From Magallana gigas (lineage: Eukaryota): DNA of 64,000 bases. A model generated the notes under the pieces. The model was not told where the DNA came from. It saw nothing but the letters and a program-made list of their open reading frames with translations, and searched no databases. Position numbers and translations under genes: made by a program. The stretch is taken from contig NC_088856.1 in the NCBI RefSeq assembly GCF_963853765.1, forward strand, positions 32,798,001 to 32,862,000, read 5' to 3'. Of this stretch, positions 1-64,000 are shown in pieces. Each line of letters begins with the position of its first letter. The stretch's first letter is position 1.

Positions 1-1022
1 TAGCTAATTTATTAAACTCTAATTTGTTTCAAGAATTTTTTTTAATGCATTTGAATTGAGTCTAATTGTAATCGCAATACATTAATTTGCGACTTTCTCA
101 AATGTTCTAGAGTGATTTTTAATCAATGAAAACAATATTTATGTGCATTATAAGTCTGCAGTTTGCTCAATGTTTTTTTTAAGGAAAACAAAGAAAATCG
201 CAAAAACAACAGGTTACAAAAACAAGGAGCTGTTAATTTGTTAATTCTATTTAATTGAATCTTTAAACAGTTTTCAAGTACACCCCGATTTCCGCCTGGT
301 CATTTAACCGTGTGGTTTTATTCTACAAATCCTGGTTATGGTCTCCGCGGCATACGTCATAGATGCTCTTACAGGTTTAAAACCATAAGGTCTGATAAAA
401 TAAAAGCTTTAAAAATTCCCTGGTATATGTTAGTTGACACATATAAACCTACAGGTATTAAATTCTACGTAACCAACCAACTTCATAAGAAGTCTAAACA
501 CCTGCTAAAAACGGAATAATTATATTAAATATTATAGGGGAGAGGGGGTCTATCAGGCCACATCGCAGTCTTGCTTCATACTCTCAAAACTTAGTTATCA
601 ACTTCAATAATCCCAAAAAATATAGGTTTTTTTAAAATCAAAATGGGTCTCTTACTTTTGATATGACAAATGAAATCCATCGTTTTATGGAAACTTGTAA
701 ACAATATTCCAATTTTTCGAAATATAACTGATTGTAGAGACTGTCGAGGACTGCTTTTTTTTAAAAAATATTTCCATATAGTGCGTCCAACGTACGTCTT
801 GGGATACGTCTGACTATTTCTCGAAACTCTTCTAAATTTAGGAACTACCACAACTCTGTCCAAAATTTAGGACATCACTTACCTTGTCCTAAGACAATCC
901 TAAGGTTGTTAAAATACATTTTTGTGGGGAAATTAGGACTGTTGTAAAGCTTGTTTTTGACCGGTAGAGTAAAGTAATCTCTTCTACGGTTACACATTTC
1001 CGACAAACCACTTATTCCTAAT

Positions 1023-1056
<34 letters not shown>

Positions 1057-2854
1057 GCCATTTATTCTATCATGTACGTTCGTTTAAAATCTTTATGTGG
1101 AGAGGTTTCCCCGAACCCCCCAATTCTCCACATGCCTGCCTGGGAGCTGGCAAATTAAGCATTCCCCAGAAAATACTCTCTCTGTTTGGCTGAAGAAAAT
1201 TATTAAATTATCTTTAATATATACAAAAATTTAGTTATATCCATTGTTTTGATTACATGTACTAGTTTTGGCCAAAAATTTATTCAAATGTCACTTCATT
1301 CTGAAAAAATAAACTTAATAAAATTCGTAATGTTGATTAAACTATTTATATATTTTGAGATATATTACAACTTATTTCTTATTAAACATGTACGTGTATT
1401 CTGTATATTGCATTTACACACGTAACGTTAAATCTATGAAAATCGCTGTTTATCTTATACTTCAATGACAAGGTTATCAAACGTTAATTTACACTCAAGG
1501 AATGCAGTGTGTTTTAAATAATTATTGACTTGTAAGCCAATTCTGTCCTGATACATATTTTCTTTACAAAAATAGCAGTTTTTTTTGGGATTTCTAGGGG
1601 TTTTGGGGTTTTTTTTATGTTTGGTCCTTTTTGTGGCTTTTTTCTTTTATTATACTTAATTAATTGTTTTTTATCACCAGTATATTTTTAAGTGCATATA
1701 AATGTATATATTTAGAAATGTATACATTAAAATTGCTGGTTTTAAGCGTATTCTGTAGGCCACCGACTCGTACAATTCCTCTGACAAAATATTGACAGAT
1801 TTATTCCTTCACAATCTTTTAAATTCGACCTATATGAATAACTGTGAAAAATAAAAATTCTCTTGGTAGGTTAGGATATTCTTAGTAACACACGTAGATC
1901 ACATTTTAGGAAAGTTTCGTGAATATGCCTGCTCGTCACGAACAAAAAATCAAGCGAAATAAATTAGAATATTTTTTAGTATCAACTATTCAAGTAAAAT
2001 AAATTTTTCAGTATGCGTTTGCATTTGTACTGTAAATCAATTAGAACAAGAGTATTTTAAAACGAGCTGCAGCTAGATTGATAAAGACGCATACTAATTA
2101 CTTACGTTTTATTGACATAATACCGAGTATTAAAATAATTTCCACTTTGTGTTTCAAATACCAGATTTAAACGAATGATCAGAATATTGCAGGTATTACC
2201 AACGTTTTGAAGCTCATAACCAATGGAGGTTTGTTAGTTTTATAACATGTATGTTTCATATTGTGTCCAAATTTTAAAACCTCAATTTAAAGTGCCAAAA
2301 TTTAGAAGACCCCCCCCCCCAGCATATTTCACTAAAAAGCGGCAGGACATCTTATTAGCTATTTTGAAAAAAAATTTCATTTGTCCAAACTTGCAATTGC
2401 TTTTTATATTTACAATTTCGTTATATTCGTTAAAAGTACAAAGAAAAGAAAACCTTCGTATTTATAAATATTAAAACCATTTAATAAGGAAAGAACCTGG
2501 GGGATTAAGTGGCCACAACCCTATCACTATAGTGTGTTTCAAATGACAATCACGCATATAGTATTGTATGTGTATTAACTTCAAATATTTTTATTCCCGT
2601 GCTTACATATCTCCAGAGAATTTATTATGTGCGTTTACATAGAATAAAGAATTCTTATCTTTAAGTCTAAAACTTGTAGCCCTCAACTAAGTAACATGTT
2701 TATTTTTACAAATAACACTAAAAACAAATGGTTTAACAGTTAACTAACAATATATAAAATGATTCAAAGTAACGCAATTTTTACTTTCTTTAAATAGAAT
2801 GAGTTTTTCGAATTTAAACACCCCCCCCCCAAAAAAAAAAACAATAAAAATATT

Positions 2855-2940
2855 TACACCACGATTCATTAGAATCGAACTCCTACTTCAACATTACTAA
2901 TGTTCAAAGAACTCCGCGCTAACCGCTACATCATGGAATC
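2855..2940 (-). mobile_element. tRNA-derived SINE head remnant
   Basis: Minus strand has an A-box-like GATGTAGCGGTTAGCGCG and a B-box GGAGTTCGATTC. No complete cloverleaf seen. Confidence 0.4.
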
Positions 2941-4578
2941 ACATGTTTGAATCCTTTGAAATAAACTCAATTTAGTATTGCGAAAAAATAATTCAGTCTT
3001 GGCCAATTGATGATCATTGATAATTGAAGGAATAAAATTTGCTTTTTACCCTAGAGTGGGTTTGGTACCATTTTTTTATTTGATTGAAAATTGAAAAAGA
3101 TAGACACTTACATGTTTTATCAGTATACGTTGTTAGAGAATGGTATGATGACCCACTCTATAAAAACTATAATCTGAACATCCGATTTCATTAACATTTT
3201 ATTGCTCAATTAGCATATACACATTTTGATATCTTAATATCAATTAAATTGGAAGTCAATTTTTGAAGGTTTTGGCAATACTGAATGCAAATGATTACAT
3301 AACCGAAACAAAAGTGATATTTATAAGAAAAAAATCAGAGGTTTTCAAATGGACTAAAGTGGTTTAGGCCTCGCCTTATTCCCCCACGTTCTTTTTTGTC
3401 AAAAACGTAAACAAATATTTTTTTAAAAATCAGGGAAATTGAACATTTTTGTAAATAAATGGAAAGAAGCTTGGTTAAATAAAAAGAAGATTCGCACTGA
3501 ACAAAACACATGGAAAACAAAATTAAAAAGCCCCCCCCCCCCTTGAATCCGTTATGCCTCAAAGTTTGGTTTAAAGATTTATATCACAGTCAGGTAAATA
3601 ATTGAGTATAACACGTGCTGGATAAATGGTCACATTTATTTTTGTTTCATTGGATAAGCTAATAAAAAACGCAATAAAAATCTTTGAAAATAAACTGATG
3701 ACTTTGAAAAACTCGGTGATAATTTTAATTCGTATTTATAATTTTATAAAATCGATATTTTATGCCGCAAATAACATTTCATCATTTCCAGACTATATGC
3801 GATTCAATAGATGAATTTAAAAAAAATGATGGATAAATCTTGAAAAAATGTCAATGACCTCAGATAAAAAGGAAGTCATAAAAAAGCTCAGAAGATTTCA
3901 ATAATGTTAGTCCTAGGCATGCAATGTAATTAAATAAGTATTAAAATAAAGAAAATGAAAAATACTACATCGCTCACCAGTCCAATTGATCTTATTCCTG
4001 TCAATAAAGCTCCGAGATGTTAAATTCTAAATGAATAAATAGTTTCATCTTTCATCTTTTAATCTGTAGATGTCCCTTTGTAGCCCTCTTTAACCCAAAT
4101 AGGTCATTTTTTTTTAAAACTTCAGCTCCTCTTTAAGAAGTTTCTTGCATGTTAATTTCACAAACCAATGGCCTCTATGTTATATTAAAGGAACTTTTAT
4201 CTTGACATCATTTTGAAACCGATTTGGCCACAGGCTGGTAATCTAATGGATTTATAAAATCCATGATAAACAATAAACTTTTATATAAACATGATAAATG
4301 TAAACGAGTACAGTTAAGACCTCCGATAAGATTTTGTCACGTTTTTTTACTTTGATTGACATTTTAAATTGCATTTACCGGTACTCACCCTTCAACTAAA
4401 TTTTTACTTCACGAACTTTGTTGAAACAGCAATATTTAGAAGGCTCATATCAAATTATATTTTTTTCACGACAGTATTTTTGTACACATAAGGGGTGATT
4501 CGAGACAACCGTATCACATTTCATAAAAACATTTCTTACTTTTTCAGATATGAGGATATTGAGCTCAGTGCAGTGCTA

Positions 4579-5625
4579 ATGGAAGAGGCTACAGTTTTGT
4601 TGTGTATTTGTACTCTACAGTTGCTCACGTGCATCCGTGCTGGTGAAAATGAGACTCGAGTGGGCAAAGACTTCTTACAGTTTGACCATTATAGCTCAAA
4701 TATAAGACAACAACAGATTGGAACAGAACACCTCGTTCAGATTTTTCCATCAAAGCAAGTGTATACAATAAAGATACTGCCGTCTGTTACCATCAAGAAC
4801 AATCTAAATAAGCGCATGTTTTTAGTGAACAAGCCAGATCTAACCAAAAAACAGGACCAAAAGCGAGAACCAAAGAAAAGTGAGTTTATCTATGGCACGG
4901 ACGATCGCATCGTGGTGGAGAGCTACAAGCTGGGACAATACCCATACTTCAATGTGGTCAAGCTGTCGTCTGGATGTACCGGTACTCTGTTAACCCCAAA
5001 CTACGTCATGACGGCGGCACATTGCGTTCATGACGGAGTGGAATTCCACAAGAACATGGAAATGCTTAAAATTCTGATTCCCCGTAAAATGGGATATAGA
5101 CTCCATTACGCCAGGGAGATTATAGTGCCCTACAACTGGCAAAAGTCCGAGGGTGTTTCGGATGCTAGTCGTGTGGCGTTCGATTATGCCATCATAAGAT
5201 TGGCCATTAGCGTGTTCGGGCGCCAAGACTTCTCTCCCTTACGTGCTATCAAGTCCAGCATTTATTCGGAAAAGCTCTGTTTCTTTGCGTTTCCTAACAA
5301 CGAAAATCTGATGTGGAAATCGGAGTGTAACGGCTGGAACAGCTTTCCTTGGTTTAACCAAAATGTTCTCCTGAGTAAATGTGATTCTGCTCGAGGAAAT
5401 TCGGGTGCAACGATTCTGGCCCAGGATGATCGTCATGGCAATACATACAAAATCATAGGAGTTCTTTCCAGTGTCATACCAGAGAAACACTACACGTCGT
5501 TCAGTCTACTGACTGCGGACAAGATCAGTGATATATGTACAATGATTTACCCCGAGGGACAGACCTACAACATATGCCCTCACCACGAGTCCCCGCTGAC
5601 GAGCCCGTGGTTATACAAAGGCTGA
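4579..5625 (+). CDS. Secreted trypsin-like (S1) serine protease, PRSS23/PRSS35-like, 348 aa, single coding exon
   Basis: The ORF-track GTG at 4495 lies upstream of a splice acceptor (ttttcag, AG 4546-47). ATG 4579 starts a signal peptide (MEEATVLLCICTLQLLTCIRA). Catalytic motifs: TAAHC (His), DYAIIRL (Asp), CDSARGNSGA (Ser). IYGTDDR precedes the protease domain. AATAAA at about 5696. Confidence 0.88.
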   Translation: MEEATVLLCICTLQLLTCIRAGENETRVGKDFLQFDHYSSNIRQQQIGTEHLVQIFPSKQVYTIKILPSVTIKNNLNKRMFLVNKPDLTKKQDQKREPKKSEFIYGTDDRIVVESYKLGQYPYFNVVKLSSGCTGTLLTPNYVMTAAHCVHDGVEFHKNMEMLKILIPRKMGYRLHYAREIIVPYNWQKSEGVSDASRVAFDYAIIRLAISVFGRQDFSPLRAIKSSIYSEKLCFFAFPNNENLMWKSECNGWNSFPWFNQNVLLSKCDSARGNSGATILAQDDRHGNTYKIIGVLSSVIPEKHYTSFSLLTADKISDICTMIYPEGQTYNICPHHESPLTSPWLYKG

Positions 5626-6643
5626 GACATGACTTTCTACTATACCCAGTCCTTTTATTTCACAGTTGACACAATCAAACATCACAATAATTATAAATAA
5701 AACTAACATATATCACCTACAAAAGACATATTTACATTGTTACACAGTACAAACATAAATCACAAAGACGTGTCTGTAAAGCATCAAAACAATCACAAAA
5801 TAAACTGAATCGCCATATGCCAGAATAACCGAAGATTTGGCAATGTACAATGTCCAATCACATGAATATAATGTAGATCATGTCTTCTTAACATTGACAT
5901 TTTGAATACAATAAATTTATATACATGTATGTTAATATATATGATACATGTATGTACCCGTAATTCTTTAGTACATAACATGTACACTATTACATGGGCG
6001 TCATTACAAAAAACTGTAAACGTCTGTACTGGTATAAAGCAGGAAAAAATCCAGCCTTTATGCATTCCTTACATCAATGCAAGTTCAATATATTGTATTC
6101 ATTTGCTGTTTGTTTTTTGCAAAATAAAACCAACCATATTTTTCATTAAAAATAATTTTCTTTTTTGTTTCTGAAAAAAATATCTTGATTTAGATTCTAC
6201 ATAACCTAAAAAAAATTTTATTTCTGAAAATCAATCCTTAACATGTTAGTGAGTTATGTCAATCAGAAAACCACAAGAGATTGTATAAAAAATAATGTGT
6301 GACTCAAAACAATAATACATGTACTTGGATACATTTCTTAATTTCTGAGCTCTCTCTCGAGCTCTCTCTCTCATAAATGAAAGCAGGACTACTGCTTACA
6401 TGTAGTTAAAATCAAGCACTTAAAAAAAAAATTCAATTCTATATCAATCAAAAGCTCAAAATCTGCTTCAGAAGCAAAATATGCTGGCTGCAGTAACAGA
6501 AACCCAATTACAGTGCAAAAATTAATTGCAGTAGAACAAAATTTGATTCAATGTTCATAAAATCGGGTTTATGCCATGACATTTGATTACAGAAATTTTT
6601 TCTCAAAAAGTCCTTATATTCAGAATTTCAATATCAGATGTCC

Positions 6644-9600
6644 TCAAATGTTGAGATAGACAGTTTGCTTCATGGCGCCGAGATAGGACACCTCATCCCC
6701 GCGTAGACTTAGCTTCTCCCCGGGCAACTTGGGACCTTTTTTCTCCTACAAGATGTCAAAACAATACTCTAATACTGCCTCAAGTATGGAAAGAGCGACA
6801 CATTTCATTTCATACCATAAATTTGACTTTACCTCCATCATGGCTGTTCTTTGAAAGCTGTACTCCCCACACTCACTGTAAAGGGAACCAGGAAGTGCCG
6901 TAAGTCATTGTAATTGAAGCTCAACAACATTTTTGTGTGTATTCTACACTTAAAATGGGCTTATTAATTTTCAATGAATGAAAAAGTGAGCACTCTCACA
7001 TACCCCACGCTCCCACATTACTTGACAATGCTACACATAATTAACGGCAAGGCATGCTTTATGTACCCGGTACATAAAATTCCATGCAGCAGTTTAAGAG
7101 GATTTGCACTTAAAAAACTGTTCATTTCTATTTCAATATATGGGCAAAATTTTAGGTTTTAAAAGGGCAAAAATTCCCAGGAAAATAAAGAAACCTAAAA
7201 TTTTTGGTAATATGCACATATACACATTGTTTCCTAGATTTAAGGTTTATGAGGACTTGCGCTAACAAAAAAGGAGGACTGACGGACAGATGGACTGACT
7301 GCAAGACAGACAGACAAACTGACTGACGGACTGGTCAAAACATTTTATCCCTCTCAACTGTTGCATGGGCTATAAATAATAACAATTTGATTTGAAATAA
7401 AGAGTAAAAGCCTGTTATATATCTAGATTTGTTATTTTATAAGGTCTAGTAATGTCTACATAATTAAAATCGCATCATAAAACAATTTATTAATATGGTG
7501 GGTGCACTAATGAAATAAAAATTTTCTGTGCTGATGAAATCAATACACTATTACTTAGTTAAAAACTAATGATGCAATACATGACAACAGTGTAGATATA
7601 ACATAGCTGCTGTTATTACTTATTAGGTTTGTTACTACAGAATTACTGTATACAGGGGTTATTTTCGCCTATGTTATTTTCATCCTTTTTCACTTGCACT
7701 CGGTTTCGCCCTGTCTTGAATTTGCCCAGACAAAATATTGTTTAAAGAGAGATACTTTGAGATGTTAGAATTTGCCCAGTCTTAAACTCCTGACAATTGA
7801 CAATGAGGGCGAAAGAGACAAAAACTAGACATCATTAAGATGGTGACTATCTCAAAGGGCCCTGCTTAATTAACAGAAAATGGGATAAAAGCAATTCACA
7901 GGATTTTACTTTTACCTATGACTCAGGTTGGCATAGAACTTTAAGCTCATTACTCTTACCAACAGGCTTTTTGGGGTTTAATATCAGTTAGAAATAATAA
8001 CAATAATATCAATAAGAAATAATTTGTGTTCTAAAACCAGATTTTAAAGAGATCTACAATGACCTTCACACTTGACGTTGAAACTTTGTATAAAAATGCT
8101 GCACACCCTTTACCCAAAAACTCTGTTTATGTGAAGTATGAGCCATAAATATGCTCCGAATTTTTTTTCATGGTGATATGAATTTGACCCTTAACTTAGA
8201 CACATAATTCAAGGTCACTGCACATCCTTTGACCAAAGGCACTCTGTTGGTAAAGTATGAGCCAAATTGGACCAAAGGGAAGTATGATAGCCGATTGGGC
8301 AACGGGGAGAGACTGAGAGGATACTCTAAGACTTACAAGGGTTCTGTGAGTATTTGGGGATAAAATCTTACTCTTTTAAAATATGGTTCTGTGGGATATA
8401 TGTGGATAGAGCCCAACAGTTTAGTCCGACACTTACCAGGGTTCTGTGGGGTATTTGTGGATAGAAATTTTCCTCTTCCCACAGTGTTTACACTTAAAAA
8501 AGCGCTTGGATGTCTCACTCTTGACTATGGTATGTCTTTCAGTTTTACACTTGTCTGCAAGCTTCATGGCTGTATAATTACACTGCCAAGACAAAATATA
8601 TGTAAAATGTTTAACTACACTGTCAAAATAAAATACATGGATTCTGTAGAGCTACACAGTGAAGACAAAACATACTGTATAGGTAAGCTCTCAAAATAAA
8701 ATGTGTTTTACTCTACTTATGTTGTAAGCTAAAAACTGTAGATAATATCCTCCCACATATGGTATAAGAAAAAACAAACTTAGATAAAACTTTGAGAGGC
8801 TAATCATGCATTCACGTATTTAAGAACACTGTACTTAACCAATGGCATAAATAACCATTTTACAGCAATGTTCTTTACACTGACATGTAGCTACATCCAC
8901 TATCAAGATAAAATAGAGTATACTGTTAAGGTCTGCAATTGTCTAATCATGATACACATGTATTTTCTACCATCTGTAAAATACATCAAAAATTAAACTT
9001 GAAGGTTTGACGACACATTCCTCGAGCATCTTTTTGTATCTCCTTGTAATCATAAAGAGTTGCAATAAAATTATTATTATTTATAGTCGTTTATAATGAT
9101 GAAAATTTTATTTATCCATGAAATTGCATACTCTAGTATTTTACAGAAATGTCTGGTAAGGTATTCTAATTTTTTGCAAAAAAGCTTCTCAAAGTAGTAG
9201 TAAGTCAATAACAAATTCCTGGAAAAAGTTATATAAAATTGAGGAACGTGTCGTCTGACCTTAATGCTGAATTTTATACAGAGGTTGTTGAGCTTTCCTT
9301 GAGTACTCACATTTTTACAGGTGAAGACAGTACACCTGACAGACATGGTTGACTGCATCTTGTCTTCGTACTTCTCTTTCTTCTCCAGCTCCATGAAGTA
9401 CCTCTCCTCCTGCTCCATCTCCACCTGACCAATCACAGACAACACAGAGATAAACAGACACACAGATAAACAGACACACAGAATAAATAGACACACAGAA
9501 TAAACAGACACACAGATAAACAGACACACAGAATAAACAGACACAAAGAATAAACAGACACACAGATAAACAGACACACAGATAAACAGACACACAGAAT

Positions 9601-12600
9601 AAACAGACACACAGATAAACAGACACACAGAATAAATAGACACACAGATAAACAGACACACAGATAAACAGACACACAGAATAAACAGACACACAGATAA
9701 ACAGACACACAGAATAAACAGACACACAGATAAACAGACACACAGAATAAATAGACACACAGATAAACAGACACACAGAATAAACAGACACACAGATAAA
9801 CAGACACACAGATAAACAGACACACAGAATAAACAGACACACAGATAAACAGACACACAGAATAAACAGACACACAGATAAACAGACACACAGATAAACA
9901 GACACACAGATAAACAGACACACAGAAGTTTGTACATCACCGGGCATTGTACTAACACCAAACAGGAACTGACCTGAGCTAGAGTCCCCGTGTGTTTTGA
10001 CCTGGATTTCATGAGATTCTTAAATTCCTCTGAATTCTCGTCAATGTTACCCAAAAGCTTGGAGCGTTTCACTGGAGGTTCTTCTAGTTTCTGTTTTTCA
10101 TCAACTGTATTTCCTGCCAAATCATTGACAACTTAAAAAAAATCCTAAATAATAGCTAACTCTAATTGTTGAATACAAATGTATGCTGAGTGTCTATGTT
10201 AATTAGACATATCTATCCATTATATAACAGGATGCATTGAAAAACCACTTATCATTTTAGAGATGATCAAGTGAGCAGGCTGCTGTTAATAAGACTATGT
10301 CAGATGGGAGTGAGCCCCATTTTGAAAAGGTCTAAGTATTTATGTTGAACAGGATCAAATATCCCTAAATACCTATGTTGATTTAAGATTGACTATGTTT
10401 GATAGGATGAAGTACCTATGTTGGATTAAACTGACTTACTATGTTGGATTGGACTAAATACTTAGTAGGATAACACCAACTTACTATGTTTGATAAGACT
10501 AAATACTTATGTTGGATAAGAGTGTCTTTACAATGTTGGATAAGAGTGTCTTTACTATGCTGGATAAGAATGTCTTTACTCTTTACTATGTTGGATAGGA
10601 CAAAGTACCTATGTTGGATAAGACCCTTTCCTGCATCTTCTGCTTACTCTCTGGAGAATCTCGCTTCCTTTTAAGTGCATTTGGGTCTTCCTTTTGTATT
10701 CCTCCACTCCTTTTAACCTTGGATATGGCCATCAACTGCCAAATATAAAATGAGTCAAACAAAGGGTTCTCACAAAAAATACCATATCAAGCCTACAAAT
10801 GAATATCTAGTGTAGTTTGATCTTTGAACTATGACCCAATAGGGGTCAACTACTCCTTTGGAATACCTGCATACAAAGTCTGATATCTGTTCTGCAAAGA
10901 ATTCTGAAGATACTGACCAGACAATGTTTAGCTTCTCAGGTGATTCCAGACTTGCTGGACCAATGTTCTTTGACCAAGTGACCTCAAAATCAATGAGGTC
11001 ATCTACTTCACAGGGTACCTGCATAGTTCTAAGTTAAAGGTCTGTCTAGAAAACCATTACTAAATATTGATATTGATAATAACCTCTTGGTCAGCTACCC
11101 AACACTCCCACAAATTATCAGGAGCAAACTATATGCTTCTTTTTTTTCTAAAATGGGGCGGGGCCATAAAAAACCTTTTCTGAAATCAGATAACCAGTAA
11201 ACATTCCTCTAAAACCTTGTTTCAGTGAAGTTTGCACTATTTCATCATTGATTCATTATAAAATAAAGACGTATTAAAGTTTATTATTCTGAACATCTAT
11301 TAAAGGGACTTGGACACAATTTGAGCTTAAAATTTCAAATTTTATTTCCATGTTTTATGTATAGAATGGTTAATATGGGAATTTTTAATGCCTTGTCAAA
11401 ATTTAGAAGTCAAATATTGAGTTACAAGCAAGGTACAGAGTTAAAAATTCTTTGTTCTGTAAACAAAGCTCCAGTCTTTTTATTGTTTACATGTGTTGTT
11501 GCTTCTTCTACATGTAATATAATTTAGGAACACATTGATTGAAACAGTTTATCTTCTTTGCCCCATGTCATTTTGTCAGAGATGGTAATTCCTTACTTTA
11601 CATTATTTGTAAACAACTATAAGAATTGAGCTCTGTTTACATACCACTGTATCTCTCTCATAACTTGACTTGTAACATTCAAATTGTAGTCATTCATTTG
11701 AACTGTAGTCATTCATTTGAATTGTAGTCATTCATTCAAATTGTAGTCATTTATTTGAATTGCACAAGAAAACTATTTAATACATAAAAAATAAAATTTT
11801 TATCTCAAATTGTGTCTAGGTCCCTTTAAAATTAACCCCAAACTTAAGCATTCAAATGTTCAATACAACAGCTGACGAGTTTCTGTCTATCAAATGACAA
11901 AATTGAGCAAATCAGAAAAAGTGGCTTCCAATTGATAGCATTATCTTCCCTTCCTTCCTCTTGGTCCATCATCTCTAGCCTGAGGTCAGAGGGATGGGGA
12001 AGGCCTGAGGGCTTGATTAGGTTAATCATAGTTACAGAGATCTGCTGATAAGAAATCAATACACAACACTCCAGGTCTGCAAGCGCTCCATTCATAAAAA
12101 CTCCAGACCAGCAGTATCTATCAAAAAACATCACTTCCTCCATCACAGTCAAATGCTTCTTTAATCCTCTTTGTTGGAATGAAAGATGACAGATAGGTTT
12201 GGGGTCAGCAAGCCTAGCGGTAAATCAGTCATGCCACCAGATAATCTCAAAATATACATTGACAATAAACAGGGCTTCAGCAGGGTAAGTTTATGATGTA
12301 CAAATCAAATAGGAAGTCACTCCAATATCAGACCCTCCACTCAAAATTTTCCAACAAAAAATGGACAATTTATGGAAATTTGTTTCCTGTGCTATTTCAG
12401 CTACATTTTGTTCCTGACTTTTACAAATGATATTCACAATGATTCATGGAAATATTGTTTGAGGCAATGTCACTTCAGCTGACATCTTCACTAATCTTGC
12501 CATTTACAACCTTGTTTCTGGAGGTGTTGGAAGGCTGTCACTGAAAATGTATATTCAAGGACAGGACAACATCCAAGAATAATGCGCAGTAACCTCTGGA

Positions 12601-15600
12601 ACAAGAGAGATTGATATGGCCATCCTTACTGCATGTTAAGCCCTCTTAAGCTTCAGAAACCTGAGTCATTCTTAATTGTTATTCCATTTAATACCTTGTT
12701 CATTGAAAAGGAAACACTTCTAAGATATTAATGTTTTTGTACAAAAAATTCAAGATCTCAAAAAAACCAAAATGATTCAATCTTTTAAAGTACAAATATC
12801 CTACCAATCGACTGGATTGGCAGATACATGCAGATAGATAGATAGGTAATTAATCTTTGATGTATGTGTTTATCAATAAAACATGAACTCTTACAGAGGT
12901 CTGTGAGTTGGCTATACACAGATAAAATATATTGACTTGGGGGCTTGGGTCAATGACACTATGACAGTCTACCATCATATCCTTCTGAAATACATCAGTG
13001 CACTCTGTTTAATACTGTTCACCTGGCAAAAAACCTCACCTAAAGATAAAAAAGCCAAATGGCTTTTACAGTTACCTAAGTACCGGTACATGTACGAGGG
13101 TCAATAAAAAAATACGAAGACAATGTGGCTGTCTATCATATATTTTTCAGTAAAGTCATAACTAACAGATTATATTAATGCAACATATTTATTTTATTGA
13201 TATACGAAGTTTCATTCCATTTGATGAAAAGGTATTTTTGTTATCCAATTTTAAAATCAACATGTTTTGTCACTACGGCGCACAGTAACTTTGAAAACAT
13301 TGGTCAAGGTTAATAGAAATATCCAATCTCTATATCACCCTGAGTCTTTTGTGCTTTTCACTATACAATTTAAATTGAGAATATTTCACTTGACATCTAA
13401 TTTGTTCACATTTGTTCGAAAATCATGAGTTAGTTCCTTGAAGTTTTTTTTATTTTTTACCGCATGTCTTCTCATTTACAGTAAGGAAATCCCTGAAAGT
13501 CAGATGACATTTATTTTTCAACCACATATTTGCAGACATTCTACTCTCTTTCGTATTGTTTAATGTTCAAAATACATTTACCACAACCCCCACAAAATGT
13601 GTTAGACTACAACACAAATGTGCAAATAATTTTTGACTTATTTTTTTACCCCCATTGAACATTTTCGCAGTTTTTATTTTTTCATTGCGCCGTGACATCT
13701 GGCGACTTCAATGTTTTTAGTTAATTTTAAAGAGGACTGTATGTCTTTAGTTACTGATGTCTGTTCAACATATCTGTATATCTCGTCATTACTTGGTACA
13801 TAGTATATCATGACTATTTTTGATTTTAGCTTACAATATTAGTTGGATTTAAGCCTAATTTATGGAGATATTACTTTTAACATATGATTTATTGTTGACA
13901 CAACACAAAGCCTGACCGTGCACCGTGAACTCGTTATTGCAGGATTAGATTCTATATAATTCTTAGAAATAAAGGAATATATTCATTTTTTTTTTTATTT
14001 TAAATTGTTTGAAACAATTGCTAAATTATGTCTACTGAATTTAGTACATGTTATATAATATGACGTTAAAAACCATAGCTACGGCAAAAGTCTTCATATT
14101 TTTTGATTGACCCTCGTATATTGGGAGGGATCCACAGGTTGCTGTTTATTAATAAGTATTTAATAAATCCAAAATAAACTAACTTATGTTTGAAATTTGT
14201 CGCTCAAAATCAAATAGGGAAGGTTTTCAAATCATTGTATTCCATAAAATTAGGTCAAGATGTAAAATTAAAATTTGATCGATTAATTTTCATGCTACTT
14301 GCACTATTTATTGGGTAAGTTGGTGTAATTGTGACCATTAATTATACATAGCATTTCAAAACCTGATCATACAGCCAAATAGCTCTAGATTTTTCTCTGA
14401 AAATAAGCAGTTCACTATCACTTTGTTCTAATTTCAAATGAAAACCCAAGAAAACAACCAAATTGAAAGCATATGCAACATTGTGATGCAGATTAACTTT
14501 GACCATATCTGAGGCTTCTTTAACTATCACAAAATAATTTCTTCTTCTCATCAAATCGATCAATTTCTGACTCAATCCATTCTCTTTTTTAATTATTATT
14601 TCAACAGGAAATGCAAAGAGAAGAAACTGAACTAACTGCAGTAGTTGATTGCCTAAAATATGATGATATTTTATGATAAATGCATATTGGGAATACTAAA
14701 AATAATTATCAATATTTTTTAAACTAAAAAATTTGAAATAAATTAAAAAGTGATCGAAATTAAAATAGCATACATGTGAATTAAAGTTAGCATGCCATAT
14801 GAAGTTTCAACAGTAAACAAACTTCGCAGTTGATGCTGACTGAAGTTAAATTAGGTTAATTAAGTTACATTAAAATGAAATGAATTTATTTCTAGTAATA
14901 CACAATTTGAAAAAAGTAAAAAAAAAACAAAACAAAAACATTTATTTGATATGAGGTTAAATTTTTTTGAAAGGGATTATGTTGTCTATTTTGTTTCTGC
15001 TCTGCCAAAGTAATTGATGTCATAATTTTTTAAAACAGAAATCACTGTGTTTGAATTGTAAAATTAAATATATGCCTATTTCCTGATATACTTGTAATTA
15101 GCAATAAAAAGATTTCTAACACTAAAACCGAGTTAACAAAAAACAGGACTGACAGACTGACAGACGGGTTAAAAGACATTTTACCAGAATTCCTTCTGTG
15201 GGGTATACTGAAAACATTGCATGCCTTTTCAAGGATTGTAGTTAAGAGTCTTTCCACTCATTTGATCATCTGCTACTATTAACTCCACATGTACAAAGTT
15301 AACATATAAATCTCGATCTAATACCTTGGCAATTTCTGTGCTAGATACAGGCTTGGCTTTCTTGGACATATCAAGAGAGATAAATCCGTCCATGGATCCC
15401 CCTCGTGCTAATTTGGGAGTCACATCTTTTGGATTCTGTGGACTTTCTAGGGAAGCTAGGCCACTCTGCCTGGACTTCCTTCTCCTGACCATGTCCTGCT
15501 TGTGTTGTTTGAGTAATTCAGCAGGGGATATTGATTGTATTTCCACTTTTTTGTCACCTGAGCAGTCTGCAAAACCAAGTATTGTTCAAACAAAACAAAC

Positions 15601-18600
15601 CTTTAACAATGAAAGTGGCACAAACGTTTTGTAAAGAGAGTGTATCAATCAAGAACTAACCTGTTTCTTTGGGATTTTCTTTCTTTACTAGATGCTTCAC
15701 AAAATTCAGAGACCCAACAGTAGGAGTAGCTAAAAGATCCACACTGAAATTACATAGGCTTTAATTAAACACAGGCTAACACAAATAACCATCACTTAAA
15801 AAGCAATATTTGTTACACATACACAACTTATTTGCAGACCAATCTGACTGATTTTTCTTCACCAAACATATCAAAACAAGAGATGTTTGCAAAACACTTA
15901 TGCCCCCCTCCCATAGAAACATCTGCGAAGAAAATGAACGGAAACTACAAATAATTGAAATTTTCTGAGTAGAAGGCACATAACTCTGTCAAAATTGCTT
16001 GAATACACCCAAAATAAAACTTGACCTAGATATCATTATGATAAACCTGTATACCAAATTTCATTTCAATATGTGCATCCTATGCAAAGAAAATGAACGG
16101 AAACTGCAAATAATTGGAGTTATTATATGTCCAAAGGGCATAGCTCTGTCGAAAATTGCTCGATCGCACCCAAAATCAAACTTGACCCAGATATAACATG
16201 TATTATGATAAACCTGTATAGGGTGATTTAACCATGCATCGGACACATACCTTGGATCGGACAACTTTGTTTATAAATATACAAATAAATGTGCATGCGC
16301 TCATGTGTTGTTTCGTATATTCCTGAATTAGAACAAATGAACTTTATCATTATTAAGAATTTGACAGTCACATTGTCAAAGAAATAGCAATATAGACATC
16401 GTAAAATGACATCAAATACGCCATTATTGAAAATTTAGTTACGAAGATTTTACACTAAAGCATGATTTGAATGTTGTGCGTTTGATTGTAAATTAGTGAA
16501 AATGCACTCTCTTCGTAAAATAATTAGAAAGAAGTAAGTTTTGAAACAAAATTTGATTAAAATAAGTCCAAGAAATTTGAACAATTAATGTCAAGGCCAT
16601 TATTGCACCATATCTTCATTTCACCATGGATCGGACACAAATTAACCATGCATCGGACAGTTTTCACTGCATGATTTCTTCTAATAATATGGAGATTATG
16701 TGCCCATTCCTTCTGATATACTTTAAATGTGAAGTAAAATAAAAATTCAAAAAATAATTGATACAAACATTTTCCTCAAACCACTTAAAAATCGAGTTTT
16801 ACGGACACACCATTTTTAGTCCAAAGTTCCTGTAGGAGCTGGCACGATAAAGAACCCCTTATGATAAATATTCCTTTAAACAGAAGCACTAGTCTTAATT
16901 CCTATATGTATATTTGAGGATTTACATTAAAAGAAATATGAATAGCAATTGAATAAATTAATATTTCCGAACTTTTGTATTTTTGCATTAAAACCAGAAA
17001 ATGTTGTTATTTTTAATCTCTACTGCACTGCTATAGCTGTCCGATGCTTGGTAAATATTGTCCGATCCATGGTGAAATAGTTCAACACTTCATTAATTTG
17101 CTTTATTTTCTACATTTTTAACAATTTCACAATTTTTTCTCCAATAATTAAGCAAGGGGAAAACCTGTACCTTTTAAAACAAGTTTTATTTATATTTGGA
17201 CGATATTTAATGCGTGAACAAAGGGAAAAATCCAAAGGTGTCCGATGCATGGTGAAATCACCCTAGCAAATTTCATTTCAATATGAGCATCCTTTGCGAA
17301 GAAAGTGAACGGAAACTGTTGGTGGACCAACCGACCGACAGACATCAGCAAAGCAATATGCCCTCCCTTCTTCGAAAGGGGGCATAATAAATTTCTTTCA
17401 TACATTTTAAAATTATCATGTCCAATATAATTTATTGTCTAGAATGAATTGGTTTGGCTGATGGCTTTCAATTGATAAACAATTGCAAAAAAATTAAAAT
17501 AGTTCATTCAACTGAACCTGATATTTATCAAATTTAGTGATAATTACATCCATAATCCAAGTGAAATCTGTAGTTTTTGCACAATGTTAATTTAAAACAT
17601 TTTTCATATGTTAACTTTAACTTTTTATGATGGTGGGTCAATAAAGAAAAAATCAGAAGTTGGACAATCTATCTGTTTACTGCAGAGCTTACAGGTCATT
17701 TTTTTTCTGCTCCAGTTGTCTGAGTTTCTCCTTGTCTGCCGGGTCAAGGTCGTGGAGGGACATGGTGGTGAACTTTCCCTGACTCTGTAGCTGCTTGGCC
17801 TGGAGCTTACTGACCGTCACCTGGTCCTTCTGGGACGCCTTCCTCCTACACAAACACACAAACTCAAAGTTTATATTTGATCTTCAATGGGTATTTCCAA
17901 AATAAAATAAATTACTATAAATACATTTAAACGAATGCTTGATGATATACTTTGTATTGGTAAATGTTTCCCCTCCATAGAAGAAAAGAGAGTCTTTGTT
18001 GTTCCTGCGTCCAAACACATGATTCTTAGGGGTGACTGCGGAGCTAAAACAAAACCATGATAAGTCACCTCGTTACACTATTCACATTGGACCCTTGCAA
18101 ACTAAGTGTTTATATATGTGAGATTGCTACATAGGACTGGTAGACAGACACTGTAAACTAAGTGTTTATATATGTGACGATTGCTATATAGGGCTGGTTG
18201 ACAGACACTGTAAACTAAGTGTTTATATACGTGACGATTGCTATATAGGACTGGTAGACAGACACTGTAAACTAAGTGTTTATAAACGTGACGATTGGTA
18301 TATAGGACTGGTAGACAGACACTGTAAACTAAGTGTTTATATACGTGACGATTGCTATATAGGACTGGTAGACAGACACTGTAAACTAAGTGTTTATATA
18401 CGTGACGATTGCTACATAGGACTGGTAGACAGACACTGTAAACTAAGTGTTTATATATGTGACGATTGATATATAGGACTGGTAGACAGACACTGTAAAC
18501 TAAGTGTTTATATACATGACGATTGCTATATAGGACTGGTAGACAGACACTGTAAACTAAGTGTTTATATACGTGACGATTGCTATAAAGGGCTGGTAGA

Positions 18601-21600
18601 CAGACACTGTAAACTAAGTGTTTATATACGTGACGATTGATATATAGGGCTGGTTGACAGACACTGTAAACTAAGTGTTTATATACGTGATGATTGATAT
18701 ATAGGACTGGTAGACAGACACTGTAAACTAAGTGTTTAAATATGTGACGATTGTTATATAGGACTGTTTATATATGTGACGATTGCTATATAGGACTGGT
18801 AGACAGACACTGTAAACTAAGTGTTTATATACGTGACGATTGCTATATAGGACTGGTAGACAGACACTGTAAACTAAATGTTTATATACGTGACGATTGA
18901 TATATAGGACTGGTAGACAGACACTGTAAACTAAGTGTTTAAATATGTGACGATTGTTATATAGGACTGTTTATATATGTGACGATTGCTACATAGGACT
19001 GGTAGACAGACACTGTAAACTAAGTGTTTATATACGTGACGATTGCTATATAGGACTGGTAGACAGACACTGTAAACTAAATGTTTATATACGTGACGAT
19101 TGCTACATAGGACTGGTAGACAGACACTGTAAACTAAGTGTTTATATACGTGACGATTGCTATATAGGACTGGTAGACAGACACTGTAAACTAAATGTTT
19201 ATATACGTGACGATTGCTATCTAGGACTGGTAGACAGACACTGTAAACTAAGTGTTTATATATGTGACGATTGATATATAGGACTGGTAGACAGACACTG
19301 TAAACTAAGTGTTTATATACGTGACGATTGCTATATAGGACTGGTAGACAGACACTGTAAACTAAGTGTTTATATACGTGACGATTGCTATATAGGGCTG
19401 GTAGACAGACACTGTAAACTAAGTGTTTATATATGTGACGATTGCTATATAGGGCTGGTAGACAGACACTGTAAACTAAGTGTTTATATATGTGACGATT
19501 GCTATATAGGGCTGGTAGACAGACACTGACCTTCCCTGGAGCTCCGTCCGCTTGGCACATGTTTTCTTGTAGGCTGACTGTACATGGTACACACAGAACT
19601 GCCCTTGTTCTCTAAAACCAATGACAATACAGTTAAATCAGACCTCCCTATGATACTCAATGATACTGCTTCACACACACACACACACACCAAGCACTCA
19701 CTTGTTGATGAAGTTGGTACAAGCCTTGCCCGCCTTGCTGACCCCAGCACACTTGCCTAGATCCTGGGAGTAGCCCATCATCATTATCTGGTTAGGATGG
19801 TTCACTGTGAAAGCCATGTCCTGCTGACCCTGGAAAATAAAGCATTGCTACTTGTATTGATAGACTAGACAAGATTTAGAAAACTTGTTTATTCCTATAT
19901 AGACTGGGGTGTACAAATAGATCTAGATGTACCTCTATAGACTGGAGTGTACAGATGTGTTCCATACCTTGTCTGCTTTGTCCATCTTGTTCGGGTTTAG
20001 AATGCCCACCACAGATTTGACCTCATTCTTCCAGTGCTGTTTAAACACCTCCCCGAATAAGAAGAAGCTAATAGTCTGATCGCAGTCATCCAGGTCACTC
20101 AGGCGCCAGATACAAAAGGACTTCCCCTAGATATGAGGTAGAGGGATAACTGTAAAAGTGGTTATTTACACGTGTGGGAAATTTACACTAGTTATGCGTA
20201 AAGCTTAAAACCGTGTAAAATACCCCACGTGTATGGTAAATAATTTAACACTCCAGTGTGGTCAATAATGCATCCGCTTATTTAATACTTACGCATACTG
20301 TTTGACCATAAAAATCGCGTTCTTAACCACCAGCGTAAAACGCCACTTTTACAGTATACAAAATCAAGCACAACACCGTGTATCTACCCTTTCTGGATTT
20401 TGTTACATGCCTACACATATTTTAAAGCTACAAACTATATCCACTCTTGGTATATCCTATACAACCAAGAGAAACGTTTTACTCACCGAGGATGAAGTCC
20501 GAGGCTCAGATTTATGTACAATGACCCCTACTGTCACCCAGTCTCCTTGTAATTCAGCACTTTTTAACTTAAGATGAATCTTGGATAGCTTAATTAGTTT
20601 CCTGTCTGCCATCTTGTATTTCATTTCCATGCTAGATATCTTTGGATTGCTTAAAAAAAAAGTACTTTGTATACAGCTATATGTATATACATGTAACAAC
20701 AAGGTTTAAGATAAATAAAGGTTTTAGAATGACAAAATTAAAAATTAAGTATCAAAATTACATAAAAATAATTTTTTATCTGATTTTTTTTTTCATTATG
20801 TAAAAAAACAAGCTCTGTTGCTACTAGACTTGCATAATAACACCAAAACTTGTCAACAAGGATCACTGGACAAAAATGAAATGTCAAAGTATGGATCCAA
20901 TGTCAACTTGAATTTAATAAAAACTTTTAACTTTATTAAACACATGCATTCAATGGACAAGCTCCTCCATTACATAGGCTACCAGGACAATGAATTCCTA
21001 CAGCCTCCCTGTCACTACGTTAACTGCTGGACAAATGTACTCACATTATTCTGATCCCTGAGAAAGGGTCTGTGATACTCTGATAATTCTCACTGCCATT
21101 CTTATGGGGTGGATTTACCATCTCCTGGCCGGGGAAAGGGCCAGTCTTCCCTGAAACAATTAATATCAATCCTTCACTAGATCTGTTGGCTATCTTTTTT
21201 TGGAGAGAATCGAAAACTGTAACCAGTGTATTGTATGCATGCAAGTTATAACTGCAAGATTCCCGAGAAACCTCCTCTCATGGAAGAATGAAATAAAACA
21301 AGTACTTACTCCAAGAAATCACTTTTTCTGGTTTTGTTATCAATTAGCCATTTGCGAATAAAACTCAATGTGTTTCATACCTGGTTTACATAGTACAGGT
21401 AAAACACACAATGAGGTGTAGGTATACAGTAGAGCTTACATGACTTGGACTTGAGGGCCTTCTGTCGGAGTGCCTTCACATCCTCCAGGGACGCCGAGGA
21501 CACCCTCTGGGAATCAGCTGTCTTCATCAAGTCATGGATAACTTGGCCTGATTCACTCAATCCTGGCTTTACATCTAATAATTTAAACTGAGATAAGCTG

Positions 21601-23707
21601 ACTGTATCCTATATGAATACTAGCAATAATTTGTGTAGGCCGGTAGATACCAAACTCAGTATTAACAAAGTAAAAGTACAAATACAAACCCCCATCCAGT
21701 TCCTCCCAATCACTGTCACTGTCCCCAAATAGCCCACTTGTCCCCTTACCCTCAGCCCCTGGGTCTGAACTGGCAAAGAAAGGATTTTCGTCTGTGCTGT
21801 CAATTGTTAGTTCTGGAATAAGGATAAAATTTGTCAATAACTTCTCAAGGGTGAAACATAAATAACCTGACTCAGGTTTTTGCTTGAAAAGAACAGAACT
21901 AATACACTACCTCTCTTATTTGACACCACTGATTTTGAGTCACTATTTGGAGACACTGTTTTGGAGATACTCTTTTCCCTTTTCTGTTTCTCTTTATTAT
22001 TTGGAAGGTTGAAACCATTTTTCATTTTCTTTTCTCCATTTCCAACACAGGTATTGGATGGCAACAATTTGTTTATACGTTGATGGCCTGCGAAGTTCTC
22101 TGGGTCCTTCCCTGTTTGAGATACTTCAGGAGTTACAGTCTGTTTTCTTGTCTGTGGCTGAGACATTTCTGAAGCTGGTGTTTGTTCCTCTTTCACTTTG
22201 AATGAGAGCTGATCTTCAGAGGTTTCTCCACCACTTTTTTTAGAGTCTAAATCCTTAGCAACCTCAGACTTCCCAGATGATGATAATTTTGAAGCATTCT
22301 TACTTTTTTTTCTCTTCTTTAGTTGAGATTGAAGTTCCAACATCTTCTTTTGAATATTCAAGAGCTCAGCTGATTAACAAAACAATTAAATTCAAATTAT
22401 AGATAGTTAGGTTTGAAACAGATTTATTTATGATAGTAGATAAAAATAATAAAGAAATTCAGAATTGCTTAATGACAGTGTTTTTACAAAGTACGACACC
22501 AATATTAAATCAAAGTAACATTCAGAGAGTTAAGTGTGTGAATAGAGGCGAGTCAGTCCCACATAATGGACATCAAAATCTTGACTCTATCAGAAACATC
22601 AGTGTTATATGCAAGGTGATGAGCCACCTTCACTTTACCCTGTATATCTGTGTCATCATTCGTGTCATCATCCGTCTCATCATCCTCTTCCTCTTCTTGC
22701 TCACTCATCTCATCAAGGGCAGTCCGAGATAAAGATGGCTCACACGGCTCACTTATCACAGTACAGGCAGGCTTGGACTGTGACGGCCCACTCCTTCCTT
22801 CAGACGGGGAGATGTCCTTGTTCCTTGATAATTTATTCCCAGTATCTCTTTCCTCAAAATCACCATCCTCCTCCAGAAAGGCTGCTAGGCTGTCAATGTC
22901 ACAATCCTCATCTGCAAAAATAAATCAACTTTGAAAATTCTTTACCGGGTAATTGTATTTGTTTTTGCTATTTTGTACTGGTAGTCTTATGTAATTTTTA
23001 AGCACTACCGGTATTTTAGTTGGTGTACAATGCTTTAGTAAATTAGTAAATACATACCCTAATTTCTATTTTTAATAAACCAAGAGAGAAAAAAGCAAAA
23101 TTAATGTAACATAACTCATGAGTATGCTTTCCCTTATAATTACATCTGCATCTCTTACCAGTCCAGTAACTACTAAACAATTAGATCCAGAAACATTTAA
23201 CTTGTTCAGCACATAACAATTTTGTGAATTCTTTAATCAACAAGACCTTCATTGGCTGGCTGTGGACCCTTGGTGAGGGTTGAACTCTGTGGACTATTTC
23301 CGTTCCCTTTTCCCACTGACTTATTGTCAGGTGGATCCCGTTGTTTTACATCTCCTGAATTACTATCGTCATCCAAAAGTGAAACTAAGACATCCAAGTC
23401 ACATTCATCTTCTACAAAAGTTTAAACCAATTTAATTCAAAGTATTCCCACAATTAATTGATATGTACATATGAAGATAACTACTATTGGTAACTTGAAC
23501 GCATATTTACAGATAGAGCCTTATTGATTTTATATACAAGTATGTAGCTATATAAATGTTTGCTAGCTGAACTTCATAAGTTTATTGTTATACAATCATT
23601 CAAAAGATTTATGATCATCGACATGTTTCAAAAGCATGTGTGAGATATGTCATATTTTCATGTTTACATGCAAGCATATAAAATAATAAAGAATACAAAC
23701 CTGACAT
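6644..23707 (-). CDS. MCM10: MCM10 DNA replication factor, 21 coding exons, about 1013 aa
   Basis: Phase-consistent GT-AG exons: 23701-23707 (caaaATG), 23247-23411, 22639-22911, 21911-22369, 21690-21812, 21440-21574, 21045-21150, 20487-20649, 19968-20126, 19702-19829, 19531-19611, 17951-18043, 17693-17845, 15661-15743, 15325-15566, 10609-10735, 9974-10113, 9311-9424, 8437-8582, 6833-6875, 6644-6745 (3042 nt). Motifs: OB fold (DWVTVGVI; [12 protein letters not shown]; SFFLFGEV), CCCH finger (DLGKC..CTNFIN..FCVYHVQ) and C-terminal zinc domain (KKEKYEDKM; RFFKCKHCG; [10 protein letters not shown]). Confidence 0.95.
7080..7380 (+). mobile_element. Degenerate pearl/Helentron-like non-autonomous element
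   Basis: Satellite-like core (ggtaatatgcacat), GAC(G/A)-type microsatellite and a decayed 3' hairpin; same family as 51130-51610. Confidence 0.45.
9435..9927. repeat. Minisatellite of 16/18-bp units (ACAGACACACAG[A]ATAA), intronic in MCM10
   Basis: About 29 directly visible units. Source of the spurious C/V/L-rich ORFs. Confidence 0.95.
10335..10625. repeat. Degenerate tandem array (about 22 bp) built from the MCM10 exon end plus splice donor
   Basis: Core TA(C)CTATGTTGGAT is repeated. Donor-bearing copies at 10370 and 10412; true donor at 10607-08. Confidence 0.8.
11304..11825. mobile_element. Kolobok-like non-autonomous DNA transposon (522 bp)
   Basis: TTAA on both flanks (11300-03, 11826-29); 22-bp TIR AGGGACYTRGACACAATTTGAG; RR..YY termini; internal 19-bp tandem at 11676-11762. 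Confidence 0.8.
11835..12640 (-). pseudogene. Decayed coding-like relic, possibly a LINE ORF2 endonuclease-RT linker
   Basis: One minus frame has only about 5 stops in about 270 codons, and GC is higher than the flanks. Resemblance to LINE ORF2 is weak and recalled ([15 protein letters not shown]). Confidence 0.3.
13095..14116. mobile_element. Mariner-like MITE (1022 bp)
   Basis: TA on both flanks; 27-bp TIR CGAGGGTCAATMAAAAAATAYGAAGAC with 2 mismatches; no transposase ORF. Confidence 0.88.
15875..17388 (+). mobile_element. Pearl/Helentron-like element with 159-167 bp core repeats, interrupted by a MITE
   Basis: 5' AACAAGAG..TATGCCCC; core units starting GAAAATGAACGGAAACT at 15930, 16089 and 17301; ACCG/ACAG microsatellite; 3' hairpin TATGCCCTCCCTTCTTCGAAAGGGGGCATA at 17357-17386. 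Confidence 0.8.
16221..17263. mobile_element. Tc1/mariner-type MITE (1043 bp), nested insertion
   Basis: TA target duplication; 26-bp TIR GGGTGATTTMACCATGCATCGGACAC with 1 mismatch. Removing it restores the host unit (ctgtata-(g/c)caaatttcattt). Confidence 0.9.
18104..19528. repeat. 57-bp minisatellite, about 25 copies, filling an MCM10 intron
   Basis: Unit ACAGACACTGTAAACTAAGTGTTTATATACGTGACGATTGCTATATAGGACTGGTAG; period measured at 18364 and 18421. Confidence 0.97.
20149..20355. mobile_element. Short MITE (207 bp), TIR ACTGTAAAAGTGG
   Basis: 13-bp inverted termini. A related inverted copy sits at about 53401-53620. Confidence 0.7.
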
Positions 23708-24059
23708 TTTGACTTTTGAAAACAGCAATGGTCTGAAACAGATAATATAGGCCATTATTGCCATGGAAGCAAAAAAGATTTTTTTTCATATTATTTCAAA
23801 TGAAATGATAACAAAAAATGATCAGAAACATTGTAGCTTTTGTGCAGGATCTGGAGTAACAAACTTTCGAGCCTTCTGGTGTCACTAAACATTGGCTTAA
23901 TTAAGAGATGGACACTTTGTGATGAGTCCCTGTGTCAAGAGTATCAACACATGATCTAACGTAGGTCAGTTTATTCAAACAGACCAAACATATGACGGTA
24001 TATGAGGTTCAGAACATGATGAGATGATGCTAAACTGATACAGAAGGTGAGTGATTTAC

Positions 24060-24165
24060 CTTCAAAGCTTGTAAAACATCGGATTCTCTCTTGACTGCGT
24101 CCCTTTCTATATGCCTTTGGTTTATATCTGCCTACTTTCGCTTTTTGTTTCTTGGCGCCATAAAT
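24060..24165 (-). promoter_or_regulatory. Probable MCM10 non-coding first exon / proximal promoter with an E2F-like site
   Basis: Strong donor AAG|GTAAAT at 24059-58; second UTR acceptor at 23733-34; TTGGCGCC at 24152-24159; GGGCGTGG just upstream. The TSS cannot be determined from sequence. Confidence 0.45.
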
Positions 24166-24210
24166 GGGCGTGGTTAAAATATAAAGTTTCACTGAGGAAT
24201 AGCAATTTCC

Positions 24211-24215
<5 letters not shown>

Positions 24216-24264
<49 letters not shown>
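24216..24264. repeat. (GA)n microsatellite upstream of MCM10
   Basis: Directly visible. Confidence 0.98.
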
Positions 24265-24267
<3 letters not shown>

Positions 24268-38400: not shown

Positions 38401-40080
38401 CTCTATGTATTGTGTTGAAGCGAATTGAAAATATCTAAATTAGCTGGATTGCAGGATGTGTTCCTCATAAAAAGCTGGGCCGGCACTGTCACAATGTTAA
38501 CTATTGAGGAGGTTATCCTGCCATTTAACCCTCCCATCACTGCTTTGTGAGAAAGAACAATCTTAACAATTACCCTGGTGCCTTACCCACTTCTTACAAC
38601 CTTTTTGAAAAGGAATCTAAGACAGTATGAAAATTCACTAAATTTGTTTGGGGTTTTTTTTTTAGCAATTCAAATTTTGTTTTATTAATTAAAAATCTGT
38701 CATTTTAACACCACAACAAATTGTTTTTCATAGGATTTCAATGCAATAATTCACAACATTATTCTCCAAGATGCAGACAAAATGACAAGATCTTGTCAAT
38801 TTGTCTGCATCTTGGAGAATAATGTTGTGAATTATTGCATTGAAATCCTATGAAAAACAATTTGTTTTGGTGTTAAAATATATTCATCAATTAACACATA
38901 TGGGTGAACAACAAAATATACTTACTTAGCATGATCCAATTTCTTGAATTTAAACATCAGTGGTGTTTTCATTATCACCACTCAAATGACAATTTAGCTC
39001 CCAATTAGCAATTAGCTGCTTCCAAACAGAAAATAATAAGACCTAACTATCCGCATCTCAGCAAACTTTAATGGAATGCAGCTATAGAAACTGTCTCTTT
39101 AAAAGAAAATGTAGATTTGTCCGTGAATTGAGTTTTGCAGACTTTGAGAAGTAATTGGAAGCTCTTCTAGGCAACACCTGCTGTTTGGCTCGCACCAGAG
39201 GGAGAGAGAGAGAGAAGCTGCCAATGGTCTATGGCCGACTCTGAAGGAAGCTGGAAGCATTTCCCTAGCCATTCATAAATCACAACAACCCATTCCATTA
39301 ATAGCTTTCCTGCACCAAGTCTGTTTCACTTTTGTTGGCAAATAGTGCAGAGAAATGGGACTGGATTGTGGAATTTTGGACAGATTTATTGGCACATGTG
39401 ATGGCACTATTTCATGTGATCCTCTCTTTAATTTAGTGAAAATTGTTTCCTACACGTAATTTCTCCCTAGTTTACAACAACTTTTTTTTAATTCAACCGA
39501 CCGAGCACAACTGCAAACATTGAAACAACACTTATGAATAGCAAATCATCAAGTCTCACTATTAGACTTTACTGAGCAAGGTTTTGGCAGTCGGCAGTGA
39601 GGCATCAATGGAGTGATAATAAACAGTTATTGAAAATATAGTGCATAGTCTCGTTTGATCTTTCAATTTAATAAGTGAAAACATCTGTACAAATACTGTG
39701 TTCATGGTTCAAAAGCCAGTGTGGGTTGACTAATTAAAACAGGACACTGTCCATATGGGTTTAATTCTTACATTTACTCTTTGATAGAGAACGTTCTTAA
39801 GATTGATCTCTCAAATTTAAACAGACTCAAATTTTTGGATCACCTAACTGATAATATCACATCGAAATCAAACATCATATCTCCCTCCCAAAACATGTCA
39901 GAAAAACTGATAACATAAGATAAATGAAGAACAAATGACCACACATTCTATTACAATTACATGTAACTCAAGATAACCTAACAGCACTATATTCTAAACA
40001 CTTTGTAATGAATAGTTTCCGACATGACTGATTGACATTTGAGCTCTCCATGAGTCTATTATCTTTTGGAATGGAAAGAT

Positions 40081-40112
<32 letters not shown>

Positions 40113-43080
40113 GATAAGAGTATTTGGCAAACTTGTGGTAAAATCAACTTGGAATCAGCAGTAAAACACAATACAAAACAGATCATATACAACTCAACAT
40201 CAGTCAACACTGCAACACAACGAGACAGATCATATACAACTCAACATCAGTCAACGCTGCAACACAACGAGACAGATCATATACAACTCAACATCAGTCA
40301 ACGCTGCAACACAACGAGACATACCCAACTTATTTTTACCCTTAGAATTACATGAAACACAGCTTAAAATTAAGTCATCAATTAATATTTTATATCCATT
40401 TTATCATTAAATATTACTGGCTGTACAAGCTAGTCTCGATCCCTTTAAATTGATAGATGCACAGGTATAGGTTTTATGTTTGTGTATAAGCTACACTTTC
40501 ATTTAACCAATCATATTGGCTTTTAAATAATTCAAACAAATACACAAGCGGGGATTTCAAATTAACATCTCCCCAAACTTATAAATATATCAATCAAAAT
40601 ATGTCTGGTTGACATCAGCATTTAATGCATTTTCTAACCAACCTGGAAAATCTAGAGAAAGATTTCCTTCTCTTCTGGAATCCTGGAAACTCCGGATTCC
40701 TGGTGCCCCCACTGAGGTAGGTTGGACAACACTCGGACTGTCCCTTCCTCCATGGATACAGGTTAGGCTGGGATTTGCTTCGGGATCGGAGGTTCTTCTG
40801 GACCGTCCGACATCCCGGACACAGGTCCTTCTGAGAGGCCCTCCTGCCGTAGTTCATGATATTCTTCATGTATGCGACCTTGTCAAAGGCCACAGTGTGA
40901 CGGCAAAGCCCACAGTGCTACCCTCAGAGGAGAGGACGCAACTCTTTGTCACTGTAATCCGCGAGTCAACACAGCACAAACATATAAAAGGTTCAGTCCA
41001 TTTCACCAGTACCTAACAATCACCCCCTAAATACAGAACCCCAAATCACTTAGGTTATGCTTTCAGCTGATAACAAATTATGGATATTTAAATTTGAACT
41101 TCTGTTTGCATTAAAGGACAAATTATCTCCACACAAAATCTCCTCTTTTTTGGCAATGTCAAGCCCCAGTGCTCCAAATATCACTTTATTGAGTGCTTTA
41201 AATCTGACATAAAAAATACAAGAAACTCCAGAAATATTGGTTTTCACTCCAATCCTTTATGATCTTTGATACCATGGCAGTGAAAACCAGAGTAGCTGTC
41301 CTAGCTGTAATGCAAATAGCCCAATGTCACCTCACACAAAGAGCGGCCAGGAAACTTTATACAGCAGTACTTGAATGCCCCTGGGCTGTCAGGCAATTGT
41401 ACTTAGGGCTTCACACCCTGTTGTAACACCCTCCAACACATCTAACACAGCAGCCAGACATAACTGCACCTGGACAAACTTTCATGTTTACCTCTTACAT
41501 AATCTTTATTTACAACAAATAATTTTTACAGCCCCCTGGTCATAAATCTCAACACTTGCACTGGGTGTCATAATTGCACTATTAGTTGTTTCTTTGATCT
41601 AGATTATAGACCAGCAATAAAGTTTAGGATTATCTAATGAAACACATGTTTAACAGGGCTAACACTATTGTACCTCACTAGTGTGTGATCATTGATCCAA
41701 AGTCATGTACATTTAATGTACCGTAATATTAAAGACAAATAAAAGGAACTGAAAAAATTGTTCCTGTATCCTTAACCTTGGTATTAAACATGTTATTAAA
41801 GATTCACACAAAGCAGTCATATAAATTATACTGTTAACAGGTAGTGCAACACGTAATGTGTGCACATAGTTACATTTCCCAGATGCCTCATATGGAATCA
41901 ATTGCTGCTCATAAAAAATAGCAAAATTAAAAGCCACTGCATTGAAAGGAGAGCAATCCTTTCAGACAACTGGCAAACTGACCTGTCAGCAATGGCCTCA
42001 ATATAACAATGAATGACGGAGTAAACATGACTTAATGTAACTATGTTAATTACCAGCAGTGTATCATAAAAAACTGCTATGATAAAATAAAAATAGGTGG
42101 TGAAATATTGAATTTTATATGCACCTTAAATAGTTGCCAACAGCTAGTGGTTATATAGCACTCTGAAAAATGTAAAGATAATAATACAGCAATTAAATAA
42201 TCTTAAAGAATTAACAAAACCCTTCAGAAAATCTTGCTGTCACACAAAGGAGCAATGAATGTAAGTGACAGGTAAAGATAATTAAGCCTTAAAATTTCAG
42301 GCAAAATCACTTATTATAGTGATTTAATTTTACGATTCTTGTTCTTTTATATAATTTATTCAGAGTTTACAATATAAAAAGGTTATATATCTAAAAAAAA
42401 TTTACTTCTCAGAATATGTGTACCAAGTACATATGAATTAGAATCAGAAAGCACATCGTTGAAAACCCATGGTCGTTCGCGCTTCTCTTACCTAAGAGTA
42501 ATGATGCAGAAAGCAGTACATGTAAACACTCTGTAAAAAAACATCCCTAAAGAAAAAGAATACAAATAACTTAAAAAACCCCAAACATTTCCTAAAGACA
42601 GAGGTGTTAATTAATGTTATTGTAACAGATAATCTTTATCATAAAGATCTTCCATTTTCCTGAAGCACACAAGTTACTTGATTAGTTGATTGCAAAATCA
42701 TTGAATATCAGTATTCGATCAGCAGTTATCTCTCTTTGCCCATTGTTCACTCATATTACTCTGCCTTCAACCCCAGCTCCAAATCAGGTGACACACAGAA
42801 TCAGTCTTTGCATTTCTATAAAACGTCTTACTGCTTATTCAACCGACTAACCAAATTTAAACTTAATAGTACAAGCTTAAAGGAAGTTATCAGAAAAACA
42901 GAAAATTGTTACTGGAGGAATGATCGACTGATTGGACCCTTATATTAGCTACGCATTACTTTACTTAGATTACATGGCACTAAATTTCTAAATGCACAAA
43001 CTTACGCCCATTAATGGTCTTCATTGCTGATCTTTACATTACACATATATCTAATCATATAACACATAAATGCTTAGTAG

Positions 43081-43146
<66 letters not shown>

Positions 43147-46100
43147 ATATTAAATGAAATCATTTTTATGCAAACCAAAAGAAAAGTAAATTTTTTTCAC
43201 TGCATGTGTATGTTCCCATTCATCTCTCAACATAGGAAAATAAATAGATCTCTTTATGCAAAATTAACCTTTAGAAATAGTTTCTATTCTTTTCTTGTGT
43301 TGGGAAAGTAACACATGTAGGATTTTTAGGGTGGCTTAATTCTCAGATCTCCATATTGACTATACAACTTAGGACGTCATTTAGCATCACTTATTCTGGT
43401 TTATGAGGACATCAGACTGCAGGTGTATCATTGTATGAAGCAATTAGCACGGTCTGGCAGGTCTGATGTGTTCAATACCATACAGCACAACAACGCCACA
43501 CACAGCGACTGATATTTTAAAATATCCCTTTCTATCATATTAATTTTGAAATCAATTAAGATCCCCAGAGGAAATACCATACATGTGCTCACTCATACAA
43601 GCATCATCATCGAGTCTGCAAAATTAATCCATTGATGTCATAGCAGTGTTGGTCTGGGGATTCCATTTTAAAAGTTGAAACAAAAGTCAAGAAACTGCTA
43701 ATTAAAGAGTCTACACATTTGAACAATAACAGACTTTACCGACTCTGGCTGGTATTCGCCAATAATTTTGTCATTATTTTCCCAATTATGATAATATAAT
43801 TGCTTCTGATGATCAACATATTTTTTGGTCTGGAGGGTGGATAATTTGTAAACTCTAATATTTCTCAAATCAAATTATAGGAATTTTAATCAAAACAGAT
43901 ATGATTGGTGTTCATTCTTTGTAACATTTCTTTATGATGTTAAATCTCAAACAAAATTATTTATGATATTATACACAGTTTATTTTAAATACTAAAATCC
44001 CCAAAACACATGTATTTTTTTTTTTATCACAATAGAATTTGTTTCATACCAAAGACTTGTATATTTCTGTGTATGTCTATAACCATGTGATAAATCAGAT
44101 TCTCTTCCTGATCATGACTTTCCTATTTACAATAGATGCTTCATGTCATCATTATAGAGGATTGAAGCATTTTGAACTAGAAAACTGACCAGTCAGGAAG
44201 GGCCCCGCTATGACAATTAATATAGAGAAGTGAAAAAAACTTTGAATTCCATCCTCTTTATATTAACAATGATGAAAAATAAATGCCCGGCAGAAGATGT
44301 AAAGAACTGGAATATATAGGATCTCGTGATTTGTAGTTGGATATGATTTTCATCCAACAATTAAAGTGTTTTTTTCTTGAGCCTTAGTGAGGGGATAAAA
44401 CACACAAGTTGGATAAAAATCATATTATACTACAAATCATGAGATTCTATTTATCCCATATTTTATACACCGCAATCAATGTTTACACTGTTTATAAAAC
44501 TCTACATTATTTTTACTTCATTATGCCTAGGCAAATCCCATTGTAAAGTCACAACTCTGGAATATCAAAAAAATATCCAATGAGTCATATCCACGGGATA
44601 AAGTGGGTTAACATGGGATGAAATAAAATTTGTTAAAAAAACAAAGAATTGATACCAATGCAATGATACCTAGGCTTTGCCTCTATTCAATAAAACTATC
44701 ATAAATCATTGTGTACGGTATTTTAACCCCAAAAAATATGAATATTATATTTCAAATCCATATTTCAAAGAATGTACACAATACTACACATCATTCAAAA
44801 TTGACCTTAACTTCAAAACAAAGTTCATTTGCAGACACAGGCAGTGCAGTAATTAATCTCAATGTGACAGATAAAGATAAAGCTTAGGATTTTCTTCCTG
44901 TGGAAGGTTAATTAATCCCAAAGGACAAATATTGCACAGCCTTCCATGTATACAATGGTAACATTCTCAGCAGTTATCTCTCTTTGCCCATTCATTCTCA
45001 GCAGTTATCTCTCTTTGCCCATTCTTCTTATGCATAGTTATGAATCTACCCCACCACCCCAGCTCCAAACCAGAAGACATAGAGAACCAAACTTAGCATC
45101 TAAATATGTATTTCTGCCTACTGAACTACCATACCAAATTTGAACTTGATTGGGCAACCATAAAAAAAGTTATTAGAAAAAAACAGGAAATTTGTGGACG
45201 GAAGAGTGACAGACGGACGGACGGACAGAAGGACGGACGGACAGAGTGATTACTATAGGGCACCCGCAAATCCTTGCGGGGCCCTAATTATCTTGAGATG
45301 GTTTTTAATTTATAGGGTGTCTCTTAAAATTATTGTATATCTTTAATTACATAAATTAATCAAAAGCTTCCTCAATTTCTGGAGTATTGGGTAATGATTG
45401 AGATTCACTTTGTCAACAAATGAACCATCATTGCAAACCTTTAAAATCAAGCTAAATAGGCAACCAGCTGAATAACACTTTGAAGAAGGAACATTTCAGT
45501 AAAAGTTGTCACATTAAAAATGTAGGTCTTAGTATCACAACACTAGAACAGATACCTCAATTTCTTTGTTAAACAGAATATGTATGATGTCTAATGATAG
45601 GTCTTAACATGCTATATAGGTCTTTACACGCTGTAGGTCTTTGCATACTGTATGTCTTAACATGCTGTAGGTCTTTACATGCTGTAGGTCTATTCATACT
45701 GTATGACTTTACACAAATTAGGTCTTTACATGCTGTAGGTCTTTAGACACTGTAGGTCTTTACATACTGTAGGGTTTACATACTCTAGGTCTTAACATGT
45801 TGTAGGTCTCTACCTACTGTAGGTCTTTACATGCTGTACATCTTTACATGCTGTAGGTCTTAGGTCTTTACATGCTGTAGTTCTTTACACACTTTAGGTC
45901 TTTACATGCTGTAGGTTTTTACATATAGTGTCAGACATCATTAAATCAACATCTAAAATATGGTAGTGTTAATCTCAATGTGCACTTCATTAAACACATG
46001 TACCAAATAAAACTGGCTAGAGAGAGAAAGATTTGTAACCAAACATACTAGAAAGTCCAATACTGTAATAAACTTCAACACTCTAAATCTGTGGATATTG

Positions 46101-47965
46101 CTCTTAGTTGAAGATTGAAAGTCGACTTACATGGTGCTGAAGAGAGCCATGTAGTCGGTGTCGCCAAGGTTCTCTGAGGTGATAAACTCATCCAACTTCT
46201 CTATCATTTCATTCTCAACCTACAAATAAACCCAAACACAAGTCAAACTTGGGTTCACACATGTTGTGTACATGGGATACAGGAATGTTTTATATCAGAG
46301 TGGTGACTGACCATCTGAAAGTTCCCACAGGTTTTCATCTCCGATTCCATCATGTCAAAGAAAATAGGGATGGTGGCTTTTCTCAGTTCTTCTTCTGGTA
46401 CCAGGGTCACCTTCAGGAAGGGGCCAATCAGAGATGGAATGAAATGGCGTCTGTTGGCTCCTAACAAGTTATAAGCAGAAATTATTAAACTGAATTTCCC
46501 TAAAAGAACATAACACTGTACAATGTTTCTTCGCCTTACTGACCCAAGTTCTCCCACAGTGTTTGTATCTGTTGTCCCATCAGGATCCGCATGTCTTGGT
46601 ACCTTTCCACAATCTTTTGTTTCTTGGCCTCCGAGTACATCTCTAGCTGTAGACTGGGTTGTGTGATGAATGCCACAGACAGATTGAAGTAGTGACTCCA
46701 TAGCTAAACACAAAGTTAGTCTCCATAACACATCCTTGTACATGTAATTGTAATATTATCAAGATGATCTTACAATTTCCTATTTGAATCCCAAGATGGT
46801 ACATGTATTAGCTTAGTTTATATGATGAAGAATTACAGGTTTGGAGAATTTTCAAAACCAACATACCAAAATTTAAGATATTAGAAAGAAATGACAAGAC
46901 CTTCTACTGTTTACATCCATAACAATATTTGTCATGTGATTTACCATATATAACAGCCTAGCACTGTATGCAAAATGGAAAAATAAAAACATGCAGTCTG
47001 GCTCCAATCTTTTTTTTCCCAGCAAATTTATTTGGCTAATTGTATATTTACAAAATTGATGAACAATAAGATTATAAGAAATAGTACTAGAAATCATGTC
47101 CAAGTCCACTTTGAAAATTCATGTCCATTTTATATAAACCAAATGATTGTCATTGAAAAAGACACGTACCTATACAAATATAATAAACATCACCGTTTGT
47201 GGGGATTTTGGGTTTTTAAAAAAAACTTTTAATGACCTATTTCATGAGCATTGAAGCATAAGTGGTATAGATATTTTTTGCTATATATTTTTGCATACAT
47301 TTGATAATAGAAAAGTTACCTGCTGGTTAAACTGATCCTTTTGGAGAAAGTGCTCACTTAATGCTGTTGACAGATATTCAATGGCAGTGAATAGTGCACT
47401 AGGAAAAGAGAGCATAAAATTATAGATAAATGAAGGATATAATGAATTAAAGAAATGGCCTATATACGTGTGCATTACTGACACACTATTGAGTTAAGTG
47501 ACATTAGAGAAGAGAGTTGGCAGTAGAGAGATACCTACTTATTAATCACCATCCTCATGACCGTCCAACCAGACGGGAACAGATCTTCTTTGATCAACTC
47601 ACGAAAAGTCAGCAGAACTTTCCCAAGAAAATCCTTTAAAAAACCTCAACGATTAGATGCAAGTTTGATATAAAATTATGGAGGGCGGCATCCTCACAAG
47701 GCTAAGGGAACCATTTCCAAAAGTATCAGAATTAATAGAGTACAAAATTATGTTGTGTTGGTCTGAACTGATAATGATTTCCATTAACATGTAAGCTCCA
47801 GATGTGAAGGAACAAAATTTTCCAATTGTTACATCTTTGTAATACTATTTATTTTAATCTTATCTTTTTGCCATGTAGGCTTTGTATTCTTGAAGGTGAT
47901 GTGAAATATTGATGTAATTATAGAGTTGAATAAACTTTGGACAGCCGAACTACTTTCCAAGGCCC

Positions 47966-48013
<48 letters not shown>

Positions 48014-51000
48014 AGTGTCATTGTGTTTTCTCACTTTGAGCGATGACTGTGTTGGTTTGAGGATGACATTATAATGCCTGTGTTCCATCAGCCTCAACAG
48101 TTCTGCCATGCAGGAAATCATTTCTCCCTAAAATCATCATAAAACAGCATCAGACCCTGTCGCTATAGCATGACCGCAGTCAGGTTTGAAATAATGAATG
48201 TTAGTTTTAAGAATATCTCTGTAAACTTAAAACAGAAAATATTGCTCATAAATGTGCACATTCATTAAGTCTTTTATTCTATAAGTCTGTAGAAGTAATT
48301 CAGATTTAATTCATAAGAGATAGACAATATAACACCAGCTATTGGACTGAAAAAAGAAAATTGCAAATACTTTATATGCATATGTCATTTATCATAATGA
48401 AAATTTTAAATATCACTCTGTACTTGACTTAATGGACAGCAATCAGGCTGTACCGGTATATAACTGAATATGATTACTGAGTACTGCTAAATTAAGTATG
48501 TTTATAATATAATCCTCATTTACAAAATACATTCATAAGTCATATACATGCATTTCACCTTGATCACATACCTGATATGATAGAAAGACAAAGATTACAA
48601 CACAGACATTCTAGATATTGATAATAGTACATATTAATATCTTACCTAAATCAGTATATATATGAATAGTAAAAAAGTAGGCAAATGTAAAGTACTTTTG
48701 AAAACAGGCAATGCAAATGGCATGAAGAAGATAAAATCATCAAAAAATTACTAAAAGAAAAGTATAAATGCAATCCTTGTAAAGGGAATAGGAATGAAGA
48801 CCTAGAAGACTAATGGCTTTGATACAACTAGTACACCAGTCAAAACTGATGCAGAGCTAGGAGCAAATCAAAACTGATGCTGATTATGAGTGAGGAACCA
48901 GTAAAATCTGATGCAGAGCGAGGAACCAATCAAAATTGATGCAAAATGAGGAAGCAGTCAAAACTAACGAAGAGTGAGGAGGCAGAGTCTAATTCAAATG
49001 ATCATCATTTTCTTGCTGAATTGTATATTTTTTTTATAAGTTTTTCAAATTGACCATTGACACTAACATACATATTTTGTATTTTACACCGCTGCGACCT
49101 GAGTTCGATCCCCGTGATCGACACAGGTTGTATGTGATAGGGTATGGCGGTCGCCCATTTGGACACGTGGGTTCTCTCCGGGTACTCCGGCTTCTTCCCA
49201 CACCAATGACCCCTCGCGCTTACATCCGTGCCAATAAGAGATATTAATATAAGTTGTAGAACTTGCTTATCAATCGTTGTAAAAAAAATAAAGTACAGTT
49301 ACAGTTATACATATTTTGATTACCGGTATATATATGCACTTTGAAGGAATTTCACTGGGCGGTCCCAAATGAGCATTATTTCTCACTGACATGAGGTCTT
49401 TTTGAAAAAATGCATATATCAATATTGACTATTGTTAAACAGGGTATATCAGTACATATTTACTAAGTTAAGACAGTTTTGATGATCATCATATATAAGT
49501 CATTGTGCACCTATATATACTTTCAAAATGATTAATGAAGTTTTCAATTAATAGAGAGTATCAGTTCATTCCAGTCAATATATAAATATATATATGGTTA
49601 ATGTACTGAAGATAAATTTGAAAGATAAAATTTGACGGTATATGACACACAGATGATTTTTAGAGGTATACTCTGAAACAAGCAGTCTGCCTGACCAGAC
49701 AAAACTGCCAGTTTACACTGCATTATTACTGGTTTACCAAAGTTTAAGCAAAGAGTACATTTGGGAAATAAGGTCTGACACTTACGCCACTAAGTATTTC
49801 TACTTAGTTTGTGTTGTTTCTGACCACTAGGAATTATTATTAAATTTGAACAAATTTTAATCTGATTTATCTCGCTTAGGAAGGTGGATTGATTCTTTCT
49901 TTGAACTTTTATTGGACCAGGTATGATTTATCTTAGGTACTATGGTTGTGCCAAGTTCGGCTTAAACAAATCAAATACTGTAAATGCCTTATTTAACACA
50001 AGTACCTAATTCCGCGATTCAGCTGTTTTCCATCATATTATGAGAATGTAAAAACGCAAATCCCAAATTTTTAACATAGTTTCATGTTGTCAACATATGT
50101 ACGAAAAATAAAAGCGAGATCTTAAAATTTGCGAGATGTGATTTTCATGATTTTACACAGATATTACTTCCATGCATTTAAATAGTTTGCCAGAAACATA
50201 AATTTTATTGAGAGGTCGAAAGATTTTAAACTTTAGAAGGCATCTACTGACTCTTTAAAAGTTGGCCTAATCATTGTTTTAATATTCTAAAATACAAGTA
50301 GTAAGATTTGTATAAAAGTGTGGTTAATAGAGTTTCTCCACAAACAATAAGAATGGGTCTCCTGAAGCTTGCATGCTGTACAGACTACAGTGTTAGTTGT
50401 TACAGATGATGGCTGTGATATTTACACTGAGCCCTAGGTCTTCCATGGAGAAGGCAGGCACTCTTTTCTTGTATAGTTCTCCAATATCCAGCTTGCAATG
50501 AATCAACATTACATTTTCTAGTTTTTTTTTTTAATTAAAATGACAAAAAGCTGCAACTACCATAAAGTCCTGTGTTTATTAGGCACTGGTAAATACCCAA
50601 AGCACAAAGTAAGTTGAAAACCCCTTCAAAAATCCTGTTTCTGTGTCTTCCCCACCCATCTTCCAAAATGGCCTTAACAAACCACGTTCCAATCGCCTTT
50701 CAATATCAAGAAACAAACTCTGTTCTTCCAGTCTTCTTATAATGTATGCACCCCCATTTATGAAATAATCAGTGTGTACTAAACACAAGACTTTATGGTT
50801 AATGTGTATAACAAATGATATCAGCATGGGCTAATGAAAACATTGTGAAAGAAGAAGCTTTTACTTATTGTAACAGTTATAGATTTGTTTGTTTAATTTT
50901 TTTTTGGAGGGGGGGGGGGGGGGGGTATTTAACTAGATAGGCCAAAAAAAAAAAACTTGTTAGTTTCTCAGGCACTGTCACATTGTGTCAAGTTATGATG

Positions 51001-54000
51001 AATTAATTAATCCCATTATGCTTTAAGGTTACTTATTTTTTGCGATATGAAAAAAATGAGCAAGATCACACACCCTAGATATGCTTCCACATTACATGAC
51101 AATGTCTCACATAATGAATGGCAGGGTATACAATCAATTCTTAAATAATTTTATATAGGGGCATTACTCCAAATCAAGTTCAAAAGTGCCAAATTCCCAG
51201 AAAAATTTCCTTGGTATATTTCCTGGTAGTATGGATATCAAAAAATTGTGTCCTAAATACCTACAAAGTTTCAAAACATTCTGTGAAGTGCTTAAAAGGA
51301 GTATTGCTGTCAAACAGTTCATCACTACTCAATATATGGCCAAAATTCTAAGTTGAAAAGGGATGAAATTTCAAGGGAAAAAACGAAATCTGAATTTCCT
51401 GGTAATATGCACATTTACATAATGTGTCCTGAATGCCTGCAAAGTTTCACAAAATTCTGTGCTGTGGTTTTAAAGGAGTCTACCCTACATAAAAAGGCTT
51501 TGTTGCAAATAAAAGCATGTCTGGTATAGTGGTTATTGAAAACCAAAATGTAAAAATTACTGAAAGGCAGACAGACATCAGACAAAATTTGATGAGAAAA
51601 GTTCATTTGAGCCTTGAACCTAATAAGTGCCTAACCCTACATGTATATACGTTAAGTCTTTAAAAATTTCCAGAAGCAAAATATATGTATACAAAAATAT
51701 CATATATAAAAGTACATAAAATTCGTAATTTTAAATTAGGCAAATCTTTATATATTGCCAAAATGTGCCAAAATTTAATCCCTGTGAAAAAAATCAAGCC
51801 ATGATTAATTCCCCTTTTTCAAATCTTGCAATAAAAACAAAATATATGCCTGAGAAACTCGAAGATGTTTTATATTGGCCTTAAGCGAGAATATTGTAAA
51901 TCTATTGAAACTCTTTGTATTAACCATAAAGTTAACATGTATGCAGCAAGTTTTTAACATTTTTCCTCTAAATTCTCACGCACTTTTTTTTTCCAACAAA
52001 AGGTTAAAAATAAGAATTATCGTTTCTTACAAAAATAATTTCGTATGGCAGATATTTTTATAACAATAAATAAAGCATGCCTAGAGCAAGAAAAATTTAA
52101 GTGCCTACAATTTTGACAGGAGTACTATCGACTGTTTTCAGATTTGGAACAGATGGCTGCATAGACATTGAGGGAGGACGCCCTTTAAAGAAGTTAATTC
52201 CTGTCAAAGTTCGGCGACGATCACGGTCAACCTGCCGCTTGCTTCCTTTTTTCTGAACTTCTTCTTCCTCACAATCAAAATCATTTGATTCGTGTTGTGA
52301 TGAAAGTGAGGACTGCAACAATGTATAAGTATATTGAGTAGATTATGTACAAAGCACACACACACACACACTGCATGTCTTGTGATGAATATACAAAGCT
52401 GAAAAATGAAAATGTGTAGCAAACAATGTGTAACAAAAAGAGGTGAATTACAGATCATACAAATGTGAAGATAACAGAAGGGCTATGCTCATGACTATGC
52501 CTAACAATTACAGGAATTAGATTCATCATTTCCTGAGAAACTTTACTTTAATTAAGTTATTAATTACCCAGAAAAAAATATCCTATGTTTCTTTATGACA
52601 CACATGTTCCAGAATTTTTAGAGACATATTCGTTAACACATAAACTAATTTTAAAAAAAATACATGTATACTGAAATCTAAATGGACATAGGAATTTGTT
52701 TAAGCATATATGGAGTATATATACAGTGCAATACTTAGTGCATATATCATAACATCAAACACTGTGCTCCCAATTTGATTCTGCTCCATCTGACTTAATC
52801 TATTAATGCCAAGTTCTGCAATCTTCAGTCAGACTGTCCTCAGCCATAGTTTCTATCAAGTTTACCGGTCAAGTAATTGACGATACTAAGACATGTATCA
52901 GACGGGACAGAAAAATAACAATTTTGGAAGCACAGCTTAGAAAGCAGTTAAATTCTATAGCATCAAATCTACTACAAAGCCACACAGAAAGGAAAGGCAA
53001 GCCATCAACATCTTCTTACCGAAATGTACGAGGGATGAGAAACGACCTTCTCGCTCAGGCTCAAAGTGGTATCCACCATTACTTGAAACATCATCTTGAC
53101 AAACATCTCTATGTCATCTGCCATGTCTTTTTCCTGCCAAATATGTTGGTTGGTTTGAGACATGTAACAAATACTCATGAGTGCAGATCATATTGATTAC
53201 ATGTAATTTCATAATAGAAAATATTAAAATGTGCTCAGTACCTGTTTGAGTTTGAATAGTTTATCCAGTAGGTCTCCTAGCGTATTAGTCACAAGTTGCA
53301 GAAAAGTCTTTTGTAGCAAGCAATTTCGAACCTGAGATACACACAAAGGCAGCAAAACACTGCGAGATTCTGTAATTATAGACACACTAAATATAAGATA
53401 CCTGAAAAAGTGGTTATTTACGCTGGTGGTTAAGTACGCGCTTTCTATAGTCAAACAATGAGTATTAAATACTCTCGAATTAAATAATTAGATGTGATTT
53501 ACCACACTAATGTTTTGATTTCTTTACCATAAACATGGGGGGTAAGGTAATTTACATGGTTTAAAGATTACTGCGTGACAAGTATAGATTTTCCCCACTT
53601 AAATTAACACTTTCATACAAAAGAAAAACAAATCCTACGAAGAAAAAAATCAAAATCTATGGAAAAATGCAAAAATTTTGTTTCTAATAATTCCAAAAGG
53701 GTCCAATAGTAAAATTTATGTTTGAGAAGACCCCAAGATCAAGATAAATTAAGACGTTAAATGTCCATCACAGTAGTAAAAATTCATGTAAAAATCTTAA
53801 TTAGAGTCTTGTGTTAGAATAAGTATAGACTCTGCCTTGTTAAACATATAACTTTACCATCATCAATGAAGAGCTCAGAGTTGACAATTTCACGGATAAA
53901 TTCCATCTTGTTCCTGGCCACATCTTCTGAGATCTCTCGTGGAGAGGGCAGTTTGGAAATTACCGCCTTGACATATTCAGCAAGCTCTCTTTTGGTCATG

Positions 54001-57000
54001 ACCACTACAAAAGTCTCAAAGGACTTCTGGAGGTTGGACAACAGGGCCATCTAGGTAATACACACAGTGCTGATTAGTCCACTGTAACTGCCAGCTTAAG
54101 AACATTCACTGACCACACACTCATACGAGTGCTCTATGTAATGTCTGTCAAGTACTAACCTGTGAGATCTTAAGTTTCTGATCCTTGCTAGACAGAAGAA
54201 GCCCAAAGCTGTCAAACAGCTTGGCAATCAGAATGCTGAATTCTTGGTCTGACTGAGGATTGACACACATTGGGCTACAGAAGAAAAACCCACCATGCAC
54301 ATTTACCAATATTTAGCATCGAAATTGTACACAGTTTTCATTAAGGATATTTGCAACAAACGTCTTTAAAATGTAGTAAATATTTATATGATTATGCCAC
54401 ATCCAAGCACCCATAAATTGAAAAATTGTCGGGGTAGGAAACAAATTAAATACATTTACAGTATAGTTTGAATAACATTTTGTAAGATATTATCAGTTTC
54501 ATGTATATCATGGCATTCAATGCATCAATATTACTGTTTGTAGCCAATGTCTAAAGCCAAACATTCAATAAAATTTTATAATGTTTAGATCTCTCAGTAT
54601 ACTTAAAAGAATACCAGCACCAGTCATTTCAATATACCTGGTAAATACCAGTGTCCCAATTATCATGAGCATTTTACCCTGAAAATGCTGAATGGCTGTA
54701 CTTAATTTGTCAACTATGAGATCAAAAGTTAGTTTGAAGACTGCTTTTTCTCACGATTTTGTTGAATATTTCCTGATACGGTTTTCTACAGATATAAGTA
54801 CTCATATATAAATGAATCACTTACTTAAGAGTCTCTAGTTCTCGAGAGCGAACGATAAACCTCACCAGTGGAGCGAGCACCTATATTAGACAAAACACCA
54901 ATCTATGGTATAACTTTTAAAAACATGGCAAATACAGTGGTCTAACCACAGCAATAAGTTCTGTGAATTTCATTAGTAAAGTTTGTAATACCTTGAGTGA
55001 CATGGCCACAGGAAATGACTCCCCGTTGACAGCTCTCTCAATGCCAGAGGAGAACAAGGACATCAGATGGCTGAAATCAGAAAACACAGGAGACACTGAA
55101 ACTGAATCCACTTGATTCCATGAGTGATTTAAAACTCGCCAACTCTTTTTGGTCTTGGTGGTAACTGTAGACTTACGTATGGACTAGGGGGGAGGTGAAC
55201 GTCTCTTTGAGGTAACTGTCTAGGACAGGGACAAAGTTCTCAAAGCGACTGTCTAGCAGCAGATTCAAAATAAAAGTCTGACAAAGAAACACAACATTAA
55301 CACACAAAAAGATACACTGCTCTAAGATATAATAATGGAAAAACATGAATCATCTAATAAAAGCAAACTAGAACTTACTAAAGCATGGAACACTTTGGTA
55401 TAATATGGGGTTTGGTTGCCAGCTTGTAGCATCTCAAACAAAGCATCAAGAATGTCGGACAGAAACTGACAAAACACAAGAACAGGATGACAATCTGTGA
55501 TCAAACAAAGTCAGAAACAATACACCCTGATGACTGTACAGCGCGAACAGACACTTTTTACTGACATCCCCCCATACCTTCATTATCTCTCCTCCCTGGA
55601 GTTTCATTAGTTTATCCAGATTTTTATCCAGGTCGGACATGCAGTCTTTCCATTTCAAAATTCCAAGGAGTTCAGCTAAAACAAAATGATTACACATTTT
55701 TAACAACAGCCCTGTCACCAAAAATCATTCCAAATGAAAAATCTTGCCTACAATTCAAGAACAGAATAATGTAGGTTCCTTTCTTAATGCAGGTATTTAT
55801 TTCAGTGATTCAACTGTTTTACATCAAATCGCAAGAATATAAAATTGCAAACACCAAATTTCAGAATTTTTGACAAAAGCACAAGTTTGAAAATTCTAAT
55901 CCTAGTATCCAATCCCAAATCATGGAAGATTCTTTGTACAGTATCTTGTTTTTACTCCATTCATTTTTGATTTTTAAATATCCACTTTTAGTAGCTTTGA
56001 GACACAAGGTAATACTTTTATCATTTCATCAGTAGTGTGGAAAATTCATTACATCACACTCATAGTGCAATTAAAAGAATGCCTTACATAAGCAACATTC
56101 ACCGTAATCATGTGATAAATGGAAACACTAAGATGTACTGGTAATACTAAGGTGAGTGAATTCAAACTTTTTTCATTGCCCTGACTTACATGTCTGTGTG
56201 AACTTGGTTGATGTCAGTTTGGTGGAGACTTGCATGGTCTCCTTCGGACTGCGGACGTACGGCAGAGATTTTGATATGAACACTGATTGGCGAGGCATCC
56301 CCCAGTCATCCACCAGAAATGGCATGGTTTTGTACTTCTCATACTTGATTTTACTTGGATCCTCACACTGCAACACAGGTGAGACGTCAAATATTTTCTA
56401 CAGCTAAAATTACGAGGGGTAATACCCACTGCTTCTCAGTGTAATATGCTTACCTTATATATACAAAGATTGTGAAATGCATCTTTTATAACAATGTCTT
56501 CATCGTCTGTCAATCTCATGAAAGCAAATCCACACAGTTTTTTCTCTGCCTTACTCGCTTTAGCTAGAATGAATAAGATAATGCATATAAACAACATCAC
56601 TGTGTGTACCTATTGAACACAGTTCAGTATTTCAACATAATCACTACATGTGAATGTAAACTTACTTGAGCAATGGGAGATTTCAAACAGTACACTTGAT
56701 CCTGGAAACTTTTCCATTGGTATGGAGATCTAAATGTATTGTAAGACATCGTTAAATGCAAGAAGGGAGATTCAATAAATGAGACTTCTGTGTAGATAAT
56801 GCTTCTTGTGTATGGTAGTTCAGTGATGGACAGTTACATACCCTGACAATTTCCCCCCATTTTGGTCCATTGTTATGATATAGTACGCTGGATCGGAATG
56901 TGTCTTGTAAATCTTCCGCATAACCATAATTTATACATTTCTGAAACAATAATACACCTGTACAAACACATCAAAGTTATTGAAAAAAATGAATATGAGG

Positions 57001-60000
57001 TATCAAGTTTTTAATATGATAAAAAGAACTTTTTAATGACATAAGCTAATATAAATTACATGTGAAACTTTTCAATGAAAGAAACAAAAGTAAGGCTTTT
57101 TGCTTAATGGACTTTGTGAAGAAAATTCTTTACCAAAATATTTCGCTGCTCTTAACATGGGTTTCCTTATACATTTTAAATTTTTTTTTATGCTCAACTT
57201 GTAATGATTTTTTTTTTTTTAACATCATGTTGGCAAGTATCAAAGAAGTAAATGGGGTTATCTAGATTAATTCTTAATTGCACTGACGACTTAATACGAA
57301 ATGAACTATTTTGACCACACTTTACAAACTAAGCCTCTCTCTGTAAACTATGGCCATCATTTTCTGAGTATATTAAATCGAAGCTTGCCGTACTGGAATG
57401 TGGCGTCCTTCCTTGTCTAACACTGTCACTTTTACTTCCACATTTTTCTGAGCTTTTTTACCATCTCTATCAAAATCCCCCTCACGCAGTTCCAAGTACA
57501 CATCATTACGGACTTCCCCTGCACATCAAATGTTCAAAACACATGTACTTGATTAGTTTAAGATTTCTTTGGGTTTGGAGTAGTTTAACCCACAAGGCAT
57601 GCACTATTTAGCAGTCCACAACAGAGCATAAAACTTAAGATGCTTTACAATGTTGAACATATCATGGTAGCAGGTAAATCGTTAAAGTACTGTATATCCA
57701 TTTTTTTTGCATATCATAAACTTTGCTATAATGGGGTACATATGTAACCTTTTTATTTGCATCAAGATTAACAAATTTTTGCAATTTACAAACTTTCTAA
57801 TAGCAAACAATACTGGATATTATTTCTGCATATTGTGTTTTTTGCAATGCAGAATAAAGTTCTCACATAAAATAAAGAATCTATAGTATAGATATTTATA
57901 CATAGCTTGAGTCTTGGCACCGAATCTGATAGAGAATTATAAAACATTCAACATAATGTCCCATAATCAAATCTAATGAGGAATACCTAGTAAATGTATC
58001 CCAAAGACAAAAACTGTAGAAGGTAACACACACTTAAGCAATGGGTTTTAATCACAGGCAGGATGGGGTCTCCATTAAGCATTTTCTACAGCAAGCATCT
58101 ATTTATCTCACTTTTAAGATTAACATGATAGGAACGGGAATTTCTAAATAGCATTCAAACATGAACAATCAGATGTTTGAAGTAAAGCTATACCTGTCTC
58201 CTGAATATCATATGCTACACATATATGGGAATAACTGACAGATGACTACCCAGTACATTACTGTTGAACCATGCAGACATGAAAAATGAATGGATTCTTA
58301 GGTATGGATTATCACACATTTACATGTGGATGAAATGATGACCAATGCTCCCCACAGACCAATACAGCAAATATCATAATGCATTTTAAAGAAGAGCCCT
58401 GATGATCATTAAATGATAATCAATATAACTCCAAAGCAGACAACCAGTATTACCAGGGTTAATAACATCAGAGAAGTCCATTTTTTGTATCACAGCCAAT
58501 CCTTTGGTAAATAGCATGGGATGTTCAGTCTGACATTTTTTCAGGTCACCTGTGATGATTTTCACAGCCAGATGTAGACCTGTAAACAGAAAAAAAAAAT
58601 TCTTTATGCAAAGGCAAGGAAAACACTTGTAGGTGCACATAAAAAATAAAACAACTCACTAGATTTAATATTAGCTTCAAAAATATCTGAAATTAACAAT
58701 AATTCTTCATTCAGATTCATACCAAGACTTGCCCGTTCTGGATTTGATGCAGAAGCTTTGAGTTGGCTGGAACTGGCAGATGAGGATATACTATAACGTT
58801 TGATCAAGGATTCATGGAATTCTGAGAATATGCTGTCATCAGTACAGCTGTAATACAAACAATGTATTGTGTAATCAATTAAGTCACAAAAAACCATGAT
58901 CATATTTCACTGTCACTGCTGTTAGATGAATTGAACTTTTTTCAATGAGCTTTAATATTTTGTATATAAAAAGGATCACCTAATATTACCATCTCCACTC
59001 ACCTCACAACCTTTAAGTTACACTCATATAAATCATCTACAATGTCCATTTGTTCCTGAATTTCTCGAACACTTAACACTGAAAAGAATTGAGAAAATTC
59101 AGTATGTCTATTAACAATTTGTTTCTGTTGCTTGCATTTGTTTGTAGTTAGTAGTTTTGTACATGCATCTGTTTCGAGTTTACATAATACATCTACAACA
59201 TAAGTGTAATAGGGTGAAAATTGACAGTTATCATGATAGCAGCAAAGACTTCACATTTTTGAGATTCTGACCATCTGAAATGGCACAGGTTTCATAAAAG
59301 ACATAAGGATGGAACTAAGCTTTAATTAGTCTTTCACTTCTCTTATAGAAACAACAGCCCAAGGTCAAGGTCATCCTTCATTATACAACCACACAAAGAG
59401 TAATTAAAAAATATAGCAGATTGCGTCATAGGAGGAGATCATATTCACTAGAGATTAGCTATGACCTTGAAACTTGGTTTAATTTTGTGTTTAAGTATGA
59501 GCCAGATAGGGCCAAGGGAGAGAAAAATATGCTGCGGACATGATGATATAGGCATACCAACAAAATATGCTGCAGACATGATGACAGGCAGACCAACAAA
59601 ATATGCTTCAGAAATGATGATAGGCATACCAACAAAATATTCTGCAGAAATGATGATATTAGGCAGACCAACAAAATATGCTGTGGACACGATGACAGGC
59701 AGACCAACAAAATATGCTGCAGAAACGATGATAGGCAGACCAACAAAATATGCTGTGGACACGATGACAGGCAGACCAACAAAATATGCTGCAGAAATGA
59801 TGATAGGCAGACCAACAAAATATGCTGCAGAAATGATGATAGGCAGACCAACAAAATATGCTGTGGACACGATGACAGGCAGACCAACAACCCTAGCAGA
59901 CAGACTTTTCAATATACAGCCCCGAAAGTTGGGCCCAAAACCATCCTACCTCCAACCCCCCAGGGCCGTCTGTATGGTGATGTAAGGGGCTTCTTGTGTT

Positions 60001-62938
60001 CCTTGTGATCATGTAACATTCGACCTAAACAAAGGACAAAAAAGAATGAGATAAACCAATGTAAACCAATACATGTAACTGTTATACCATTACATCGATG
60101 ATTACTGTTCTATTTCACACTATACAGACTTATCTCTATCATTTAATGTTCCTAACTTTTTAAACATACCATATCTGTATATACGAACAACAAGGAATAA
60201 ATTTTTGTTCACATCCTCTGGTGAAAGATCCTGGAATAAGAATTATGTTTGTTCTTTAAGAATTCATACTGTAATATATCAATATCATACAATCAACACA
60301 AATTTCAGTAAAAACACTGGTACACAGATTAACTGTGCATAAAAATATGCATGTGTCAATCAATGAAAACACGTTCACAGTAGTAAAAAACTAACATAAT
60401 TTGCATAGCCTTCTGGACCCAACTACCAGTATAATGAATAATGAATACAAAAATAGGTCTTACAGTAAAAAGAGAATTCAAGATATCTGATCTCTCCACA
60501 TCCACAGGAAATCCATTCTTGTTCAGTCGGATTTCATACTGTTCACTACAACAGCAAAGCATTTGTTATAAAACAGTCTTCATATCATGTATAAACAAGT
60601 CACCTTCAGCAGTTGTGAAGCAAGAATTACCACTGAGAAAAAAAATAAAACCTAATTCTCACTTAATAAGTCAGCTAGGATTATCCCTAAATTATTATTC
60701 TGTGCATTTCTGACCAATTATCACTCAAAAGGAATCTTTGTTGTTATATGTGAAAGGACTACAATGTGAATGAGTCACCTGATAAATTTGTCTTCTTTGG
60801 CACTGTATATGGAGAGATATACGATAGAGTCATCGGCTATATTACACTGATTGCTGCGATAACACACGAGAAGATTAAATATATTCCCTTCCTCTGTGCG
60901 GCAGGACTCTGTGGGTAATCGTGTTCGCTTTGTCTAAAACAACACAGAAAAATAGGCATTCAATGTTACAAAAATTAATTGATGGGTGGTGAAATTCCAC
61001 CTCGGGGACCAAATTGACTTTCTAGGACATGGCTTGGACAAATCATGAGGAACTTCAATATATAACACAAGTACTGGTATATAATGAATGATTATTTTTC
61101 TCCTACTAATTTACATTTGTACATAAATGAAAACTGGTATTGTAAATCATCATCAAAATCAAAATTTCTCATGATGATTCTTTAAAAAAATTAATACATC
61201 ATCAAAGGGACTATACCTCAAAACAGTTTTAACGATATGTAAAAATTCAAAACAGATTTCAATTTGTTTAAAATGGAAAGACAAATTTAAGAAATTTCTA
61301 TTTACAATTCTGATTTATCCATATATGTGCTACAGACCAAAAATAGATTGCTCCATTCCTTGACTGTGCATCCTATTTATGCTATATAGAACTACACTCA
61401 TCATTTCTCCACTCCTTGAGATTTATATAGTACTACACTCATCAGATACTTACAGACTTAGTGCCGAGTTTCTCCACTCCTTGACTGTGCACCCTGTGCA
61501 GTTCTACATAGCACTATACACATATTATACTTACAGACTTAGTGTGCAGTTGCTCTATTCCTTGACATTGCACTTGTGCAGTTCTATATAGTAATATACA
61601 CATATTATACTTAGACTTGGTGTGGAGTTTCTCTATTCCTTGACTGTGCACCCTGTGCAGTTCTATTCTGTATAGTACTACACACATATTATACTTACAG
61701 ACTTAGTGCTGCGGAGTTTCTCCACTCCTTGACTGTGCACCCTGTGCAGTTCTATGACACTGCACTCATCAGGATTAAGCTCCTGGCCATTTTTTCTTGG
61801 AATAAAATCCATTCCTAACTGCCTGTTAAAACATATTTATATATCATACAAAAAATGATTACTGTTTATCAAGTATTATCATTTTTCATTATATTAGGAA
61901 GCTTCCATTTTCTGCTTTAGCCCTGTACACCTTCAAAACCAAAGCTTCAAAAGGCTAAAATTTTAGTAGTTTTATAAGGGCATATTAAATTAGAAAAGGT
62001 CTCTACTACTGTTTGAACTACAGTATACACCTTGCCTAATTTTCAAATGTGATACAATTATTTCAGAATGCAACAGTTGAATGTGGTAATATATCAGAAA
62101 ATTCTTACTGAAAAATATAGAAATGGCACTGACAATCTTACTTTTATGTGAAAAAGGAACATAAAGCAGAAAGCAAGAATTTCATTTCAATTCACAAACT
62201 CTTCCTGCCTTTCCCTGCCCTTGTCATCTCCCCCCCCCCCCCCCCCCCCCCACACTCCCTGTAAGCCTCACCCGTTTCCCCAGTCTACAAGCGTGGCAAT
62301 TTCTTCTCGTAGACTGGTAGCTTGTTCCGCTGACAGAGTGTCCTTTAGGAGTCGGCCTCGAAGTACAGTCAGATCTGCCATCACTACGGCCACATCGTCC
62401 AGCATCTGGCTCCATCCCTGGAAAAATAGACAGTTATCTCATTTAATCTTTCCTTTTCCTTTAAAGCACATAGAAAAATAAGACTCTGTATTTACTGAAT
62501 TTGTTTGGGGTGAGCTTTTGAGGGTTATCAATTTACATTTATTAAAACAAATAAATAGGAAAGTAAGTTTATTAATCAATAGCATCAAAAATAATAAAAG
62601 ACTGTCTCTTTATTTGTTATAAAATCTGTTATTGAGCCAATATTAATTCTGATGATTCCATTTTATTAACCATTCTATAACTTTAAATTTTAGAACTTTT
62701 ATTTCAACATTTTCATTATATTTTTTTGACATGTAAAATTATACAGCCACTTTTTTTTTACAACTTCCATATAACTACATAAAAAATAACATCAACAACA
62801 ACAACAAAAATACAAGATCAATCTGGAATTCCTACTTGACAGAGGTACTTGGTCTTCCAGGTTTGGAACCATTCACGTAGGCCAAAGGTCAGTTCTCTGA
62901 CCATGTGGTCTTCTTTTGGAATGACTGTTTGGTATTGT
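26407..62938 (-). CDS. Dedicator of cytokinesis protein, DOCK3/4 (DOCK-B)-like Rac GEF; 5'-partial, 46 core exons, about 1860 aa in window
   Basis: Phase-consistent exons: 62836-62938, 62272-62417, 61699-61822, 60779-60933, 60464-60545, 60170-60230, 59950-60024, 59003-59078, 58660-58847, 58454-58579, 57394-57518, 56842-56940, 56666-56729, 56454-56563, 56190-56367, 55578-55675, 55379-55465, 55177-55277, 54992-55070, 54825-54880, 54160-54274, 53858-54050, 53242-53369, 53020-53133, 48035-48127, 47539-47633, 47320-47398, 46544-46703, 46312-46460, 46131-46219, 37778-37876, 36695-36755, 33770-34012, 33277-33363, 32748-32894, 32468-32609, 31922-32091, 31332-31598, 30731-30994, 30449-30543, 29657-29741, 28522-28692, 27467-27518, 27290-27325, 26799-26869, 26407-26652. 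Motifs: [14 protein letters not shown]; DHR-1/C2 (EVRNDVYL; [12 protein letters not shown]); DHR-2 ([13 protein letters not shown]; YFRVAYYG; NKVFIYRG; [24 protein letters not shown] with the nucleotide-sensor Val); proline-rich tail. Confidence 0.93.
30604..30775. repeat. Degenerate array (about 35 bp) of DOCK exon end plus donor
   Basis: CTTACCCTCACT(A/G)AGGACA appears at 30622 and 30726, with decayed copies between. Confidence 0.7.
31625..31841. mobile_element. Short MITE with imperfect TIRs of about 40 bp (TACTGTGGAA...)
   Basis: Left end tactgtggaagcatt..aatttttcgt; right end acgaaaattg..aatgattccacagca. Confidence 0.65.
33040..33290. repeat. Degenerate repeats of a GC splice-donor junction
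   Basis: ACTTGCCAGAAT near 33053, 33099, 33185 and 33271 (true donor); decayed copy at 33231. Confidence 0.8.
34988..35149. repeat. 162-bp fold-back palindrome with a 3-nt loop
   Basis: Arms of about 80 bp are complementary apart from two small indels; apex AAAGCCC-TTC-GGGCTTT. Confidence 0.95.
37330..37790. repeat. Degenerate array (about 33 bp) containing the DOCK exon end plus donor
   Basis: GATTTGAGGTGTTTTACCTGTAGTGTACTCT is repeated; TTACCTGTAG matches the true junction at 37774-37783. Confidence 0.85.
38702..38879. repeat. 178-bp near-perfect palindrome with no spacer
   Basis: 89-bp arms with 2 mismatches, centred on AGA|TCT at 38790/38791. Confidence 0.95.
40178..40321. repeat. 47-bp tandem repeat, 3 copies
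   Basis: Unit ACAGATCATATACAACTCAACATCAGTCAACGCTGCAACACAACGAG; period measured at 40178 and 40225. Confidence 0.92.
40643..40869 (-). CDS. Candidate alternative first coding exon of the DOCK gene (75 aa), in frame with exon 37778-37876
   Basis: GC-rich island in an AT-rich intron. ATG 40869, open to the donor AG|GTTGGT (GT 40642-41) in phase 2, matching the next DOCK exon. In-frame TAG upstream of the ATG. Possible acceptor at 41013-14. Confidence 0.65.
43083..43142. repeat. (CT)n microsatellite
   Basis: Directly visible. Confidence 0.98.
44310..44460. repeat. Decayed fold-back palindrome
   Basis: Arms gatctcgtgatttgtagttggatatgattttcatccaac and gttggataaaaatcatattatactacaaatcatgagatt flank a partly self-complementary centre. 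Confidence 0.7.
44960..45290 (+). mobile_element. Pearl/Helentron-like non-autonomous element
   Basis: (GACG)n microsatellite followed by the 3' hairpin TAGGGCACCCGCAAATCCTTGCGGGGCCCTA at 45256-45286. Related decayed copy at about 42720-42950. Confidence 0.75.
45595..45925. repeat. 17-bp minisatellite TGTAGGTCTTTACATGC, about 19 copies
   Basis: Directly visible degenerate array. Confidence 0.9.
47968..48008. repeat. (GA)n microsatellite
   Basis: Directly visible. Confidence 0.98.
49088..49300 (+). mobile_element. tRNA-derived SINE with a V/Meta-type core, 5'-truncated
   Basis: B-box GAGTTCGATCCCC at 49101; core GTGGGTTCTCTCCGGGTACTCCGGCTTCTTCCCACA; A-rich/short-repeat tail. Confidence 0.8.
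50426..50491 (-). CDS. Candidate phase-0/0 small cassette exon of DOCK (22 aa)
   Basis: Acceptor ttcattgcaag, donor AGT|GTAAAT, 66 nt open: [22 protein letters not shown]. Splice sites are only moderate. Confidence 0.35.
51130..51610 (+). mobile_element. Helentron-like element with satellite-type core units
   Basis: Two related units (aatttcc(t)tggta..caaagtttca..aaattctgtg) followed by a CAGA microsatellite. Confidence 0.55.
52109..52312 (-). CDS. Candidate phase-0/0 cassette exon of DOCK (68 aa)
   Basis: Acceptor ttgttgcag, donor ATT|GTAGGC, 204 nt with no stop: [68 protein letters not shown]. Confidence 0.6.
53401..53620. mobile_element. Inverted, decayed copy of the 20149-20355 MITE
   Basis: ctgaaaaagtggttatttacgctggtggttaagtacgcg is approximately the reverse complement of 20317-20354. 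Confidence 0.65.
59527..59890. repeat. 36-bp minisatellite, about 10 copies
   Basis: Unit AACAAAATATGCTGCAGAAATGATGATAGGCAGACC; period measured at 59701 and 59737. Confidence 0.95.
61350..61762. repeat. Tandem array (about 81 bp) of the DOCK exon 3' half plus donor
   Basis: TACTTACAGACTTAGTG..GAGTTTCTCCACTCCTTGACTGTGCACCCTGTGCAGTTCTA is repeated. Donors at 61452, 61533 and 61697 (true). Confidence 0.9.
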
Positions 62939-64000
62939 CTGTAATTACCAAAAAACCCCATAATAGTGAATAAATGAAAATCAATTTTAGTAGGCCTGCA
63001 TGCATTTTTGTGATGATTACATGAATCTTCTAACACTACCATACTAAGCATATACCTACAAATTTAATTGGGCCAAGTGCATTATCCAAATCAGTCTCTA
63101 TTATTATCTAATTATCAGAATTGTATCTGTCAAACATTTTAATCATCTAAGGAAGAAGATTTCTTACCTTTTACCACTTTTTTTTTTATTGTTTCCTTAA
63201 AATGTTAAGAAAGCCATTATGATTTATTCTCATTGAAACTGCACTACATACCCCTTTCCCTCAGTAATGCAATCCTTGATGTGAATGAAACTCTTTGGAA
63301 ATATTCCCTGAAAATATTTTCATAAACGAATTCAACAGAATTTCTGATTATGAAGTGGAATACATGTGTGATAAATATTAAATCCACAGTCTAGTTGTAT
63401 AAGACAAGTACAGGTACATACCCATCCTGTTTTTCTGCTCATTGATTCTCCATAATACCACCCTACAAAACATAAAGCTTTAAGGACACTCTATACACCA
63501 ATGAAAAATAGGTTTTTTTTAAACTTTGAATTAAATATGTCACTCGAAGATATGTATTTTGTGTAGCTCAATTTCAATATAGAGTCTGTGGCACGGATAT
63601 TGCCTGCAAAGAAACTTTTCAAAGAATGTAACTTGATCTAATCAGTAGTTAAAAATACTTAAATCAATCACAAATAAAGACATGCACTGCACGTTGAGGT
63701 TTTCTTCTACTTTACAATTTATATAACTACTCAAAAGACATATTACTCCCTCAGAATGGAAGCTACCCTCTTCAATATACTCTATAATTGAATTTATCAT
63801 AAAGACCCCATACTCCTCCAATATATAGACTGTCCTCTACTGATATCCAACACTCCAGAAATAATAAAACGTTTTTCATACATGCACATGACCTAGGTGG
63901 TCAATATAAATTATGATTTGTTCTACATAGGACTAAAAATATATCCGGCATTTTCAGAATGCTATGAATGGTAATCACAATTCCTGTTGTTCAATGAAAT

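Follow-up and report, generated by a model that had tools for sequence, protein, structure and literature searches.

Exchange factors of the DOCK-A/B family are thought to act only as complexes with ELMO that are freed from autoinhibition at membranes. They are kept closed by intramolecular contacts and by contacts with ELMO, and DOCK proteins are regulated through phosphorylation by Akt and PKA (PMC3967044, PMC7351999), the known sites being S1194 of Dock6 for Akt and S1250 of DOCK1 for PKA (PMC3967044). A natural DHR-2-only DOCK isoform is not described in the literature that was searched, which is an absence from those sources and not a proof, and the review of Laurin and Cote makes no mention of isoforms. 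Here we examine a DOCK locus of Magallana gigas (contig NC_088856.1; the window analysed is 64,000 nt long) in which an internal transcription unit within an intron would give rise to a short protein of DHR-2 plus the proline-rich tail, headed by a leader from one of two alternative first exons, 1b or 1c. We place the probability of this reading at roughly 80%.

The gene lies on the minus strand and the window may not include its 5′ end. Canonical upstream exons within 46131-46485 encode the end of the TPR/ARM region and are not part of the short isoforms; this stretch spans at least one intron, since 46258-46755 is a stop-free block separate from that of the exon with its end at 46131. The Pfam profile TPR_DOCK (PF23554) matches 46255-46743 at 77.7 bits, above its cut-off of 27, over positions 438-497 of the 524 in the profile, and further upstream exons also match it. 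Downstream, the exons within 26407-36755, of which the first starts at 36755, encode DHR-2 lobes A, B and C and a proline-rich tail (PPLPPRKP...PPPIPQR, ending at about 26410) up to the stop. Each of the three lobes has a hit on a single exon between 34036 and 30635, with scores of 25.4, 23.9 and 22.2 bits; these fall slightly short of the 26-bit cut-off since introns split the domain. In a genome-wide Pfam search with lobe A the locus was not among the best candidates, which alone were scored. A PDB search with exon 34036-33707 returned DOCK2 and DOCK5 at E values of 5e-17 to 2.5e-16, with the lobe-A exon (34012-33770) aligning to DOCK2 residues 1208-1301 (E 5e-17), and the 32-aa exon at 37876-37778 gave no significant match in PDB. 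With both DHR-2 and a TPR/ARM region recognized, the gene is, by its sequence, a member of the DOCK-A/B family, and its lobe-A sequence looks more DOCK3/4-like.

Exon 37876-37778 is the acceptor shared by all of the forms considered here. Two joints show its use by exons 1b and 1c, and its use by the canonical upstream exon is seen in a loose end at 37876 with a match to 46131-46160, which also places the end of the canonical exon at 46131. Exon 1b lies upstream of all three DHR-2 lobes and its junction with the shared exon falls about 53 residues before the NFYKDN string of lobe A. This string aligns to DOCK2 residues 1208-1214, which is residue 17 in the numbering of the crystallised construct 3B13. 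The junction would accordingly lie about 36 residues ahead of the start of the construct; counting 53 residues back from NFYKDN gives a DOCK2-equivalent position of about 1155. A preliminary description of the sequence had predicted an 820-aa product composed of DHR-2 and the proline-rich tail. The predicted domain content agrees with the exon order, as lobes A-C and the tail all lie downstream of the junction; for the length we obtained about 810-825 aa and did not reproduce the exact figure. Our estimate comes from a crude exon chain with three DHR-2 exons added by eye and supports an approximate length only, the ab initio chain having chosen one wrong exon and skipped those three.

The same description had pointed to a hidden first exon in a GC-rich island of the 8.25-kb intron, and this observation was confirmed. 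The intron (46130-37877) is 8,254 nt long, and the GC content rises from about 0.29-0.40 in the flanking sequence to 0.53 at 40650-40949. A minus-strand ATG at 40869-40867 opens 75 codons plus 2 nt (AG), ending at 40643, where a donor (AG|GTTGGT, boundary 40643|40642, GT at 40641-40642) allows the frame to run on without interruption into exon 37876-37778. The in-frame TAG said to precede this ATG was found at 40920-40918. The stop-to-stop frame around the leader (40917-40618, 100 codons) is the longest ORF listed inside the intron among ORFs of at least 35 codons and a GC content of at least 0.40. Exon 1b has a minimal extent of 40643-41060, as covered by contigs X8, X11 and X2. A five-codon uORF, in frame with the main ORF, lies at 40966-40983 (ATG-TTT-GTG-CTG-TGT-TGA, encoding MFVLC and a stop; identical in relative L008 and MLVLC with a stop in relative L002). 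Two features speak against the internal-start reading: the start codon has a weak context (TACATGA), and an exon that truly extended to 41704 would have a 5′ leader with 14 upstream ATGs. The encoded leader peptide is basic (pI 10.8; 17 K+R versus 3 D+E; net charge about +14), carries KRRKS and has no match in a Pfam search. The 1b stretch occurs once in its own genome, by DNA as well as by protein comparison, and the 1c block is likewise single copy; a repeat origin was therefore rejected; a high-copy match had been named at the outset as an outcome that would count against the exon.

Comparison with related species indicates that the leader (40643-40869) is evolving as a coding sequence and is not a chance ORF. 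Two relatives, the close L008 and the distant L002, keep the ATG, the frame, the AG|GT donor and an upstream in-frame stop (TGA in these species), and the leader is under purifying selection; a lack of conservation of ORF or donor had been named in the preliminary description as a refuting outcome. Homologue searches gave no relatives beyond these two species. The dN/dS ratio is 0.07 versus L008 and 0.14 versus L002, the latter at a synonymous divergence of more than 1. Substitutions at first, second and third codon positions number 2/0/7 versus L008 (third-position excess, p=0.008) and 17/15/36 versus L002 (p=0.0007), and indels are of whole codons (+3 and -2 codons). The conserved non-coding flank upstream has a flat distribution of substitutions with no codon periodicity, and this difference argues that 1b is a translated alternative first exon. 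Conservation ends a few bases past the donor, where read-through peptides differ at once between species (one tail reads RFVGLQMIIP...), as is expected if the donor is used. A protein homologue search with the 75-aa leader, a weak test since the candidates were proteins of 41-131 aa only, found no match; querying with the open frame of 100 aa yielded nothing but unspliced ORF calls (P0008, P0001) belonging to the same or a close species. The long N-termini of P0001, P0002 and P0008 were rejected as artefacts of ORF calling with TGA read as an amino acid.

Splicing of 1b to the shared exon is present in assembled sequence data, as had been suggested for the 40643/37876 junction. Contigs X8, X2 and X11, from three runs of three studies under two organism labels, pass directly from 40643 into 37876-37847 with GT..AG intron ends. 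Upstream of the donor these contigs span 40643-41057 (X8), 40643-41341 (X11) and 40643-41704 (X2), their upstream ends are clean with no foreign letters attached, and the contigs of four runs contain no joint or loose end entering the 1b block from upstream. X8 is RNA by its record and the other three runs are presumed RNA, which is likely because a spliced contig comes from a single-copy locus. This evidence consists of assembled contigs, from which the 5′ end, the full-length molecule, the strand and the abundance cannot be read. Isoform-specific contigs reach 28-30 nt into exon 37876-37778, a length compatible with unitigs built at a word size of about 31, as assumed from the 31-letter words of the index. 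X2, X14 and X11 also contain low-depth sequence over much of the intron, suggestive of pre-mRNA; in X2 the intron is uncovered on either side of the 1b block (40061-40591 and 41831-42361).

The same intron contains a second conserved and expressed alternative first exon, 1c, which is new and absent from the preliminary description. Its conserved part lies at 38926-39325 and contigs reach 39766 and 39945. The junction from 38926 to 37876 was found in two runs (X2 and X14). An in-frame ATG at 38972-38970 opens a 16-residue leader, including a split K codon, that ends at the donor AA|GTAAGT. L002 matches 52/56 nt between the ATG region and the donor and retains the stop ahead of the ATG. A 43-codon ORF in the conserved part (39298-39167) was rejected as coding because its third codon is a stop in the relative. 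Upstream of the 1b leader ORF, the most conserved block is non-coding and promoter-like (41000-41300), with identities of 95-100% to L008 and 74-86% to L002 over a background of about 50%. Within it are CCAAT (41240-41236) and a TATA-like TTTAAATA (41092-41085), and X8, the cleanest of the RNA contigs, ends some 30 nt downstream of the TATA-like string, at about 41057-41060. The block may act as a promoter.

Two other explanations of exon 1b were weighed. Conserved intronic exons with stops are a known regulatory device, and 1b could be a cassette 'poison' exon, in which 46131 is spliced to an unseen acceptor above the TAG at 40920 and the resulting nonsense-mediated decay tunes the level of full-length DOCK. 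The in-frame stop ahead of the ATG would fit such an exon, as would the fact that contigs cannot show transcript starts. Against this, none of the four runs has a joint or loose end that enters the exon and contigs instead end at about 41060, 41341 and 41704, the start codon is conserved, and codon periodicity with a dN/dS of 0.07-0.14 from ATG to donor is unexpected for an untranslated sequence; we consider this explanation improbable. Even less probable in our view is a nested small-protein gene, where an unspliced RNA encodes a 92-codon read-through frame and the DOCK splice is a minor by-product. An X14 contig (40377-41344) does cross the donor unspliced and the unspliced ORF appears among public gene calls (P0001, P0002, P0008), but X14 covers nearly the whole intron, so that this contig looks like pre-mRNA or DNA, while conservation of sequence and frame ends at the donor with differing read-through tails, and the AG|GT is conserved and its splicing is seen in three runs. 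An internal start that yields a short isoform of DHR-2 plus tail remains the best reading because the exon is spliced in RNA-derived contigs, evolves as coding sequence, has an upstream in-frame stop in three species, lies upstream of all three DHR-2 lobes and is accompanied by no visible upstream acceptor.

How such a protein would be controlled is a more tentative matter. The preliminary description had listed RSxSxP, RxRxxS and RRxS strings in the leader, and these are present and conserved as far as L002, in which RSRSKSQP and RRKSFSR are identical. They comprise a 14-3-3 mode-1 string (RSxpSxP; R30-S-K-S33-Q-P35), an Akt-type RxRxxS string (R28-x-R30-x-x-S33) and PKA-type RRxS strings (RRAS12, which is RRTS in the relative, and RRKS70). 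Akt prefers a hydrophobic residue at +1, and the +1 residue of S33 is Q. A CxxC that had also been listed is present as CPGC in the window and L008 but is not conserved, being HPDC in L002, and the CC at leader residues 47-48 is LC in the relative. Retention of RSRSKSQP and RRKS across a synonymous divergence of more than 1 implies that the motifs matter to the protein, and the conserved R-S-R-S-K-S33-Q-P and RRKS may put the product under basophilic-kinase/14-3-3-type control. A full version of this idea, which we hold only as a possibility, is that two dedicated and deeply conserved internal promoters produce ELMO-independent catalytic-half Rac GEFs with a phosphoserine/14-3-3 or charge switch at RSRSKS33QP and RRKS70; if true, this would be a second, ELMO-independent regulatory mode for a DOCK-A/B GEF.

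A comparably tentative alternative is that the short protein is made and is not an autonomous phospho-gated GEF. It may be a modulator or dominant negative that dimerizes with full-length DOCK via lobe A, or the KRRK leader may be a lipid-binding or nuclear-targeting signal. In DOCK180, lobe A of DHR-2 mediates dimerization, and DHR-1 and ELMO are required for localization. Lobe A is retained in the short product, the leader has its net charge of about +14 and a product lacking DHR-1 and ELMO may not reach the membrane, all of which would fit this alternative. Our observations fit it and phospho-gating alike: the conserved serines lie within the basic patches, so the two could be true together, as in a basic membrane anchor that carries a phospho-switch.

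Under the internal-start reading, the 8.25-kb intron that immediately precedes the DHR-2-coding exons would host a transcription unit of its own, with transcription probably starting near the conserved TATA-like string (at about 41060) or, in some samples, at points farther upstream. Exon 1b, which supplies a start codon and the leader (75 codons), is spliced to the shared exon and the transcript would continue through all of the DHR-2 exons. The predicted protein of about 820 aa would begin with a basic, serine-rich and probably disordered leader, followed by the last TPR/ARM helices, a complete DHR-2 and the proline-rich tail. Most of the ARM region would be missing from it, along with DHR-1 and the SH3/ELMO-binding end. 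Exon 1c would produce the same truncation with its 16-residue leader. Such a product may be a GEF free of SH3/ELMO autoinhibition. A conserved natural isoform that approximates DHR-2 alone is expected to be unrestrained unless controlled in another way, and the most obvious source of such control would be the leader, with its invariant basic, serine-rich sequence. Gene models at this locus need at least two additional first exons (1b and 1c). Should the protein exist and be active, it would provide a simple natural system for asking what the DOCK N-terminal half does in vivo and would raise the question of whether DOCK genes of other animals have comparable internal starts.

The comparison with described systems can be summarized as follows. 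The gene shares the TPR/ARM region, DHR-2 lobes A-C and the proline-rich tail with DOCK-A/B GEFs (DOCK1/2/5 and DOCK3/4; the closest solved chains being DOCK2 3B13/6TGB and DOCK5 7DPA), whereas the predicted isoform would be without the parts on which regulation of the known proteins depends, namely SH3, the ELMO-binding region, DHR-1 and ARM (PMC7351999, PMC3967044). Its domain content is nearly the same as that of the laboratory DHR-2-only constructs of DOCK180 and DOCK2 (3B13) used in crystallography and in-vitro GEF assays, but here the truncation would be natural and arise from a conserved first exon, and the isoform would add a conserved basic leader of 75 residues (1b) or a leader of 16 residues (1c) that is in no construct. 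In phospho-regulated DOCKs, basophilic-kinase sites lie in or near the catalytic half, as do the conserved RxRxxS and RRxS strings of the leader; the known sites are in the full-length body while the candidate sites here are in an isoform-specific leader. Finally, Dp260, Dp140 and Dp71 of dystrophin (PMC7372313) likewise use intronic unique first exons spliced to shared exons, resulting in N-terminal truncation and short unique heads, with several internal starts per gene, in a gene family that differs from DOCK.

The DOCK gene runs on the minus strand of the window, where 46131 is the last base of the canonical upstream exon, while the exon after the shared exon 37876-37778 starts at 36755; the intron ahead of the shared exon is therefore 8,254 nt long, in line with the 8.25 kb of the preliminary description. 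Within this intron an ATG (40869-40867, minus strand) opens 75 codons plus two bases (AG), ending at 40643 on a donor that continues GTTGGT (minus strand), and the frame stays open when joined to the shared exon, as had been foreseen. This alternative first exon, exon 1b, holds the longest frame in the intron among those listed (at least 35 codons, GC at least 0.40) and occupies the GC-rich island already remarked on (GC 0.53 at 40650-40949 vs about 0.3-0.4 in its surroundings). The stop-to-stop frame spans 40917-40618, so that the TAG said to precede the ATG in frame lies at 40920-40918 (minus strand). There is no N anywhere in the window.

Exon 1b is expressed and spliced as predicted. Contigs of four public sequencing runs from four studies (X2, X8, X11 and X14; one RNA by its record, three guessed to be RNA) were aligned to 37760-43050, and the junction proposed earlier, 37876 to 40643 with GT..AG ends on the strand of the gene, occurs in X8, X2 and X11. 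Their contigs span 40643-41057 (X8), 40643-41341 (X11) and 40643-41704 (X2), and each then extends 28-30 letters into 37876-37847, a length that would fit unitigs meeting a branch with the canonical isoform if the word size is about 31, an assumption drawn from the 31-letter words of the index. The canonical junction appears as a loose end at 37876 matching 46131-46160. The 1b contigs show no foreign letters at their upstream ends, and in the contigs of the four runs across 37760-43050 there is no joint leading into the 1b block from upstream. In X2 the flanking intron is bare at 40061-40591 and 41831-42361, so the block behaves like an exon; in X8 the shared exon is the only other covered part of the stretch. 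Much of the intron is also thinly covered in X2, X11 and above all X14, which suggests pre-mRNA, and an X14 contig passes the 1b donor unspliced. Contigs cannot reveal a start, a strand or an entire molecule.

When 1.84 billion representative proteins were searched exhaustively and without a profile, the 1b leader peptide had two real matches, P0001 (97% identical) and P0002 (64% identical); both are ORFs called on unspliced Logan contigs from related organisms (L008; L002-L007). These entries and P0008 are prokaryote-style calls on eukaryotic contigs, flagged as not translating to the query, with 55-58 artefactual N-terminal residues; the long N-termini of P0001 and P0002 arose because TGA was translated as an amino acid in these calls, and at the DNA level the same ATG is preceded by an in-frame stop in each relative. 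Against the close relative L008, the nine substitutions in the leader (seven synonymous) fall 2/0/7 on codon positions 1/2/3 (dN/dS 0.07, dS 0.158, third-position excess p=0.008). Against the distant relative L002 there are 65-68, distributed 15/15/35 when codon-aligned and 17/15/36 when nucleotide-aligned (dN/dS 0.14, dS about 1.6, p=0.0007), with two indels of +3 and -2 codons. Sequence and frame conservation both end at the donor, whose AG|GT all three species share, and the read-through tails beyond it differ between species (one reading RFVGLQMIIP...). The codon-periodic substitution, the low dN/dS and the conservation ending at a kept AG|GT show that the leader is under protein-level purifying selection and that its donor is in use; ORF and donor alike are retained in L008 and L002.

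Three other readings of exon 1b were weighed. A chance ORF is excluded by the two dN/dS values and the third-position excess. A purely non-coding exon is excluded by the codon periodicity of the leader, which is absent from an equally conserved block upstream, where substitutions are distributed evenly across the three positions. A high-copy repeat, a possibility raised at the outset, is excluded because its own 564-Mb assembly contains the stretch once only, whether searched with DNA or with protein.

Nucleotide conservation reaches its maximum upstream of the ATG, at 41300-41000, where identity is 95-100% with L008 (vs 80-88% in the intron background) and 74-86% with L002 (vs about 50%). This block contains an invariant CCAAT (41240-41236, minus strand) and an invariant TATA-like TTTAAATA (41092-41085, minus strand), and the clean contig from X8 stops at about 41057-41060, some 30 nt downstream from the latter, which is consistent with a transcription start there without proving it. 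Two tiny upstream ORFs lie between this point and the 1b ATG; the second, the five codons ATG-TTT-GTG-CTG-TGT-TGA (MFVLC and stop; 40983-40966, minus strand), reads MLVLC and stop in L002 and may be a translational control element. Were exon 1b to begin at 41704, the limit reached in X2, its leader RNA would carry 14 upstream ATGs.

The intron holds two conserved alternative 5' exons, with identical truncation and different heads. Exon 1c (38926-39945, minus strand) has a perfect donor, AA|GTAAGT, and is joined to 37876 from 38926 with GT..AG ends in X2 and X14, whose contigs cover 38926-39945 and 38926-39766. Read in frame with the shared exon, its end is TGA-GTG-GTG-ATA-ATG..., giving 15 residues and a split K codon, an in-frame leader of 16 residues; L002 is identical at 52/56 bases from the TGA/ATG region to the donor and keeps the stop before the ATG. 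A highly conserved, single-copy non-coding block lies upstream of this leader (39315-39170, minus strand); a 43-codon ORF in it was rejected as coding, being broken in L002.

Other features of the region were recorded. Contigs in X2, X14 and X11 continue unspliced from inside the shared exon (37876-37849) up the intron as far as about 38300-38590; the last intron bases read ATG-ATC-AAA-TTC-TTT-CAT-AG in frame, with the ATG at 37896 kept in the distant relative (MVKFFH), and the unspliced cover at 37877-38600 could be retained intron, pre-mRNA or a third start. Opposite-strand ORFs at 38721-38822 (plus) and 38759-38860 (minus) encode an almost identical 33-residue peptide, pointing to an intronic inverted repeat about 140 nt long (38721-38860), hairpin or MITE-like; RNA contig cover falls there. 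Intronic tandem arrays occupy 37409-37784 (35/73/115-nt periods, adjoining the donor side of the exon at 37778), 40178-40321 (47-nt unit x3.1, 98% identity), 45598-45924 (17-nt unit x18.8) and 43083-43143 ((CT)30). A long frame of repeated units at 59451-59945 (minus strand), with no stop in any of the three minus-strand frames, resembles a minisatellite within an upstream DOCK intron and not an exon. Further minus-strand open frames at 15232-23421, downstream of the DOCK stop and of a different, acidic and serine-rich character, are probably part of a neighbouring gene.

The last exon before the intron hits Pfam TPR_DOCK at 77.7 bits, towards the end of the profile (positions 438-497 of 524). 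Exons beyond the intron encode lobes A, B and C of the catalytic domain DHR-2, followed by a proline-rich tail that finishes near 26410. The alignment of exon 34012-33770 to DOCK2 1208-1301 (6TGB, E 5e-17) corresponds to residues 17-110 of 3B13, the crystallised DHR-2 construct. The shared and next exons supply 53 residues ahead of NFYKDN; the point where either leader joins therefore lies about 36 residues ahead of crystallised DHR-2, by counting near DOCK2 residue 1155. The predicted short isoforms would thus retain the entire catalytic domain and tail and lack everything N-terminal, and a crude exon chain, adjusted for three exons evident on inspection, gives about 810-825 aa, close to the 820 aa first proposed.

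The 1b leader is very basic (pI 10.8; 17 K+R vs 3 D+E; 12 S+T), with no Pfam match and no paralogue in its own genome. The basophilic-kinase and mode-1 14-3-3 motifs attributed to it are real and, as strings, conserved in L002: RSRSKSQP and RRKS (RRKSFSR) are identical, and the RRxS site keeps its serine (GRRASQKDL, GRRTSQKDL in L002). R28-x-R30-x-x-S33 and R30-S-x-S33-x-P35 converge on one serine, S33. The CxxC is present as CPGC but not conserved (HPDC in L002), and nor is the CC at residues 47-48 (LC in L002).

DOCK-A/B GEFs adopt closed, autoinhibited states that involve ELMO and the N-terminal part of the protein, and phosphorylation by Akt and PKA tunes DOCKs (PMC3967044, PMC7351999). 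An isoform starting just before DHR-2 could not be kept closed by that route and would have neither DHR-1 nor ELMO for targeting, which would make the conserved leader a natural candidate to control or target it. The leader data are equally compatible with a polybasic lipid anchor or with KRRK acting in an NLS-like way. Alternatively, the short isoform may act by dimerising with full-length DOCK via lobe A, and the data here do not separate this from leader-based control. The structural claim is solid; the regulatory account is a proposal. No natural DHR-2-only DOCK isoform is described in the literature searched, which included a DOCK family review; alternative first exons yielding truncated isoforms are common, and dystrophin (PMC7372313) likewise has them.
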